Sequence record: EU863409
Source: Escherichia phage JS10
Strand: one strand, 5' to 3'
DNA: 64,000 nt
Shown: positions 1-64,000 of the stretch, piece after piece
How positions within the stretch are numbered: the first letter of the stretch is position 1
How the letters are laid out: each line of letters opens with the position of its first letter
Position numbers and translations under genes: made by a program
The notes under the pieces: generated by a model
The model's database searches: none
Told to the model about the DNA's origin: nothing
What the model saw: only the letters and a program-made list of their open reading frames with translations

Positions 1-14
1 AATATTTCCTTAGA

Positions 15-2225
15 TTAAGCCGCTTCCACGGCTTTCATGAATTTAACGATTTGAGCTACAGAAGCCTCGGTAATGGATGTTCCACGACGATACATGTAGT
101 CCGAAACTAAATGGTAATCAGATTCAAACTGTACAGTCATTTTATCATTGTTACTTGAAGCATTATTGGTTAACGTATTGAACGTAGTGTTACAGATTTT
201 CTTGATAACAGAAAGTTTGTCATCAGTTATATACCCATGGAAATTCATATAACGGAATATATCATAGAAATTGCTCAGACGAGTATATGCTTCAGACACC
301 GGCTTATCACTGAAATATTTAGTCATAAAACCAAGCTCAGGGAACTTAGCAATGATTTCAAGATAATACCTTGCACGGGTATTACTACCAATATAATCAT
401 CAATATCTACAGCATCTAATGCTTCAGCATAAGCTTCTAACGTGGTTTCCATCAAGCATTCACATTGGCCTAACTTTTTAATCTTTTTGGCAATCTGAGG
501 GCGAATGATATGGAATTCGGTAGCACCAATCAAATTAGCCATACGGCACATGGTAGTGGTGTTGATGTCAAAGATACCATAAGCTTCATCCATTCCCATG
601 ATATCAGAACGACTACCAAACAATACGTACCCTGTAATTTCTTCTGCTTCTGCAGCAGTTAAGTATAAGGTCTCTTGTTGCCAACGTCCATCTTTAATGA
701 ACCAACGATAAGCACTTGGTGTTTTAGGACGAGGTTCTGATGAACGGACAGTAACCGGAATCCATGGCTTAACAATTTTATTCAGTTCAGAGACTTTATA
801 AAAATGAATAGTATCACCTTTAAAAAGTTCTTTAACCTTTTCAAGTTGTTGCATTTGCAGCATTGAATTTGGGTCGACAAAAATAAGGTCAGTTCCGTAT
901 TTAGGAATATTGTTCTCTTTAACAATTTTCTTAGCCGAAGCACTGTTGTCCATTGCCAGAGCCCAAAGTCCTCGAACTAGTGGCACACGACCCTTTTCAT
1001 CATCATAAACAATATGGATTTCTTTATTATTAATGCCTAATAGGCTACTAAGTCCTGCCACCGAAGAAGTATTACCACTCGGCTTAATTCGTTTCAAACG
1101 TGGGTCTGAAACGATTTCGTAAACAACACCCAAATTAATAAGGTCGTTTTGAAGTGTATAACGTTGGTACAATTTCTCGTATGTCAATTTTTCTGTAGTA
1201 AACAGGCTAGTCCCACCTTTTTTGGTAAGATAGTCACGAGCACTGTAACCAAGGTTAGAAAGGTCGCGATAAACATGGCGTGGATTATCAGATTCAACCC
1301 ATTCTTGTGTATCGTTTTTAAAGACCACTGCATCCAGTGCTTCGATACGGGTTGCAATATTTTCCATCGTACGTTTATCAAGAGACAACACTTCACGAGA
1401 CGGAGCAATATCCAGCGAGCCCATAGGGAACTTAATATAAACTACATCATGGCGAGTACGCATCCATGTGCCTTTATTATAAGCAGAATCCAATGGATAA
1501 ACAATACCACCATAAACTGCATAAAGTCCTGAACGTTCGAAGCTGCCATAATTTGTAGTGGTTACAGGATAGTAGTCTTCAAATTCAGGGAAATAATCAA
1601 CTTCAACACCGTCAACATCGCCAAGTCCAATGAACGGACGCATGATATATCGAACTTCAGTTTCAAACTTACGGAAATCTTCTTCATCGACAGGAACCGT
1701 GATTTCGATACCTGTTTTATCACCTGGCTGCATAGGTTCTACGAAAGTAGGTTTAATCTGCGGCCCATCACCATCCATATAAGCTACATAACCGCGAACT
1801 TCGCCATTGTGCCATGAGGTAATATTAAACGTTTCGGTATAACTGAACGGAGATTTTGAACCAAGGCCAAAGCCACCGATGAAATCGTTAGAAGCGGTTT
1901 TGGATGATGCGAAATAAGAGTTATACAAACCGGTTTCGTTTTCATCGCCACGAATCTGGAAATCACTCATACCCGGACCGAAGTCACGGCACACAAAGCG
2001 AGGGTCGAGCTTACCAGGAACCTGTACTTTCCAACGTTCTTTATTACCATTCAGAATATGAGCATCAATCATGTTGGTAATTAGTTCACGAACTACGGCA
2101 CGTACCTTATTACTATAAAGGTCTGATGAAAGAATTTTAAAGACCTTAGGCGAGGCCTGGATGGTAAATCCTGTGGACTTAGAGCCGTTGCCAATGATTT
2201 GTTCTTTTTCGGTTTCAATAATCAT
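15..2225 (-). CDS. rIIA: rIIA protein
   Basis: 736-aa ORF; N-terminus MIIETEKEQIIGNGSKS and downstream blocks match T4 rIIA as I recall it; first gene of the T4-collinear block. Confidence 0.85.
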   Translation of the reverse strand: MIIETEKEQIIGNGSKSTGFTIQASPKVFKILSSDLYSNKVRAVVRELITNMIDAHILNGNKERWKVQVPGKLDPRFVCRDFGPGMSDFQIRGDENETGLYNSYFASSKTASNDFIGGFGLGSKSPFSYTETFNITSWHNGEVRGYVAYMDGDGPQIKPTFVEPMQPGDKTGIEITVPVDEEDFRKFETEVRYIMRPFIGLGDVDGVEVDYFPEFEDYYPVTTTNYGSFERSGLYAVYGGIVYPLDSAYNKGTWMRTRHDVVYIKFPMGSLDIAPSREVLSLDKRTMENIATRIEALDAVVFKNDTQEWVESDNPRHVYRDLSNLGYSARDYLTKKGGTSLFTTEKLTYEKLYQRYTLQNDLINLGVVYEIVSDPRLKRIKPSGNTSSVAGLSSLLGINNKEIHIVYDDEKGRVPLVRGLWALAMDNSASAKKIVKENNIPKYGTDLIFVDPNSMLQMQQLEKVKELFKGDTIHFYKVSELNKIVKPWIPVTVRSSEPRPKTPSAYRWFIKDGRWQQETLYLTAAEAEEITGYVLFGSRSDIMGMDEAYGIFDINTTTMCRMANLIGATEFHIIRPQIAKKIKKLGQCECLMETTLEAYAEALDAVDIDDYIGSNTRARYYLEIIAKFPELGFMTKYFSDKPVSEAYTRLSNFYDIFRYMNFHGYITDDKLSVIKKICNTTFNTLTNNASSNNDKMTVQFESDYHLVSDYMYRRGTSITEASVAQIVKFMKAVEAA

Positions 2226-2232
2226 ATTTTTC

Positions 2233-2436
2233 TCAATTCAGGTTACGTTTAAAAATATCTGCTACTTCAAGGAGCTCTTCCTTAGTAGCGATGTCGTTGA
2301 GTATTTTATATCTGATTTCTTTAAAGCGTTCTTTAAAATCTTCAGCTGCATTGATATCAAAAAATCTCTGGATTAGTCGGAATTCTTTGTGGACAGCTTT
2401 ATCAAACAAATCAATGTTGACTTTAAAGTTTGTCAT
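2233..2436 (-). CDS. hypothetical small protein (rIIA.1 position)
   Basis: 67-aa ORF tightly packed between rIIA and the upstream ORF. Confidence 0.4.
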   Translation of the reverse strand: MTNFKVNIDLFDKAVHKEFRLIQRFFDINAAEDFKERFKEIRYKILNDIATKEELLEVADIFKRNLN

Positions 2437-2746
2437 TTTTAACTACCTCATGTTGAACATATTCTCTGGTAGAACCCAGTTCAGCCAGAATTCTTCTCAT
2501 AGAACCCATCGTACTTTTGTGCTCTCTGTGACGATACAATATCTCTAGAACCTTTTCCTGGACAACAGGAGAGAGCGCCTGGTTATCTTTAATCTTTAAG
2601 GCAATAGATTTTACAGCCTTAAGATATTCTAGTCCCTTGCCGCTTGTAATCACTACTCCTTCGTCTTTACAATTACGAATTGCAGTCTCCATAAAAGACA
2701 AAGCCAAGTTATCAGTGTTCACTATACTATTATCTTGCATAATCAT
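2423..2746 (-). CDS. hypothetical protein
   Basis: 107-aa ORF; early-promoter-like element lies just upstream at 2765-2794. Confidence 0.45.
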   Translation of the reverse strand: MIMQDNSIVNTDNLALSFMETAIRNCKDEGVVITSGKGLEYLKAVKSIALKIKDNQALSPVVQEKVLEILYRHREHKSTMGSMRRILAELGSTREYVQHEVVKNDKL

Positions 2747-2764
2747 ATTCTCACCTCTTAGAGA

Positions 2765-2794
2765 ATCGTATCACACTTTTAATCTGTTGTAAAC
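2765..2794 (-). promoter_or_regulatory. early-promoter-like element
   Basis: minus strand reads GTTTAC, 18-nt spacer, TACGAT. Confidence 0.45.
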
Positions 2795-2796
2795 CC

Positions 2797-2820
2797 CGAA
2801 AAGGGCCTTGCGGCCCTTAA
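2797..2820 (-). terminator. intrinsic terminator-like hairpin
   Basis: GC stem agggcc/ggccct with 4-nt loop, U-run on minus-strand RNA; directly downstream of the 53-aa ORF. Confidence 0.5.
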
Positions 2821-2982
2821 TTAGTTGCTTGAATCGACTCTATAAACTTGACCACGGGTTTGGTAAACTTCGCCGTCCCATGTTTCAACTGTGATAGTAA
2901 CGTACTCGGCAAAAAGAGGACGTGTATCTGTCCAGAGATAACCATATTCACCTGTGACGAGCGTAACCCAGTACTTTCTCAT
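2821..2982 (-). CDS. small hypothetical protein (53 aa)
   Basis: ATG at 2980-2982 preceded by AAGGAG 5-6 nt upstream; stop at 2821-2823; below track cutoff. Confidence 0.45.
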   Translation of the reverse strand: MRKYWVTLVTGEYGYLWTDTRPLFAEYVTITVETWDGEVYQTRGQVYRVDSSN

Positions 2983-3024
2983 AAAGTCTCCTTTTATACG
3001 GTACTCATGTACCGTACGTATTTA

Positions 3025-4842
3025 TTATGACATCCAAGCCTTGCGCAGCTGTGGGTCGTTTCCAAGGAGCATTTCGAACTGGTCTTTCCAATCTTCAGGT
3101 AATTGAACTACATCGAATTTAGGGTCTTGAATCATTCGACGGTATTCAGCCTTCTCAAGAGAACCGAGACCTTTAATATAACGAATAGAATGTTTTGGTA
3201 GAGAGTCCTTAGCTTTGGTATAACTAGGTACATCATAGAACCATTCCTGTTCTTTACCAACCTGAGCAATGATTACAGGAGTCTTACAGAAACGAATTCG
3301 TCCCTGTTCAAACAATTCCGGCCACTGACTAAAGAAAGCTAATAACGAAGGATAAATCGAACCAGTACCATCCACATCGGCGTCAGTCATGATAGCGATA
3401 TTGCGATAGTTGGTTTTATCTGCAGGTTCACCAATAACCAGTCCAGTGATTGCACAGATATCAAACAATTCTTTGTTCTTCATGATATCGGCAGCAGTCA
3501 TACCCCAGGTATTCATAACCTTTCCGCGTAACGGATAACCACCTTGGAGGTCTTTATTACGAACTTCAATGAAAGGACCCATTGCAGAATCACCTTCCGT
3601 AAGGAATAAAGTCGTATCAGCATCTTTGCCATACATATTGGCTTTAATATGCTTATGGACCTTGGCTTTCAAAGCTTTCTTAGCAGCTTTTGTTTCGGCT
3701 GCTTTTTCAGCAGCGAGTTTACGTGCTAAAGCTGCTTCGACAATAGGCATAATCAACCCATCGACCTTAAGAATAGCCGTTGCAATTTTCTTAGCATCAA
3801 TTTGGATATGGTTACGAATCTCACCAAACGGAGAGGTCAATCGCTCTTTAGTCTGTGAATCAAAACGCATATTGCTCATATCACGAATGAACATGACCAT
3901 CGTAAGGCATTCTTTAACACGAGCCTTAGTTACTTCGATTCCTTTATATTTCTTTTTAATACCAGGCAGAAGGTGCTCACAGATATCGTCAAACACACAT
4001 TCAACGTGATGGCCGCCATTCTTAGTATGGATATTGTTTACATACGTCAGTTGACGGAACCCGTCCGGAGAAGGAGTAAATGCCATCGAAACATTATCAG
4101 TTTCTTGGATTACAAAGTCTTCACCAAATTGCTTAGCATACTTTTTAAAGTTGCCATCTACTTTTTTACCATTAAAAGTAAATTGGATATCCGGATAAAT
4201 TACGGCCAGTGTTTGAAGACGGTCTAATGTAATATCCAGATAAATTTGGGACAGACTATTTTCTTCGAAATGGTTAAAGTCTGGGGTGAATATAACCGAA
4301 GTACCCTTACCTTTAGATTTCTTAGTAGACCAACCTTTGTTTTCCATTCCATTGGAACAGTTAACAGTAATCTCATTCTCACCATCAGAGGTGATGCCTG
4401 TGAACAAAACAGAGAAGATATTAGTTAAACTACTACCAACACCGTTCATGCCGCCTGTCTTACGCTCAGCGTCATCTCCAAAGTTACCACCGGCTTTTGG
4501 AATAGTCCATGCAGCTACAGGACCCGGAATTTGTTCACCGTTTTGGTCAGTAACCATTGCTTGAGGAATACCACGGCCATTATCAGAAACTGAAACCTGA
4601 TTATTCTTAATTTGAACATCGATTTTATTTGCGAATTTAAAATTGGTACGAATAGCTTCATCGACAGAGTTATCAATGATTTCGTCAATTAATTTAACCA
4701 GTCCAGGAACATAGTTCACCTGGGTAAAATTACCAAACAGGAATCGACCGTGAGCTTCATTAGCACTTGAGCCAATATACATCCCACTACGTTTTTTGAT
4801 ATGTTCAATGTCGGACAGTACTTTAATTTCATTCTTAATCAT
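3025..4842 (-). CDS. 39: DNA topoisomerase II large (ATPase) subunit, fused 39/60 type
   Basis: 605 aa; GyrB-like ATPase N-terminus; T4 synteny upstream of rIIA. Confidence 0.85.
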   Translation of the reverse strand: MIKNEIKVLSDIEHIKKRSGMYIGSSANEAHGRFLFGNFTQVNYVPGLVKLIDEIIDNSVDEAIRTNFKFANKIDVQIKNNQVSVSDNGRGIPQAMVTDQNGEQIPGPVAAWTIPKAGGNFGDDAERKTGGMNGVGSSLTNIFSVLFTGITSDGENEITVNCSNGMENKGWSTKKSKGKGTSVIFTPDFNHFEENSLSQIYLDITLDRLQTLAVIYPDIQFTFNGKKVDGNFKKYAKQFGEDFVIQETDNVSMAFTPSPDGFRQLTYVNNIHTKNGGHHVECVFDDICEHLLPGIKKKYKGIEVTKARVKECLTMVMFIRDMSNMRFDSQTKERLTSPFGEIRNHIQIDAKKIATAILKVDGLIMPIVEAALARKLAAEKAAETKAAKKALKAKVHKHIKANMYGKDADTTLFLTEGDSAMGPFIEVRNKDLQGGYPLRGKVMNTWGMTAADIMKNKELFDICAITGLVIGEPADKTNYRNIAIMTDADVDGTGSIYPSLLAFFSQWPELFEQGRIRFCKTPVIIAQVGKEQEWFYDVPSYTKAKDSLPKHSIRYIKGLGSLEKAEYRRMIQDPKFDVVQLPEDWKDQFEMLLGNDPQLRKAWMS

Positions 4843-4891
4843 GTTATTTCCTCATGTAGTAGGAGAATATTATCCCATTTCACTTAAAGCA

Positions 4892-4912
4892 TAAAAGGGC
4901 CGAAGCCCTTAA
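4892..4912 (-). terminator. UUCG-loop hairpin
   Basis: agggc-cgaa-gccct with flanking A/T runs. Confidence 0.45.
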
Positions 4913-5169
4913 TCAAATCGAATGGTCGACTTTTTAAAGAATAACCCAGAACAAACTGTTCCTTCAACCCTTTTACCTGTCGGCCCTACAGCAATAAAAC
5001 CTGTACGCTGGAAATCATCTTCAGAACAACCAAATAGGTTGTATCCTGTGATTTGGATTTGTTCGTAGCCATTTGCATCCAATACACGGGTGGCATTATC
5101 AGCATCAGTACAACCAGCCAACGAAACTGCTAGTACAAGAGCCGCAATAGAACGATTAACATATTTCAT
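4909..5169 (-). CDS. putative lipoprotein
   Basis: 86 aa; signal peptide with lipobox LAGC. Confidence 0.55.
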   Translation of the reverse strand: MKYVNRSIAALVLAVSLAGCTDADNATRVLDANGYEQIQITGYNLFGCSEDDFQRTGFIAVGPTGKRVEGTVCSGLFFKKSTIRFD

Positions 5170-5175
5170 AATTTC

Positions 5176-5352
5176 TCACTTAGTTAGCAGGTCATAGAAC
5201 CCGCCGTTAACATGTTTAGGAGCTGAAACTAACCGAACAGCCAGCCGATGGCAATCAGGGCAAACATCATTATCTCTTTCAGAGATTTTCTTGATTTTTT
5301 CGTATTCTTTTGCACAGTCTTCGGATTGGCATTTGTAATCATAAAGTGGCAT
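5176..5352 (-). CDS. FmdB-like zinc-ribbon protein (58 aa)
   Basis: MPLYDYKCQSEDCAKEYE...CPDC; AAGGA RBS; below track cutoff. Confidence 0.5.
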   Translation of the reverse strand: MPLYDYKCQSEDCAKEYEKIKKISERDNDVCPDCHRLAVRLVSAPKHVNGGFYDLLTK

Positions 5353-5353
5353 A

Positions 5354-5725
5354 TTATTCCTTAAAGTGGGCTTTCAACATCTGGTAAACTGTCCAGGCTT
5401 CAGAATTATTAGAGATAGTGATTTTAGTCAAAGGGAAATCACTCGGTTCCGATGGGCCCACGTCTTCGCATTCATCTTCAGTATCGTCATCTTTTTCTTC
5501 TTCAAAGAAACGACGCTCATCTTTCTTTATGAATAGGCTCGTAAATTCACCAGTTGATAATTCCATTTTATACACATCACCATCTTCAATTCTGACTGGT
5601 CTAAATCCCTCGCCATTGATTATAGTATTGGCTATATTATCATTATCTGTACATAACAAACGGAATTTGCTTTCAGCATCATTATCTTTAAAATAATACC
5701 ACTTATCAGTTTCAAATTTGGTCAT
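5354..5725 (-). CDS. hypothetical acidic protein
   Basis: track ORF 5354..5818 trimmed to internal ATG at 5723-5725 (MTKFETDKWYYFK), which avoids a long overlap with the upstream ORF. Confidence 0.45.
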   Translation of the reverse strand: MTKFETDKWYYFKDNDAESKFRLLCTDNDNIANTIINGEGFRPVRIEDGDVYKMELSTGEFTSLFIKKDERRFFEEEKDDDTEDECEDVGPSEPSDFPLTKITISNNSEAWTVYQMLKAHFKE

Positions 5726-5936
5726 TATAAGTTTCCTTCCAGAAGTCGGTGCCTTCAGCAGTGATTTCACGGAACACTGCATAGATAGGGTTTTTATCAC
5801 CTTGATTTTCGTATACATAAACCGACGATAAATGAGAAAACGTATCAGAATGTTCCTTTTGAACCACGATTAAATCAGGGTTGAACAGAACATCTTCAAA
5901 TTCTTCACGAGTCGAGTTCACAGTAACTTTAGCCAT
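5712..5936 (-). CDS. hypothetical protein
   Basis: 74-aa ORF; promoter-like element at 5955-5996 upstream. Confidence 0.45.
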   Translation of the reverse strand: MAKVTVNSTREEFEDVLFNPDLIVVQKEHSDTFSHLSSVYVYENQGDKNPIYAVFREITAEGTDFWKETYNDQI

Positions 5937-5954
5937 TTTATTTTCCTCTCATTT

Positions 5955-5996
5955 GTTGATAGGGTAATAGTATCACTACCCTACCGTATTGTATAC
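5955..5996 (-). promoter_or_regulatory. early-promoter cassette (variant -35)
   Basis: gttgatagggtaatagta...gtatac; minus strand gives GTATAC-N17-TACTAT. Confidence 0.45.
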
Positions 5997-6009
5997 TGTT
6001 TTTTAAACT

Positions 6010-6573
6010 TTATGCACGGTGAATGTTAGCATATTCAACAATAAAGCTTTCAGGAACAACCTTAAAGGTTCCAAGGAACACGATGTTATAGAGCTTAACG
6101 CCACCTTCAACCCACTGGTCTGTGATGTAACCAGACATGCTACTGGTTTCGTAAGTACCAAAAGGTTCGTCAACATATTTGAACGGTTTAGGAGTATTAA
6201 AACACACTCCTCGACCTAATTTCCATTTGAAATCAACGCCGACATGAGATTGGTCAATAGTTTCAACGTCTTGAGCTACTACGCCACGGATATCATTGCT
6301 TTCACATACATACCCATCATGGGATTCAACTTCTTCAACCACTGGGGTATGAACAAGTTCAGGAACTATTGGACGCGCTTTCCATCCCTTGGGAACCAAA
6401 GTGACATAACGTTCTTTAACGTAACCTACAAAAGAAGAAACGAAACCACTGGAACGAAATGCCTGGACTTTAACAAGGCCACGAGAGAAATTGAATCCAA
6501 TAATAATACATTTTTTACCAGCAACTTTAGATTTAGAATCTTCGGAAACCGTTACGATATCACCAATTTTCAT
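6010..6573 (-). CDS. hypothetical protein, paralog A
   Basis: 187 aa; C-terminal about 40 aa resembles the next ORF (DQWVEGGVKLYNIV...VVP). Confidence 0.55.
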   Translation of the reverse strand: MKIGDIVTVSEDSKSKVAGKKCIIIGFNFSRGLVKVQAFRSSGFVSSFVGYVKERYVTLVPKGWKARPIVPELVHTPVVEEVESHDGYVCESNDIRGVVAQDVETIDQSHVGVDFKWKLGRGVCFNTPKPFKYVDEPFGTYETSSMSGYITDQWVEGGVKLYNIVFLGTFKVVPESFIVEYANIHRA

Positions 6574-6650
6574 AATATTACCTTTTGTTTAGGAATTAGG
6601 TTTATTCTCCATAAGAGCCATTATAACATGGCTCTCGATAAAGTAAACTA

Positions 6651-7199
6651 TTAATTCAATACGTTAACCACTGCACTACGAGGTACTACGCTAAAATCAC
6701 CAGCATGTACAACGTTCAGCAGTTCAACACCATCTTCAATCCACTGGTCTGTTACCCAACCACAGATAGGATTATCAAAAGGACGACGGATAGCCACAGC
6801 AGCACACAACAGGTCGGTAGGGTCTTGTTCTTCAACTTCTTGGAACAGGATGAACTCATCTTCATAAACCAGGTTTTTCTCTATTTTGTTATTATCTAAC
6901 CGGCGACCGTGGATGACGTAAGATTTGTCAAACCAGTCACTTTTGGCGAATTCTTCAACAATAAATTCGCCTTCGCCAAAAACATCAGTCAGAGTTTTAT
7001 AACCAGAAATCAAGGCCTTAATTTTAATTTCAGGTTCAACCAGTTTGTAGGTTTTGCCGATTTCGATAGTCTGAGTAGTCATAGTGGTTTCCTTAATTTC
7101 CAGTGGTTTAACAGGGCATACATAAGTGCTTAAAACATCAAAATCAATCAGTTTAGCTGCCGGATTCGGGGTGTATTTAGGGTTGTAATTAAATTTCAT
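6651..7199 (-). CDS. hypothetical protein, paralog B
   Basis: 182 aa; C-terminus DQWIEDGVELLNVV...VVP shared with 6010..6573. Confidence 0.55.
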   Translation of the reverse strand: MKFNYNPKYTPNPAAKLIDFDVLSTYVCPVKPLEIKETTMTTQTIEIGKTYKLVEPEIKIKALISGYKTLTDVFGEGEFIVEEFAKSDWFDKSYVIHGRRLDNNKIEKNLVYEDEFILFQEVEEQDPTDLLCAAVAIRRPFDNPICGWVTDQWIEDGVELLNVVHAGDFSVVPRSAVVNVLN

Positions 7200-7705
7200 A
7201 TTGTTCTCAATTCAATAAAATCTACGAGTTCGGCATAGGATTTGCGGAACATTACTTGGCGCCCACCGATGACAACCTCATCTTCAGGTATTTCGTAAAC
7301 AGCAAGATAGAATCCTTTAGAAGATAATTCTTCGCGCTCTTCACGAGTGAACCAGCGCATCATATCATACTCACTGGCAAAAGCAAAATGGTAGAGGTTA
7401 ACAAACCAGCCTGGAATATAATCATCACAGCCTTCATAATCAGGCTGGTTCCACTTAGTTCTAATGGTTTTATTAGAATTTTCCACCAACAACTTGTCTT
7501 GACCTGGTAGCGGAATATTTTTATTATTGGTATGGTGGTGTCTAAAATTAGGTTTGTCGAAACCTACTTCTAATAACCAACCTTCGCTCCATTCATCAAA
7601 CGAGCCTCTATATGGTGTTAATTGGCGGCACTGTTGGTGAGTGATTGCTATGACATCGCTGTTATCTAAGATACTGAACGATGACTCAACTCGATAAATT
7701 TTCAT
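7196..7705 (-). CDS. hypothetical protein
   Basis: 169-aa ORF; promoter cassette upstream. Confidence 0.5.
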   Translation of the reverse strand: MKIYRVESSFSILDNSDVIAITHQQCRQLTPYRGSFDEWSEGWLLEVGFDKPNFRHHHTNNKNIPLPGQDKLLVENSNKTIRTKWNQPDYEGCDDYIPGWFVNLYHFAFASEYDMMRWFTREEREELSSKGFYLAVYEIPEDEVVIGGRQVMFRKSYAELVDFIELRTI

Positions 7706-7719
7706 TTTGTTCTCCTCAT

Positions 7720-7761
7720 GTTGATAGGGTAGATAATATCATGTCATGAGGAGAAGTAAAC
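7720..7761 (-). promoter_or_regulatory. early-promoter cassette
   Basis: minus strand GTTTAC-N17-TATTAT, then conserved leader with GAGGAG RBS. Confidence 0.55.
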
Positions 7762-7765
7762 ACTT

Positions 7766-8440
7766 TTATCGATTTTTTATACTTAATGGGTCTGGGTTCT
7801 CAGGAACATCTTCCAGGTTTAAAGCATATCGTTGAGCATATTTCAGCATCAAGATATCCTTAGCACAGTCATGGATAGAGTCATGAGCAACAAAGCCATT
7901 CAAGGTTCCGTTAGGCAGAGGGCACATGCTCAATCCACGCGTCAGTGAATAGGCTTCAATGGCCGTACGGATATCGCGTTGGTTCCAGAATTTAACCGGT
8001 TCCAACTTAGTGGTATCGATTTCGTTCTCAGGAACACCTTCAGAACGATAAGCATCACGAATAAGGTCCACTAAGATTGGAAAGTCAAAGGACATTCCGC
8101 GGCACCACATCTGCGATTTCCATTGGTCCACTTCGTTTTTACGGCAGTATTCCAGGAAATTACCAATGCCGATAGAAGTACTCACATCAATTTCGGACGG
8201 AGCCAGGTTTTTACGTGCTTCAGGTCCTTGTTCTTTCCACCACTGCAATGTGCTTTTAGAGAACAGACGTTTATCGCGTTGAGAAGCCAAATCGAATTTA
8301 ATACGAAGGCCGCGTTGAGTAAGCTCTTCAAACGATTCTACTACTTCTGGATTGGGGTCATAAGCAATTACGGCGAGGTCAATAACCGCTGCATTTTGGG
8401 TAGTGGCAAAGGTTTCGAAGTCAATAATTATATCTTTCAT
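7766..8440 (-). CDS. dexA: exonuclease A (DnaQ-like 3'-5' exonuclease)
   Basis: 224 aa; N-terminal IIIDFET exonuclease motif; T4 synteny next to dda. Confidence 0.75.
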   Translation of the reverse strand: MKDIIIDFETFATTQNAAVIDLAVIAYDPNPEVVESFEELTQRGLRIKFDLASQRDKRLFSKSTLQWWKEQGPEARKNLAPSEIDVSTSIGIGNFLEYCRKNEVDQWKSQMWCRGMSFDFPILVDLIRDAYRSEGVPENEIDTTKLEPVKFWNQRDIRTAIEAYSLTRGLSMCPLPNGTLNGFVAHDSIHDCAKDILMLKYAQRYALNLEDVPENPDPLSIKNR

Positions 8441-8727
8441 TTAACGTACCTCATAAGGTCTCGGATTTGGCCGACCGTATAGTCTTCAATATAAACCGAA
8501 GAGATATTGTCGTCCATCAGTTTTTGCACTGCAATAAAATCACTTTCAATCTCTTTAAGTGAATGCAAGACCTTATGAGCCTTGCCACGGATATTTGTAT
8601 CGTCTGGGTTGACCTTAATAATATATTCCGTCTCGAATTTCAACTTATAAAACTGGTCTTTAGTTACTTTAATCATATTTTCCTCAAACATAATAGGCAT
8701 CAGTACGAGCACGGGTAATACTAACAT
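8437..8727 (-). CDS. hypothetical protein
   Basis: 96-aa ORF between dexA and dda. Confidence 0.45.
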   Translation of the reverse strand: MLVLPVLVLMPIMFEENMIKVTKDQFYKLKFETEYIIKVNPDDTNIRGKAHKVLHSLKEIESDFIAVQKLMDDNISSVYIEDYTVGQIRDLMRYVK

Positions 8728-10015
8728 AAGCCAGCTGTGAAGCTAAATTGGCATCTGCCATGTGCATGCACGGAGTATAGATGAAACTGTTTTGGACAGT
8801 AAGGCCTTGTGATTTATGAACAGTGCTCACCGGAAGAGCTCGAACCTTAGTGAACATTCGCTTAGCTTTCCAGAAATCAGCCCACTTAGGTTTCTTACCA
8901 GTTCCACGCATAGCCTTGTACTCAGTAGCCACCTTAGCCAAGAAATAATGGAACTTCTCAACTGAAGCCTCATCAATAACTTTCAAGTGTTCTACATAGT
9001 ACTCGTCATCCTCATCAACAGATTCAACCTGGAGGTCCCAGTAATTAATCATCTGGCGAGTGCCTACATCCTTGGCAGACAAGAACAATGAGGTGTGGTT
9101 CACATCTAAAATACGAACCATTTGTCCGTTATTAAAAATGGTTTCAGAGAATTTCTTACCGTCGTATTCAAGTTCCTTAATAAAAGGCTCTTGCATCACG
9201 AGGATTTCGCCTTTGATATAAGGCGCATCGGTTTCATAAAGCTTTTTACGAATAATGCTATTCAGTTTTTCAACTGATTTATTTGTATAAGCAAACATCC
9301 TATTCTCAAACAAGGCATCTGCATCTTTTACGATGGAAAAATAATTCATCATAAAATCTTTTAAAGCCGTTTGAGATTTAAAACCATGGACACCGTGACC
9401 TTCGAATATACAATCTCGGAACCATCCACCATTACGGATTTCAGTAGCAACCTCAATGATAGGAGCATTACTACGCATTACTTCAGTAAGGTGTAGCTGT
9501 TTAATTTTAGGATGAGTAAAGAATGGAGACAACTGAGGACTTCCATCACTTCCTGGTTCTACAGGTTGTAACTGTGCTCGGTCGCCAATCCCTAGTACAG
9601 TGCACCACGGCGGAACCGAAGCTTCGATAATCTTAAACAACTTACCGTCAATCATTGAGCCTTCGTCGACCACAAGAACATTACATTTGCTCAAATCAGG
9701 AGCTTCACGCTGTTCAAAAATATCCTGGTCTTCGTATGTAGTCGGGTTAATCTTTAAGATTCGGTGGATTGTCGATGCTTCTTGGCCTGCGAGTTTCGAC
9801 AATACCTTCTTGGCCGCGTGTGTAGGTGCGGTCAAAATAACTCCGAGTTCGCCATTCTTGACTAAGTGGTCAAGGATAAATTTAGTAAGGGTCGTTTTAC
9901 CTGTACCGGCAGGACCATTCAATGTAATCCATTCGCCCTTACGTCGTTTAATAGCTTCAATGATTTCTTTAAAGGCCGTCCGTTGCCCAATATTCAAGTC
10001 TTCAAATGTAATCAT
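8684..10015 (-). CDS. dda: Dda DNA helicase (SF1B)
   Basis: 443 aa; Walker A GPAGTGKTT; N-terminus similar to T4 Dda. Confidence 0.85.
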   Translation of the reverse strand: MITFEDLNIGQRTAFKEIIEAIKRRKGEWITLNGPAGTGKTTLTKFILDHLVKNGELGVILTAPTHAAKKVLSKLAGQEASTIHRILKINPTTYEDQDIFEQREAPDLSKCNVLVVDEGSMIDGKLFKIIEASVPPWCTVLGIGDRAQLQPVEPGSDGSPQLSPFFTHPKIKQLHLTEVMRSNAPIIEVATEIRNGGWFRDCIFEGHGVHGFKSQTALKDFMMNYFSIVKDADALFENRMFAYTNKSVEKLNSIIRKKLYETDAPYIKGEILVMQEPFIKELEYDGKKFSETIFNNGQMVRILDVNHTSLFLSAKDVGTRQMINYWDLQVESVDEDDEYYVEHLKVIDEASVEKFHYFLAKVATEYKAMRGTGKKPKWADFWKAKRMFTKVRALPVSTVHKSQGLTVQNSFIYTPCMHMADANLASQLAYVSITRARTDAYYV

Positions 10016-10311
10016 GCCAATTTTACTCGCTTAACATATAAAGTGTCTAAAATCAATTTTAATTCTCGAGCCCGTTCTTTGGTAGGAAAAACTGTTTTAG
10101 TTTCCCACTTATCAAACCACCATTTTCTTGGCGTGCACACTGTTTCAAGGCGTCCAAGCCGAAGATATCTTTTTGTTGAGATTTCATAAGCCTCTAAAGC
10201 AGTGTCGGCTCCAATCTTTGTCGAATACAAAGTCACTTCACCGGCATCTTCTAACGGAATTTCATACCCGTCTTTGTCCTTGTGAACCAATACGTATGCA
10301 TAGTACATCAC
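10012..10311 (-). CDS. hypothetical protein (dda.1 position)
   Basis: 99-aa ORF. Confidence 0.45.
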   Translation of the reverse strand: MMYYAYVLVHKDKDGYEIPLEDAGEVTLYSTKIGADTALEAYEISTKRYLRLGRLETVCTPRKWWFDKWETKTVFPTKERARELKLILDTLYVKRVKLA

Positions 10312-10312
10312 G

Positions 10313-11062
10313 TTAACCTCTAATCAGTGAAAAAATTGAAGCATTCAGCGGAAGACCTTTTTTCAACTTCAATTTGTCAATAAAAGAAAGGTGTTCTAAA
10401 CGCTCCAGACCTTGAATAATTTTATCATACATATCGTAACGCGTTTCTGCTTCAGACAATTTAAACTTAACACGCCAATCAGGTCCACCAATTAAAGATT
10501 TAAGACCTTTTTCCATAGTACCGATTGAAGCATTAGAACCGTGGATACGGGCCTTAACTGCGATAACAGAAGGAGTCTTATCAGTAGCTCCCGATTTAAT
10601 AAGGTCTTTAAGACGTTTTTCACGTTTTTTAAGACCTCTTTGGGTATCTTTTATATTTTTAACGATTTTACGGATTTTATAATAGTTGTCAGGAGTAACT
10701 TTAAAACTATTAGGCATTTTAGAACTACCTGAAATACGAACTGCTAAACGAGTCTGAGCACGTTTCAGTTCATCAAGGGACAAATCGGCACGTAAGCTGT
10801 TATACTTAACTTTAACTGGGATTACATTACCCTCAATATAGCCGATATCGTTGTTAAAACGTTCAAATGAAATCTTATCATTAACTGAATTTTCATCAAA
10901 GTACTCGCCTGAATAAGCGCACACTTTTTGTTCGAGAAGTCTACGAACATACTTACTAGACAGATTGAAGTCCTTACCACGTTTATAAGCAGAAGCTTTG
11001 GTGTGTTTGCGGCGGTTGTAAACCTTTAACTCAAATTCATCGTTAGTTTTAATAGTAGGCAT
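10313..11062 (-). CDS. Srd-like protein (by position and size)
   Basis: 249 aa, basic; sits in the T4 srd slot between dda and modA; no motif confirmation. Confidence 0.4.
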   Translation of the reverse strand: MPTIKTNDEFELKVYNRRKHTKASAYKRGKDFNLSSKYVRRLLEQKVCAYSGEYFDENSVNDKISFERFNNDIGYIEGNVIPVKVKYNSLRADLSLDELKRAQTRLAVRISGSSKMPNSFKVTPDNYYKIRKIVKNIKDTQRGLKKREKRLKDLIKSGATDKTPSVIAVKARIHGSNASIGTMEKGLKSLIGGPDWRVKFKLSEAETRYDMYDKIIQGLERLEHLSFIDKLKLKKGLPLNASIFSLIRG

Positions 11063-11089
11063 GATATTTTCTCATCTTACGGACGATTA

Positions 11090-11130
11090 GTTGATAGGTC
11101 TATAGTATCATGTTGCTTGATAAAGTAAAC
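11090..11130 (-). promoter_or_regulatory. early-promoter cassette
   Basis: gttgataggtctatagtatca...gtaaac; minus strand GTTTAC-N17-TACTAT. Confidence 0.6.
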
Positions 11131-11199
11131 ACTTTTTTGCTTTAAATTTTCAACGGTATAATGAATCAAGGACTTTGCCTTTCAATTAAACCGGGCGGT

Positions 11200-11814
11200 T
11201 CAGTAAGAAAGAACGGAAAGATTCCAAATGGTGTAATTATTCCATTTAGGATTTCTCTCAATAGAGTCTACGCGTAGCGTAGTTCCCGCAGGGAACATCA
11301 TCTCATCTTCATCATTAATTAATTGTAAGTTTGCTACACGTGTAGATTCAGGAAATGCGCCTGGGAACTCTTCAGGGGGCGCAGCACATAACATTTTAAA
11401 GATTTCTTCCTGATAATTGTACACAAATGGTGCATCATTAATACAAAAGATATTAAATGTGCCGTAGAAGTTATAAGATGCGAAATTCCTTGCTACGTTG
11501 AAGTCTTTAGAGAAGCTCATCACACGGTCGAATTCAATTACCGCACCCACACACATTGTGGACTCTAGATACTTCAGGGTCTTTTTAGATATACCGCGAT
11601 AGAGCTTATCAGGCACTACAGAAGTCAGGTTCTTACGAATAATTTTGTTCAGAGTTTCCTGGATAGAATCAGGTTTATTTTCCATACACTGCCAGAGCGT
11701 GCTCTGTTCTAAATCAGAATACACCTCATCAATTTCTATCTGGGTATTCTCACGGAAATCATCGCATTTGGCATTGTTGATAAATTCTGCTAATTTATGG
11801 CTTGGATATAACAT
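11200..11814 (-). CDS. modA: ADP-ribosyltransferase ModA-like
   Basis: 204 aa; LYRG motif; paralogous to next ORF; T4 order srd-modA-modB. Confidence 0.65.
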   Translation of the reverse strand: MLYPSHKLAEFINNAKCDDFRENTQIEIDEVYSDLEQSTLWQCMENKPDSIQETLNKIIRKNLTSVVPDKLYRGISKKTLKYLESTMCVGAVIEFDRVMSFSKDFNVARNFASYNFYGTFNIFCINDAPFVYNYQEEIFKMLCAAPPEEFPGAFPESTRVANLQLINDEDEMMFPAGTTLRVDSIERNPKWNNYTIWNLSVLSY

Positions 11815-11827
11815 ATTATTCTCCTCA

Positions 11828-11869
11828 GTTGATAGAAAGATAGTACCACAAGCTTCCTTGCCTGTAAAC
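11828..11869 (-). promoter_or_regulatory. early-promoter cassette
   Basis: gttgatagaaagatagta...gtaaac, overlapping the modB stop. Confidence 0.5.
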
Positions 11870-12438
11870 TAAAAATCCAACATTTTTAAATGAATTATTT
11901 TGTACTCGATTTCGTATGGGTCTCTTTTGATAGTTTCGATTTCCACAATCTCAAACCGTGATAGACTAGAGACCATGAACTCACATTCAGTTTCAACCAT
12001 ATCATAGAGGTCAATACGGGTTTCATCTATTTCAAGTTCGTCCACATTCCCTGCAAGAACAAGGTCGATAGCATGATTGTAGTAGTCAAAAATGAAGGGT
12101 GCATTCCTGAGACTTAAGATGGTTTTGGTTCCATATTCCCATGCCCCTGCGAACTGACGAGCCTGAGAGTATTGTGTACTAAAAGAAGTAACCCGACCAG
12201 GAGACCAGTGGCACCCTACTGAAAGGAGCTCTAATTGCTCAAGTTCTCTGGTGGTAATCCCACGATAAAGCTCTACCGGAACCACTGAAGTGACATGCTT
12301 ACGAACCAGTTTGTCTAGGTCGTAATGGAAGTTAGGGTCTTTTTTGGCATCCAGACATTTCTCTAACAACGCTTGTTCAGATTTTGAAAATTTGGAATTG
12401 ATTCGGTCTTGATAAAGACATTTTTGTTCGATGTTCAT
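11869..12438 (-). CDS. modB: ADP-ribosyltransferase ModB-like
   Basis: 189 aa; ELYRG motif; paralog of the modA ORF. Confidence 0.65.
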   Translation of the reverse strand: MNIEQKCLYQDRINSKFSKSEQALLEKCLDAKKDPNFHYDLDKLVRKHVTSVVPVELYRGITTRELEQLELLSVGCHWSPGRVTSFSTQYSQARQFAGAWEYGTKTILSLRNAPFIFDYYNHAIDLVLAGNVDELEIDETRIDLYDMVETECEFMVSSLSRFEIVEIETIKRDPYEIEYKIIHLKMLDF

Positions 12439-12440
12439 AT

Positions 12441-12462
12441 GACCTCCGGTGATTTAGAGGTC
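12441..12462 (-). promoter_or_regulatory. RBS-sequestering hairpin in modB leader
   Basis: inverted repeat gacctc/gaggtc (6 bp) with 10-nt loop; the GGAGG RBS lies in the 3' arm. Confidence 0.45.
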
Positions 12463-12491
12463 ATTATAACATGAAGGGAAGGGTTGTAAAA
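12463..12491 (-). promoter_or_regulatory. early-type promoter of modB
   Basis: minus strand TTTTAC-N17-TATAAT, directly abutting the hairpin. Confidence 0.5.
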
Positions 12492-12493
12492 CT

Positions 12494-12682
12494 TTATTTT
12501 ACCCAAGGAGCCCAGGGTGGAGGGTCTTGATAGTAAGAAGCAAGGTCACTAAGAACATCTTTAGGCAACTTAAAACCGTGCTTCTGTATAATCATATCAA
12601 GTTCATTGACAAGGTCAATAGGCGGCTCCTGAGTTGTTTCAGGCTCAGGGTCCGGAATGACGAACATATCAAATAAGTCCAT
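12494..12682 (-). CDS. hypothetical protein
   Basis: 62-aa acidic, Pro-rich ORF. Confidence 0.4.
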   Translation of the reverse strand: MDLFDMFVIPDPEPETTQEPPIDLVNELDMIIQKHGFKLPKDVLSDLASYYQDPPPWAPWVK

Positions 12683-13173
12683 TAGTAACCACCGATAGGA
12701 CCATAACCATACATACGAGCTCGTAACTTAGCATCACGAATAGCTTCTTCGGTCAGGGTAAAGCGCAAACCGATATCAAAGTGTTTCCAAATCTGACATT
12801 CTACTTCCGTCAGGTCTTCGACCGTAGAAATCAGATAAGTACGACCTTTAAGACGTTCATTAGCCATTTTATCTCTATCTTTATAGAAAATATCCGTTGT
12901 TCCTTCGGCATACGGGTCTGCCGGATAACGATAGCCTTTGATATGCAAGGCTTGAGCCACACTAAAAGGACACCCATCAGCAACATCAACGTTTTGATTA
13001 TGGCGTACTTTCATCATAACATTTTCAGGAAGCTTGATATCTTTTAAGCGCGTTTCTAACTGGGTGATAGAATTCATACCATTGTCAACAAGGATAAGAC
13101 TTGCTGTAGCATCATAAGGACTCGTTTGACCTGATGAATCACGCACATGGAATTCGAGTTCATAGACTTTCAT
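12682..13173 (-). CDS. hypothetical protein (T4 mrh position)
   Basis: 163-aa ORF; assigned by synteny only. Confidence 0.4.
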
Positions 13174-13323
13174 TATGTTTTCCTCTTTTTAGTTTACCTA
13201 CTAAAGGACCATCCGGAATTTTATTTTCCTGGATGTATTTCTCGTTTTCTTCCATCATTTTACTACCAATTTTAAGAAGCAAATCCATTGCCTCTTTAGT
13301 ACGTGCTTCAGCTTCTTCAATAG

Positions 13324-13524
13324 TCATGATTTATCCCCATAGATATCACGCATAATCCTAAGGGCCTCGCGTTCTAATTTCTTTTCGCGTTCGTCACGGA
13401 TGCCTTTAAGAATCCATTCCTCGGATTCACGCTTCATTTCTGCATTAGCTTGGTCTAACCAACCGTCATCAAGATAATCACCTGGGCGGTCCAGCCAATC
13501 TTTAAGCCATGATAAAGGTTTCAT
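13324..13524 (-). CDS. hypothetical protein
   Basis: 66-aa ORF. Confidence 0.35.
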
Positions 13525-13841
13525 TAATCACACGAGCTTGACGAAGAGTCACAGCTTCCCGAGTCAGAATAAGACGAATCGCCGGTCCAAGAACTAACGG
13601 CAGCCGCTACTACAATAGGAGTGGTATCAATATGGCTTGTTCGACTAGCTTCTAGATGTTCTTTAAACTTTTTAGAATTCAAAGGAAGGGCCTTGGCATC
13701 CACATTACCCGCCTTTTCAGGTTGACGGGTAACTTCTTCCATCATACCATCGCCTACATAAACATATTCCTTCGGGCCTGAGATAGGAACTACACCTTCA
13801 CCAGGAGTGGTCTTGAAAAAATTTTTAAGCCAACGAATCAT
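13524..13841 (-). CDS. hypothetical protein
   Basis: 105-aa ORF with Ser/Cys-rich C-terminus. Confidence 0.4.
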   Translation of the reverse strand: MIRWLKNFFKTTPGEGVVPISGPKEYVYVGDGMMEEVTRQPEKAGNVDAKALPLNSKKFKEHLEASRTSHIDTTPIVVAAAVSSWTGDSSYSDSGSCDSSSSSCD

Positions 13842-14047
13842 AGGAAACCTCGTTTAAATTCAACCTTATCAATATCATCAGTCTCGTGACGGATTTCGGC
13901 GTTAAATTCGATAGAACCGTCTTCATGCATCATAAATGAATGGACAATAACTTCGGTATACCAAGGAGTATAGAAGTACTTTTTCAATACGTGATTAGCG
14001 ATAATTTCATCCAAAGTTTTATTTGGTTTAATCCAACGATTTAACAT
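13838..14047 (-). CDS. hypothetical protein
   Basis: 69-aa ORF. Confidence 0.4.
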   Translation of the reverse strand: MLNRWIKPNKTLDEIIANHVLKKYFYTPWYTEVIVHSFMMHEDGSIEFNAEIRHETDDIDKVEFKRGFL

Positions 14048-14114
14048 AGTGTTCTCCTCTATAAGATACGTCTATCTTAACATGGTCTACTCGTAAAGTA
14101 AACTACTAAAACGA

Positions 14115-14143
14115 AAAAAGGAACCCGAAGGTTCCTTATAATT
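14115..14143 (-). terminator. UUCG-loop intrinsic terminator after soc
   Basis: aaaaaaggaacccgaaggttcctt: 7-bp stem, cgaa loop, U-run on minus RNA. Confidence 0.6.
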
Positions 14144-14149
14144 AATCTA

Positions 14150-14383
14150 TCATGCCGCTGGAGTTACTTTAAACAAGTCTTCGTTTGCCGTAATCCATGC
14201 CTCCCGGTCATCCTTCTCAAAAACGGTAGAATATGCTGCATCTTTAGAAGGGAAAGTCTGGTAATGAGAGCCCGCAATTTTGTGGACATCTGAATACAGA
14301 GTAAAATCAATGGAAATTTCTTTGCCTTCTACAGTACCACCGGTGACGTCACGGGTAGCTGTTTTGATATTAACATAAGCCAT
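14150..14383 (-). CDS. soc: small outer capsid protein Soc
   Basis: 77 aa; MAYVNIKT...GKEISIDFTLYSDVHKIAGSHYQTFPSKDAAYSTVFEKDD matches T4 Soc closely. Confidence 0.85.
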   Translation of the reverse strand: MAYVNIKTATRDVTGGTVEGKEISIDFTLYSDVHKIAGSHYQTFPSKDAAYSTVFEKDDREAWITANEDLFKVTPAA

Positions 14384-14413
14384 GCAATTCTCCTTTATGA
14401 TTAATTACAAATG

Positions 14414-14421
14414 TATTTATA
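14414..14421 (-). promoter_or_regulatory. late promoter TATAAATA for soc
   Basis: plus-strand tatttata; about 30 nt upstream of the soc ATG, with AAGGAG RBS in between. Confidence 0.6.
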
Positions 14422-14423
14422 CC

Positions 14424-14447
14424 AAAAAAGGAACCCGAAGGTTCCTG
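14424..14447 (-). terminator. UUCG-loop intrinsic terminator after soc paralog
   Basis: same aaaaaaggaacccgaaggttcct hairpin as at 14115. Confidence 0.6.
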
Positions 14448-14451
14448 GTAA

Positions 14452-14682
14452 TTAAAACATATCGTCGACAAACATTTTACTATTTAAAGCAATCCATTCC
14501 TCCCTTTGGTCTTCTTCAAAGACCGGAGTATAAATTGGTTTTTCAGTAATAGAAATTGTATAGTTTGCACCAGCAACACGGTTAACATTGGAATAAAGAT
14601 TAAAATTAACCGAAGCTTTTCTGTTACCAATAGTCATATCGCCGTCAACATGAACGAAGGTCTTGATGTTTACATAAGCCAT
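14452..14682 (-). CDS. Soc paralog (divergent second copy)
   Basis: starts MAYVNIKT at ATG 14680-14682 (track gives 14694); 76 aa, alignable along its whole length with the soc ORF. Confidence 0.7.
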   Translation of the reverse strand: MAYVNIKTFVHVDGDMTIGNRKASVNFNLYSNVNRVAGANYTISITEKPIYTPVFEEDQREEWIALNSKMFVDDMF

Positions 14683-14724
14683 GCAATTCTCCATTTTATT
14701 AATTACATGACTTATTTATTAGTA

Positions 14725-15246
14725 TTAATAACCTCGGTCTTGACGAGCAAAGTTCTCGGCATTTTTAAGATAATACAGTTTAAAGATTTCTTCAGCAGTC
14801 AGTCCAAGACCCTGGAACATATTCAGAACAAAGTGCAGAATATCAATCATTTCGAATTTAATTTCGAGCTGGTCTTCAGGAGACAAATCATTAATCAGGG
14901 TTTCGCGACGTTCAGCATGTTGAGCTTTCCAAGGCTTCCATACTGCAGATGCATCTTTTTCACCATTGCTCATACCACCAAGAGAAGTCAGAAGTTCACG
15001 GAATTCGTCATCAATATAATCTTTCTGGTTGCGAAGCCAATCGACAACTTCACCCGCAGTGGCCAAATCATCAGGATGACGATTATATTCAGGCTTATCT
15101 TTAGCTAAACGAACCTGTAATGATTTCTGCATATCAAGCATAACCTGCAGAGGGTCTTTATCTTCGTGAATCAGAGCATTAAAATAAGCTTCTTCAGCTT
15201 TATCGGCACCGGCAATCAGTTGAGAACATTCATTAAAATGAGCCAT
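14725..15246 (-). CDS. 56: dCTP pyrophosphatase (dCTPase)
   Basis: MAHFNECSQL... matches T4 gp56 start; MazG-like; track start 15264 trimmed to ATG at 15244-15246. Confidence 0.85.
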   Translation of the reverse strand: MAHFNECSQLIAGADKAEEAYFNALIHEDKDPLQVMLDMQKSLQVRLAKDKPEYNRHPDDLATAGEVVDWLRNQKDYIDDEFRELLTSLGGMSNGEKDASAVWKPWKAQHAERRETLINDLSPEDQLEIKFEMIDILHFVLNMFQGLGLTAEEIFKLYYLKNAENFARQDRGY

Positions 15247-15340
15247 TATATTTTTCCTTATCAATTCATTTGTTAGTAAGTGAGATAATTATAAACTGCT
15301 AGATTAAAGCGAATAAATATTAATTTAACAGGAGGATAAC

Positions 15341-15541
15341 ATGGGTAGTATCTTTTATCAAATTTGGAAATTGGCTGAAAAGAAAGACAAGAAAATGATG
15401 TTAGGTTTTCTTGCGCTGGACGTATTCCTTTGGAATCTTCTGGTAGTCCCTGTAGCCGCTAGCCAAGGGATAATTTTACCAGCGGTTACAATGGAGCACG
15501 TAATGAGCATTATAGGATTCTTTACCGGAATCCCTGCTTAA
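15341..15541 (+). CDS. small hydrophobic protein (66 aa), plus strand
   Basis: AGGAGG 5 nt upstream of ATG; two predicted hydrophobic segments; lies in the 56-61 intergenic space. Confidence 0.4.
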   Translation: MGSIFYQIWKLAEKKDKKMMLGFLALDVFLWNLLVVPVAASQGIILPAVTMEHVMSIIGFFTGIPA

Positions 15542-16566
15542 ATCTTGGAATATTTCGAAAGTCTCATTTTTGCCATTAAACCCTGGGCTATATTAGCTTT
15601 CATATATGCCAATACATCATTTATATCAGCTTTATCTTTCATAACCATATCATTTATATCTTTAGAAGGCCATGGAGCCTTGTCCCAGAATAGAACCCTT
15701 TCGCCGGCATCAACTAATCGTTGCATACGCTTAATTGTGTCAGGATGACGGGGTTCATTGTCCATTACCCAAGCACGAGTTTCTTTACATGGAACCATAG
15801 CCAAGTCCAACGACCCACCAGTAATTGCTATTGCATTAGGTACGAATAATGAATCAATAGGACCTTCCATTACCCACACCAATTGACGTTCGTCAACTGT
15901 ATCCATTCCATATATTTTTGTAGCTTGGTCGTGAGCTTTTATTGTAATATATTTTTGTGGAGCATCTTTACGTAAGGCTCGGCCCTGAAAACTTTCAATT
16001 TGTTTATTCTTATTGAAAATCGGAATAACCAAACGTGGTTCAGGCATTTCTTTGGAATAGGTCCCTGGATTAACAGAATTCACCAATGCAGGCCATTCTT
16101 TAGTAAACCATAACCGATTCCATTTATTTTCAGGAATGCACCGCAGAGTTACATACTTAATAATAGGATGGTCTTTCGGCATTCTATCTAATCGTTCACA
16201 GAAATTAAGCTTTTCAATGACAGGCATCTTAGCTTTAATTTTTTCAGATATCTCCACCTTAGGTGCAGCTTGTCTCCCGAACGATTGCTCTTTATGTTTC
16301 TCAAGAATATATTCGCGATATAAATCAGGCTCATATTCGTATAGGTACTTCTTAATTCCTGCTGAATAATCGCAGTTAAAACAGTGTAGCATTACAGAGC
16401 CGTCATTGGCCGGATAGGCCCAGAATCGAGCTTTGTTCTCATCCTTTTGGGAGTCGCCACATACACGACAACGACAGTTTAATTTAAAATCACTACCAGT
16501 TACTTGTCTGAATTTAGGTTGGTAATTCAAGGCACGTACAGCAAATTCTCTATCGACATATGACAT
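15538..16566 (-). CDS. 61: DNA primase
   Basis: 342 aa (same length as T4 gp61); N-terminal Cys4 zinc ribbon CRCRVCGDS...CFNC. Confidence 0.85.
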   Translation of the reverse strand: MSYVDREFAVRALNYQPKFRQVTGSDFKLNCRCRVCGDSQKDENKARFWAYPANDGSVMLHCFNCDYSAGIKKYLYEYEPDLYREYILEKHKEQSFGRQAAPKVEISEKIKAKMPVIEKLNFCERLDRMPKDHPIIKYVTLRCIPENKWNRLWFTKEWPALVNSVNPGTYSKEMPEPRLVIPIFNKNKQIESFQGRALRKDAPQKYITIKAHDQATKIYGMDTVDERQLVWVMEGPIDSLFVPNAIAITGGSLDLAMVPCKETRAWVMDNEPRHPDTIKRMQRLVDAGERVLFWDKAPWPSKDINDMVMKDKADINDVLAYMKANIAQGLMAKMRLSKYSKI

Positions 16567-16782
16567 TATTTTTCCTTGGGCTCTAAATTAATAGAGCCAT
16601 TATATCATTCGTTTTCGGATTTTTCTTTACGCTTTTTAGATGGGATTTGTTCAGGCCCTTTGTTGACGACTGCGCCTGAGGTAGTTCCGGAGGCAATATT
16701 AGATGGATTTCCACCAGCATCGCCTGCGACCATATCTTCGTTCATAACTTCTTTAAAAGATTTCATAGGCTCCTGGCCTTAT

Positions 16783-16974
16783 TTATATTACGAAAATAGC
16801 TTTATCACCATTTGCATCAGTGACTTCATATGTATCTTCGTGGTAAAGTGGGATAATCCAAGTTACGCCATCACCGGCAATAATATGGATAGCTTCTTGG
16901 TCTTTTGATACGATTTCATATTCTTCGAACAGTTCGAATACAGAAATCTTAGAGCCCGTACACATTGCAGTCAT
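16783..16974 (-). CDS. hypothetical protein
   Basis: 63-aa ORF. Confidence 0.4.
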   Translation of the reverse strand: MTAMCTGSKISVFELFEEYEIVSKDQEAIHIIAGDGVTWIIPLYHEDTYEVTDANGDKAIFVI

Positions 16975-16975
16975 A

Positions 16976-17416
16976 TTAACCTCGGTTCATAAAGGCATTA
17001 AAAATCTGGTCGTCAATTGAATAAACCGGAGCTTCCAGAATTTTCAACAGACTGTTTTTGATATACTTGCTAGGGATATCCATATTAACAGCATCATTCA
17101 ATTCGTTGTCCGGGAGGATGTCTTTAAATTCGAATCCATCAAACTCAACCTTGTCAGGAATACCTTCAGCGAAAAAATAAACCAATTGATGCATTGCATT
17201 ACACGAAAATAATTTAGACCTTACCGCAATAAGTTCTTGCCAATGGTTTAATTCTCTGTTAAGAAGTTTATGGGCCATTGTAATTCTATCATCACTATCA
17301 ACAAGAAAATAGCCCAGGTACTGGTGGTCGTCGCTCCAAAACATCCTGTATGCTTGTGCATTTGGATTTTTGCAACGGAGCTTTTTGATAACCAAATTTC
17401 TGTTAATCTTATTCAC
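16976..17416 (-). CDS. hypothetical protein
   Basis: 146-aa ORF. Confidence 0.5.
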   Translation of the reverse strand: MNKINRNLVIKKLRCKNPNAQAYRMFWSDDHQYLGYFLVDSDDRITMAHKLLNRELNHWQELIAVRSKLFSCNAMHQLVYFFAEGIPDKVEFDGFEFKDILPDNELNDAVNMDIPSKYIKNSLLKILEAPVYSIDDQIFNAFMNRG

Positions 17417-17702
17417 CTGTCACCTCTTTAACAATATTTTTGTTATCGAAATTAGCATCACAGTACAGAACATAGTTATACTGCATAACACCGCTGGAAG
17501 CCAATTGGTCGGATACTTCTTTAACCATATCAGGACGGTCCCGTTTAGTGATATTCATGATATCAGCGTAAATCTGATGTTCAACTGATTCTTGGTCTGC
17601 AGTCATAGACCATTCACAAAGGTCTTTATCCAATCCAGCCGTAACTGGAGCTGTACCACATGATGCTACTGTAAGGATTGCTGCGATTAATAACTTTTTC
17701 AT
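17409..17702 (-). CDS. secreted/periplasmic protein, Spackle-like by size and position
   Basis: 97 aa with N-terminal signal peptide MKKLLIAAILTVASCG; T4 sp is about 97 aa in the 61-41 interval. Confidence 0.45.
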   Translation of the reverse strand: MKKLLIAAILTVASCGTAPVTAGLDKDLCEWSMTADQESVEHQIYADIMNITKRDRPDMVKEVSDQLASSGVMQYNYVLYCDANFDNKNIVKEVTGE

Positions 17703-17718
17703 TTTTAACTCCTCATTA

Positions 17719-17760
17719 GTTGATAGGTCTATAGTACCACTACCATAGACCGATGTAAAC
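17719..17760 (-). promoter_or_regulatory. early-promoter cassette
   Basis: gttgataggtctatagtacca...gtaaac. Confidence 0.6.
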
Positions 17761-17761
17761 T

Positions 17762-18001
17762 TTATTTTAACGAATCTTCCAAATAAATTTTACGGAATTT
17801 ACGTTTTGTCTGACGAATCTGACGCTTAGTAGGCTTCACAGGAAATTCGAAGAACTCTACGTATTCTTGTTCATAATCGTTGTGGCCGACTGAAAGAACT
17901 AGTTCCCAGCTGCTTACGGTGCGTTGGATAAACATATTATGCTTACCAAAAGATTTATTCCAAAAAGAGCTAGGGGTTGGCTTCATTAATACAATATTCA
18001 T
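17762..18001 (-). CDS. hypothetical protein
   Basis: 79-aa ORF. Confidence 0.45.
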   Translation of the reverse strand: MNIVLMKPTPSSFWNKSFGKHNMFIQRTVSSWELVLSVGHNDYEQEYVEFFEFPVKPTKRQIRQTKRKFRKIYLEDSLK

Positions 18002-18142
18002 TTATTCCTCGTCTTCATGTTTATGAGCAATTTCTTCGTATTCGCTATCGCAGTCTAAACAAGTTGCGTTGTCCCAAGCATCAAATACTGCCTGGTCTTC
18101 ACATACCGAACAACCACATACTACACATTCAACCTCTTCCAT
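18002..18142 (-). CDS. small Cys-rich (zinc-ribbon-like) protein, about 41-46 aa
   Basis: CxxC...CxxC (CSVCEDQ...CLDCDSEYEE); exact start uncertain by a few nt; stop at 18002-18004. Confidence 0.3.
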   Translation of the reverse strand: MEEVECVVCGCSVCEDQAVFDAWDNATCLDCDSEYEEIAHKHEDEE

Positions 18143-18346
18143 TTAGATTTCCTCAATGCGGGCATCATATTCAAAAACTTTATTATCATTAACAAAGGCT
18201 TTCACCAGTGCATTATTCACTTCTGCATACTGCACTGTAACCCATTCAATCATTTTTTGGTCACTAACATCCAGCGCAGTTTCTTTGGTAAACATATTAC
18301 CATTTTCAAACCAACCAATAAACACTACGTTCTCTAATTTATACAT
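18143..18346 (-). CDS. hypothetical protein
   Basis: 67-aa ORF; start overlaps stop of upstream gene (TAAATG junction). Confidence 0.45.
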   Translation of the reverse strand: MYKLENVVFIGWFENGNMFTKETALDVSDQKMIEWVTVQYAEVNNALVKAFVNDNKVFEYDARIEEI

Positions 18347-18664
18347 TTAGATTTCCTCACAGAAGGCCCATTCAGCGTGATAAACCGTAGCGCCTTTGGT
18401 ATCATTTAAACAAACCACATCTACCGGAGCAATTACACGATAAAGACGAGGTTCTCCTCCCACCGAACGAGCAGCTCGTCCAGCATAAATCTTAGCCAAA
18501 CCGATATCTTCAGTAAAGAACACACGATTTAGGTTTTTCTTACGACCAGTTTCAGACAGAACTCCTGTTTCCTCAGGAGGACAAAGCATATTACCAATAT
18601 TAGCAACACTACAACTTCCATGGTAATACACTTTATATTCCGCTTTACAGTCGATGGTTTTCAT
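18347..18664 (-). CDS. hypothetical protein
   Basis: ATG at 18662-18664 (MKTIDCK); track start 18676 is a TTG inside the promoter leader. Confidence 0.5.
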   Translation of the reverse strand: MKTIDCKAEYKVYYHGSCSVANIGNMLCPPEETGVLSETGRKKNLNRVFFTEDIGLAKIYAGRAARSVGGEPRLYRVIAPVDVVCLNDTKGATVYHAEWAFCEEI

Positions 18665-18676
18665 TTTGTTCTCCAA

Positions 18677-18717
18677 GTTGATAGGTCTATAGTATCATGC
18701 CTACAGGAGAAGTAAAC
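18677..18717 (-). promoter_or_regulatory. early-promoter cassette
   Basis: minus strand GTTTAC-N17-TACTAT-AGACCTATCAACTTGGAGAAC-ATG. Confidence 0.6.
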
Positions 18718-18727
18718 CCTTAAAACA

Positions 18728-18748
18728 AAAAAGGAGCCGAAGCTCCTT
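18728..18748 (-). terminator. UUCG-loop hairpin after gene 41
   Basis: aaaaaaggagccgaagctcc. Confidence 0.55.
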
Positions 18749-20186
18749 AAAATTTGATAGATGCTGCTAAATCGTCTAAATCGCTTCTATTAACACGCGA
18801 CTGGCGATTGACCTCTGCTTGGCGGTTCATTTCACCTGTAGCCTCACGAACGGTGTTCACTGGGCCTGGGTTAGAATCGTCTTCAACTTCATACCAACGT
18901 TGGTTTCCTTTCTTAACACCAATCTTAAATTTGTTGTAGTAGCTCTTATCGCCATAACGAGATTTAAGCTGCTTGACCATCTGCATACCCATCTGAGCAA
19001 ACTCTTCTGTCTCGACCACGCCTAACATGAAGTCTGCAGTATGTGCAATACCAAAGGATTCAGCAATATCAGCCATATCGATTTCGGCTGCAACGTTCGC
19101 ACCACGAGTAGTCTGGGCTGCAGTCCACAACAATAATTTCTTCTCTACTGCAAGTCCGCGTAGTTCTTCGGCAACCATCTTAATCAATCCATAACTGTTT
19201 TCAGAGAAAACTTTCGTACGGGATGAAGCACAGATAGCCAAGTAGTCGACGATAACGACCTGTGGAACAAAGTTTTGTTTGAGCTTGTATTCGTTTAATA
19301 ATGCACGGAATGTATCGGCATTAGCACCACCGGTAGGATACTGTTTAATCTTTAAACGACCCAAAGTAGCAGTTGAACGCCACTTATCCATCTTAGCTTT
19401 ATATTCAGGCCATGAGACGTGACCATCATCAATATCATCCAGTGATACATCCAGAAGGTTGGCATCGATACGCTTAGCACATACTTCCTCTGCCATCTCC
19501 ATGGAGATATAAAGAACATCGTAACCGGATTGAAGGTAATCAGCAGCCAATGAACACAGACCCAGAGACTTACCTACGTTTGTTCCTGCCAACAATACGT
19601 TTTCAGTACCAAACTCAGCGCCACCCTTAGTAATCTTATTCAGAATATTAAGACGGAATGGAACCTTACGTGCTTTATCGGAATAACTTTTGAATCGTTC
19701 TTCATAGTCATCCATCCAGTCATGGCCTAATTCAGAATCGAAACAAATCGATAATGCATCACGCATGATATCTGGAATAGCACCAATACCTGGGAGTTTT
19801 CTATTTTGTTGCTCAACCGGAAGGTCGGCATTAGTTTGAATTTCAATAATTTTTGAAGTGGCATTATACATCGCTGCCTTCTGAACATATTTCTCTGTCT
19901 CTTTAACCAACCATTCTTGGTCTTCAGGGCCAGCGTTCAGTGAACTTAAAAGCTCTTTAGCTCCTTGATGTTCAACTTCTGAAAGGGTGCTGTTATCTAA
20001 TGCAATACTCAAAGCATTTTTAGAAGGCACCGCATTATATTCATTGACATGTTTTTTGATTTCTTTGAAAAGGGTCTTTGCTGGACCCTGGTCAAAATAA
20101 GAATCATTCATATAAGGCCAGACCTTAGTAAAATAATCACTATTGCCTAGCAGTTGAGCCAAAATAGTTTCTACCACTTCCACCAC
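18747..20186 (-). CDS. 41: replicative DNA helicase (DnaB-like)
   Basis: 479 aa; Walker A GTNVGKS; T4 synteny with 61 and uvsX. Confidence 0.85.
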   Translation of the reverse strand: MVEVVETILAQLLGNSDYFTKVWPYMNDSYFDQGPAKTLFKEIKKHVNEYNAVPSKNALSIALDNSTLSEVEHQGAKELLSSLNAGPEDQEWLVKETEKYVQKAAMYNATSKIIEIQTNADLPVEQQNRKLPGIGAIPDIMRDALSICFDSELGHDWMDDYEERFKSYSDKARKVPFRLNILNKITKGGAEFGTENVLLAGTNVGKSLGLCSLAADYLQSGYDVLYISMEMAEEVCAKRIDANLLDVSLDDIDDGHVSWPEYKAKMDKWRSTATLGRLKIKQYPTGGANADTFRALLNEYKLKQNFVPQVVIVDYLAICASSRTKVFSENSYGLIKMVAEELRGLAVEKKLLLWTAAQTTRGANVAAEIDMADIAESFGIAHTADFMLGVVETEEFAQMGMQMVKQLKSRYGDKSYYNKFKIGVKKGNQRWYEVEDDSNPGPVNTVREATGEMNRQAEVNRQSRVNRSDLDDLAASIKF

Positions 20187-20500
20187 CTCTTAGATTTAAT
20201 TTTATCCAGTTCTTCTTGTATTTGCATTGTAACACATTTTTCTACATGAAGCGCTAGCTCTTCTTTTCGGTCTTCGGAAGGCGTTCCGAAATCAACCGAC
20301 ACTTTTCCATCTTTCTCAATAACAATATTCATCACATAAACGATGTGAGCAGTGCCATCGGGTAATGTAAGCATAATTTCCTGCTTAACAGAACCCATTG
20401 ACTTACGGATTATATCTAACGATTTCTCATAATAACGAGGGTCACTAGGACCCTCTTCAGTATCTTTAACAAAATTATCTAAATCAGATAAATCAGTCAT
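20171..20500 (-). CDS. 40: gp40-like protein (by position)
   Basis: 109-aa ORF between uvsX and 41. Confidence 0.5.
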   Translation of the reverse strand: MTDLSDLDNFVKDTEEGPSDPRYYEKSLDIIRKSMGSVKQEIMLTLPDGTAHIVYVMNIVIEKDGKVSVDFGTPSEDRKEELALHVEKCVTMQIQEELDKIKSKRWWKW

Positions 20501-21665
20501 CTAAATCCATCTCTTCTAAATCGTTTTCGATATCAGCTGCGCTTTGAGTGTCGCCACTCAATTTAACTGCAACGTTCTTAGAGACACGAGAGTTAATAAG
20601 GTCGTTCACCGCATCATCGACTTCTTTAATAGAATTAATTGCACCGAGCTTATACTTATTCTCGATTGCTTCACGGAATGGAGCATGTTTAAACAGCGGT
20701 CCCCAGAACTCGACACAATCGGTAGCTTTAGCACGCCATGATTTTTCTTCTTGAACCATTTCACCCGTGGTTTCGTCAAGGAATGCACGATTATACCAAC
20801 CAGCTTTAGGTTTCACGACAAAGCCAATATCAGTAGCCATTTCGAGCAGACCACTAAATGGGTCGATACCACCTTCAAAGTTCACAGTAATTGGGAACGT
20901 TGATTTCTCTTTAACAGTACGAGATTTTTCGGCCTTCAGGGTGAAGTCATAACCAGTGAGCTCGGTACCATCTTTAACCTGACGTTTAGAGATAAAGAAT
21001 ACGGTAGAAGCAGAGTACAGAATACCAGTACCACCACCCATAATCTCTTTAGGATACATTCCACCAATTTCCATAGCCGTATGGTTAATTGCTACACAAG
21101 GAATATCCTTGATAGTCAGATAAGGTGTTACGATACGGAACAGAGATTTCAGAGACTTAGCACGAGTCATATCACCTACAACTTTCTCGTTCAACGCATC
21201 TTCGGTTTCTTTCTTAGAAGCAGTGTTACCGATGGAGTCGATAAAGATAATAACCTTTTCGCCACGAGTAATTTCTTCTAATTGGTTGGTCATGTCAACC
21301 TTCAGTTGTTCGACTGACTGGATTGGTGTATGAACCACACGTTCCAGGTCAACACCCATTGAACGGAAATAAGATTCTGAAGCACCGAACTCAGAGTCAT
21401 AGAACAAGCAAATTGCGTCTGGATATTTCTTCATATATGCCGCAACCATAGTTAATCCAAACAACGTTTTAAAGTGTTTAGACGGTGCAGCAAAGATTGT
21501 CAAACCTGATTGTAAGCCTGCATTCAACGCACCGCCCAATGCAATATTAAGCATAGGAATACGAGTAGGAACTTCGTCACGACCATTAAACAATTTAGAT
21601 TTGGTCAGGTCGGCAGTCATTTTAGAAGTAGAAGCTTTAATCAAACGGGATTTTAAATCAGACAT
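20493..21665 (-). CDS. uvsX: UvsX recombinase (RecA-like)
   Basis: 390 aa; RecA-fold ATPase; T4 UvsX is about 391 aa. Confidence 0.85.
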   Translation of the reverse strand: MSDLKSRLIKASTSKMTADLTKSKLFNGRDEVPTRIPMLNIALGGALNAGLQSGLTIFAAPSKHFKTLFGLTMVAAYMKKYPDAICLFYDSEFGASESYFRSMGVDLERVVHTPIQSVEQLKVDMTNQLEEITRGEKVIIFIDSIGNTASKKETEDALNEKVVGDMTRAKSLKSLFRIVTPYLTIKDIPCVAINHTAMEIGGMYPKEIMGGGTGILYSASTVFFISKRQVKDGTELTGYDFTLKAEKSRTVKEKSTFPITVNFEGGIDPFSGLLEMATDIGFVVKPKAGWYNRAFLDETTGEMVQEEKSWRAKATDCVEFWGPLFKHAPFREAIENKYKLGAINSIKEVDDAVNDLINSRVSKNVAVKLSGDTQSAADIENDLEEMDLDD

Positions 21666-21699
21666 TATATTTTTCCATAGGCATCATTATATTTTTCTC

Positions 21700-21745
21700 A
21701 CGTTTTAAGATAGGGTAATTATATCACTTCACAGTTACAGCATTA
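21700..21745 (-). promoter_or_regulatory. possible middle (MotA-type) promoter of uvsX
   Basis: minus strand AATGCTGTAA box 12 nt upstream of a perfect TATAAT. Confidence 0.3.
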
Positions 21746-21867
21746 CTTAATTCCTCGGTTGATAGCCTTATCGACTATCTTCCGAACTTCTCGTTTCTCG
21801 AGCCACCCTAATAATAGCAAGGCTCCGAAAGAGAATAATAACAAACCTATAAAAAGCAATAGAGGAC

Positions 21868-22761
21868 CTAGCATACTACGTCCTCATAACGTGGCATTTC
21901 GTATTCAGAATGAATATTGGCACCGAAATAAATGAATTCAGCCAGACCAGGATGGAATACTAAACCTGGGTTCTCATGATAAATGATATGTGGTCTTGAT
22001 TTCAGAATTTGATAATATTCAACCTTACTCGGTTTGAATTTAATAATCTCTACATCAGGACGATAGTCTTCGCGCTTAAATGAATCATTCGGGTCGGTGA
22101 TATAAAGACGAGCACCTTCAGCGGCAGCTTGGTCTACAACTCTTTCGAATTGATAGCACTTATCCGAAATACGGAATGGATGGAAAATACCATCAATTTT
22201 AATAGGCGCTAGACCTTCAGAGTAACGCTCAATTACTGCAGGATTAATTACCTTTTGGTCTACAAAAATCTTATCAGAGGATGCACCTCGTGACACCAGG
22301 ACGTCTTTCTGGCATTGATTCAGGACTGTAGTATAAAGTGAACGTTCAACCGAAGCCACATCAATATCAATGAACTCGTCGATATAATAACGAGGAACTT
22401 CAGGGTCCATTGTGATATTAAAGTTGAATTGTACAGTGTGAGCACCATCATAACCGGTGATATCGGTTACCAGTCCTGAGCAATCGTAGTATTCGATTAG
22501 TGAATCGACTACAAACTCATTTTCAGACCAGAAATGTTTACGGGTTTCATAAGCATTTTCTTTATACCAAAGTGGTACGAAATTCAGTTCTGGGAATAAT
22601 TCAATGCATTCTTTGATATCGCTCGAATTTCTAGGATAAGCCAGATAATCACCTGGACGAGCACGATTTAAATGGAGTTGAAAATTACCGTCCTTAAGGA
22701 CGGCATATTCACCTGTTTCGTAACTACGCATACTGAAAATAGGAACGATAAACAAACTCAT
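21868..22761 (-). CDS. hypothetical protein at the T4 beta-glucosyltransferase locus; candidate DNA-sugar transferase
   Basis: 297 aa; sits between uvsX and gene 42 where T4 has bgt, but does not resemble T4 bgt. Confidence 0.5.
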   Translation of the reverse strand: MSLFIVPIFSMRSYETGEYAVLKDGNFQLHLNRARPGDYLAYPRNSSDIKECIELFPELNFVPLWYKENAYETRKHFWSENEFVVDSLIEYYDCSGLVTDITGYDGAHTVQFNFNITMDPEVPRYYIDEFIDIDVASVERSLYTTVLNQCQKDVLVSRGASSDKIFVDQKVINPAVIERYSEGLAPIKIDGIFHPFRISDKCYQFERVVDQAAAEGARLYITDPNDSFKREDYRPDVEIIKFKPSKVEYYQILKSRPHIIYHENPGLVFHPGLAEFIYFGANIHSEYEMPRYEDVVC

Positions 22762-23456
22762 TTCAGGAAACCTCGGACGTAGTCAAAATCACGTTCAAAC
22801 ACGTGTGCACTTACCATGGTGTGAGAATATGTACCTAAACCGACACCACACTGTTCAGCAATAAATGCCATCAGTTTACCCTGCAGATAGAAATCCAGCT
22901 GCATAACAACAGCACAGTTTTGTGAACGCATATGGGTGTGTGCATACAAACGTCCGTCACGAATATAATACGTTACCGAATCGGTGCACGGATATTCTAA
23001 GGATTCGTCAGAATCAAGGAGGGCTTGGTCTTGTTCTTGGAGAATCTGGAACACAACTCTTCGCGAGTTAGCCTTTTCTTTAAGCTCTTTAAGTAGGGCT
23101 GGGAGTTGGGCCACAATTCGAGGTCCATAGAAAGTGTTGAAGTTTGCAGGCAATACGTCACTTTTCGGCTTATCAATGAACTTAGCAACATTAGGATATT
23201 CCTTAAATGCTTCGGCGGCGTCAGTACCACCAGAAATCATAAATTTCCAAAAGGATTCGGCATATTCATAACTAATACGATTGATACGTGGGTCGGTGAA
23301 TTTATAGGTGCTTGCATCCAGTACTTCTACAGAAGCAGAACCAATTTCATAACAACGTCCGATACGAGAATCAACTGCAAACTGTGGAGCTTCCAGGATT
23401 TCTTCGTTCATTTGTTTAAATGCATTTTCAAAACTAACAGCGGTAATGTGTTTCAT
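22758..23456 (-). CDS. 42: dCMP hydroxymethylase (thymidylate-synthase fold)
   Basis: 232 aa; NSRRVVFQ...THMRSQNCAVVMQLDFY...HVFERDF align with T4 gp42 blocks. Confidence 0.8.
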   Translation of the reverse strand: MKHITAVSFENAFKQMNEEILEAPQFAVDSRIGRCYEIGSASVEVLDASTYKFTDPRINRISYEYAESFWKFMISGGTDAAEAFKEYPNVAKFIDKPKSDVLPANFNTFYGPRIVAQLPALLKELKEKANSRRVVFQILQEQDQALLDSDESLEYPCTDSVTYYIRDGRLYAHTHMRSQNCAVVMQLDFYLQGKLMAFIAEQCGVGLGTYSHTMVSAHVFERDFDYVRGFLK

Positions 23457-23989
23457 TTATTCACCTTATTTTCAATATATTCGTTCAGACGTTTTAATTC
23501 TACCATATCAACATTAAGCAAATTATTATGGCCGTCATGATTTAAGATTTTAAACACGTTTTCAAAACATGTTTCGTATTGCCGGATAGTTAGGTTGAAC
23601 TCATCTTTGGTTAATTTAATAAGGTCGTCTTCGAAGTCTTCGTCTAATGGATTACGAGTTAAAATAACCTCGATAACGTTAAATTCGGATTTAAACCCTT
23701 TCCAATCTTCCAGTTCTACATAAGGGTCCATTTCACCACGAAGGAATCCTGAGTAAACAATATTACTTGGATAACCACGGTCAAGGATATAAACGAAATT
23801 AGGGTCTAAAAACTTATACAGAGTTTCAACTAAAGCCTTATCGTTATCGGTTCCTAATGAAATACACTTGCCATTAATCTTTTTAGGAAAATCAATAAGG
23901 CGGTATTTCTTATTGGATAACAGATTTTTAATTAAAGTGGACTTCCCGGAATTATCCGGGCCGTCTATAACAATGATTTTTGGATTCAT
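23453..23989 (-). CDS. P-loop kinase, thymidylate-kinase-like
   Basis: 178 aa; Walker A IVIDGPDNSGKST typical of Tmk/dNK-type kinases. Confidence 0.55.
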   Translation of the reverse strand: MNPKIIVIDGPDNSGKSTLIKNLLSNKKYRLIDFPKKINGKCISLGTDNDKALVETLYKFLDPNFVYILDRGYPSNIVYSGFLRGEMDPYVELEDWKGFKSEFNVIEVILTRNPLDEDFEDDLIKLTKDEFNLTIRQYETCFENVFKILNHDGHNNLLNVDMVELKRLNEYIENKVNK

Positions 23990-24384
23990 GGATGATAGGC
24001 CTTATAACTATCAAGAGTTCCTTCACGAACCATTTCTTTAAAGTGGTCAGGACGGATTGCTCGGTCATCGATGATAAAAGTATAACTCGGCTTGTGTGTA
24101 AGCAAATTGTGATATTTCAATCCAATTTTTTCAAGGTTCTTAACCAATGCAGGAACTACTTCAACCAAGATTCGACCTGGGCCACATGAAGTCATGCCAC
24201 GGGCGGTGAACAATGTAATCTCGTACCCTTCATCATAAAGCTTATTAATCATGGACACCATTTCGGTGTCCGGTTTAAAGTTCTCATAATCACGGTCATG
24301 GTTCCAAATCGTGATTGTGTTATCGATATCAAAACATAAGTGTGGCTTATTTTCTACTCGATGCGACATTAAATTTTCTTCCAT
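23986..24384 (-). CDS. HAD-superfamily phosphatase
   Basis: 132 aa; motif I CFDIDNTIT (DxDxT). Confidence 0.6.
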   Translation of the reverse strand: MEENLMSHRVENKPHLCFDIDNTITIWNHDRDYENFKPDTEMVSMINKLYDEGYEITLFTARGMTSCGPGRILVEVVPALVKNLEKIGLKYHNLLTHKPSYTFIIDDRAIRPDHFKEMVREGTLDSYKAYHP

Positions 24385-26042
24385 TGTTTGTGGAGTTCAG
24401 TAGAACCTGTAGGTTTATATTTTACACCAGTTTCCTGGTCAAGCAAAACCCACTTATCAGGACAACGAGTAATAATTTGGGCCGTAATAGGGTCACGAAC
24501 TTCATCGACAAATTCACCTGTAATAAGCTTACGCTTACGAGGATGCCGCTTCAGCAGCACACTCAGTTGGTACAAACCGTTATAATAAGCACCCAGAGCT
24601 TTCAGAGGGTTATTCTTAAAGTAACCTGCCAGAGCCATCCAAATAACAGCAATCCAGAGCTTGTGCTTAAATGTGCACATAGGGATATCGTCTAAAGGCA
24701 TAACCTTTTCGATATCAACGAATACACGAGTTCCGTTACGAGTTAATCCACCCCATAGAGGGTCTGAGTTAAATTTGTCATAGCCATCGATAGAATAAAG
24801 CACCTTAGCTTCATCATAAATCGCAGGGCCTTTAGAACTATTACCGAAATAACCGCGTGGGTCGATGATTTTAATATCACCTTCGTCCGACAGCATAATA
24901 TTACTGTAGTGCGGGTCACCATGAATAAGTTGGTACGGTTCTTTATGTTCAGACAGAATTTCTAGTGCATGGCGGAGAAGTTTTTCAGGGTCGCCTACTT
25001 TGAAATCGTTAACATGGGTAATGCCTTGTGGAGCAAAGCCTTCAATCAATCCGGCAATAGAAGCATTACGAATAAGGACCTTGTCCAATACTTCTTTCTT
25101 AACATCAGAATACCATTGCTCATCGGACGGGTTATCGATAGTTCCACCGAATGAACGTAATGCACTAATGACCTTATAAACCATGAGGACTTTAGTTTCT
25201 TTGGACATAAACCGGTAGGCATCTGCCATGGTCCGACCAAAGATACGTTCCATTTTAATGAATTCGCCTGGAGAAAAGTCTACAATGCTAGGAACGAATT
25301 CAGAATCAATAGAATTATACCAATTGATTTCTTTAGATTGAATTTCTTTACCTAAATCGTTAGTTGGTACTTTAATAGCCAGATTCTCGGTGAATTCTAA
25401 TTTATTAAATTCACGGTTAATTTCAGATTCTTCATGGGCCTTAGCCAGTTTCAATTTGTCACCGACATCAACTACAAAGTCCAGTTTACGTTCAGTCAAA
25501 TAGACCATTGAATCCAGGTTATCAGCAAGGTCTTCACCGTAATTAGAACGGTCGAAACCTGTCCAATTAGCCACCTGATACAAACCAACTACACCGCCAC
25601 CGGTACCAATTTCACGTAAGTACGGTTCTTCAAATGTAAAACGACAATCGGTTCCATAAGTATAGCAGTAGTCGTTACCCCACTCAACTTTATGACCTTC
25701 AGGAATGATGTCACACCAGTTAAACAAGACATTATGACCAATGATATCTTCGGCAATGCAATCGATAGCATGAGCTGAACCATTAGCAACATCAACGTTA
25801 CGAATAGTGAATTTAGGCTTATCACCAGTAATCATGTTAATGGATTTAATATAGCCTTTAACGAGGTCGTTAAATTTGCTGTGAATAACCAGAATAATTT
25901 CATCTGATTGGTTACTATACAAATCATACAAATGCTTTAATACTGTATGTTGTTTGTAGTTAACCAATACCTTCGGGATTTCGTTAGTAATTGGGTACAA
26001 ACGTGAGCCAAGACCTGCGCCTAAAATAACAACCTTTTTCAT
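24369..26042 (-). CDS. bifunctional sugar-1-phosphate nucleotidyltransferase / APH-fold sugar kinase
   Basis: N-terminus VVILGAGLGSRL (NTP-transferase G-x-G-x-R); C-terminus HGDPHYSNIML...IIDPRGYFG (APH/choline-kinase catalytic loop); start trimmed to ATG 26040-26042 with GAGGAA RBS. Confidence 0.65.
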   Translation of the reverse strand: MKKVVILGAGLGSRLYPITNEIPKVLVNYKQHTVLKHLYDLYSNQSDEIILVIHSKFNDLVKGYIKSINMITGDKPKFTIRNVDVANGSAHAIDCIAEDIIGHNVLFNWCDIIPEGHKVEWGNDYCYTYGTDCRFTFEEPYLREIGTGGGVVGLYQVANWTGFDRSNYGEDLADNLDSMVYLTERKLDFVVDVGDKLKLAKAHEESEINREFNKLEFTENLAIKVPTNDLGKEIQSKEINWYNSIDSEFVPSIVDFSPGEFIKMERIFGRTMADAYRFMSKETKVLMVYKVISALRSFGGTIDNPSDEQWYSDVKKEVLDKVLIRNASIAGLIEGFAPQGITHVNDFKVGDPEKLLRHALEILSEHKEPYQLIHGDPHYSNIMLSDEGDIKIIDPRGYFGNSSKGPAIYDEAKVLYSIDGYDKFNSDPLWGGLTRNGTRVFVDIEKVMPLDDIPMCTFKHKLWIAVIWMALAGYFKNNPLKALGAYYNGLYQLSVLLKRHPRKRKLITGEFVDEVRDPITAQIITRCPDKWVLLDQETGVKYKPTGSTELHKQWKKI

Positions 26043-26102
26043 TATCTGTTCCTCAAGTGAATGTAGGTACATTATACACTATTTTTAATAAATTTCTATT
26101 GC

Positions 26103-26603
26103 TTAAATCTTATCTTTACCGTATTCCATGCACTGTTCTACTGCAGCAGGCACTTTGGACTTAAGCTTGTTGATTTGTTTCTTATAATCACGAGCCTTAT
26201 CGAAGCTCTCGGTTTCAAGCATTTCGTAATAACGGGCCTCGTGGACGGAAATCTGTAGATTGATATGGTTTACACACATAGAATACAGTTTCTGCTTTTT
26301 GTACAAATCATCTTGGCGCTTCATTTCTGCCTGGTGTTTGGCTAGTACCGCTTCACGCTTAGACTCTTGTTCACGTTGGAATTCGATTTCCCTTTGAGCA
26401 TATTTTGCACAGTTATTACCGCATTGATTATTAGCTCGGGTATACACAAGTCCAGAACCAGCACGGAATTTCATTTCGCCGTCGAATTGTTTCTGTTCAG
26501 CTGCGATACGAGCTTTACCAACTTCATCAGCAGAAACTGCATCACCGTATTGGACTGCGCAACCTGATAGGAGCATACTCATTGCGATAATTAACTTTTT
26601 CAT
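26103..26603 (-). CDS. putative lipoprotein
   Basis: 166 aa; signal peptide with lipobox LSGC. Confidence 0.55.
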   Translation of the reverse strand: MKKLIIAMSMLLSGCAVQYGDAVSADEVGKARIAAEQKQFDGEMKFRAGSGLVYTRANNQCGNNCAKYAQREIEFQREQESKREAVLAKHQAEMKRQDDLYKKQKLYSMCVNHINLQISVHEARYYEMLETESFDKARDYKKQINKLKSKVPAAVEQCMEYGKDKI

Positions 26604-26610
26604 AATATCC

Positions 26611-26748
26611 TCAATTAAAACAGTTATACTTAATTTGTGCTATAAGAATAATCCATCCCATGATTAATGTTGGAATCATTGGAGGAATTGCCACTGCCCA
26701 ATAAACAGTAAAGGCGGCCATTATAAGAAATAAAATAATTATCTTCAT
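26611..26748 (-). CDS. small membrane protein (45 aa)
   Basis: MKIIILFLIMAAFTVYWAVAIPP...; ATGA start/stop overlap with next gene; below track cutoff. Confidence 0.4.
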   Translation of the reverse strand: MKIIILFLIMAAFTVYWAVAIPPMIPTLIMGWIILIAQIKYNCFN

Positions 26749-26981
26749 TGTTTAACGATAATGATTTGTGCGTTTGATTTACGTTCAGCGACGATAGCCC
26801 AGATTAAAGCCACTACCCAACCAATCATCGTCCACCCTAACAGGAGATTAAGGAAGAAGATTCCGACATTGCTACGAGTGCCTCGCAGAAGAGCCAGAAT
26901 CCATGGTAAAAAGTAACCAATGAACATAATAACCAGAGAACCGAATCCTAAAACACCAGCACTAACGATTAAAGCTTCCAT
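26745..26981 (-). CDS. membrane protein, Imm-like by position
   Basis: 78 aa, two hydrophobic helices; T4 imm lies between 42 and 43. Confidence 0.45.
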   Translation of the reverse strand: MEALIVSAGVLGFGSLVIMFIGYFLPWILALLRGTRSNVGIFFLNLLLGWTMIGWVVALIWAIVAERKSNAQIIIVKQ

Positions 26982-26998
26982 TATAATTTCCTCATGTA

Positions 26999-27041
26999 GT
27001 TGATAGGAAGAATAATACCACGTTCCATGTGGTATGTAAAC
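26999..27041 (-). promoter_or_regulatory. early-promoter cassette
   Basis: gttgataggaagaataata...gtaaac. Confidence 0.5.
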
Positions 27042-27043
27042 AC

Positions 27044-29755
27044 TTAAAAGTCGAACATGTCAAATAATGTTGCTTTTTTCTCGTAGTCGATTTTAGCAGA
27101 CTCAGTAAAACCAGTCAGTGGTTTGATAAAGGTCTTTTGGAACAGTACGTTGTAGTCCATCCAACGGAGGACTTGGTCACGAATCTGAATCGGAAGTTCA
27201 ATACCTGACGGCCATGCCATACAAGCTTCACCGAACGGGTTGCCTTCTTTAAGTGGCAGTACATATACCTTTTCACCATCAACGATACGAGGCATAGTCA
27301 AATCACCAGCAGAAGCACGCATGTAAGCTAAGCAACCTTTGATGTGGTACGGGCATTTAGAACCAGGGAAACCGCCTTCATTATATTTCTCAATGTTGTT
27401 AGCACTGGATACTGCAGCAATGCTTACATAGTCTAGTTCGTTAAATTCCTTATTAAACTGTTTGAAATATTCTTGCAAAGAAGCCTCGCCTTCTTGAAGC
27501 ATACGACGGATACATTCTTTCAGTGCTTTCTGAACCGCTTTAGGCGTACTTGATTTCTGGGTTTCGAGACCCATGATTTTCAAGTGTGGTTCGGCATAAC
27601 GAGTACCTTCCATGTCCCAAACGTTCAGTGCGTAACGTTTCTTGCCTGTCCAGAATCCACCAAGACCTTTAGAACCAAGTGGAGGACCAGCGATAGCTTC
27701 TCGGTCCATGAACATCAAGTGCTGTTTATTGTTCATGTATTCACACATCTCACGGAAGCCTGCATCAATAGCTGGTTCCATACGTTCACGTGCAAATTTA
27801 TCTAAGAAGTCAACCCAGTGGTTAGTATCACGGAATTTGTCTTCGCCTACTTTATTGATGATTGCATCAGCCTTAACATAAATGGAGTCGGTATCACCAT
27901 AGAGCACGAACTTCTGGTTTTCAGTCTTGCACACGCCATTCAGATATTCGTTAACCTTACGTTCAATCCATTGGAGGGCCATTTGACCAAACAATGTGAT
28001 TGCAGTTGCGTTCCTGAGGTCATAGTAACGGAACCATACGTTACCAAGTGCACCATAAAGGGAGTTGATAAGCAACTTACGGTTAATCTGAGCAGTCATA
28101 CCTGCGACTTCAGTGCGTTCGGCTTTGAACAACATTTCTTTTAAAGAAGATGCTGACAATTTTTTAATCTGAGCTTTGATTTCGTCAGAGAAGTCGAAAC
28201 GATAATCGATATCCAGTGGACTATCAACAGACAGATTAGGATTTTCTAATGCTTCTTTAATTAACTCACCATTACGTTGAGCTGCAAGCATATAACCTTT
28301 ATGTTCTTTACGCTGTAAGAACACCTTCGTGATTTCTGTAGGAATCACACCATCACGGTCTTTATAGTACATCATGCCGTTAGGAGAGCAACTGTAGGTG
28401 TCGCTAGGACGCGGAGCAGTTCCGGCAATATATTCATGTATCGGTGCGTTGGCGAATGTCCCTGCGATGGTCTCTGGGCTTATATTCACTTGACGAATGA
28501 TACTCGGGTACAGAGATGTAAGGTCGAAACTCATTACATATTTGTACGCGTTAGGAATAGGTTCCTTAACGAAAGCACCCGGATAAGGTTGAACCGCATG
28601 CGATTTGGCCTGAGGAATAACTTTACCCTGTTCTTTAAGGCTATTAAAGATAATAGCGTCCCAAGTCTTAATTGGACTGAACACCGACTGAATCTGCATC
28701 TTGGCATAGTAACCCATGTCCAGACTAAGAAGAATGAACTGGCGTTTCATATCAATCTGCACAACACGATATACGTCGATAATGTTATAGGAAATATATC
28801 GTTGGTGGTTCGTCTCACGTAACTTGGAGATAGGACCATCATATTTCAACTTACCTACTTTCAATTCATATTCAGAAACATAATCCAGAGAATAAGAAGG
28901 CTGGTTGGTAAAGCTGAATTTTTTATAAAGGTCGATATAATCCAGAACAGAAATGCCGAACAGTGTAATAATTTCACGAACACCGTACATATTCTCGATA
29001 ACTTTAACACGAGTCTTACGATGTGGGCTTAATCGCTTAGCAGTGTTCTCACCAAACAGATTTTTCAGACGGTTATAAACGTATGGCACGTCAAATGATT
29101 CAACGTTCCATCCAGTCAAAATCACAGGAGTTTTCTGTTGCCAGAAATTCAGATACTCAAGCATCATTTCTTCTTCAGAATTAAACGGAAGATAAACGAT
29201 TTTGTCAATGATTTCTTGTGGAACTTCGTCACCACCTTCGTCTTGGAGTTTCTCAGCGATTTTAATCGACCACTCTTCGACCGTACCATAAGGTGAAACT
29301 AAAAGGTCAAATACATAGAATTTATCATCAATCGAGTCGTAGTGAGTAATGGCATCGATAGGATGTTTAGCCTGGGCAGGTTCAGGGAATCCATCAGGAG
29401 ATGTTACCTCGATGTCGAAGTTAGCAATACGAATCTTGGAAGAATCATACTTGATTTCTTTACGATAGGTATCAGACAAATAGGCTAATTTATAGTCGTC
29501 CATACCAAGGGCTTCGAGACCCATATCGTCCATGCGCTTCATCCACTGAGAAGCATCGCGCATTGAATCGAATTCTTTCTTAACACAGCCCTTACCGTAG
29601 ATGTCAATATATTTTACGGCTTGCTCTGGGTTGGCATGCATAAACATTGTAGGCTTGTAAGGAACTTCACGACTACGTTCTTTACCATTTTTATCGATGT
29701 AACGTTCGAGAATATTATCACCGATTTGTTCGACTGTCAAATAGAATTCTTGCAT
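27044..29755 (-). CDS. 43: DNA polymerase (family B)
   Basis: starts MQEFYLTVEQIGDN as T4 gp43; YGDTDS motif; track start 29815 trimmed to ATG 29753-29755. Confidence 0.9.
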   Translation of the reverse strand: MQEFYLTVEQIGDNILERYIDKNGKERSREVPYKPTMFMHANPEQAVKYIDIYGKGCVKKEFDSMRDASQWMKRMDDMGLEALGMDDYKLAYLSDTYRKEIKYDSSKIRIANFDIEVTSPDGFPEPAQAKHPIDAITHYDSIDDKFYVFDLLVSPYGTVEEWSIKIAEKLQDEGGDEVPQEIIDKIVYLPFNSEEEMMLEYLNFWQQKTPVILTGWNVESFDVPYVYNRLKNLFGENTAKRLSPHRKTRVKVIENMYGVREIITLFGISVLDYIDLYKKFSFTNQPSYSLDYVSEYELKVGKLKYDGPISKLRETNHQRYISYNIIDVYRVVQIDMKRQFILLSLDMGYYAKMQIQSVFSPIKTWDAIIFNSLKEQGKVIPQAKSHAVQPYPGAFVKEPIPNAYKYVMSFDLTSLYPSIIRQVNISPETIAGTFANAPIHEYIAGTAPRPSDTYSCSPNGMMYYKDRDGVIPTEITKVFLQRKEHKGYMLAAQRNGELIKEALENPNLSVDSPLDIDYRFDFSDEIKAQIKKLSASSLKEMLFKAERTEVAGMTAQINRKLLINSLYGALGNVWFRYYDLRNATAITLFGQMALQWIERKVNEYLNGVCKTENQKFVLYGDTDSIYVKADAIINKVGEDKFRDTNHWVDFLDKFARERMEPAIDAGFREMCEYMNNKQHLMFMDREAIAGPPLGSKGLGGFWTGKKRYALNVWDMEGTRYAEPHLKIMGLETQKSSTPKAVQKALKECIRRMLQEGEASLQEYFKQFNKEFNELDYVSIAAVSSANNIEKYNEGGFPGSKCPYHIKGCLAYMRASAGDLTMPRIVDGEKVYVLPLKEGNPFGEACMAWPSGIELPIQIRDQVLRWMDYNVLFQKTFIKPLTGFTESAKIDYEKKATLFDMFDF

Positions 29756-29812
29756 TTCATTTCCTTTATAGACGAGTGATTGTCTTTTGTTTGTTGATGA
29801 ATAATTATACTC

Positions 29813-29836
29813 CAAAAAGGGACCGAAGTCCCTTTG
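29813..29836 (-). terminator. UUCG-loop hairpin upstream of gene 43 leader
   Basis: aaaaagggaccgaagtccctttgc. Confidence 0.5.
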
Positions 29837-29837
29837 C

Positions 29838-30053
29838 TTAAATTTCTATTGTCAAGCGTTTAATAGTCGGATTGCCATCTTCGCCTTTAGTTCTAATCAT
29901 AGCCTGGAAGACTTGCTGACCTGGATGTAGTAACTTATGGAGGTCCTTTTGAAATTCTATTTGGAGCTCTTCGGAAAGGTCAAAAACAGTTTGAGTTGGT
30001 GAAAGCCCGTACACCTCTTTAAGACGTTCACACGTTTCAATTTCAAGAATCAT
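29838..30053 (-). CDS. small hypothetical protein (about 71 aa)
   Basis: internal ATG (MILEIETCE) just after the regA stop; the longer track form overlaps regA. Confidence 0.3.
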   Translation of the reverse strand: MILEIETCERLKEVYGLSPTQTVFDLSEELQIEFQKDLHKLLHPGQQVFQAMIRTKGEDGNPTIKRLTIEI

Positions 30054-30054
30054 A

Positions 30055-30417
30055 TTAATTACCAATGGTATACTTAGACAATAGTTCCCAGTCATTTTTC
30101 TGTTTAAAGGAAATGACACGGAAATTATTAGTAATTTCGAACAATTCAGAATCGTCTACAATATCAATAAGTCCCCAATCCTTAAGAAGCTGGGCGATAG
30201 AATCACGGCGTTGGTAGTCTTCACCATCGATATCTACCTGGCGACCGTCCATACGCAACATCTCTTTAAAGTGGACAATATAATATCGTCCTTGCTTTTG
30301 CAAAATGTGACAGGATTGATATAGTTTCTTTTCTTTATTATTAGCGATACCCATACGAGTTAGGGTCTCTTTCACTTTCAAGAAGTCTTCAGGTTGTTTC
30401 AGAGTAATTTCAATCAT
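30055..30417 (-). CDS. regA: translational repressor RegA
   Basis: 120 aa; MIEITLKQPEDFLKVKETLTRMGIANNK... near-identical to T4 RegA over the N-terminal half. Confidence 0.9.
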   Translation of the reverse strand: MIEITLKQPEDFLKVKETLTRMGIANNKEKKLYQSCHILQKQGRYYIVHFKEMLRMDGRQVDIDGEDYQRRDSIAQLLKDWGLIDIVDDSELFEITNNFRVISFKQKNDWELLSKYTIGN

Positions 30418-30423
30418 TTTAAT

Positions 30424-30996
30424 TTACCATTCCAATGCTTTCTTTTTCAAGTCTTTTTGTTCTTTCACATTTTTAGTTACGGATTTCAGGAACTCGTCCG
30501 TAACCAACCCTTTCATCTTCTTAAGCATTGCCGGAAGATGGCCTTTAATTTTATAAGTCTCGAGATAACGATAAGCGTCATCATTATTAATTGAATGGTA
30601 TTTCATCAATAAACGAGTAATAAAAACTACACTAACTTCATCATCATGGGCCTTAGCCCATTTACCAAATCTCTTACCCTTAGGAACAGCATGTAAAAGA
30701 TAATTGAAGTGACTTTGGTCGTCAAGTTTAAGACAGTTAACCATCGCGGCTTGCATAATGCAATCTACGTGTTGGCTCAAACTATTATCTAGCCAAAATT
30801 GATTATAGTTTTCTGATTGAGCCAAGTTACGTTGTTTTTTACCGTATGTGATATCGTTCATAATGGCAAACAATTCGTTTTCAGCCTTTTCTTTAAATGA
30901 ATCGGCCAAGGCTTGAATAGCAGCGTCGTTACGTTGTTTCCAAGCAACTTCATGTTCATTCAGTTCAACGTCATCATCAAAAAGACTTATAGCCAT
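30424..30996 (-). CDS. 62: clamp-loader small subunit
   Basis: 190 aa; T4 synteny between regA and 44. Confidence 0.8.
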   Translation of the reverse strand: MAISLFDDDVELNEHEVAWKQRNDAAIQALADSFKEKAENELFAIMNDITYGKKQRNLAQSENYNQFWLDNSLSQHVDCIMQAAMVNCLKLDDQSHFNYLLHAVPKGKRFGKWAKAHDDEVSVVFITRLLMKYHSINNDDAYRYLETYKIKGHLPAMLKKMKGLVTDEFLKSVTKNVKEQKDLKKKALEW

Positions 30997-31946
30997 TGGA
31001 GCTCCAGAGCAAGTTGGATAAACAGATAAGTCAGGTGAATTTCTGGGTTAGCAGCAATACCATGGTATTGGTTATTTTCACCGACGATTTCATACATTCT
31101 AACAATGCTCGGCCCAGGCAATTTACCATAGAGTTCGTTAGCCAATGCCATAATAAAGTTGGCATAATCATTGACATGACGTGGAGCTAATGCACGGAGT
31201 TCTTTAAAGTTTTTATCTTTCAGTGCAGCCACTACTTCATCAATAGGCGAATTGGTATTCATTACAATACTCAAAATGCCTGCATCGATTTTACCACTTG
31301 AGGAATAACGGTCCAGTTGGTTAACTGTTTTACGGAAGTCAGGGAAGTTTTGTTTAACTAAAGCAGCAATAACTTTAAGGTCTTCGACTTCGATATTTTC
31401 GTTTTTACAAATTGCTACGGCACGATGAATCATTTCTTTCATCATGGCTGTTTGGTCAGCTGGAGTGGCTTCACCAAATTTAATTACACGACAACGGGAT
31501 TGAAGTGGACCGATGATACCATCAATATTGTTTGCTGTAATAATTACAGAACAGTTTGAGGAATAGGCCTCTAAGAATGAACGAAGGTGGCGTTGAGCTT
31601 CAGCAACACCAGCACGGTCGAATTCGTCAATAACAATTACCTTACGTTTACCTTCGATAGATTTAGAAGATGCAAAACGAGTAAGTTCGTTACGAACGAA
31701 ATCAATACGGCAGTCAGAACCGTTAACAAACAACATTTCTGAATTTGTATCAGCACACAATGCTTTAGCTACGGTAGTTTTACCTGTGCCTGGTGAAGCA
31801 GAGACTAGGATAATGTTAGGGATTAGGCCCTTATTAACAATGGCTTGGAGAGTTTCTTTATCATGAGCAGGCAGAATACATTCAGATAAAGTACCTGGAC
31901 GATATTTCTGTTCGAACATGAATTCATTATTATTTACTGTAAGCAT
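30987..31946 (-). CDS. 44: clamp-loader ATPase (AAA+)
   Basis: 319 aa; Walker A SPGTGKTT. Confidence 0.85.
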   Translation of the reverse strand: MLTVNNNEFMFEQKYRPGTLSECILPAHDKETLQAIVNKGLIPNIILVSASPGTGKTTVAKALCADTNSEMLFVNGSDCRIDFVRNELTRFASSKSIEGKRKVIVIDEFDRAGVAEAQRHLRSFLEAYSSNCSVIITANNIDGIIGPLQSRCRVIKFGEATPADQTAMMKEMIHRAVAICKNENIEVEDLKVIAALVKQNFPDFRKTVNQLDRYSSSGKIDAGILSIVMNTNSPIDEVVAALKDKNFKELRALAPRHVNDYANFIMALANELYGKLPGPSIVRMYEIVGENNQYHGIAANPEIHLTYLFIQLALELQWL

Positions 31947-32007
31947 ATTAATTTCCTCAGGTTTGTTTTTACATTATACTCCAAGGGAGGAATTTCCTCC
32001 CTATGCT

Positions 32008-32706
32008 TTAGAACGAGTGGCTTGAGCCTGCTTCCATAGCTAATACGTAAGAAGCTTGTGTACCTTCAAACTTAGCTGCAAATCGAGCATCCTGACCTTC
32101 ACCGCGTGCCCATAACAACACATGATAATCGGCAGGCATCATTTTCATATTGGTTTTGTTAATGATGAACTTAAAGTCAGGACCATCATGGTCAGCCACG
32201 ACCAGAGAATACAGTGGACGAGTTAATTCTTTATCGTCGACTTGTTTATAACCGTTGATAACAATTTTACCATCGTCTACAGTGATTGCAAATGTATCAA
32301 TACTCAGACCAGAGGACACACGCATCAACTGTTGATAATCTTCGGCTTTCAGGTCGAAAATAACTTCGGCCACAGGGAACGGAATAGCTTTACTTGGGAA
32401 TGCGATTGTGCTTGGGTCGGCAATAGGCCACTTAATTGTTGAACGTTGGTCTTTAATAATTAATGTTGTTTGGTCTTCACTTACCGAAACTTCAGCACTT
32501 TCCGATACCAAAGACAGAATACTTAAGAAGCCATTCAAATCATAGATTGCTGCTTCGATATCGAAGGTATCACTTACAGTAGCTTCACCATAACTTGCAC
32601 CGGTAACAGATCGGGTCAGAATGGTGTTACCTGGTTTAAGCATAATGCCTGGGTTAATACCGGAGAAGTTTTTAAGAATGTTCAGGGTTTCTTTAGAGAA
32701 TTTCAT
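32008..32706 (-). CDS. 45: sliding clamp
   Basis: 232 aa; alignable with T4 gp45 along its length. Confidence 0.9.
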   Translation of the reverse strand: MKFSKETLNILKNFSGINPGIMLKPGNTILTRSVTGASYGEATVSDTFDIEAAIYDLNGFLSILSLVSESAEVSVSEDQTTLIIKDQRSTIKWPIADPSTIAFPSKAIPFPVAEVIFDLKAEDYQQLMRVSSGLSIDTFAITVDDGKIVINGYKQVDDKELTRPLYSLVVADHDGPDFKFIINKTNMKMMPADYHVLLWARGEGQDARFAAKFEGTQASYVLAMEAGSSHSF

Positions 32707-32731
32707 AATGTTTCCTTATCAAGTCAAATTA

Positions 32732-33166
32732 TTAAGCAATTACGATCATTTGTTTACGGATTGATTCAGGCAGAGATTCAATATACTCTGGAATCTTGGA
32801 AGCAATAATAGAACCGGCTTCAAGCAACTGCTCATCAGGGTCGACGCAATAATCATCTTCTAAACGTTCAGAACCGTCGCGGTCGATAACAAGTTTAGCA
32901 CCTGCAGCCAAAGAATCTTTAAAGTGTTTACGCATGATTTCAATCCACTTATCAGATACATCATTATCGATGATACTGTACAGCATAAACTTGGTTTCTT
33001 GTGGAAGAGACTGCAATCGGCGTGCAGAGTCGGTATCAATATTCAGTACCCATGATTTACGGATACGGTTCTGATTATGTGGGTTGGAATCAGTACGGAT
33101 GGTTTTAACTTGGATATCTTTAACGGTAACGCCATTAGAAGTAGCAAACATAATATTTTCTCTCAT
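32732..33166 (-). CDS. RpbA-like protein (by position)
   Basis: 144-aa ORF between 45 and 46. Confidence 0.45.
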   Translation of the reverse strand: MRENIMFATSNGVTVKDIQVKTIRTDSNPHNQNRIRKSWVLNIDTDSARRLQSLPQETKFMLYSIIDNDVSDKWIEIMRKHFKDSLAAGAKLVIDRDGSERLEDDYCVDPDEQLLEAGSIIASKIPEYIESLPESIRKQMIVIA

Positions 33167-33207
33167 TTAGTTGGTAAATGTATTATAAATCAATATTTTA
33201 AAGCAAT

Positions 33208-33399
33208 TTAATCAAAGTACTCATAGACAAACCATGCTGGATTTCTATTTGACATGATTGTAACATATTCTGACTTAAAAGCATTTTGGAGATAATCTTC
33301 AGTAACAAGATGTTCGTCTCCAGAGAAGTTGTTAACTAAAACATATCTCTTTATTTCTGGAACGGCCAACAAATGCTGGCCTGTTATAAAATCACTCAT
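33208..33399 (-). CDS. hypothetical protein
   Basis: 63-aa ORF. Confidence 0.45.
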   Translation of the reverse strand: MSDFITGQHLLAVPEIKRYVLVNNFSGDEHLVTEDYLQNAFKSEYVTIMSNRNPAWFVYEYFD

Positions 33400-35078
33400 T
33401 CTAACACCGTGAATCGCCCAACTTTCTTCATTTGAAGATGTTGGCCATAAGCTTGTGGGTCATGGTCTCGGTGAGAGATAATGAACACGTTCGTATCCTC
33501 AAGGCTATTCAAGATGGTTGCAATGCTCTTAACGCCTTCAGAATCCGTGGCACTATCAAAAACTTCATCAAGAATTAACGTGCTGATATTAACACCTGAT
33601 ACCTTAGAAGCAATATCACGCCATGTAAAAAGAAGTGCGATATCAATACGTGCTTTCTCACCCTGTGAAAATGAAGCATAACTAAAGTCTTCACGTCCAC
33701 GTGATTTAATCGTCTCATTGAATTCTTCGTCTAGGGTAAAGACGTAGTCCGCTTCCATAATCTTCAAATAAGAATTAATCTGCTTATTAAAGATAGGAAT
33801 GTATTTCTTAATAATGGAACCTTTAATACCAGTATCCTTCAACATTTCTGTCAGAATTCCACGATGATATTTTTCCATTACCAAGGACGATTTGGTAGAG
33901 ACGATTTTATCAAGCTCTGCTTGAAGCGCAGCAATCTCTTCGGCATTACTTACGAACTCAGCTGCTGCCTGGTCAATTAATACCTTAACCTTTTTGGCTT
34001 TCTCTACGGCAGTAATGGCTTGCTGCTTATGAGTAGCTATCTGAGATTTAATAGCCAACGCTTTATTGCGTTGTTCGGTTACTTGGTCTTTAATGAGCTT
34101 GAGCTCTTGGTATTGCTCATTAATCTTATCCAAAGATTTTTGAAGCTCAAAGTTTTTATCCTTAATTTTAGTAAGGATATTACCATGCTCTTCTAACCCT
34201 TGCATACACGTAGGGCAGTGACCACCAGTTTCGTATAACTTAACCACCTTTGTAAAGGTTGCCATATCATTTTTGATTGCAAATCCTTTATTACTCAGGT
34301 CACTCATGGAGTCGCTAGGGTCATCATCTACGATAACATTGAGTAATTCATCAGTCAGGGATTCTATGCTCGCCTTCGCAGTCCTGGCTTCTTTAACGAG
34401 CTCATCATACATTAATTGTAGGCGGGCGGCGTTCTCGCCGGATAATTTACGTTGACGTTCTTCGTTGTCATTATAAATTTTAATTTGTTGGGTAATAGAA
34501 TCTTGCTTAACGTCTATTACTTGGATTTGGCTATTAGTCTCACGAATTAAAGATTTGTTCAACTTATCCATATCCGCTAATACAGAAACCTCTAAGAGGT
34601 CTTCGACGAGTTTTCTTCTTGCAGGAGTGGATAGGCCCATAAAAGGGGTATATCCAGCTGTGCCGAGTACGACAATTTGTTTGAAGCTTGCATAGGACAT
34701 TCCGATAAGCTGTTCAAATTCCGCTTGGAAGTCTTTACTGCTGGCAGATTCATCAAGACGTTCACCGTCACAAGAGATTTCAAAAACGTTGGGTTTTTGC
34801 CCGCGTTTGATATAGTATTCTTTGCCATCATATTCCATCCACAGTTCGACCAAAAGGTCTTTCTTGTTACTTGAGTTAATCAACTGCCCTTTCTTAACAT
34901 CACGAAAAGGCTTACCGAACAGAGCAAATGTTACAGCTTCAAGGAATGTTGATTTCCCTGCACCATTTTTACCAGTGACTAAGGTCTTTTGGACCTTATC
35001 AAGTTGGATTGTAATAGGCTGCTGCCCTACCGACATAATATTTTTATACGTTACTTTTTTTAACTTAAAAGTCTTCAT
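33396..35078 (-). CDS. 46: recombination nuclease ATPase subunit (Rad50/SbcC-like)
   Basis: 560 aa from ATG 35076-35078 (MKTFKLKKV); Walker A GKNGAGKST; closely matches T4 gp46. Confidence 0.9.
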   Translation of the reverse strand: MKTFKLKKVTYKNIMSVGQQPITIQLDKVQKTLVTGKNGAGKSTFLEAVTFALFGKPFRDVKKGQLINSSNKKDLLVELWMEYDGKEYYIKRGQKPNVFEISCDGERLDESASSKDFQAEFEQLIGMSYASFKQIVVLGTAGYTPFMGLSTPARRKLVEDLLEVSVLADMDKLNKSLIRETNSQIQVIDVKQDSITQQIKIYNDNEERQRKLSGENAARLQLMYDELVKEARTAKASIESLTDELLNVIVDDDPSDSMSDLSNKGFAIKNDMATFTKVVKLYETGGHCPTCMQGLEEHGNILTKIKDKNFELQKSLDKINEQYQELKLIKDQVTEQRNKALAIKSQIATHKQQAITAVEKAKKVKVLIDQAAAEFVSNAEEIAALQAELDKIVSTKSSLVMEKYHRGILTEMLKDTGIKGSIIKKYIPIFNKQINSYLKIMEADYVFTLDEEFNETIKSRGREDFSYASFSQGEKARIDIALLFTWRDIASKVSGVNISTLILDEVFDSATDSEGVKSIATILNSLEDTNVFIISHRDHDPQAYGQHLQMKKVGRFTVLE

Positions 35079-35328
35079 CGTTATAAGCATCCTTGATGCA
35101 TGATTCAGCCATATGAATTAATGTTTCTGGAGTATCATCTACCATTACATTAAAGCTAAATTCCACAGCCCAATCGGTAGCAACATAAACTTTAATAAGC
35201 TCGCCGGTATCACGAGTGCTCACGGCTTCAAACCAGAACTTAATTGTACTAGGTTGTCCATCATCATCAATAACTATACAGTCGTGTTCCAGTTCAAGTC
35301 CCGATTTTTTGAATTCATCTAAAGTCAT
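35065..35328 (-). CDS. hypothetical protein (46.1 position)
   Basis: 87-aa ORF. Confidence 0.5.
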   Translation of the reverse strand: MTLDEFKKSGLELEHDCIVIDDDGQPSTIKFWFEAVSTRDTGELIKVYVATDWAVEFSFNVMVDDTPETLIHMAESCIKDAYNDEDF

Positions 35329-36347
35329 CGTGTAACCTCATTATAAAGTTGTGCGGCCATAGTCTTAAGGGCTTTAACGTCTTCTTCAGTGTGGCCATCA
35401 GGAAGGGCGTCGATATAATCATACATCATATCCAAGAGGGATTTAACTTCATCTTCCTCTTCAGAATCATCGATATCAACACTATTATCTACCTTAGACA
35501 CAATACGTAAAGAGTGAACAACCTTTTCAAGCTCTGATTCGAACTTAGTAAGACCGTCATCAATTTTATCGACTATAACACGAACTGCGATATTTGTAAA
35601 ATCTTTGTAATCGATAGTCGCGTTAGGATAATGAATCTTACGGTGCCAACAGGTTTCATTAATGATGAAATCCATTTTATGAGTTTCGGTATCGAAAATC
35701 CAGAAACCACGAGGGTCGTTCTCATCGCCTGCAGTAAGGGTCCATGGAGTACCAATGTACTTGACGTTTGCTGCATCAGAAATAGTATGGAAGTGGCCTG
35801 ACCAAACTTGCTTATACTTTTTAAGGAAATCAGGTTCTAAACCGTGAGATTTCATTCCTTTATAGAAATAGAAACCATTTAATTCCCAATGACCAATACA
35901 GAAATCTGCTGTGGTATTTTTGATATGGTCCATGATATCGGTCGTGTTTTCTTCACACATCCATGGAATCAAATCAATTTCGGTGCCATCAAAGTTAACC
36001 GTAGTAGGTTTTTCAATAACCTTGATATGGTCATATTTACCGAGAACTTCAGAAGCAGCATTAGGAGTCAAGGTATTTTTGTAGTGCATATCATGATTAC
36101 CAACAATGGTATACATGGTAATGCCATTAGCTTTAAGCAAATCAGAGATTTCGCGAGCGAATTCCATACACTTATGGGTAATTGCTTTACGAACGTCAAA
36201 GATATCACCGTATTGAATCCATACGGTAATACCATTTGCTTTAGAATAATCAATAGCGTCTTGGATACCTTGACGTTGGATATTTTGTACCCACACATCA
36301 TCGGCCTTCACTCCAAGGTGCCAGTCACCTGTGTTTAATATTTTCAT
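35325..36347 (-). CDS. 47: recombination nuclease subunit (Mre11/SbcD-like)
   Basis: starts MKILNTGDWHLG as T4 gp47; track start 36374 trimmed to ATG 36345-36347. Confidence 0.9.
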   Translation of the reverse strand: MKILNTGDWHLGVKADDVWVQNIQRQGIQDAIDYSKANGITVWIQYGDIFDVRKAITHKCMEFAREISDLLKANGITMYTIVGNHDMHYKNTLTPNAASEVLGKYDHIKVIEKPTTVNFDGTEIDLIPWMCEENTTDIMDHIKNTTADFCIGHWELNGFYFYKGMKSHGLEPDFLKKYKQVWSGHFHTISDAANVKYIGTPWTLTAGDENDPRGFWIFDTETHKMDFIINETCWHRKIHYPNATIDYKDFTNIAVRVIVDKIDDGLTKFESELEKVVHSLRIVSKVDNSVDIDDSEEEDEVKSLLDMMYDYIDALPDGHTEEDVKALKTMAAQLYNEVTR

Positions 36348-36487
36348 AAGCCGAGCACCGTTATCGCAATGCAAAATAAAATTATTGAGATGAACCCATC
36401 AGGAGTAGAAAAGAATCCTATCCAACAGGCTCGTGTGAATGTGTAGAATGCCATGAATAACACGACATATCCTAAAAGTAATTCCAT
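36344..36487 (-). CDS. small membrane protein (47 aa)
   Basis: MELLLGYVVLFMAFYTF...; GAGGAG RBS; ATGA overlap with gene 47 start. Confidence 0.4.
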   Translation of the reverse strand: MELLLGYVVLFMAFYTFTRACWIGFFSTPDGFISIILFCIAITVLGL

Positions 36488-36530
36488 ATGTTCTCCTCAG
36501 TTGGTTCATTTTATCATCCGAATATAAAGC

Positions 36531-36550
36531 AAAAAAGGAGCCTAAGCTCC
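36531..36550 (-). terminator. intrinsic terminator-like hairpin
   Basis: aaaaaaggagcctaagctcc. Confidence 0.45.
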
Positions 36551-36804
36551 TTTACCAATTAATACCCCGTACAGAGGTTCATGAGAAGACCTGAACTTGA
36601 TAGGCTTATAGGTAATAGTACCTTCATTTTCCGCTTTAATACGAGCAGCTTCAAATTTAAGTATCATCTCATTTTTGTCAGATTTAATCTTATCAAAATC
36701 CATCGAATTCGTCATTCATATAACCTCTTAAACTTTTTCGTATTCGTCATTCATAAGCTTAAAAATCCGGATGTTCATCTTTCATTAGCCACCTGTCCAC
36801 GTTA

Positions 36805-37089
36805 TCATCGTTGCCACCATTTCTTAAGTTGGTGTGAATCCACCCAAACCTTGGCTACAGGCTCAATCCGAAAAATTTCATCGGAATATTGACCCACCAT
36901 TTTGTATTCGGTTTCAGTCTGCTTAATACAAATATTACCGTATGAGCGAAGTCTGAAGGCGGCTCCAATAAGAAGCCGTTTAAAGGGTTTATTTACTAGC
37001 GCCATTGATAATTTCCCAAATCTGTTTACGCGTAGTTTCCCACATAACTCTAACGATTTCGTCAGTAGTTGGTTGACGGTAAATACCAC
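36805..37089 (-). CDS. hypothetical protein
   Basis: 94-aa ORF; real start probably internal because of overlap with next ORF. Confidence 0.35.
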   Translation of the reverse strand: MVFTVNQLLTKSLELCGKLRVNRFGKLSMALVNKPFKRLLIGAAFRLRSYGNICIKQTETEYKMVGQYSDEIFRIEPVAKVWVDSHQLKKWWQR

Positions 37090-37300
37090 GTAATTTAATT
37101 ATAGCATATTTGTAAGCTTCGAAATTGTTTTCGAGAACAGCGCCCTGAGCATGTGTATTAAGACGCTTAATTTCACGGGCATTCTTTTTAAGAATTTTGG
37201 CAGCTTGGGAAGCGGCTTCTTTAGCATTATTCTCTTCTAAACGCTTCTGGGCTTCTTCAATTTGCTCTTCGGTCAATTGAGAAATGTCGGTGCTTTGCAT
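36989..37300 (-). CDS. hypothetical protein
   Basis: 103-aa ORF. Confidence 0.45.
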   Translation of the reverse strand: MQSTDISQLTEEQIEEAQKRLEENNAKEAASQAAKILKKNAREIKRLNTHAQGAVLENNFEAYKYAIIKLRGIYRQPTTDEIVRVMWETTRKQIWEIINGASK

Positions 37301-37301
37301 A

Positions 37302-37550
37302 TTAATCCTTGTAATTCAGTTTTATATAAAAATCTTCGTCGGTAACGTGATAGTTATAAGTTAATGTTCCTTTTTCAGCTTTAATTTCTACCGAATCAGG
37401 GTGTTTTGGGTCTATTACAATAGGAAGCTTGGCAATATCCTTAAGATACATTTTAAGAACATAAGGAATTGCCGAATACTCTCCATCTACTTCTTCTAAA
37501 AGGCCTACCAGGTTAATCTTGAGTTCCATATAAAAAATCCAGCTCACCAA
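37302..37550 (-). CDS. hypothetical protein
   Basis: 82-aa ORF. Confidence 0.45.
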
Positions 37551-38070
37551 CTTTAGATTCGGCGCTCTTATCAGACCCTGGCGCTTTAACTAAAGAGGTT
37601 TCATACTGAGTCATTTTGTCGTAAATATCCTGGATAAAAGTTTCATCTGCGATACCTACCATGTCGTCGTCATTGGCGTCATAAACGTTATGGACGAAGT
37701 AGCTGTATTTCTTTGCCATTTCTTTACGTTCTTTCTTGATACGCTGAACAAAGGCATTAAAACAAGCCATAGTGATATATGCATGTGGGTTGTCGTATTT
37801 TGTTTCGTCGAAGTTATGAAGACCTTTAATAGAGGCTTCGATTCCATCAGCAATCATTTCTTGCTTCCAAGATTGGGTATATCCGGAGAAGTTGAAACGC
37901 TTAGAAAGGCCTTCAGCAATGAGCATAATAGCCAAGCCGATAACGTCGTTCTGACGAACTATTTTATTAGGGTCGGTATTTTCTCGGAGTTCCGTTTTCC
38001 ACTGGGTAATGGCTTTCAGAAGCTCCTTATTATTTACATAGTTATTTTTAGTCAGTTTAATTTCGGTCAT
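37513..38070 (-). CDS. 55: late-transcription sigma factor
   Basis: 185 aa; long blocks near-identical to T4 gp55 ([52 protein letters not shown]). Confidence 0.9.
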
Positions 38071-38136
38071 TGTTACCTCAGATAACTCAAATCATAGGTC
38101 TATTATATCATAGTATTTGGAGACCCGTTTAAAGCA

Positions 38137-38400
38137 TCAACGGAGTAAGCAATAAGCCTGAAATACTGTTTCAAGGATTTGTATGAACTCGGGATAAGAA
38201 ATTGTATCAGTACATCCATGTTCGGACATATATCCGCAAAATTCTTTAAAAAGTTCCGGATAATCCCGATGGTTGTATTTGGAAATATGAGACTTCCATA
38301 CTAAAGAAGTCTCACCACAAACAAACTCAACATCCATACAGTTATCTATTAAGAAAAATCCGAGACCTTCATAAGCGAGGGTGGTGGATATGGGTTTCAT
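38137..38400 (-). CDS. hypothetical protein
   Basis: 87-aa ORF. Confidence 0.45.
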   Translation of the reverse strand: MKPISTTLAYEGLGFFLIDNCMDVEFVCGETSLVWKSHISKYNHRDYPELFKEFCGYMSEHGCTDTISYPEFIQILETVFQAYCLLR

Positions 38401-38663
38401 TGTAGGAATCGAGCTCCTTCTAATGCATCATCAAGATTATCAAACTCATCGACGTAATCAATACCGCCAACTTCATCTTTAGCGTATAGCCAGTACCGTT
38501 TAAATTCATATTCGATAATAAAGTGGTCACCTTCAATCTGGAGAGCCCCATCACCATTAAATTGGACTGCATAACCTGTAAAGCGGACATCATTCAGGAG
38601 TTCTTCTTTCATAGCAATCATTTCCAAGTTTTTATCGTAATTAGAGAGTTTTATTTTAATCAT
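38397..38663 (-). CDS. hypothetical protein
   Basis: 88-aa ORF. Confidence 0.45.
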   Translation of the reverse strand: MIKIKLSNYDKNLEMIAMKEELLNDVRFTGYAVQFNGDGALQIEGDHFIIEYEFKRYWLYAKDEVGGIDYVDEFDNLDDALEGARFLQ

Positions 38664-39031
38664 TTCGCAGCCTTAACAATTTTCAGGTCAACGAATTTTT
38701 TCTTACGCTGGTTCTTCATACGACGGATGGTTTTGTCTGTGATTTCACCCGGATGCCAAGCTTTAGATTCAACACCGAAGGCAGCAACATCAAACTCATC
38801 AAGAATATATTGAACCAGGATTTCACGAATACCATTCTTACCGATTTTTTGGTCTTTAGAATGCATAATTGGTAACAGTTCAGCAACCCATTGGTCAAGA
38901 ACCTGAGGAGTTACAAAGCCAGTTTTCATCAGTTCATTAACTTTATCGAAAGCGAAAGAGTTCAGTACGTTTTTAATAGCTTGTGACATAATAATTTCCT
39001 CAGTTTTAAAATTTATAATCCGTAGGACCAT
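38660..39031 (-). CDS. hypothetical protein
   Basis: 123-aa ORF; may start at internal MSQAIKNV. Confidence 0.45.
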   Translation of the reverse strand: MVLRIINFKTEEIIMSQAIKNVLNSFAFDKVNELMKTGFVTPQVLDQWVAELLPIMHSKDQKIGKNGIREILVQYILDEFDVAAFGVESKAWHPGEITDKTIRRMKNQRKKKFVDLKIVKAAK

Positions 39032-39058
39032 TATACTCTGGTCCCAAGAGTTTGTAAA

Positions 39059-39259
39059 CTATTTTTGTGCTAATGCACCTTTCCAACCTTCATACATCAT
39101 TGCGGCTGATATTAATATTGCTCCTGCGCATTTTGAATATTTGTTATTCCAAAACCAGTTTAGAAAAACTTCGTCATCAATACCTTGAGCTATCATATTT
39201 TCAAAGAATTGACGACGGGCTTCAGCAATTCGTTGTGATAATTTAGATTCAGGATTCAT
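39059..39259 (-). CDS. hypothetical protein
   Basis: 66-aa ORF. Confidence 0.4.
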   Translation of the reverse strand: MNPESKLSQRIAEARRQFFENMIAQGIDDEVFLNWFWNNKYSKCAGAILISAAMMYEGWKGALAQK

Positions 39260-39398
39260 TTAAATTTTCCAGTTGCCGTTTTCATCAATAAATTTAATCC
39301 AGTCATTTACTGACCACTTAGTCGTATCGCCTTTTGGAGCAACATTTAAGGTGTATAATCCTTGTTTAAAAAGCATACGTTTGATATTCATATTTTCC

Positions 39399-39692
39399 TC
39401 AGCTGTAACGATAGCACTCGTTTGATTTACGTTTTGCAACTCGATGAGAAGTATTGTAATCAGGTTCATCGTCGTTGTAAACATCTTTTTTCAGCTTTCT
39501 CACTTCTTTACGAAGTTGGCGATTCATTTCATTCTTAACTTCAGAATCAACGCCACGCATACGTTTCCACTTGTCAGAACGGAAGATATTTTCATTCAAA
39601 GTTTCTTCCGATACGCCATCAGGTGCTTTACGTCTAGCAATGCAATTAAAATCTCTAGATGGCAATTCTTTACGACGGATAGTTTTACCCAT
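39399..39692 (-). CDS. hypothetical basic protein
   Basis: 97-aa ORF, Lys/Arg-rich. Confidence 0.45.
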   Translation of the reverse strand: MGKTIRRKELPSRDFNCIARRKAPDGVSEETLNENIFRSDKWKRMRGVDSEVKNEMNRQLRKEVRKLKKDVYNDDEPDYNTSHRVAKRKSNECYRYS

Positions 39693-39694
39693 AG

Positions 39695-39949
39695 TTACCT
39701 CAACAGTTTGTATCCAATAAGGTTTTTAATGTACTGGATGTCTTTGATATCCAAATCCAACTTAAGGTCTTTCAGACGGTCGGCCAGGGTCAAAAAGGTT
39801 ACATGCTTCCAATTCTTCACTGGGCAGCAATAAGTTTTCGGGCCGTTGGCGATTTCAATATTCTTATCAGTGACGGTAAGAAAAATTAGGCGCTCATCAT
39901 CCAGATTAAGGGTGATGACATTTTTCATTGAATGCAATTTCAGGCTCAT
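39695..39949 (-). CDS. hypothetical protein
   Basis: 84-aa ORF. Confidence 0.45.
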   Translation of the reverse strand: MSLKLHSMKNVITLNLDDERLIFLTVTDKNIEIANGPKTYCCPVKNWKHVTFLTLADRLKDLKLDLDIKDIQYIKNLIGYKLLR

Positions 39950-40138
39950 AATTTAATTTCCTTAGCTATCGAACAAAATACACCACGGTCACAAATCATT
40001 TTAATATTAAGGTCAATTATGGTATACCACACATCCAGGCTAGATATTTCAGTTACTAGAACAGCTTTGCCGTTGATTGAATAATACTGGTTGACTTTAA
40101 TTTCTTTATCTTGGATAGTCATAATGTTCTCCTCGTGT

Positions 40139-40180
40139 GTTGATAGGATAGACTATAACACGTGAGGAGAGGAAGTAAAC
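40139..40180 (-). promoter_or_regulatory. early-promoter cassette
   Basis: gttgataggatagactata...gtaaac. Confidence 0.5.
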
Positions 40181-40181
40181 A

Positions 40182-40499
40182 CTAATCTTCAATTAAATCT
40201 CGGTCATAGCCAAGCTCAATCAAAAGGGATTTGAAGGCAGGAATATTTTCTATTTTCTTATTATCAACAAAGATTACAGGATAGCGTATAGCTAAGCTCT
40301 TGAAGCCAGCACGTTTGGCCAATGATACTATAAGAGGCTTATCATATACTGCGCCTGACGGTGTCTGGTTAATCACAGGATAGAAAGTATATTGGATAGA
40401 AAGGGAATTTAGGAGCGATAGAACTGCAATGCACCCTGGACAGCGCATGACCGTCTCAGGGATACCGTAAATCTCAATTTTAGTTAACTTTTGGTCCAC
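40182..40499 (-). CDS. glutaredoxin/NrdH-like redoxin
   Basis: CPGC active-site motif after KIEIYGIPET; probable GTG start at 40497-40499 with AAGGAG 9 nt upstream; the longer track ORF overlaps its neighbour. Confidence 0.45.
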   Translation of the reverse strand: MDQKLTKIEIYGIPETVMRCPGCIAVLSLLNSLSIQYTFYPVINQTPSGAVYDKPLIVSLAKRAGFKSLAIRYPVIFVDNKKIENIPAFKSLLIELGYDRDLIED

Positions 40500-40776
40500 A
40501 GGAAATAACTCCTTGGTAGTCCCAAGTTTTGATAACTTCGTCTTCATTAGTTCCATATGGGATGTAAATCTGGATAAGGAACCCAGTATCATCAAAAGAG
40601 AAGTAGACGGTAGGTTTAATACCATGAATCTCTGACAGAGCATAGATATCTTTAAGGTCTTCTTCCTTATCTTTAAAGAATTCTGGGTTCAGGTCACAGT
40701 CATGGAAGTACCATTCTTGGCCAAACTTGTCCCAAGCAGCCCAATCAGTAGCTACATACTCTTCAAAACGTTTCAT
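40480..40776 (-). CDS. hypothetical protein
   Basis: 98-aa ORF. Confidence 0.45.
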   Translation of the reverse strand: MKRFEEYVATDWAAWDKFGQEWYFHDCDLNPEFFKDKEEDLKDIYALSEIHGIKPTVYFSFDDTGFLIQIYIPYGTNEDEVIKTWDYQGVISCGPKVN

Positions 40777-41000
40777 TCTTTCACCTTCATCATTTTAGAA
40801 ATAACACTATGAACAGACTGGATTCGTTTTTCGAACTCAGAATCTTCAAGACCCTTTTCAGTACTCAGCGCACCAATCATCACAAACAGCAATCCAAATG
40901 GGATAACCAGGATTAAAAGGCACACAATAAACAGGACAAATGTAATATTGGCCAGGATATCAGAAACAGCATTACGAAATTTATTCATACGATAGTCCAT
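40773..41000 (-). CDS. small membrane protein
   Basis: 75 aa with a central hydrophobic helix. Confidence 0.45.
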   Translation of the reverse strand: MDYRMNKFRNAVSDILANITFVLFIVCLLILVIPFGLLFVMIGALSTEKGLEDSEFEKRIQSVHSVISKMMKVKE

Positions 41001-41094
41001 GTATTAGTTACAACAAATAACCATTGAGCAGGATACTCAACACCCATGCGCCGGATAATATCATTCATAGATTCGGTTAAGGCATAAAAATTAA

Positions 41095-41568
41095 TCATTT
41101 AAGCGATTTCCTCAGTTGTTTTTTAAATGAATCGACCATTTGTTTCTTTGTGTCAGATTCATTATAAGTCATTCCATGTGAAAGCATTTCAGCAATCATT
41201 TCTTCCTTACCTAATCTACTGAACTCTTTGGTTTTATCAGGAACGAAATTAGGATGGATATTGTTTTCAGTATAATCAGATTTCAGATAGACCAGCAAAT
41301 TCTCTAACCATTCGAGGTAGTCAACATTTTGACCTTTAAGACCAGAACGGTTGAACTTATGCTTCATTTGTCCTTCTGCAGCATTGCACAGGTTACATAG
41401 TAAACCACGAACCTTACCAGCTTTTGGCCCGCTCAATTCATGGTCGTGGTCAAGGTGGTTACTTTGAACATCAGGGTTTAATTCACGTTTACAAATCAAA
41501 CACTTACCACATTGTGCATCATAAAGTTTTTGTTTTTCTTCTTTGTATAATTTGCCGGTCAACAACAT
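41095..41568 (-). CDS. 49: endonuclease VII (Holliday-junction resolvase)
   Basis: 157 aa; MLLTGKLYKEEKQK...NHLDHDHEL...GLLCNLCNAAEG near-identical to T4 gp49. Confidence 0.9.
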   Translation of the reverse strand: MLLTGKLYKEEKQKLYDAQCGKCLICKRELNPDVQSNHLDHDHELSGPKAGKVRGLLCNLCNAAEGQMKHKFNRSGLKGQNVDYLEWLENLLVYLKSDYTENNIHPNFVPDKTKEFSRLGKEEMIAEMLSHGMTYNESDTKKQMVDSFKKQLRKSLK

Positions 41569-41603
41569 AATAAACCCTTACCATTATTAGATAAGGGTAT
41601 TTA

Positions 41604-41789
41604 TTATTTTTCAAATGTGCTATAGAACGAACGGTGCAACCGTTTAAATTGACGAATCATCTTTTTGGTAGGACGAGTATACAATCCCACACAGGTGGCC
41701 ATAAACTGGTCAGTAGGGCTTCCTTTGATAAGAAGTTTCCAGACCTTGTCACCGTTTAACTTTTCGGTATAGACTAATGCAGTTTTCAT
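41604..41789 (-). CDS. hypothetical protein
   Basis: 61-aa ORF. Confidence 0.4.
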   Translation of the reverse strand: MKTALVYTEKLNGDKVWKLLIKGSPTDQFMATCVGLYTRPTKKMIRQFKRLHRSFYSTFEK

Positions 41790-42088
41790 GCGACCTCAAA
41801 TTCATTATCATCGTTAGTCCAAAAACACCAGAATGAAGCTTTAGTATCTTCAAACATTTCTTTAGTGTATTCGTATACCTTACCATTGAATTCGATAGCA
41901 GTTACGCCAATGATTCCAGGATTGCCCCATGGAGAAATCTCCACCTTCAAGATTTTAACTTCAGCACCTTCACAGAGCTCGCCTGACTCAAAACCGCGAT
42001 TGCCGTTTAATTCAGGCCAGTCAACATAATGGTCGACATCTTCTTCAGTAATACGAACAGTTTTACCTTCAAATTCAAATAAATTCAT
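41786..42088 (-). CDS. hypothetical protein
   Basis: 100-aa ORF. Confidence 0.45.
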   Translation of the reverse strand: MNLFEFEGKTVRITEEDVDHYVDWPELNGNRGFESGELCEGAEVKILKVEISPWGNPGIIGVTAIEFNGKVYEYTKEMFEDTKASFWCFWTNDDNEFEVA

Positions 42089-42377
42089 CAGAAGGCCTCA
42101 TCAGAAAAGCGGAGTTGAGCTTCAAGCCAATGAATATAATCCGCTGCGGCAAAAATTAAAGCAGATTCTTCATCGGGTAACTTACGAGAATCCGACAATT
42201 CATAAAGCGAATGTTCAATCAGACGGCCTTTATGACGGCCAACTTCAATTTTGGTACTCATATCCAAACTCCATATCGATTAAATCATTGTTTGAAGGTT
42301 CATTATACTCTATTTCGGAATCGTTGTAAACCGGTTCCTCTGGCTCGGTAGTTTCCCACCGAGCGACATACCACGGC

Positions 42378-42686
42378 TTAACGGTCACACCACCAACTAC
42401 TTACTTCAAAATCAGGCTCGCCGTCTTCCCAATACCAAGGGCCGATTGGATGCCAATCACCATGCTCATCTTCTTCAAATTCTTCGGATTCGAGCCCAAC
42501 GTATTGCCATTGGACTTCATAAGCAATGTCACCGATTACAACGGTGTTCTCGCCATATGGGTGAGCTACAACAAAGTCTATACCTTCTGCTTTAGCCAGC
42601 CAAACCATATATTCGTATAGTTTATATTCTAGGTCATCTTCGGTGCCATCACCTAGAAAAATGGTCTGTTCATTTAATTCAATCAT
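42378..42686 (-). CDS. hypothetical acidic protein
   Basis: 102-aa ORF. Confidence 0.45.
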   Translation of the reverse strand: MIELNEQTIFLGDGTEDDLEYKLYEYMVWLAKAEGIDFVVAHPYGENTVVIGDIAYEVQWQYVGLESEEFEEDEHGDWHPIGPWYWEDGEPDFEVSSWWCDR

Positions 42687-42946
42687 TTAAAATATGCTCG
42701 CAGTTGGTCAAAGCCGCCAATAGAAGTTCCATCAGGAGCAAATACCTGAGGCATAGTCAAACCTACTTGAGATTCACGACCAAGAGCAGCCAGGAGTTCA
42801 GCAATCTTCTCATCATCAAATACGCCTTTTTCCGGCATAACGTTAATGAATTCGTAAGGTTGTTTCTTAACATCAAGTAGACGTTTGGCATTATCACAGA
42901 AAACACAACGGTGAATATTTGAATCGTAACCATAAACTTTAAACAT
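42683..42946 (-). CDS. nrdC: thioredoxin (glutaredoxin-like)
   Basis: 87 aa; MFKVYGYDSNIH-CV-CDNAKRLL... near-identical to T4 NrdC. Confidence 0.9.
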   Translation of the reverse strand: MFKVYGYDSNIHRCVFCDNAKRLLDVKKQPYEFINVMPEKGVFDDEKIAELLAALGRESQVGLTMPQVFAPDGTSIGGFDQLRAYFK

Positions 42947-42947
42947 T

Positions 42948-43190
42948 TTAAATTCCTAATACTTGTTTGAATGCTTCAGAACGGTCAAGTTCTGTTCCAT
43001 ATTTTTCTAGGTGTTCGTATTTTAAATCATACACATCAGATAGTATATTATTATACGAACGAGTTAAAGCAGATTTCAATACTGAATAACTGTCCGGGAA
43101 TTTACCATGCTCTTTATAATAAGCCAGAGTAAGTTCGCGGACTGCCTTATCGGCAGCCTCTACATATTCTTTACGCTTTGCCATTTTCAT
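42948..43190 (-). CDS. hypothetical protein
   Basis: track ORF 42948..43367 trimmed to an internal Met to limit overlap with the zinc-ribbon ORF. Confidence 0.35.
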
Positions 43191-43392
43191 CTCGCTCAAA
43201 TCGGTGTTTACAATGGCGGCATTTATACTGAAGCGGATTATGACGCCATTGAACCAACTGGACCTGTTCAGTTCCACATTCAGGACAATTTGGAACATTC
43301 TTAGAAGCTTTTTCACGACGTTCGACAATTTTAATAATTTGATTCCAATCAGGAATAGTTTGGTCAATATCGTCAGCTAATTGGTATTTCAT
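43171..43392 (-). CDS. zinc-ribbon protein
   Basis: 73 aa; CPECG...CRHC. Confidence 0.45.
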
Positions 43393-44399
43393 TTCAACAG
43401 CTCCAGAGCCTGTTCAAGACGGTCTAAACGATTGGTAGACTCTTCCCAAAGTTTCTTGGCAGCAGTATATTGTCCGGTCAGTTTTTTGTTGATAGCAAGG
43501 GCATCTTTATACGCTTTTTCTAAGGCAACGATTTCCGGTAACTTGGATTTAGTAATTGGTGTATGGGCCATGATAGGGCTGTTCAAGTCGTTAATCAAGT
43601 CTTCTAATGTAGCAGGCTCTTTATCAGTGTTCACAATTTCCTCACATTTTTCTTGGTAAATTTCAGCATCAGTTTTTGGAACAGGGCATTTGATTTCGCG
43701 AACTGTTACTAAAACTTCATATCCTTTCCATCCTAAGTGGTGTTTAACTTCTTGGGTCTCATATTTCTCTACTGTATCCATCAAAGCTAAGGCTTGTTCG
43801 ATAGTATTCAAGGTATCGTAAGCAATATCTTGATACTTTACAACTTCCGCATCATCTTTGGGTTTCCTATTTGGTGACCAGATAACAGAAATAAGCACCT
43901 TTCCTTTATAGCCGTTTGTTTTAATCATGCAATTTGCCATAGGATGAATGGTGCGGCTATCACCGGCAACTACTGTTTTAGTGGCGGCTTTGAGGATTAA
44001 TGCAGAGTTAGCCTTGAATTCAGCGGCCCAACGTTGTGGAAATAAACTACTAGGGTCCATACCTTTAATTTTGACATAACCTTTTATGGTATCACCAAAC
44101 CATTTGTAGCTAACAACATGGCTAGAACCTGGGTGTTTCTCTTTGCCAAACTCTGAAAGGATATCCTTATTAACCAACCGCGAAAGCAGTCGAGAACCTT
44201 TAAATGTATCTACGATATCAGGAATAAACAAGCGGCCCGCGATCTTTTCGATTTCAGCTTTGAAACAGCGCGATAATGCATCATCAATTTGGTCTACCCA
44301 TTTATTGATATTAGAAACTATTACCACATATGGGGTTAATGGAGGGGTATTGGCAGTGATATACGTAGTAAAGGCATTGATGTATTCAGTACGAGTCAT
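43389..44399 (-). CDS. hypothetical protein
   Basis: about 336 aa from ATG 44397-44399 (MTRTEY), downstream of the promoter at 44416-44457. Confidence 0.5.
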   Translation of the reverse strand: MTRTEYINAFTTYITANTPPLTPYVVIVSNINKWVDQIDDALSRCFKAEIEKIAGRLFIPDIVDTFKGSRLLSRLVNKDILSEFGKEKHPGSSHVVSYKWFGDTIKGYVKIKGMDPSSLFPQRWAAEFKANSALILKAATKTVVAGDSRTIHPMANCMIKTNGYKGKVLISVIWSPNRKPKDDAEVVKYQDIAYDTLNTIEQALALMDTVEKYETQEVKHHLGWKGYEVLVTVREIKCPVPKTDAEIYQEKCEEIVNTDKEPATLEDLINDLNSPIMAHTPITKSKLPEIVALEKAYKDALAINKKLTGQYTAAKKLWEESTNRLDRLEQALELLK

Positions 44400-44415
44400 G
44401 ATATTCTCCTCAGTA

Positions 44416-44457
44416 GTTGATAAAAGGATTATACTCCATCCATCCTTGGATGTAAAC
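44416..44457 (-). promoter_or_regulatory. early-promoter cassette
   Basis: minus strand GTTTAC-N17-TATAAT (perfect -10), GAGGAG RBS in leader. Confidence 0.6.
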
Positions 44458-44458
44458 A

Positions 44459-45364
44459 TTATTTTAGAGCTAATAGTGCCGCACTGAGCTTGTCACGCTG
44501 GTTTTCCATATTCTTGATGCGGGTCAATACGTCTTGAATACTCTTTTTCTCATCTTCAATCTGACCATTTAAACGGTGGATTGATTCCTGAATGCTATCT
44601 GCATAATAGGTCTCAATAGGTTTCATCGTAGGGTTAGTAACAACCAAAGAATTATCAGGTTTAATTTTCCAATGATACGGTTCGGAATTGAATGGACTAG
44701 GCACAGCAGTGGTTTTGAATTTGTCATAGGCTGCATACTGGCCTACGCTGTCACATGATACTGTAGAGGTAGCGATAGATATACGACGTTCCATTTGTGG
44801 GTCCTTTTGTTGAGATTGATAAGGGGTATAAGACAAAAGATATTCACGAGTTAGTTTAACATTAAAATACACTGCATCGGCTCGCCCAGAACAATCAGCA
44901 TATTCATCGGTTGTAACCTTATATGATTCTACAGCCTTAATACGAGTCATTGCTTCTCTGAATAAGGTTTCGAATGCTTCACGAAGGGCCTTATTACCTT
45001 TTGAGGTAGGACGGAAACGAACTTGAATACCGTCAGCCAGAATATTAATGACTAGGTTACGAGCCGTAAAATTAATATTCTTGATATTAACAGGAACCGT
45101 AGAAATACGTCCTGCAGTGGCCAAGAGGTCTTTGATATTAGCTCGCAATGTTGCACCAAACAGGTGGGCTGGGCAACGGCAATAATCGTTCAAAGAACCA
45201 ATATAAGTTCCTTTACGACCTACACCATAAGTATAATTACCATTACAAATATGACCAAAGTCGGCCAGCCGATCGATAGCGATACGACGAGTCGTGTCAT
45301 GGTCGTATATAGAGTATTCTTTACGTGTTTTAATGTTCATATTAAAGTCCAAATAATTTTTCAT
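44459..45364 (-). CDS. hypothetical protein
   Basis: 301-aa ORF. Confidence 0.5.
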   Translation of the reverse strand: MKNYLDFNMNIKTRKEYSIYDHDTTRRIAIDRLADFGHICNGNYTYGVGRKGTYIGSLNDYCRCPAHLFGATLRANIKDLLATAGRISTVPVNIKNINFTARNLVINILADGIQVRFRPTSKGNKALREAFETLFREAMTRIKAVESYKVTTDEYADCSGRADAVYFNVKLTREYLLSYTPYQSQQKDPQMERRISIATSTVSCDSVGQYAAYDKFKTTAVPSPFNSEPYHWKIKPDNSLVVTNPTMKPIETYYADSIQESIHRLNGQIEDEKKSIQDVLTRIKNMENQRDKLSAALLALK

Positions 45365-45557
45365 AAAATTTAGCGAAAGGCCATGCGATACACATTATAA
45401 TGCCCACTATCCAGAATATAGGCCATACTAGTGTAATGAATACTGCATCATAGCTTGATTCAATTTCGATTGGATTCCAATCACCCGATTTATGAATGAT
45501 AAAGGTCGTCATAAATCCTAGCACAAAGTAAAGGAGAATAAAACCTAAGATTTCCAT
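45342..45557 (-). CDS. small membrane protein
   Basis: 71 aa, two hydrophobic helices. Confidence 0.45.
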   Translation of the reverse strand: MEILGFILLYFVLGFMTTFIIHKSGDWNPIEIESSYDAVFITLVWPIFWIVGIIMCIAWPFAKFYEKLFGL

Positions 45558-45641
45558 ATTAACCTATAATGTTTGAGAAAATTAGCCACAGAATACCTGT
45601 GGCTATGATTACATAACCAAGAACAGCGAGCCATTCCATAA

Positions 45642-46484
45642 TTAATCCTTAAGAAGATTTAGGATATCGATATATTTCTGGCGTTCAGCCTTAGCTTTGG
45701 CATTCAGGCCAGAGAGTCGGAAAATCTCATCATCTTGTTGTTGGATTGTAACATTCAAGCAAGTAAGCAAATTGCTAAAATACTCGATTTGGGCTTGATG
45801 TTTCTCATTGCTGCGCACTGGCACAGGTTCTGGTTTAGGAGCTTCTGAATGCTCTTCAGCCAGGTCTTTAATTTTATAAAGTTTAATACGTTGGCCTACT
45901 CCAGTTTCAGCATCACCAAAACTAAGAACACCGTGTTGTTCTAATTCAGACAGGGCCAAGCGCAGATGGAACTTCCAGTTGTCATATTGACAACCACTAA
46001 AAGTTGAAATGGTATACTCATTTTCATTTCCAGGGTGGTTAACAATATTAAAGATAATCCAATCACCTGAACCGTTAGTCTTAAATGTCATTTGTTTATC
46101 AAGACCTTTTGCAAGGCGAGCACCAAGAGCCAGTAGACGTCGTTGGTTGGCATGAAGGTCTTGAACAACTTCGCCAAATGACATCGCCGGGATTAAACGA
46201 CCGTAGAGGTCGTAGCCTTTGTTATAATTTTTAAGAATAATTTTGGCATTAGCACGAGACAACATACCTGTTTTACGAAGAGTTTTCATGACCCGGTCTT
46301 CTAAGGTAAACAACCCTTTGGTCTTGTCAAAGATTTTAGTGAAGTCATCTTTAACAGTACAAACATTGAACTTGTCCCACATCATATATAGGACCTTTTC
46401 AACCACTTCTTTAGAACTCGGAATACGACCAAATTTAACAACTTTTTTAACTTCAGAACGAATTTGATTAATTGCTTGTGACAT
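45642..46484 (-). CDS. hypothetical protein
   Basis: 280-aa ORF. Confidence 0.5.
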   Translation of the reverse strand: MSQAINQIRSEVKKVVKFGRIPSSKEVVEKVLYMMWDKFNVCTVKDDFTKIFDKTKGLFTLEDRVMKTLRKTGMLSRANAKIILKNYNKGYDLYGRLIPAMSFGEVVQDLHANQRRLLALGARLAKGLDKQMTFKTNGSGDWIIFNIVNHPGNENEYTISTFSGCQYDNWKFHLRLALSELEQHGVLSFGDAETGVGQRIKLYKIKDLAEEHSEAPKPEPVPVRSNEKHQAQIEYFSNLLTCLNVTIQQQDDEIFRLSGLNAKAKAERQKYIDILNLLKD

Positions 46485-46547
46485 AATAATTTCCTCAGTA
46501 AGTAATTAAGAACCTAGAACCATTATACCATCCTTGGTATAAAGCGT

Positions 46548-47072
46548 TTATGCGAGAACCGTCTTTAAACGCTCTTCAAATTTCTGAAGCAGAGCTTGGC
46601 GTTCAGCTCGTTGTGATTTGTACTGCTCGATACGACCTGAAGTGAGGGCGTACTGTTCGTTTACTGATTCCCGCATGAATTCAGGAATCTCTTTACAAGC
46701 TTTGATTTCGTCAAACTTATCAATAACCGCTTGTTGTTCGGCAATCAAGTTATCAAAATAAGCGATATCTGATTTAACGTTTGCCAGGTCAGATTCGGTA
46801 GGCATTAAACGTTTATTACGCTCAGCTTGATAAGCTTGGTTGGTTTCACGACTCCAGTGAAGAGTACGTTTTTTGTTGGTGTTTTTATAGAGCTCTACAA
46901 TACCAACTGAATCGATGATAGCAATCCAGTTCCAACGGTTTTTGTAAATCTCTCCTCCAGATACGGTAATCTCATTACCACAAGCAACATCATTAAAGAA
47001 CTTGCTTTGTTTTTCAGATTTGAAATTACCATTGTTAAAATTAATCAGTGAAAAAATATCTTTAGCGTTCAT
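46548..47072 (-). CDS. hypothetical protein
   Basis: 174-aa ORF. Confidence 0.5.
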   Translation of the reverse strand: MNAKDIFSLINFNNGNFKSEKQSKFFNDVACGNEITVSGGEIYKNRWNWIAIIDSVGIVELYKNTNKKRTLHWSRETNQAYQAERNKRLMPTESDLANVKSDIAYFDNLIAEQQAVIDKFDEIKACKEIPEFMRESVNEQYALTSGRIEQYKSQRAERQALLQKFEERLKTVLA

Positions 47073-47086
47073 GATAACCTCCAGTA

Positions 47087-47127
47087 GTTGATAGGTCTAT
47101 AGTATCATGTCTAATGGAGATGTAAAC
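47087..47127 (-). promoter_or_regulatory. early-promoter cassette
   Basis: gttgataggtctatagtatcatg...gtaaac. Confidence 0.6.
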
Positions 47128-47129
47128 AA

Positions 47130-47471
47130 CTAATAGAAACTTTTTTCACCGGCTTGCCCACTAAACCAGGCGGATTGTGTGTTCTCTTTCCGTTGGTGTT
47201 TAATACGAATAAGGTATTCGTTCCTGATGGCGCAGAGTTCATCTCTGAAGTCGCCTGCCAACTTAACCTGCTTACGGTCTAGATTTATTAAGGCTTGGGT
47301 CTTCGCGGCCAAGCGCAACCTCTTGAAGTCTCCTCCTTCACAACCGGTTTTATAAACCTTCTCAGCGAATTTGTGTTTAGATTCATTATCATAGTCTTCA
47401 ATAGACTGTTTCATGGCATTAGAGTATTTCAACTCTGCTTTTACAAGGTCATAACTAAATTGTTCGAACAT
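47130..47471 (-). CDS. hypothetical protein
   Basis: 113-aa ORF. Confidence 0.5.
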   Translation of the reverse strand: MFEQFSYDLVKAELKYSNAMKQSIEDYDNESKHKFAEKVYKTGCEGGDFKRLRLAAKTQALINLDRKQVKLAGDFRDELCAIRNEYLIRIKHQRKENTQSAWFSGQAGEKSFY

Positions 47472-47481
47472 AATTTCACCT

Positions 47482-48462
47482 TTATTTCAGAAGGGTAACT
47501 TCGGCGATTTCGCTCCAGTCATTTTTATCGGTGGCAATGAAGTCCGCCAGATAAAGAGCTGTACGTAATGATACGTTACGAAGACGAGATACATTGGCCT
47601 TCATCCATGCTAGAGCTTGATAAGTCTCGGCATCAGTCAGACCTCGGTTTTGCATCATATCGGTGGACAGGATAACGTCTTCAACACGAACCATAATCTC
47701 TTCGTTCGAGTGAACTCCGAGGTCTAAGTAAACTGAACGAGATACTAAAGCCTGGAGGTGTGGAGCAAGTTTAGTGCCACGTTCTAATTCACGGTCAATA
47801 TCAACGTTGGTGATGAATACGATGGTGCCTTCATATTCGAATTCTTTATCGATATTTTTATCATCGAGATAAGAACTTGAAGTGCTCCAGCACACCTTAC
47901 GTTTCTCACCGGTATCCAATGCGGCTTTCAGAAGGTTCAGGATATCCATGTCAGAGAATACATCAACATCATCAATAAGAAGAACACTATTAGGGCCGCG
48001 GTTATTCCAAAGTTGCTCGTAAAGACCGATTCCACTAATCTTTCCGTTGATTGATTTATATTCGATAGTTTCATTTTCGTGGGCATTTTGTAATGCTTTA
48101 TCCAAAGAGTATGTTTTACCAATACCTGCGGCACCAGAGATGATAAGGGAACGAATTTTACCATCAATGATTCCGTTAGTCATCATGTTCATTACTTTAA
48201 AACGTTTGTTGATGCGATGTTTCATTTCTTCAGCAGATTCAGTAACCATTGCAGGAGCTTCAGCACCTTCCATTTCAACGTCACATTTGAACACCCATAC
48301 ACCACGTTCAACACCATCAATCTGTACAAATACCTTGCCATCACCGAGGTGAGCTTCAGATTCATGAATTTTATTAGGGAACCAGGTTTTACCTGAACTC
48401 ATGAACGTACCAGAGATTTCATTACCGCGATAGATACCTTTGTTGATTTTGATAGTTAACAT
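47482..48462 (-). CDS. AAA-type ATPase
   Basis: Walker A GAAGIGKT and Walker B VLLIDDVD; ATG at 48460-48462 with AAGGAG RBS (track start is an upstream GTG). Confidence 0.6.
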   Translation of the reverse strand: MLTIKINKGIYRGNEISGTFMSSGKTWFPNKIHESEAHLGDGKVFVQIDGVERGVWVFKCDVEMEGAEAPAMVTESAEEMKHRINKRFKVMNMMTNGIIDGKIRSLIISGAAGIGKTYSLDKALQNAHENETIEYKSINGKISGIGLYEQLWNNRGPNSVLLIDDVDVFSDMDILNLLKAALDTGEKRKVCWSTSSSYLDDKNIDKEFEYEGTIVFITNVDIDRELERGTKLAPHLQALVSRSVYLDLGVHSNEEIMVRVEDVILSTDMMQNRGLTDAETYQALAWMKANVSRLRNVSLRTALYLADFIATDKNDWSEIAEVTLLK

Positions 48463-48485
48463 TTTATTCTCCTTCACTCAGTAGA

Positions 48486-48526
48486 TTTGATAGGTCTATA
48501 ATAACATGTTTAAAGCAGATGTACAC
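48486..48526 (-). promoter_or_regulatory. early-promoter cassette, copy 1 of a duplicated pair
   Basis: gataggtctataataacatgtttaaagcagatgtacac; same 38-nt string recurs at 48797-48838. Confidence 0.5.
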
Positions 48527-48528
48527 AC

Positions 48529-48759
48529 TTATTTTGCAATAATTTCACAGAAGCCATCTTTATAGCGGGCCCATGTTTCACCATTTACTGTATAAAGAGC
48601 AGCTTTACGACCATTAGGCATAACAACTTGTTTACCTTTGTTTTTAGTTACAGCTTCAATAATTTCGTATTCTTCAGCACGATCAGCTTTAAAGGTATCT
48701 TCCAGAGCGATCAAGTTAGTAGTGTAAGAACCGTATTTGTAATTTTTGATAGCGTACAT
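48529..48759 (-). CDS. hypothetical protein
   Basis: 76-aa ORF flanked by two identical promoter cassettes. Confidence 0.5.
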   Translation of the reverse strand: MYAIKNYKYGSYTTNLIALEDTFKADRAEEYEIIEAVTKNKGKQVVMPNGRKAALYTVNGETWARYKDGFCEIIAK

Positions 48760-48796
48760 TTTTATATCTCCGTTTGGTTTAAGTTTTCAGCTCTTT

Positions 48797-48838
48797 AGCT
48801 GATAGGTCTATAATAACATGTTTAAAGCAGATGTACAC
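48797..48838 (-). promoter_or_regulatory. early-promoter cassette, copy 2
   Basis: identical core to 48486-48526. Confidence 0.5.
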
Positions 48839-48858
48839 TACTTTTTTGCACTAAACCC

Positions 48859-48882
48859 AAAAAAGGCCCGAAGGCCTTTTAT
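48859..48882 (-). terminator. UUCG-loop terminator
   Basis: aaaaaaggcccgaaggcctttt. Confidence 0.55.
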
Positions 48883-49892
48883 CATTTATAATACGAGTTA
48901 TGGTTTTCTAGGTAAACCTGCTCAACGAACTTGTCCCAGAACTTCATGTCCACCTTCGCAGGCATACCATTCTTAGCTGCCCAGATGGCATTGGTTTCGA
49001 CTTCATCAACTATAGCTTCGAGCTCAGCCTGTACATCTTTAAAAGCATGTAGCCCTTGTTTGATTTCAAGGATAAATGGTGCTGTTCGTAAAGGATATTG
49101 AAGGTCGCCGGTCATATAGATTTCCTTCAACTGATATCCAGCACGATAAGCATGGCTCAGAGCTTTCCAATCAATGCCTTCATTAGCTTCGGCCTTACGA
49201 GCACGTTCACCATATTCAGCATCAAGTTTATTCAGAGATTGCTTAAGCTCGATTAATGACAAAGTAGTTTGGTACTTACGTCCGAGGACAGTATAGAACG
49301 TTTGAGGACCTGTTTTCTCATGGTTATGAAATACCCATTCACAGAACTCGTTTTCAGGAAGTCGATGTTTGATATCTTCTACCTTAGTGCGACGTTGCTT
49401 AGTAGAACCATCTTCTTGATAATCAACCCACTGTTCAGGAATCTGGTTAACGATAGCCAGTACACCACGCAGAGCAGCCAGACGAGAACCCTTAACACCA
49501 TATTTAGAAGCTTGCTTACGGACGTACCCTAAATAGGCTTTCATGTTAGTTGTATAGAAACGCGAACGGTTATCTTGGATAAATTTCCATACATCAGGTA
49601 AATCAGATTTAACCACCATTTCGGGTGGAGTGTGGAGCATATCCAGAGCAACGGTTTCGCCATCAGCAGCCAGTTTAAAGAAATATTTCAGGCTGTAAAG
49701 CTCATGGTCAACATCATCTTTAGTGTTTTTGGAAGCAGTGTTATTCGTGTTCAGGTTGGTATGGTTCATTGCCGTACCTAACAGAATATCACGCGGATGT
49801 GGAACAAAGATTTCTTTAAAATCGACATCAGATTCCGGAGTACTTGTTCCATAAAGATGGCTACCGAAGTAGCCTTTCATAACTGTTCTCAT
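48882..49892 (-). CDS. nucleotidyltransferase-fold protein (Pol-beta-like)
   Basis: GYFGSHLYGTSTPESDVDFKEIF (hG[GS]...D-x-D); start placed at ATG 49890-49892 forming ATGA overlap with upstream gene. Confidence 0.5.
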   Translation of the reverse strand: MRTVMKGYFGSHLYGTSTPESDVDFKEIFVPHPRDILLGTAMNHTNLNTNNTASKNTKDDVDHELYSLKYFFKLAADGETVALDMLHTPPEMVVKSDLPDVWKFIQDNRSRFYTTNMKAYLGYVRKQASKYGVKGSRLAALRGVLAIVNQIPEQWVDYQEDGSTKQRRTKVEDIKHRLPENEFCEWVFHNHEKTGPQTFYTVLGRKYQTTLSLIELKQSLNKLDAEYGERARKAEANEGIDWKALSHAYRAGYQLKEIYMTGDLQYPLRTAPFILEIKQGLHAFKDVQAELEAIVDEVETNAIWAAKNGMPAKVDMKFWDKFVEQVYLENHNSYYK

Positions 49893-50341
49893 TCTTTGTT
49901 CTCGAAGTGAATTACAGGACACATCTTAGATTTACGAGCTTTAATGTATTGGACGACGATATTTTCTTTAGTTTCTCGGCCTTCACGCTCAGCTTGAATA
50001 CGTTGCCATTCCTTTTCTTCTCTACGTGCATCATACCACGCGTGTAAATTCATCGCACCTAATGCCAAACCAATGGATAGAGCAATAATAAGAGCTATTG
50101 CAATCAACCCTAAAACAAACCCTAGACTCAACAGAACAGGAGTACTTAATACAAAGAAATGCTCTAATACACCAGCTCCTGCAACAGTTAATCCAAAAAG
50201 CGTACTACCTGCAACAACAGCACAAGCAAAACAAGCCCAAACCATTTTCCAGAAATAAGCACACAAAGAGTGTGGTCGAGAATGACGGTCATAAAAACGG
50301 TCGTGTAATTTAACGTGCCAAGAGTTTGAATTGATAATCAT
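49889..50341 (-). CDS. membrane protein
   Basis: 150 aa with several hydrophobic helices. Confidence 0.5.
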   Translation of the reverse strand: MIINSNSWHVKLHDRFYDRHSRPHSLCAYFWKMVWACFACAVVAGSTLFGLTVAGAGVLEHFFVLSTPVLLSLGFVLGLIAIALIIALSIGLALGAMNLHAWYDARREEKEWQRIQAEREGRETKENIVVQYIKARKSKMCPVIHFENKE

Positions 50342-50351
50342 AATATTTTCC

Positions 50352-50912
50352 TTAAGGGTTCATAGTTGGGATAACAGAGTTCAGATAAGAGACTAAAACT
50401 TTTAGCTCGTCTTTAGTAAATACCACTTCATTTTCACCGTCGTGTCTTTGGGTCAAGGATAGCAAATCACGACCCTGGTGTTGATACACGGATAATTCGG
50501 TATCATAATCCAGTTCTTCTTCATCACCTTCAAATGTTTCACTAGAACGAATCACCGCATCTTGACCTGGAACTTTCCATTCAACTTCAGGCTTGCATTC
50601 TTCCTGGAACAGTTTAAAAATACATTTAAAGAAATTACTAGAATTCCTAATGCTTAGACATTCAGTATCAGTTTCGATATTAAATCCGTCTTCATTTTTA
50701 TAAATTTGGGCCCATACATCGTCGTTAATATCAAACGATGCTCTATGGCGTCCATCAAGATACCCATCTTTATCCAAAACCTTTAAATCATAAAGTGGTT
50801 TAATATCTTGGATAGTTAGTACGATTTTATCGTCTTCTTGTGAAAGCACAATTGCATTATCAACTACTTCAGCGGTCAGTTCACCAAACAATTCAGTTGT
50901 TTCAATAATCAT
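50352..50912 (-). CDS. hypothetical acidic protein
   Basis: 186-aa ORF. Confidence 0.5.
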   Translation of the reverse strand: MIIETTELFGELTAEVVDNAIVLSQEDDKIVLTIQDIKPLYDLKVLDKDGYLDGRHRASFDINDDVWAQIYKNEDGFNIETDTECLSIRNSSNFFKCIFKLFQEECKPEVEWKVPGQDAVIRSSETFEGDEEELDYDTELSVYQHQGRDLLSLTQRHDGENEVVFTKDELKVLVSYLNSVIPTMNP

Positions 50913-50922
50913 TTTCTGTTCC

Positions 50923-51195
50923 TCAACGGTTATGTTTTAAAATACTATAAAGTTCTTCGACTTGGCTTGCATTCAGACAAATCATATCATTTTCTTGTTG
51001 GAGCGTGATTCCGCCTTTTTCTTCCCAATCTTTAACAAAGATGTCATCGTCAGACTCTTCAACATCTGCCAAAAGGACAATAATACCGTCTTCAGAATTA
51101 CCACTTGGGTCGTATAACATTACAGTTTCCTCGCTAGCCATGAAAAGAATAAACCTATTAAAACTGGACCAATAAGCATTGTAAGCCAAGCCCAA
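50923..51195 (-). CDS. hypothetical protein
   Basis: 90-aa ORF. Confidence 0.45.
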   Translation of the reverse strand: MGLAYNAYWSSFNRFILFMASEETVMLYDPSGNSEDGIIVLLADVEESDDDIFVKDWEEKGGITLQQENDMICLNASQVEELYSILKHNR

Positions 51196-51211
51196 GGTTC
51201 AAGATAGTAAA

Positions 51212-51469
51212 TCATCTCATGCTCCTGTGCCAACAGTTACGTGGCTCACGTTTAAAAATTTCATCATGCATTGACTGACAACCTATACAATATATCACAC
51301 CTTTGATAGCTTGACGTCGTGCTTCAGGAATCTCTTCATCACAATCAAAACAATATTTAGCCGATTCACGTTCAACTGCTACTTGCTTACGGGCGTGTAC
51401 TATAGCGGCCTGAACGACCGCTTCCATTTCGAGCTGTTCAGCTCCGTCCTTAGCAAATCCAACAGCCAT
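51212..51469 (-). CDS. DksA/TraR-family C4 zinc-finger protein
   Basis: CFDCDEEIPEARR...CIGCQ (C-x2-C-x16-C-x2-C with the IPxxRR signature). Confidence 0.55.
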   Translation of the reverse strand: MAVGFAKDGAEQLEMEAVVQAAIVHARKQVAVERESAKYCFDCDEEIPEARRQAIKGVIYCIGCQSMHDEIFKREPRNCWHRSMR

Positions 51470-51651
51470 TATGCTTTCAACTCATTAAGATACTCAACCA
51501 ATGCTGCTTTAGAGTTAGTCAAATCTCTTTTACACTGCTCTATTCCAGAATATGAATAACCTTCGCAATATTCAACAGCTAGGTCATTGGAGGCGTTTTC
51601 AATATGCTGGGCGAGTTTAATAATTTTCTCAATCTGTTCGGTAGTTAACAT
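51469..51651 (-). CDS. hypothetical protein
   Basis: 60-aa ORF. Confidence 0.4.
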   Translation of the reverse strand: MLTTEQIEKIIKLAQHIENASNDLAVEYCEGYSYSGIEQCKRDLTNSKAALVEYLNELKA

Positions 51652-51655
51652 AATA

Positions 51656-51892
51656 TCACCAGTATTTGTTGATAGTAGAAATTAATTCTTGGGCCTGGGT
51701 AGTCTTCAGTTTACATCCACAACCCTTTAATGTGTCTTTAAGGAGCCATGGTTCCTTGAGCTCGTCCTTTTCTAGACGAATTCTGTATCCTCGATAATCG
51801 GCAAAGATACTTCGGTCGTCGAATATCTTAATCTCAAGGATACGACCGTTGATTTCATATTCTAATGAAACCGTAGTACTTGTAAGTTTCAT
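51656..51892 (-). CDS. hypothetical protein
   Basis: 78-aa ORF downstream of a promoter cassette. Confidence 0.45.
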   Translation of the reverse strand: MKLTSTTVSLEYEINGRILEIKIFDDRSIFADYRGYRIRLEKDELKEPWLLKDTLKGCGCKLKTTQAQELISTINKYW

Positions 51893-51908
51893 ACTGTTCT
51901 CCTCATTA

Positions 51909-51949
51909 GTTGATAGGTCTATAGTATCACGTTCCTAGAGGATGTAAAC
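51909..51949 (-). promoter_or_regulatory. early-promoter cassette
   Basis: gttgataggtctatagtatcacg...gtaaac. Confidence 0.6.
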
Positions 51950-51960
51950 ACTAAAACGAA

Positions 51961-51986
51961 AAAAGGTCCCACCGAAGTGGGACCTT
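51961..51986 (-). terminator. hairpin terminator
   Basis: aaaaaggtcccaccgaagtgggaccttt. Confidence 0.5.
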
Positions 51987-51989
51987 TGA

Positions 51990-52376
51990 TTATTCTAACG
52001 TTAACAAATACTTAGTCTGGTAAAAGACACCAGTGATGTCGTCCAAAGTCGATTGGATGGCCTTAGGAAGATTTTTGTAGATTTTATCAGACGCTTTAAT
52101 AAGTTCATCAAGAAAATCTATGGGGTCTTTAGGCAGTTCTGAAGCAGATGGTAGTGATGCTTTATATTCTTTGCCACTAAATCCTAAATACTGTTCACTG
52201 AACTGGTCTAGTGGTCCTTGAACTTCTGTATAATAGAAGTCATATGCTTTGTGTCTTGCATAGCTTTTGGTTTCCAAATGGGCTGACTTAAAATAGGCTA
52301 AAGAAACCAACAGCCAACCAATATAAGAATCTACTTCAGTCCCTCGACTAAGTACGAAATCATTGAATTTCATCAT
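51990..52376 (-). CDS. hypothetical protein
   Basis: 128-aa ORF. Confidence 0.5.
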   Translation of the reverse strand: MMKFNDFVLSRGTEVDSYIGWLLVSLAYFKSAHLETKSYARHKAYDFYYTEVQGPLDQFSEQYLGFSGKEYKASLPSASELPKDPIDFLDELIKASDKIYKNLPKAIQSTLDDITGVFYQTKYLLTLE

Positions 52377-52653
52377 CTACCTTCATTAGTTTAGCGTATC
52401 GTTCTCCGATAGCCCGACCTTCAATCGAGCAAGACTCTATTGTATTGCAATTTGAAATTTTCCAAGAAGCAGTTACATAAGCCCAGTAGTCTTCGGAGGC
52501 CTTTACACTAGGTTTACTCATTTGCGCATAAACTGGCATCGCACTACTAGCAAAGGCGTCCATCAATTTAGGGTCGGATTTGTTTGCTAGTGAAGATGTT
52601 GGGCTTAAACATCCAATCATAAGGATACAAGCCACTGTACGGAAAATACCCAT
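52360..52653 (-). CDS. rI: lysis-inhibition regulator rI (periplasmic antiholin)
   Basis: 97 aa with signal-anchor N-terminus; resembles T4 rI in size and C-terminal Cys-containing region; correct position upstream of tk. Confidence 0.6.
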   Translation of the reverse strand: MGIFRTVACILMIGCLSPTSSLANKSDPKLMDAFASSAMPVYAQMSKPSVKASEDYWAYVTASWKISNCNTIESCSIEGRAIGERYAKLMKVDDEIQ

Positions 52654-52746
52654 ACAAAAGTCCTTTGTTATTTTATACGAATTTGCCTTTCGGCCTTAAC
52701 CGATAGCGATTACCAAAAGCTAAAGCTCTACGGTTAGTATTACTAT

Positions 52747-53025
52747 TTATAGCTTTTTAAGCTTACGACAATACGAATAGAACACGTCGTTAAAATTATA
52801 TTCAACCCAATTCCTCTGTATAGGCGAGGTAATGGAAAGCATATAATGCGCTTTAATTAAATCCATCCCATTTTTATTAGGGCATTCTTTATTATTAGCA
52901 TTATACGTCGCTGCTACAACTTCTATCTCTCTTTTGTAAGCCGCATCATCCATGATGGGCGAAAGAACAATATAAGAGATGGCCACAGCGAACGCTAGAA
53001 TTAAAATCTTTGAATTTAGGTCCAT
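52747..53025 (-). CDS. small membrane/secreted protein
   Basis: 92 aa with hydrophobic N-terminus. Confidence 0.45.
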   Translation of the reverse strand: MDLNSKILILAFAVAISYIVLSPIMDDAAYKREIEVVAATYNANNKECPNKNGMDLIKAHYMLSITSPIQRNWVEYNFNDVFYSYCRKLKKL

Positions 53026-53032
53026 AGTACCC

Positions 53033-53605
53033 TCAACTCGTTATTTCTATCCAGTGCTTCCTGCACAATGACACGTAAGAATCGTTGCCACCTATAGAAA
53101 CTTGGGCTCCGTCCTTAATTGCGACACCATCTTGGACCCTAGCAGTCATAGTAGCTTTACGGCCGCAATGGCACACACCTTTGTACTCAACGAGTTTATC
53201 TGCCGTAGCGAGTAATTCAGCAGAACCAGGAAACAGTTTACCCTGAAAATCAGTTCTTAGCCCGTAACACATAACTGGAACATTATAATTGTCTACTATC
53301 TTTGCCAGTTGTTTTATCTGTGCAGGTTCTAAGAACTGTGCTTCATCCACAAACACACAGTGGATATCTTTTTGAGATTCAGCCCAACGATAGAACTCGT
53401 ATAGGTCCATATCCGGAGTCACTGCATTAGCCTCTTGACTAATCCCTATACGAGACGAAATGGTATGGCTTGATTCTCTATTGTCTATCGCAGGCTTTAA
53501 AAGGAGCACGCCCATACCACGTTCTTTGTAGTTATGAGCTGCCGTTAGCAATGAAGCGGTCTTACCTGAGTTCATTGCCGCATAATGAAAATAAAGTTGA
53601 GCCAT
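53033..53605 (-). CDS. tk: thymidine kinase
   Basis: 190 aa; Walker A NSGKT, C-terminal zinc-binding Cys pairs (CHCGRKA...CRKH). Confidence 0.85.
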   Translation of the reverse strand: MAQLYFHYAAMNSGKTASLLTAAHNYKERGMGVLLLKPAIDNRESSHTISSRIGISQEANAVTPDMDLYEFYRWAESQKDIHCVFVDEAQFLEPAQIKQLAKIVDNYNVPVMCYGLRTDFQGKLFPGSAELLATADKLVEYKGVCHCGRKATMTARVQDGVAIKDGAQVSIGGNDSYVSLCRKHWIEITS

Positions 53606-53614
53606 ATTACCTTC

Positions 53615-53800
53615 TTAAAGCGTATTCACATAAGCTATTAATTCGTTTTCTTTCTCATCAAACCGATCAGCAAATTCTTCTTGCTGTTCGGGAGATAGCG
53701 GGCCATATTCATCGTAAAAAGCGTTTGCTTCTGTATGCTCATCCAAAAGCTCATGGATAAGCTCAAACAATCTACTTTTCTGACTAATACTTAAACTCAT
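53615..53800 (-). CDS. hypothetical acidic protein
   Basis: 61-aa ORF. Confidence 0.4.
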   Translation of the reverse strand: MSLSISQKSRLFELIHELLDEHTEANAFYDEYGPLSPEQQEEFADRFDEKENELIAYVNTL

Positions 53801-54024
53801 TTAGGTTCACCATATCGCACAAATTTAGGATGTTCGCAATAACCGGAATGAAAACCTTCACCCTTATGATTAGAACATCCTTTATTAGAACAGTACCACC
53901 AGTAATCAAATTCACATTCCATTTCATCGTTGCATAAAGCTGCGATTACCGGCCATTCACATTTTTCGCATTTAGCAGTTTTAAGAATTCGGGCTTGGCT
54001 CATAACCATTGCACCTTTAAGCAA
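53797..54024 (-). CDS. Cys-rich small protein
   Basis: 75 aa with multiple CxxC pairs. Confidence 0.45.
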   Translation of the reverse strand: MLKGAMVMSQARILKTAKCEKCEWPVIAALCNDEMECEFDYWWYCSNKGCSNHKGEGFHSGYCEHPKFVRYGEPK

Positions 54025-54212
54025 TATTCTTCTACATGCTGTTTACGTTTATTTTTATCTATAAAAGTATATTCAACGTATTCACCAATATACCATTTAT
54101 CGGTGTTATGCTGACTTTTTATAGGGCATTTAGTTACTCGGGTTTCGGTCCAGCGCCGAATAATTTCCGCTTTGTTTTTAGGGTCAAACGGATGCGGATA
54201 ATGGGCTTTCAT
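54000..54212 (-). CDS. hypothetical protein
   Basis: 70-aa ORF. Confidence 0.4.
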   Translation of the reverse strand: MKAHYPHPFDPKNKAEIIRRWTETRVTKCPIKSQHNTDKWYIGEYVEYTFIDKNKRKQHVEEYCLKVQWL

Positions 54213-54651
54213 AATCTACCACCACTAAATTAACATCAGGAGTAAACAAATTAATCAATTGATAAACCTTGTCCCAATCACCACCAGCAATACCACAACC
54301 AATGCGAGGAATATAAATTCTTGGTTTAAACAAAAGACCTTTTGCTTGTTGATTTAATTCTATCATACAGTTTACTAAAGCACCATAATCAAGATTAGGG
54401 CCTGGTTCGTATTGGGTGTATAAATTATAGCAAATTTGTCCATTATTACCTGTGGCTTGGGTATATGTTCCAAGTTTTGCTATATCACCTAAATAAGTGG
54501 TTTTATCGATAGCAAGAATAGGTGGATAAGCCTTAGCCAATTGTCCAGCTACACCTGAACCCATTGTGTGAAAGCAGTTACACCCGTGTGCAACATTATT
54601 GCCTTGAAGAAACAGGGCGACGATATCGCCCTTAATATAATCAATAATCAT
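54184..54651 (-). CDS. macro-domain-like protein
   Basis: 155 aa; VAHGCNCFHTMGSGVAGQLA resembles the macro-domain N-x-x-N...G-x-G-V-A-G ADP-ribose pocket. Confidence 0.5.
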   Translation of the reverse strand: MIIDYIKGDIVALFLQGNNVAHGCNCFHTMGSGVAGQLAKAYPPILAIDKTTYLGDIAKLGTYTQATGNNGQICYNLYTQYEPGPNLDYGALVNCMIELNQQAKGLLFKPRIYIPRIGCGIAGGDWDKVYQLINLFTPDVNLVVVDYESPLSASV

Positions 54652-55004
54652 TTAGAGTTTAGCCCTCGGTTGTAAGAGTCAACGAGTCTGTCTACCATAG
54701 ACGCGCACATTTCTTTGTACTTTTTATCAGATGGAACACATTCAGTAACGTTTAGACGTTGCTCGTATCTTTTAGAAAGAGTTTTCTCTTTCATTCGGCG
54801 ATGCTCGACGTCGTTCTGTCCATCTTTAAAAGCAGCTGTTATTTTTGAACTGAATTCAATAACACATTCAGTATTACTCGGATGACAATAATCTTTTGCT
54901 GTACGGGTGGCATACTCGACAATTGAATTATTTGTATCATCAACCTGTGATGCTAATACTCCCGGAGCAATCAACATAAGCGCTATAGTCATCTGTTTAA
55001 TCAT
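54648..55004 (-). CDS. secreted/periplasmic protein
   Basis: 118 aa with signal peptide. Confidence 0.5.
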   Translation of the reverse strand: MIKQMTIALMLIAPGVLASQVDDTNNSIVEYATRTAKDYCHPSNTECVIEFSSKITAAFKDGQNDVEHRRMKEKTLSKRYEQRLNVTECVPSDKKYKEMCASMVDRLVDSYNRGLNSK

Positions 55005-55544
55005 TTAATATACCGCCTCAAACATCTTTTTAGATTTTAGGTAATTGGCCTTTTCTAGAACTTCGGAAGCATATTTACTGCCTGCTTTGACATTCCAGCC
55101 CGCATTATAAGAAGCAATCGCTTTTCTCAGGTCACCTTTGTGAACATCAATCCAATAAGACAGTTCAATGTAGGCCCAAGAGGCACTGTTCTGTCGTTTT
55201 TGGACCATACGGATTATTTCTTTGTCTGTCATCTTCCAACCTACCTGTTTAACACGACTTCTTAACGTAGGCAAGTAATTTTGGAACATGCCATAAGCAT
55301 GGTGCTTATCTTTATTTAAACCCTGATTAATTCCGGCGGATGATTCTTGCCATAGTAATCCGGCCATGATATATCCTAATCCTTTTTGATTAGGGTTTTC
55401 TTTGAACTTTCCCGACTTTTGGTATTGTTCACCGAAAGCATACGCATAATGTAAATTATCGAGTTGTTCATTACTGAAAGTAGGCTCTACGCTATAGGCA
55501 GACATACTAACTGTCAATAGTAAAGTGGCTAATACTTTTTTCAT
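55005..55544 (-). CDS. secreted lytic-transglycosylase-like protein
   Basis: 179 aa; signal peptide; LLWQESSAG and AYGMFQ resemble the SLT-domain E-S and GLMQ motifs. Confidence 0.5.
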   Translation of the reverse strand: MKKVLATLLLTVSMSAYSVEPTFSNEQLDNLHYAYAFGEQYQKSGKFKENPNQKGLGYIMAGLLWQESSAGINQGLNKDKHHAYGMFQNYLPTLRSRVKQVGWKMTDKEIIRMVQKRQNSASWAYIELSYWIDVHKGDLRKAIASYNAGWNVKAGSKYASEVLEKANYLKSKKMFEAVY

Positions 55545-55556
55545 GAGACCTCATTA

Positions 55557-56015
55557 TTAAAGATAGATTACTTTCGTGCTGGTTTTACCTTCTAAACGTT
55601 TAGAGTTAACAAATGCCATACGACATTTTAATGAATACCCTTTATCAGGATGTTTACGATCTACGGTCATACCCAACCATAAGGTTTTATCGGTAATCTC
55701 GAGACGCAGTGGACGATACACTTTACCTGGGACAATTTCAGATTCTACGTCAGGAAGAGGCTCCTGGATTAAAAATTCATGGATTTCTTTAACATGATTG
55801 TGGAGCTTCTTGAACAAAGAGAAAACATATTTTTCGTCAATTTCACGTTGGATAGCACGGTCCAACAAGTGATTAGAGTACTTAATAAAGAAAGCTGGGA
55901 CACCGCTCTTAATGGCGGCTTTTTTGATGGACGCGTTAAGTTCACGAAATTCGGTTTCGAACTGACGACGTAATTTGTTGCGGCGGATGAATACTTCTGA
56001 ATTAATTTCTGACAT
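55557..56015 (-). CDS. regB: RegB endoribonuclease
   Basis: 152 aa; EVFIRRNKLRR-FE-EFR... and HLLDRAIQREID... blocks match T4 RegB. Confidence 0.85.
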   Translation of the reverse strand: MSEINSEVFIRRNKLRRQFETEFRELNASIKKAAIKSGVPAFFIKYSNHLLDRAIQREIDEKYVFSLFKKLHNHVKEIHEFLIQEPLPDVESEIVPGKVYRPLRLEITDKTLWLGMTVDRKHPDKGYSLKCRMAFVNSKRLEGKTSTKVIYL

Positions 56016-56031
56016 TTTGTAATCTCCTGTA

Positions 56032-56072
56032 GTTGATAGGTCTATAGTACCACGTCTACAGGAGATGTAAAC
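56032..56072 (-). promoter_or_regulatory. early-promoter cassette
   Basis: gttgataggtctatagtacca...gtaaac. Confidence 0.6.
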
Positions 56073-56077
56073 TGCTT

Positions 56078-56356
56078 TTAGTATTTTTCTTCAGGTTGGA
56101 AAACGGAACGACAGGCCCACATGGATGCTTCTTTCAAGCGTTCGATTGCCGTACGAATCTGGGCGAGACGTTCATGAGTGAGGTCGAATTCTTCATCACT
56201 CATTTTATCAACACCCGAGCATGTAAAGGCTTCAACATATTCTTCTTCTAGTGCTTTAAAGATTAAGCCTAATCGAACTTCAGCATCTTTAATGGCATTC
56301 ACTTTACTGATTTTATCGTCGGTATGTGGCTTGTAACCTTTGATATCTTCAATCAT
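56078..56356 (-). CDS. hypothetical protein
   Basis: 92-aa ORF. Confidence 0.45.
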   Translation of the reverse strand: MIEDIKGYKPHTDDKISKVNAIKDAEVRLGLIFKALEEEYVEAFTCSGVDKMSDEEFDLTHERLAQIRTAIERLKEASMWACRSVFQPEEKY

Positions 56357-56571
56357 TTCACTTCCTCATCAGATGCAATATCATATTCTACAAAACGAAG
56401 GCCGTCATATCCACCACTAACAGAGATATACGTAGTCGGGTAAACAGTTTCTTTACCATTCCATTGGCCACCGTCCCAACATTCCATAAAGCCTTGTTCG
56501 CCCTGTTCGTGGAACCAGTCAACAAACATCTTCAGAGCTTCATCAGAGCCTTCAATTGTCAATTTAGACAT
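56353..56571 (-). CDS. hypothetical protein
   Basis: 72-aa ORF. Confidence 0.45.
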   Translation of the reverse strand: MSKLTIEGSDEALKMFVDWFHEQGEQGFMECWDGGQWNGKETVYPTTYISVSGGYDGLRFVEYDIASDEEVK

Positions 56572-56860
56572 ATTTTTTCCAGTCAGAAATCATATGAATC
56601 TCTTGGTCATACGTCAAGAGACTACGAGTTATAATACCCTTACAAGGCCCTGAGATGAACTCGAGGGTGAAGTAAGGAACCTGTTTCATTAATCGGATAC
56701 TAGGAGCGTGGCATCTAAAACGAGAGCCCTTAAAGGGCCCTGACATGAATACATATTCTAATGGATAGAAATAAGCATGCTCAAAGTTTGTAGTAAGGTC
56801 CTCTCTTCGAACCTTACGTGAGAAATAACAGAACTCAAAAAGTTCTTCATCGGTCATCAT
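56564..56860 (-). CDS. hypothetical protein
   Basis: 98-aa ORF. Confidence 0.45.
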   Translation of the reverse strand: MMTDEELFEFCYFSRKVRREDLTTNFEHAYFYPLEYVFMSGPFKGSRFRCHAPSIRLMKQVPYFTLEFISGPCKGIITRSLLTYDQEIHMISDWKKYV

Positions 56861-57384
56861 TGCATTCCTATCACAAAGAACAGTGGCAGAGGTTTAGAAC
56901 CCTGGCACATAAATTTGTTAATCATTACCTGGTAAGCTTCATAGAACTTATCCATCGATGGAAGGCGCATTGGCTCTTCGATAATAATCAATAATCGAGT
57001 AACTGATAGACCACGATACTTATGGAAGTTATCTTCGTCTAAAAATGAACGCACGGTATCATATACAACAAATCCAGGACCTTCTACTTGAAGGTGTGGT
57101 TGGGCCTTAGAAACCCTTTTTATTATATTACAGATTTCTCGTGAGCGATGCGAAGAACTTGACATAACAATCACATCATTACCCTTGGAAACCCAATCAG
57201 CTGCGAACTGAGCAAGGGCACTTGTTTTACCTGTTTGACGCCCGCCGTCAAGTCGAAGAGTACCAAATTCTTGCATTCTTGAAGTGGGTTCGTACCAGGT
57301 ATATTGGTCTGAGTCTAAACGTTCAATGGCGCGTTCAGCGAAGGCGTGCATTAAGGTTAGATAAATGGGAGTTAAAAATTTCAT
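56857..57384 (-). CDS. P-loop NTPase
   Basis: 175 aa; Walker A GGRQTGKTS. Confidence 0.5.
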   Translation of the reverse strand: MKFLTPIYLTLMHAFAERAIERLDSDQYTWYEPTSRMQEFGTLRLDGGRQTGKTSALAQFAADWVSKGNDVIVMSSSSHRSREICNIIKRVSKAQPHLQVEGPGFVVYDTVRSFLDEDNFHKYRGLSVTRLLIIIEEPMRLPSMDKFYEAYQVMINKFMCQGSKPLPLFFVIGMQ

Positions 57385-57544
57385 AATGGTCTCTTAGTTG
57401 TGGGGCCGTTCCTTGGCACATAATTCATCCATGTATCCGTATGTAAACCCTTTACCGCACTTGGGCTCGACCTTATTACAGGTAGGGAAAGGTCCATCAC
57501 TCAGAGGACGCGACGTTCATGAGGAGAGGGCCGGCTTGCCTTTA

Positions 57545-57844
57545 TTAGAAAGAACCAGAACCTTTAATTGTATTCTGGCGACCTTTATTTTCTAATTCAG
57601 AGTGGTCGATTTCGTATGCTTGGGCTACACCAAAGGCCTTTTTAACTTTAGCTAAAGAGCCTTTAGATGTAACAATATTAAAAGTATTACCTTTAGTAAA
57701 ATCAACCAAATCCACTTGTACGCCCTGTTTACCGAGGCTTGCTACAATAGCATCAACATATTCTTGGTCTAAGGTGCCTTGGACACCTATTTGGAATGCT
57801 TTAGGAGCTTTGGCTTCTGTAATAAATTCTTGATAGGTTTTCAT
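57545..57844 (-). CDS. internal protein (capsid-targeted), IP family
   Basis: 99 aa; N-terminal capsid-targeting sequence MKTYQEFITEA as in T4 IPs. Confidence 0.65.
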   Translation of the reverse strand: MKTYQEFITEAKAPKAFQIGVQGTLDQEYVDAIVASLGKQGVQVDLVDFTKGNTFNIVTSKGSLAKVKKAFGVAQAYEIDHSELENKGRQNTIKGSGSF

Positions 57845-57856
57845 ATTATTCCTTAA

Positions 57857-57898
57857 GTTGATAGAAGTATTCTATCACGGATTTAATTAAGCGTAAAT
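57857..57898 (-). promoter_or_regulatory. early-promoter cassette (variant -35)
   Basis: gttgatagaagtattcta...gtaaat. Confidence 0.45.
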
Positions 57899-58303
57899 AG
57901 CCTTGCCATAGTGTTTGTACCAGGTAGGGCGTTGTGCAATTTTTTCGTCCAAACGGGCTTGTGAAATAGCGATAGAAGCTTCGTGAGGAACATAATCACC
58001 ACGGAATTCCTGAGGAATATCACTAATGTCCTGGACTGTAGTATCCTTGATATTAAAGCCACGTTTTAAACATTCGGCTATAAGCTCGATTTGACGCTTA
58101 CGTAAAAATTCAAGCTTATCATAAAAGAATGTAACGTGGCCTGTACCAAGGATAAAAGTAGGGCTGATTTTAAAATCACGAACACGTTTACCGTTAGCAA
58201 CATGCTTACGAACTGCACCGAAAACACGTGGTAATTCACGATATTCAGCCATTAAGTGTTGGTCAGCCAATTCAGATACTAAGGTAAGGTTGATACGAGT
58301 CAT
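57887..58303 (-). CDS. denV: endonuclease V (pyrimidine-dimer DNA glycosylase)
   Basis: 138 aa; essentially identical to T4 DenV ([34 protein letters not shown]...). Confidence 0.95.
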
Positions 58304-58318
58304 TTTTAATCTCCTGTA

Positions 58319-58359
58319 GTTGATAGGTCTATAGTATCATGCCTACAGGAGAAGTAAAC
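58319..58359 (-). promoter_or_regulatory. early-promoter cassette
   Basis: gttgataggtctatagtatcatg...gtaaac. Confidence 0.6.
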
Positions 58360-58758
58360 TTATTTGTAAGTTTTCATCCAATTCTTGAACAGAGCTGCAA
58401 CGTCTTTCTCTTTAACGTTCAATTTAACGTCCAGCATTTTGCCACCAGCGGCACGTGTCTGACGAATCTTAGCCGTACCGGTTTCGCCATTCCACTCAAC
58501 ATAATACTGCCCGGTGTTCATAGCGATACCATCGCCATAGTCTTCGTTCTTAGAAGTAGTGAATGCCAACTTCATGGTCTTAGAGACACGGGCCTGCATG
58601 CCTGTCTGCAGAGCGTTACGAACGCGAATAACCTGAGGAGTGGCCTGGGTCAGGTTCTCGTTCAGTTCTTCGGTGAACTCTTCTGATTCAAACATTGCCA
58701 AAAGTTCAGCGGGCGCCGGGATTACAGCTTCGGCGATAAATTCATTGTAAGTTTTCAT
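58360..58758 (-). CDS. internal protein (capsid-targeted), IP family
   Basis: 132 aa; N-terminus MKTYNEFIAEA. Confidence 0.6.
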   Translation of the reverse strand: MKTYNEFIAEAVIPAPAELLAMFESEEFTEELNENLTQATPQVIRVRNALQTGMQARVSKTMKLAFTTSKNEDYGDGIAMNTGQYYVEWNGETGTAKIRQTRAAGGKMLDVKLNVKEKDVAALFKNWMKTYK

Positions 58759-58799
58759 ATAGGTCCTTTAAAGGTAAATGTGTTTAAGTATAGGCTTTA

Positions 58800-59396
58800 T
58801 TAATTACCACGGGCTGCATTAGCAACGGCGTAAGCGTACTGAATATTAGCGTCTTTAAACGTACCTTTAGAGGTATCTAGCTCTGCCTTAAAGCCGGCTT
58901 TAGTCATAACATCGGCAAATTCTTTACGGAAAGCCATTGTATCAAGACCTTTCCATGCTGATTTATGCTTGGCAAATTCAAGACCAGCGAAGTTGACTGC
59001 TTTAGCCAATTTATTATCAATAGTCCATTTACCTGCTTTAGGCACAAATATCGGACCTTTCTGTTTAGAGAATAGTTTTAAATTCCAGCGACGAAGGTCG
59101 CCGTCGGCTTTAACAAAAGCTGCGTCCAAGTTACTAGCAACAACATCTTGAATATGGCCAAATTTAAGCCCATCAGCTTCAATATTTAGGTCGTTACGCC
59201 AGCGAAGTCCTTCCCAGGCGAAAGCTTTAAAGTCGGAAGCTTTTGTAGCTAAATACCGTTCAATAGGAGCTGTTTTAGCGTCAAAGCCGTTTCCTGGGTT
59301 GTCAACGCCGTTTCCTCGGTAGGTCCACTCATCTTTATTAATGCCTTTGACCTTTCCTGCAGTAGCTTCGGTGATAAATTCTTTATACGTTTTCAT
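58800..59396 (-). CDS. internal protein (capsid-targeted), IPIII-like
   Basis: 198 aa; N-terminus MKTYKEFITEA; basic. Confidence 0.6.
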   Translation of the reverse strand: MKTYKEFITEATAGKVKGINKDEWTYRGNGVDNPGNGFDAKTAPIERYLATKASDFKAFAWEGLRWRNDLNIEADGLKFGHIQDVVASNLDAAFVKADGDLRRWNLKLFSKQKGPIFVPKAGKWTIDNKLAKAVNFAGLEFAKHKSAWKGLDTMAFRKEFADVMTKAGFKAELDTSKGTFKDANIQYAYAVANAARGN

Positions 59397-59434
59397 ACGG
59401 GTCCTTCAAATGTAAATTTAATTAGTCTGTTCAA

Positions 59435-59475
59435 GTAACTGTAGATATACTATCACAATTCTAGGAGATGTAAAC
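59435..59475 (-). promoter_or_regulatory. early-promoter cassette (degenerate)
   Basis: gtagatatactatcac...gtaaac. Confidence 0.4.
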
Positions 59476-59480
59476 TGCTT

Positions 59481-59969
59481 TTATCTATAAGCAGCCCAAG
59501 TACCTGTTTTAAAGGTGGCGATAACACGCTTGGCACGATTCGGGGTTTGCTTGTACCAACGAGACTGCGCCAGGTTAACTGCCGCATCGTCCCAACGTTT
59601 CTGTTGGAGCATACGTAAAGAGTTAGTGAACCCTGCCACACCTGCTTCACCCATTTGGAAGACCATATTAATCAATGCGCAACGACGAACTTCGTCCAAC
59701 ACATCATAAACCGGTTTCAATTTAGGATTGCGCATTATAGCTCTACGAGCATTTTCCACTGAACGATTAAAGAGTTGTTCAGCTTCAGCCATAGTAATAC
59801 GACCATTACAAACTCGACCCATAAGCTTATCAAGTTCAGCGCGAGCAACATCTTTAGATGGGTTCTTGGTAACTAACTGGCCAATACCAATAGTCCAATA
59901 ACCTTCGGTGTCTTTATAAAGGTTTAAATCAAGACCTTCGTCTTGACGTAACATATCAAAAATATCCAT
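59481..59969 (-). CDS. e: endolysin (T4 lysozyme)
   Basis: 162 aa; long identical blocks with T4 lysozyme ([62 protein letters not shown]). Confidence 0.95.
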
Positions 59970-59974
59970 AATTA

Positions 59975-59992
59975 CCTCCTGATTATAGGAGG
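59975..59992 (-). promoter_or_regulatory. RBS-sequestering hairpin of gene e
   Basis: inverted repeat cctcct/aggagg around a 6-nt loop; the AGGAGG RBS is in the 3' arm. Confidence 0.6.
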
Positions 59993-60000
59993 TATTTATA
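59993..60000 (-). promoter_or_regulatory. late promoter TATAAATA of gene e
   Basis: plus-strand tatttata immediately upstream of the hairpin. Confidence 0.6.
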
Positions 60001-60450
60001 TCAAAAGAGTGAATCTAAAACCTTAAACATCGACGGGCCCATGACATATTCCCATTGCGGACGTTTAATCAAAGCGAAAGCGTCGAATTCCGGAATCGTA
60101 CGACCATCAGGGAACGTATGGTAAGCTGTACATTTGCAATTCTTGAACTGCTCGTGTTCGACAGGCACAGTATATAAGAACAGGTGTAGATTCTTATTGC
60201 TTGAATATTTGAACTCACCTAGGTCTTTCAGGAACGCAGGGTCATATGCTGTGAATCCAATCTCTTCTTCGGTTTCACGCATTGCCGCTTGAATAGGCTC
60301 TTCACCCGGTTCGACATGACCTTTAGGGATGTCCCATTTATGACGCATGTTCTCTGGATTACGAGAGCCTGTTACACGACCCATAACCAATTCTTTATCG
60401 GCGGTCATGAACAAAATACCAGCGGATAATTCTTTCGCTTTCTTACTCAT
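60001..60450 (-). CDS. nudE: Nudix hydrolase
   Basis: Nudix box [22 protein letters not shown]; start trimmed to internal MSKKAKEL to about 149 aa, near the T4 NudE size. Confidence 0.75.
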
Positions 60451-60679
60451 CGTCTCGTTCCCATGATTGTTTAAAGATATCTCGTATAATAATTTCAACA
60501 CACGTTTCTGTTGACGGACTTTCACTATCAGACACTTGAATCATATAATCAGAAATAGGTCGGAACATATCCAAGTCGCTTTCTAAATCTTCTTTGATTT
60601 TCTCTTCTGATGTTCCTGTGTCATAGGAATACAGATAAGAATCGCATGACTCGGATTTAATATAAATCGCAATACTCAT
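60443..60679 (-). CDS. hypothetical acidic protein
   Basis: 78-aa ORF. Confidence 0.4.
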   Translation of the reverse strand: MSIAIYIKSESCDSYLYSYDTGTSEEKIKEDLESDLDMFRPISDYMIQVSDSESPSTETCVEIIIRDIFKQSWERDDE

Positions 60680-61263
60680 TTACGGCATTCCTCAATAAAA
60701 GAATTTAATGTATTTTTCTTAGTGATATCGTCATACACCTTTTTAACTTTAGAAATACGAAAAGGTACTTCAATAACTGCAGTCCATAAAAATGATGCGA
60801 TAAGTCCTAAGATGGCCGCAGACATCGCTGAAGCGAATACACTAATGGGTAAGTCATTATCTGTTGTCAGGAAAAACCCTAGGAGTGGGAAAAATAATAT
60901 CCCCATCCAAACATAGAACCTAGAACTCACTAATTTGTCGTATTCATCACTCCATGTACGGAAGCCGTATTTTTTACTATAACAAATCAATGGGTCTGGT
61001 GTCTGTTCTTTATGGGGTTCTGGTTGCCAACCATTTACGATATAGCCCATTTTATATTCCTCAATTAAAAGTTGTTTCATTTCAGCAGTACAACCCGACC
61101 AATCTATTGTACTGGCTGAAATTCCTTCATCACCATCATCAATATTTCGCCAGGACTTTTTAATAATCATATTCTCACCACTTGGGATAATGATTCCGGC
61201 ATTTTCTGACCGACGGATGAAGTTTACATCAACACCCATGCAACCAGGTTCATAAAGGGCCAT
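60676..61263 (-). CDS. membrane protein
   Basis: 195 aa with C-terminal hydrophobic helices. Confidence 0.5.
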   Translation of the reverse strand: MALYEPGCMGVDVNFIRRSENAGIIIPSGENMIIKKSWRNIDDGDEGISASTIDWSGCTAEMKQLLIEEYKMGYIVNGWQPEPHKEQTPDPLICYSKKYGFRTWSDEYDKLVSSRFYVWMGILFFPLLGFFLTTDNDLPISVFASAMSAAILGLIASFLWTAVIEVPFRISKVKKVYDDITKKNTLNSFIEECRK

Positions 61264-61949
61264 TACCAGCCCTCCATAGGAAATTCCAGATATACTTGAG
61301 CATTAACACGGATTTCATTAGTAATCTTTTTAACACGGTCAGTATTACGAGAGACACGACCAAACCAGCGCCAACCGTTACTTACCGCACGAGAACCCGT
61401 ATGCCATGTCTGCCAATCAAACTGGAGCAATGTGCGGTCAGGAGCATCCCACTTGGTTAATTCATTGGACTCAATTTTTTCCAGAACTTCTTTATGCCAC
61501 TGGCGATAGATAAGTTCGCCTTCAGGAATCTGACTAAATTGCGCAGTTCCGGTTGCAAAATAAGTAGGACACACATCAGCGTTAACAAGACCAAGAATAT
61601 GTTCAGAATGGTATCGAGGATTATCATAATCAGGTTGGCCTGCGGTAATAAAGTGTTGACCCACCGGAATATCCGGACGTGGTACATCATCATGGTGATA
61701 ACCTGGGATAGCAGGATACCAACCAGGCATAAGCATATGAACTCGGGAATCAAATACAACCTGGTCGGTGTTCCACTCATCTGGCAGGTTCATAATGAAG
61801 CTGCGAGTAATAGGGCCACCATTATCAAAAGCGAAAGCCAATGAGCTGTTGAAGAACATAGTTTCGTTTTTGATTTTATCGTTAGAAATTTTACCGGCAA
61901 AACTACCCACTGCACGAGCTTGAGAATTAAAAGTTTTCGGGCTGTTCAT
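61263..61949 (-). CDS. hypothetical protein
   Basis: 228-aa ORF, His/Asp-rich. Confidence 0.5.
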   Translation of the reverse strand: MNSPKTFNSQARAVGSFAGKISNDKIKNETMFFNSSLAFAFDNGGPITRSFIMNLPDEWNTDQVVFDSRVHMLMPGWYPAIPGYHHDDVPRPDIPVGQHFITAGQPDYDNPRYHSEHILGLVNADVCPTYFATGTAQFSQIPEGELIYRQWHKEVLEKIESNELTKWDAPDRTLLQFDWQTWHTGSRAVSNGWRWFGRVSRNTDRVKKITNEIRVNAQVYLEFPMEGW

Positions 61950-61963
61950 AATATTTTCCTCAA

Positions 61964-62188
61964 TTACTTTTTGTTGAAAAAGTACATTTTACCTTTAGGG
62001 GATAAGGATACACGAAGTGCGTTACCGATACCAACTGAACATTTAACCAGGTCAGCAGATTTCAATTCACCAAATGCTTGACGAAGGTCACCGTCACGAG
62101 TGTTAACCATCAGACATTTAGCACCAGCTGCACGAACTTCATTTAACATGTTGATTGCTTGGTTAGAAAGTTTCATTTTATTCTCCAT
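61964..62188 (-). CDS. hypothetical protein
   Basis: ATG at 62186-62188 or 62174-62176 (MENKMKLSN), downstream of the promoter cassette; track start 62254 lies upstream of that promoter. Confidence 0.45.
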   Translation of the reverse strand: MENKMKLSNQAINMLNEVRAAGAKCLMVNTRDGDLRQAFGELKSADLVKCSVGIGNALRVSLSPKGKMYFFNKK

Positions 62189-62202
62189 TTCACTCTGTTG
62201 TT

Positions 62203-62242
62203 TTGATAGGTCTATAGTATCACACCTATAGACCTTGTATAC
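62203..62242 (-). promoter_or_regulatory. early-promoter cassette (variant -35)
   Basis: ttgataggtctatagtatcac...gtatac. Confidence 0.5.
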
Positions 62243-62254
62243 TGTTTTATGCAA

Positions 62255-63214
62255 TTATTTTTCGAAAGGACGAATTAAATGTTGGTTAGCCTTGAAACGA
62301 TTAACATAGTCTTCGCGACCCAGGGTGTTATACATATTAACCACAGCTTGGTAGTTTTCCCAGGCATACTCACGGAACCATCCAGAAGTAATGGAGGTAC
62401 AGACTTTTTCCAGAGCAACATGGAAGCTCACGGATGGAGAGATATTGAACTCATTAGGAACCTGCGAACGCTCTAGAGCAAGTACACATGCTTCTTCATA
62501 TACGCCAGCCAGTTTAATAGCTTCAGGCAAAGCTTCAAACTTCTCACGTGAGGTCATGACTTCAGAACCATCTTTCATATAAAAGGTATACGCTGGGCGT
62601 CCAGCCAATGCCACAGCTTCATGGATAGAGTCATGGTCTAATGTATAAATGGTATCATTAAAGAACGATGATTTGTTTACATCCAATTTAGGATGAGAAT
62701 AGCTCAACGTTTCTTTCTGGCGTTGCAGCATGATTTCTTGGAGCTCTTCATTCAAGGTTACACCTTTATTACGAAGATATTTGATGTGGGACATCGTCTT
62801 CAAAAAGAACGGGTTGTTCTTCAAATAACGATGGCTCATTTTGATAGCCAGACAGATATCAGGCGTGGCCCAATAGAAACCAGTAAGACGATCCTTTTTA
62901 ATATGATTTTCAGCATATTTCAGGAGACGATAACTTGAGGTGAAATCTTCGTCCTGAAGCTCACCGGTAATTTCTCGTACGTTAGTCAGAGCACGGACAA
63001 TATAAGCTTCAAAATAGGTTTCTTTACCATTGTACATACATTTAAAGGCCTGGACATCTGGATTATCCACAGGGACATGGGCGCCGAACATCCGGGCTTT
63101 AAATTGATTCCATGAGCCTTGGTCGGCAATAAAATCCCAATCAGAATTTTCAATATACTTACTTTCAATCAGACCAGCGTGGTGCAGTGCACGAGAACCA
63201 ATAACTAGCATCAT
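62255..63214 (-). CDS. hypothetical protein, possible nucleotidyltransferase fold
   Basis: 319 aa; N-terminal VIGSRALHH...SDWDFIAD resembles the G-S...D-x-D NTase signature. Confidence 0.4.
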   Translation of the reverse strand: MMLVIGSRALHHAGLIESKYIENSDWDFIADQGSWNQFKARMFGAHVPVDNPDVQAFKCMYNGKETYFEAYIVRALTNVREITGELQDEDFTSSYRLLKYAENHIKKDRLTGFYWATPDICLAIKMSHRYLKNNPFFLKTMSHIKYLRNKGVTLNEELQEIMLQRQKETLSYSHPKLDVNKSSFFNDTIYTLDHDSIHEAVALAGRPAYTFYMKDGSEVMTSREKFEALPEAIKLAGVYEEACVLALERSQVPNEFNISPSVSFHVALEKVCTSITSGWFREYAWENYQAVVNMYNTLGREDYVNRFKANQHLIRPFEK

Positions 63215-63415
63215 AATATTTTCCTCATTAATAAAGACGAGTTACTTCATATTTACCCAGTTCAGATTTTTTGCTTCAATACGCGTTGCGGCTAGATTAG
63301 CAGCCTCTAGTGAAGAAAATTGAACCACTTGGGAAGTATTCTGCCTTACGCCACCTTGTGGGTGAGTAACAAAAACAATAAGAACATTATACATAATATT
63401 TTCCTCAGAGTAAAC

Positions 63416-63664
63416 TTAAATTTCAGCAACGTAATCGTTATGCAATTCCCACATATTATCAGAATTATTCTTAACGATAGGAATTATCTCATTAGAGATT
63501 TCTTCTGCATAAGGGTCATTGATACAGTGAGCATCTTCAAAACGAACACCGTAATCAGACTTCTTATAGGCAAAGCCATAAATCTTTTTAAACTTAGCAC
63601 GACTAATTCGTACCGGCTCATCAGACTTATCAGACTTATCAGACAGCGGAGAGTAATACCACAT
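63416..63664 (-). CDS. hypothetical protein
   Basis: 82-aa ORF containing a short SDKSDKSDE repeat. Confidence 0.45.
   Translation of the reverse strand: MWYYSPLSDKSDKSDEPVRISRAKFKKIYGFAYKKSDYGVRFEDAHCINDPYAEEISNEIIPIVKNNSDNMWELHNDYVAEI
63622..63644. repeat. 9-bp tandem repeat (cagacttat x2.5)
   Basis: tcagacttatcagacttatcagac read directly. Confidence 0.7.
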
Positions 63665-63708
63665 AATGTTCTCCTCATGTTGGTGTACGGTAATAGTAAC
63701 ACGGTTTT

Positions 63709-63984
63709 CTAGAGTTGTACATCACTTCTACAATATTCTAAAAATAATTTATCGTTGTCTACTGTATCCCAACGTCGCCAAGATGGATTCCAGACCAAAG
63801 CGTTGTCACCACAATCATTGAGCTTAAAATGGTCATAGTACATGGCTATGTGTCTAGTCTCGTCACCAGAGAACCCTAGTATAGGCTCGCCGTGGGTATG
63901 ATACATATGGTGATGCATTGAGAGGTCGCATTTATAAAACATCTCACGTTTACCACGAATGAACAAGAAAGCTTGTCCATTCAT
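63709..63984 (-). CDS. hypothetical His/Cys-rich protein
   Basis: 91-aa ORF near the window edge. Confidence 0.4.
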   Translation of the reverse strand: MNGQAFLFIRGKREMFYKCDLSMHHHMYHTHGEPILGFSGDETRHIAMYYDHFKLNDCGDNALVWNPSWRRWDTVDNDKLFLEYCRSDVQL

Positions 63985-64000
63985 ATAGAATTCTTTATCC

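Follow-up and report, generated by a model that had tools for sequence, protein, structure and literature searches.

Introduction

Suppression genetics of the capsid-targeting tag of T4 IPIII assigned targeting to Tyr4 and Phe7 and processing to Ile/Leu8 and Glu10; the first 10 residues alone are enough to package foreign proteins in T4, and the propeptides of the T4 internal proteins comprise 10 to 19 residues (PMC9026906). T4 Ip1, Ip2, and Ip3 each block a different GmrSD type IV restriction enzyme: IPI* inhibits the GmrSD of CT596, IPII (Ip2) that of ECOR21, and Ip3, as demonstrated in 2025, the two-gene enzyme of E. coli ECOR17. Ip3 is needed for infection of ECOR17, and tag-less Ip3 works when supplied in the cell. 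With ten further ip genes, including ip4 to ip10, inhibition of other GmrSD variants was not reproducible, and an apparent effect of ip7 on CLS_011 did not repeat. A second described system relevant to this locus is the promoter-early stem-loop (PeSL) cassette found in T4-type hyperplastic regions (PMC2839356, PMC4122927).

The DNA analyzed here, referred to as the window, is a stretch of 64,000 nucleotides from Escherichia phage JS10 (EU863409). It represents the first 64 kb of a JS98-like Dhakavirus, a T4-type phage, with an identity to JS98 of ~98%. A preliminary description had pointed to three capsid-targeted internal-protein genes flanking denV. We find there a known kind of system together with one unannotated family, which leaves the known picture unchanged and extends the catalogue.

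Results

Three tagged genes flank denV in the e-denV locus

All three open reading frames that had been described are present on the minus strand: IP99 (57545..57844, 99 aa), an Ip7-family internal-protein gene; IP132 (58360..58758, 132 aa), a tagged gene of an unannotated family in the T4 ipII slot; and IP198 (58800..59396, 198 aa), the ipIII/Ip3 ortholog. Between IP99 and IP132 lies denV (57887..58303, minus strand), encoding endonuclease V, a pyrimidine-dimer glycosylase, which matches Pfam PF03013 (Pyr_excise, 1.3e-14), is 97.8% identical to T4 DenV, and constitutes a conserved anchor flanked by internal-protein slots. The lysozyme gene e is found at 59481-59969 on the same strand (59481..60000 with its leader hairpin and late promoter), and the order e / IP198 / IP132 / denV / IP99 / vs.8 matches the T4 order e / ipIII / ipII / denV / vs.8. 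The trio sits in the classical e-ipIII-ipII-denV locus, one of the two T4-type internal-protein loci, the other being 57B-tRNA. Genes for the gp22 scaffold, for gp23, and for Inh, the inhibitor of gp21, are present in the near-identical genome of JS98. An Rfam scan of positions 56800-60200 gave no match.

The three N-termini read MKTYQEFITEA, MKTYNEFIAEA, and MKTYKEFITEA, confirming the common start MKTY(Q/N/K)EFI(T/A)EA that had been noted. The divergence said to follow it is confirmed as well: a three-way alignment leaves only one invariant residue past position 11. Y4, F7, I8, and E10 are invariant in IP99, IP132, and IP198, as in a T4-type tag. A six-frame scan found MKTY four times in the window, at the three open reading frame starts and in the last residues of IP132, and a degenerate tag pattern allowing GTG and TTG starts detected no open reading frame besides these three in the 64 kb. 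At the DNA level, the genes have in common a 42-nt ribosome-site-plus-tag block, AAGGA-N5-ATGAAAAC.TA..A.GAATTTAT..C.GAAGC, with three matches against 0.00 expected from 100 shuffles. These pattern matches, all on the minus strand, lie at 57813..57854 for IP99 (AAGGA-N5-ATG, the first nine codons, and part of the tenth), at 58727..58768 for IP132, where the block forms the 5' junction of the replacement of ipII by IP132, and at 59365..59406 for ipIII.

By the mechanism that we propose, each protein would be synthesized with an N-terminal capsid-targeting sequence of 10 residues (MKTYxEFIxE), the tag would bind the scaffolding core of the assembling prohead, and the prohead protease gp21 would cut after Glu10 (I-x-E, then A). 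The mature basic protein would remain in the head once it is filled with DNA and would enter the host by injection along with this DNA, which would therefore make action before any phage gene expression possible, and it would most probably bind and block one variant of a GmrSD-type modification-dependent (type IV) restriction enzyme. The earlier proposal of capsid-targeted, injected internal proteins fits every point on which the sequence could speak, namely, the invariant tag residues and the classical locus. We consider it likely that the three genes are members of the T4-type internal-protein system in a variable denV locus, including the packaging, injection, and GmrSD inhibition just outlined.

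IP198 and IP99 belong to described internal-protein families

By sequence, IP198 is an ordinary ortholog of the IPIII/Ip3 family: it is 85.9% identical to T4 IPIII over its full length (198 columns, E 1.5e-125), it matches PHROG 5341, "internal virion protein" (4e-114), and its JS98 counterpart is annotated ipIII. It shares with T4 IPIII the tag, the position adjoining e, the early promoter, and the leader, and differs from it by an insertion of 5 to 6 residues near the N-terminus (GNGVDNPGNGFD versus SGNGFD). While T4 has glucosyl-hmC genes, the phage encoding IP198 carries an RB69-type modification cluster. IP198 is predicted to block a two-gene GmrSD of the ECOR17 type.

IP99 can be assigned to the Ip7 family on the basis of its full-length homology to T2 Ip7, its mature part being 47.8% identical to T2 ip7 (98% coverage, E 5e-15). 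It matches PHROG 2667, "internal head protein" (5e-43), the annotation also carried by its JS98 counterpart, orf112. The structure model of IP99 (pLDDT 74) has a beta-alpha-beta-beta-alpha-beta arrangement, and its best and sole significant viral match in BFVD is the "Ip7 protein" of phage MX01 (E 2e-10), with only generic ACT/ferredoxin-like folds beyond it (E ~6e-3, TM 0.45-0.54). The name Ip7 reportedly goes back to Repoila et al. in 1994, and T2 Ip7 is said to be an internal head protein encoded in the 57B-tRNA locus. Both proteins are similar in length and carry the tag, but the IP99 gene belongs to the e-denV-vs.8 locus, in a denV-vs.8 interval that contains no gene in T4. Dhakaviruses WG01 and MX01 have an IP99-type copy and a second Ip7 copy elsewhere. 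Functional searches (Pfam, NCBIfam, and PADLOC) yielded nothing significant, and profiles of IP99 and IP132 retrieved no relevant sequence from the PDB.

The element common to the three genes is not a promoter

Each of the three genes had been credited with a promoter cassette of its own, which holds for ipIII, in part for IP99, and not for IP132; what all three have in common is the ribosome-site-plus-tag block. The gene ipIII is preceded by a T4-early promoter that matches a strict pattern (GTTTAC-N14-TGATAGTAT; 59447..59475, minus strand) and is conserved with the T4 ipIII upstream region. Upstream of IP99 lies a looser early-promoter-like site (TTTACG-17-TAGAAT with an upstream TG, 9/12; 57869..57897, minus strand), the -35 element of which falls inside the last denV codons. 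This site is a consensus match only, the generic scan having found 8 such sites versus 6.0 ± 2.2 expected, which is not significant; an identical sequence precedes orf054 of the related phage AnYang. The 41-nt spacer 5' of IP132 contains no promoter-like site, and this gene has neither promoter nor hairpin.

The strict T4-early pattern was found 9 times, versus 0.05 expected. One of these promoters (58331-58359) belongs to the denV promoter/stem-loop cassette of the PeSL type (58304..58359, minus strand), in which a hairpin covers the denV ribosome site (-18.1 kcal/mol, z = -4.3) and the leader is near-identical to the T4 denV leader. Hairpin scores were z = -3.4 for the e leader, z = -1.4 (weak) for IP99, and z = +1.1 (not significant) for ipIII. 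Like PeSL cassettes, the denV unit combines promoter and hairpin and is repeated in the window, with 29/29 identical positions at 18689-18717; unlike them, the ipIII promoter lacks a significant stem-loop.

No late or middle promoter lies directly 5' of the three internal-protein genes. The only late promoter of the region (TATAAATA, 60000-59993, minus strand) precedes e, and the minus strand from e to vs.8 has no terminator-like site. Transcription from this late promoter is likely to read through into the internal-protein genes and would probably supply the proteins late in infection, while IP132 would probably be cotranscribed with ipIII from the ipIII early promoter and IP99 would be driven by its own early-like promoter.

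Internal-protein genes around denV are exchanged as cassettes

The region around denV is a known hyperplastic internal-protein locus. Within 3.5 kb of denV, 32 of 79 IMG/VR loci contained a total of 69 tagged open reading frames, which were all on the denV strand and fell into at least 17 families. The sequence past the tag is hypervariable between phages, and alignment to AnYang exposes the junctions. Positions 58727-59476 of the window match an AnYang segment that takes in the first 32 nt of ipII and runs through ipIII, whereas the body of IP132 aligns to AnYang orf058, adjoining e; a true ipII is present in AnYang and absent from the window. The 3' boundary of the IP132 cassette is the denV promoter/stem-loop cassette. 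A second junction relative to AnYang coincides with the IP99 block: positions 57815-57856 match AnYang twice, at the beginning of orf053 and again at that of orf054, the pattern that loss of the tagged, 119-aa orf054 between direct repeats would produce.

These alignments suggest that homologous recombination swaps internal-protein genes as cassettes, with the 42-nt ribosome-site-plus-tag block serving at one junction and the repeated early-promoter (PeSL) sequence at the other. Such an exchange would differ from that of PeSL cassettes in that the second recombination substrate is the tag coding sequence with its ribosome site and not a second PeSL.

IP132 represents an unannotated family in the ipII slot

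IP132 is the only one of the three genes that belongs to an unannotated family. It matches PHROG 15461, "unknown function" (2e-91), and its family comprises 48 phage records, of which all 40 listed are named "hypothetical protein." An exhaustive profile search of 1.84 billion representatives returned only 7 proteins; those outside the family comprised a fusion of two domains and weak hits to beta-propeller-like repeats. The structure model (pLDDT 55) was too poor for a structure search.

Like T4 IPII (Ip2), IP132 carries the tag and fills the exact ipII slot, from the ipIII stop to the denV promoter, and the two genes share the leader ATTTAC.TTTAAAGGA. Unlike IPII, IP132 has 132 instead of 100 aa and an acidic stretch past the tag, and its gene is not preceded by a stem-loop promoter. 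There is no homology to T4 IPII beyond the tag, the alignment covering residues 1-15 of IP132 and residues 1-12 of IP99. T4 IPI*, for which an NMR structure has been solved, follows the same tag logic and has no sequence similarity. The C-terminus of IP132 (…NWMKTYK*) resembles the start of another tagged gene and was considered as a recent recombination scar, an origin rejected in view of the conservation of this end, which drifts normally across the family (MKTHK, MKSYK, MKVHK, LK-K) and is predicted to lie within the terminal helix.

IP132 could instead be an ordinary early cytoplasmic protein, absent from the virion, whose tag is a passenger acquired by recombination. The uniformly "hypothetical" annotations listed, the lack of an own promoter and of a nearby late promoter, and the recombination junction within the tag-coding block, by which a tag might be acquired passively, are all compatible with this. 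However, an alignment of 12 family members as little as 57% identical shows no change at M1, K2, T3, Y4, E6, F7, I8, and E10. The tag is kept invariant across four phage genera (its carriers come from Dhakavirus, Marfavirus, Serratia 4S, and Erwinia Cronus), whereas variation is free in the ~20 residues next to it. Moreover, the gene occupies the e-denV internal-protein slot in every genome examined, and in T4 the tag suffices for packaging. A passenger tag thus appears very improbable, and IP132 is a probable internal protein, as judged from its tag and its place.

In the family alignment there is also a candidate for a second cleavage of IP132 by the prohead protease, at L32-N33-E34 and before N35 (58657..58665, minus strand). 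L32, E34, and N35 are invariant in the family, while residues 11-30 vary or are deleted, and LNE shortly past the tag recurs in 4 of 17 tagged families. IP132 may be trimmed a second time after Glu34, which would raise its predicted pI from 8.2 to 9.9 and leave a protein of 98 aa and 11.0 kDa; the T4 propeptides of up to 19 residues provide a precedent for cleavage beyond residue 10.

DNA modification and candidate targets

The window carries an RB69-type DNA modification cluster, in agreement with the earlier suggestion that, with a different DNA modification, these proteins may be aimed at different host defenses, but the link between the two is weak. Close homologs of IP132 occur in Dhakaviruses and Marfaviruses, which are reported to have the RB69-type cluster. 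Against the link, relatives of Ip3 and Ip7 are found in the glucosyl-hmC phages T4 and T2, and Erwinia phage Cronus encodes an IP132 homolog alongside a dCMP hydroxymethylase of the T4 type and, by annotation, an alpha-glucosyltransferase. None of the other four modification cluster genes was found in the first 50 kb of Cronus. That IP132 tracks RB69-type modification was therefore rejected as a family-level rule.

An anti-defense role, also proposed earlier, is established for T4 Ip1, Ip2, and Ip3, and IP198 shares 86% identity with Ip3. The arabinosylated DNA of RB69 is among the substrates that GmrSD restricts. For IP99 and IP132, GmrSD targeting is an extrapolation, because the further ip genes gave no reproducible inhibition. 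The target could also lie outside GmrSD: IP99, IP132, or both might counter another sensor of incoming modified DNA, such as a DNA glycosylase or a nuclease of a different family, or a nonnuclease first-response system. None of the effects of ip4 to ip10 on five additional active GmrSD variants was reproducible, the RB69-type cluster implies that the phage DNA presents a different target, and a glycosylase defense against T-even phages is reported (PMC13160076). We regard a non-GmrSD target as unlikely, since all three characterized internal proteins hit one enzyme family, both internal-protein loci have been argued by the authors of that work to be dedicated to GmrSD, and the published panel sampled only 15 groups of a large GmrSD diversity.

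The proteins might also be mainly structural, i.e., abundant basic head proteins that neutralize DNA charge and help heads to assemble or to be packaged, without acting on any specific target in the host. The predicted mature forms are basic, with a pI of 9.0 for IP99 (89 aa, 9.5 kDa), of 9.6 for IP198 (188 aa, 20.7 kDa), and of either value given above for IP132. Each T4 internal protein is represented by ~300 copies and binds DNA at low salt. In T4 IPIII mutants, head assembly slows to half its rate and the burst drops to ~40% of normal (PMC9026906); contacts of internal-protein lysines with DNA phosphates are also described in the literature. A generic charge role would not, however, demand that at least 17 unrelated families swap in the same slots, which an arms race explains. 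T4 Ip1 to Ip3, moreover, all have specific GmrSD targets, and tag-less Ip3 is active from the cytoplasm. A mainly structural function consequently seems rather unlikely, if somewhat less so than a target outside GmrSD. Structural and anti-restriction roles are not mutually exclusive.

Discussion

Of all phage products, injected internal proteins are the first that host immunity encounters. Recognizing IP132 as probably one of them would add a candidate inhibitor to the type IV restriction arms race, and this candidate occurs in phages whose DNA is predicted to be arabosylated rather than glucosylated at cytosines. Dhakavirus and Klebsiella Marfavirus relatives are in therapeutic use or have been proposed for it, and a restriction-limited host range matters in that setting. 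The junctions described here are, in addition, a clean example of the tag-coding sequence itself as a recombination handle.

A bolder and doubtful reading is that IP132 founds a new family that gp21 processes twice, cutting off first the tag and next, after Glu34, an acidic pro-segment to give an 11-kDa basic protein, and that this protein inhibits an uncharacterized variant of a modification-dependent nuclease attacking the arabinosylated cytosine DNA of Dhaka- and Marfaviruses, with IP99 acting likewise on a second variant. If this were true, the locus would yield the first inhibitor-target pairs for defenses against nonglucosylated hypermodified DNA.

Three tagged genes surround denV

Four genes lie on the minus strand of 57545-59396, in transcription order the 198-aa ORF IP198 (58800-59396), the 132-aa ORF IP132 (58360-58758), denV (57887-58303), and the 99-aa ORF IP99 (57545-57844), with the e lysozyme gene (59481-59969) upstream of IP198 and vs.8 (56857-57384) downstream of IP99. 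The T4 backbone is the same: e, ipIII, ipII, denV, vs.8. As the preliminary description had stated, the three ORFs around denV begin with a common capsid-targeting tag (MKTYKEFITEA in IP198, MKTYNEFIAEA in IP132, and MKTYQEFITEA in IP99) and diverge beyond it, their alignment retaining a single invariant column past position 11. In a six-frame translation of the 64-kb window, MKTY occurred four times, at the three ORF starts and at the extreme C terminus of IP132, and a degenerate tag motif, with GTG and TTG starts allowed, matched IP198, IP132, and IP99 only. At the DNA level, the block AAGGA-N5-ATGAAAAC.TA..A.GAATTTAT..C.GAAGC was observed three times versus 0.00 expected from shuffles; the ribosome site plus tag codons, about 42 to 50 nt, form the element common to the three genes. 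This sharing of the tag is far beyond chance.

The region is 98.7% identical to that of Escherichia phage JS98 (genus Dhakavirus). Positions 1-36000 of JS98 are colinear with the window (92 to 99.5% identity), which therefore covers the 64 kb at the rIIA end of a JS98-like genome. In JS98, the counterparts of the three genes are labeled "internal head protein" (orf112), "hypothetical protein" (orf114), and ipIII. The spacer between IP99 and vs.8 (57385-57544; 160 nt, GC-rich) still codes for PVIRSSPSAV, which is how T4 Vs.8 begins, in a frame other than that of the window vs.8, which encodes 175 aa versus 219 aa in T4. As far as compared, the 5' region of this vs.8 resembles that of the related Dhakavirus AnYang (95%) and diverges from that of JS98, so the window is mosaic, with parts from different Dhakavirus lineages.

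Identity of the three proteins

IP198 aligned with T4 IPIII over its full length (85.9% identity, E 1.5e-125), matched PHROG 5341 (4e-114), and by these alignments is the T4 IPIII ortholog. IP99 matched PHROG 2667, "internal head protein" (5e-43), and its mature form was 47.8% identical, over 98% coverage, to T2 ip7, a gene of the second internal-protein locus, which lies between 57B and the tRNA genes. The predicted IP99 structure (pLDDT 74), beta-alpha-beta-beta-alpha-beta plus a helix, gave only generic ACT/ferredoxin-like fold matches, and its sole significant match among viral models was the "Ip7 protein" of phage MX01. IP99 is an Ip7-family member, and both proteins are ordinary members of named families.

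IP132 matched PHROG 15461, "unknown function," and its model was poor (pLDDT 55). Homologs were found in 48 of 50,697 phage records, from Dhakavirus, the Klebsiella Marfa group, Serratia 4S, and Erwinia phages, and all 40 among the matches listed were labeled "hypothetical protein." A search of 5.8 billion proteins yielded 17 clusters, and 7 matches came from exhaustively searching 1.84 billion representatives with a profile. Resemblance to T4 IPII is confined to the first 15 residues, and the position of IP132 is exactly the ipII slot. In an alignment of 12 family members, down to 57% identity, M1, K2, T3, Y4, E6, F7, I8, and E10 were invariant, and residues 11 to 30 were variable or deleted. 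No gene other than the homolog separates e from denV in Serratia 4S and Erwinia Cronus. The retention of the tag despite this divergence, together with the constant internal-protein slot, argues that the IP132 tag is functional and not a passenger. IP132 is probably an internal protein overlooked by public annotation.

The C terminus of IP132 (58360-58380, minus strand) reads NWMKTYK before the stop codon and mimics a tagged-gene start directly before the denV promoter. We rejected a recent recombination scar as its origin, the C terminus being conserved, with drift, across the family. A 194-aa metagenomic protein (P0040) appears to join two internal-protein cassettes, an N-terminal part similar to another tagged family and an IP132-like domain at residues 92 to 192.

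Predicted packaging and processing

The first 10 residues of IPIII are enough for packaging, residues 4 and 7 controlling targeting and residues 8 and 10 controlling processing, and internal-protein propeptides are 10 to 19 residues long (review of Black's work, PMC9026906). Tagged foreign proteins are packaged and delivered. Y4, F7, I8, and E10, followed by Ala, are all present in IP198, IP132, and IP99, and the nearly identical JS98 genome codes for the scaffold gp22, gp23, and Inh, the inhibitor of the prohead protease gp21. Since both the critical tag residues and these machinery genes are present, we infer on good grounds that the three proteins would be packaged and cleaved. No virion proteomics for the Dhakavirus group was found in the literature. 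The predicted mature forms (IP99, 9.5 kDa, pI 9.0; IP132, 13.7 kDa, pI 8.2; IP198, 20.7 kDa, pI 9.6) fit the internal-protein class, mature T4 IPII and IPIII each having a pI of 9.6.

Residues 31 to 35 of IP132, E-L-N-E-N, are invariant and follow a variable acidic stretch. They contain L-N-E (residues 32 to 34; 58657-58665, minus strand), followed by N, and the gp21 motif is L-x-E. Of the 17 tagged families, 4 had LNE within 35 residues past the tag, but LNE was found only once in 5,362 later positions. The position after Glu34 is a candidate second gp21 cut, which is predicted to remove the acidic segment and leave 98 aa (11.0 kDa, pI 9.9). Some T4 internal proteins have propeptides of more than 10 and up to 19 residues, a precedent for the longer pro-segment proposed for IP132.

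Promoters and expression

The strict T4-early pattern GTTTAC-N14-TGNTANNAT occurred nine times in the window versus 0.05 expected, always on the minus strand, including sites upstream of ipIII (59447-59475) and denV (58331-58359). A hairpin after the denV promoter masks the denV ribosome site (-18.1 kcal/mol, z = -4.3), and the T4 denV leader is almost identical; the arrangement is a promoter-early stem-loop of the kind reported by Arbiol and Comeau (PMC2839356, PMC4122927). The 29 nt of the denV promoter, GTTTACTTCTCCTGTAGGCATGATACTAT, recur without a mismatch at 18689-18717, some 40 kb away, and the nine promoters of this type are potential recombination handles.

The proposal that each tagged gene has its own promoter cassette stood for ipIII, with its strict promoter, and in part for IP99, whose looser site (TTTACG-17-TAGAAT with TG) has its -35 element inside the last denV codons, but not for IP132. 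The 41-nt spacer upstream of IP132 showed no promoter-like site, hairpin, or late or MotA-type motif, and most simply, IP132 is cotranscribed with ipIII. In AnYang, the ATG of the IP132 homolog lies within the last e codons (14-nt overlap, AnYang locus 4229-4242), and the gene is therefore without a promoter of its own there too. The only late promoter, TATAAATA, in 56 to 61 kb precedes e, and a search of the minus strand found no terminator-like site; late supply of internal proteins may occur by read-through. At e (59970-60000), this promoter abuts a hairpin (z = -3.4) that masks the ribosome site in longer early transcripts, a classical arrangement.

Cassette exchange at a hyperplastic locus

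AnYang carries five tagged genes at this locus, in the order e, IP132 homolog, ipIII, ipII, denV, orf054 (119 aa, tagged), IP99 homolog, vs.8. Compared with AnYang, ipII is replaced by IP132 in the window. The 5' junction falls within the leader-plus-tag block (58727-58768 aligns with the AnYang ipII start), the gene body aligns with AnYang orf058, and the 3' junction lies within the next early promoter, at GTTTAC.TCTCCT. The window lacks orf054, and the stretch 57815-57856 (42 nt) aligns with each side of the lost segment, as would be expected for loss between direct repeats.

Among 79 IMG/VR loci containing denV, 32 held 69 tagged ORFs, all on the denV strand, clustered immediately before and after denV and belonging to at least 17 unrelated families; ipIII lay before denV in some loci and after it in others. 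The locus is a known one, the hyperplastic internal-protein locus, and internal proteins have already been described as a diverse defense-protein set with the tag alone in common. Outside the window, the trna.4-57B gap of JS98 contains a fully tagged 97-aa ORF that the record leaves unannotated (MKTYQEFIKES; 72260-72553, minus strand), with a possible GTG-start tagged ORF just upstream of it, and JS98 also has the "hypothetical" orf135 (start 69348; 205 aa) with tag and LNE.

DNA modification and proposed anti-restriction function

Homologs of the RB69-type modification cluster occupy 21868-26072 of the window, between uvsX and gene 43, a position held in T4 by gene 42 and beta-gt. They are an orf047c-like gene, a thymidylate-synthase homolog, kinase-like and phosphoheptose-isomerase-like genes, and a gene for a 567-aa protein. 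A 2026 paper identified the thymidylate-synthase homolog of the cluster as a 5-hydroxy-dCMP synthase and named Dhakaviruses and Marfaviruses as carriers of the arabinosylation cluster. Given this cluster and that listing, the DNA of this phage probably lacks glucosyl-hmC. Erwinia phage Cronus has an IP132 homolog alongside a hydroxymethylase of the T4 type, which shares only 21% identity with the window enzyme, and a gene annotated as alpha-glucosyltransferase; a search of its first 50 kb found none of the four remaining cluster genes.

The preliminary description had linked a different modification to different defenses. That specific link is weakened by an Ip3 86% identical to that of T4, by Ip7 relatives in T2, by the Cronus homolog, and by the ability of the type IV restriction enzyme GmrSD of strain CT596 to restrict arabinosylated RB69 DNA. 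The same defense class is therefore the most economical target.

Mature T4 IPI inhibits the CT596 GmrSD, and ECOR17 is not infected by T4 without ipIII, a defect rescued by tagless IPIII expressed in the cell. A 2025 study found that Ip2 inhibits the GmrSD of ECOR21 and Ip3 that of ECOR17, without cross-protection, and its authors suggested that the two internal-protein loci serve specifically against the GmrSD family; in the same study, ip4 to ip10 gave nothing reproducible against further GmrSD variants, an apparent ip7/CLS_011 effect included. Searches of Pfam (no significant match), NCBIfam, PADLOC, and Rfam, and of the PDB with sequence profiles, provided no clue to function. An anti-restriction role is strongly supported, at the level of sequence, for IP198; for IP99 and IP132 it would be an extrapolation. 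The general internal-protein interpretation is the textbook one and holds, with IP198 as IPIII ortholog, IP99 in the Ip7 family, and IP132 as a probable case.
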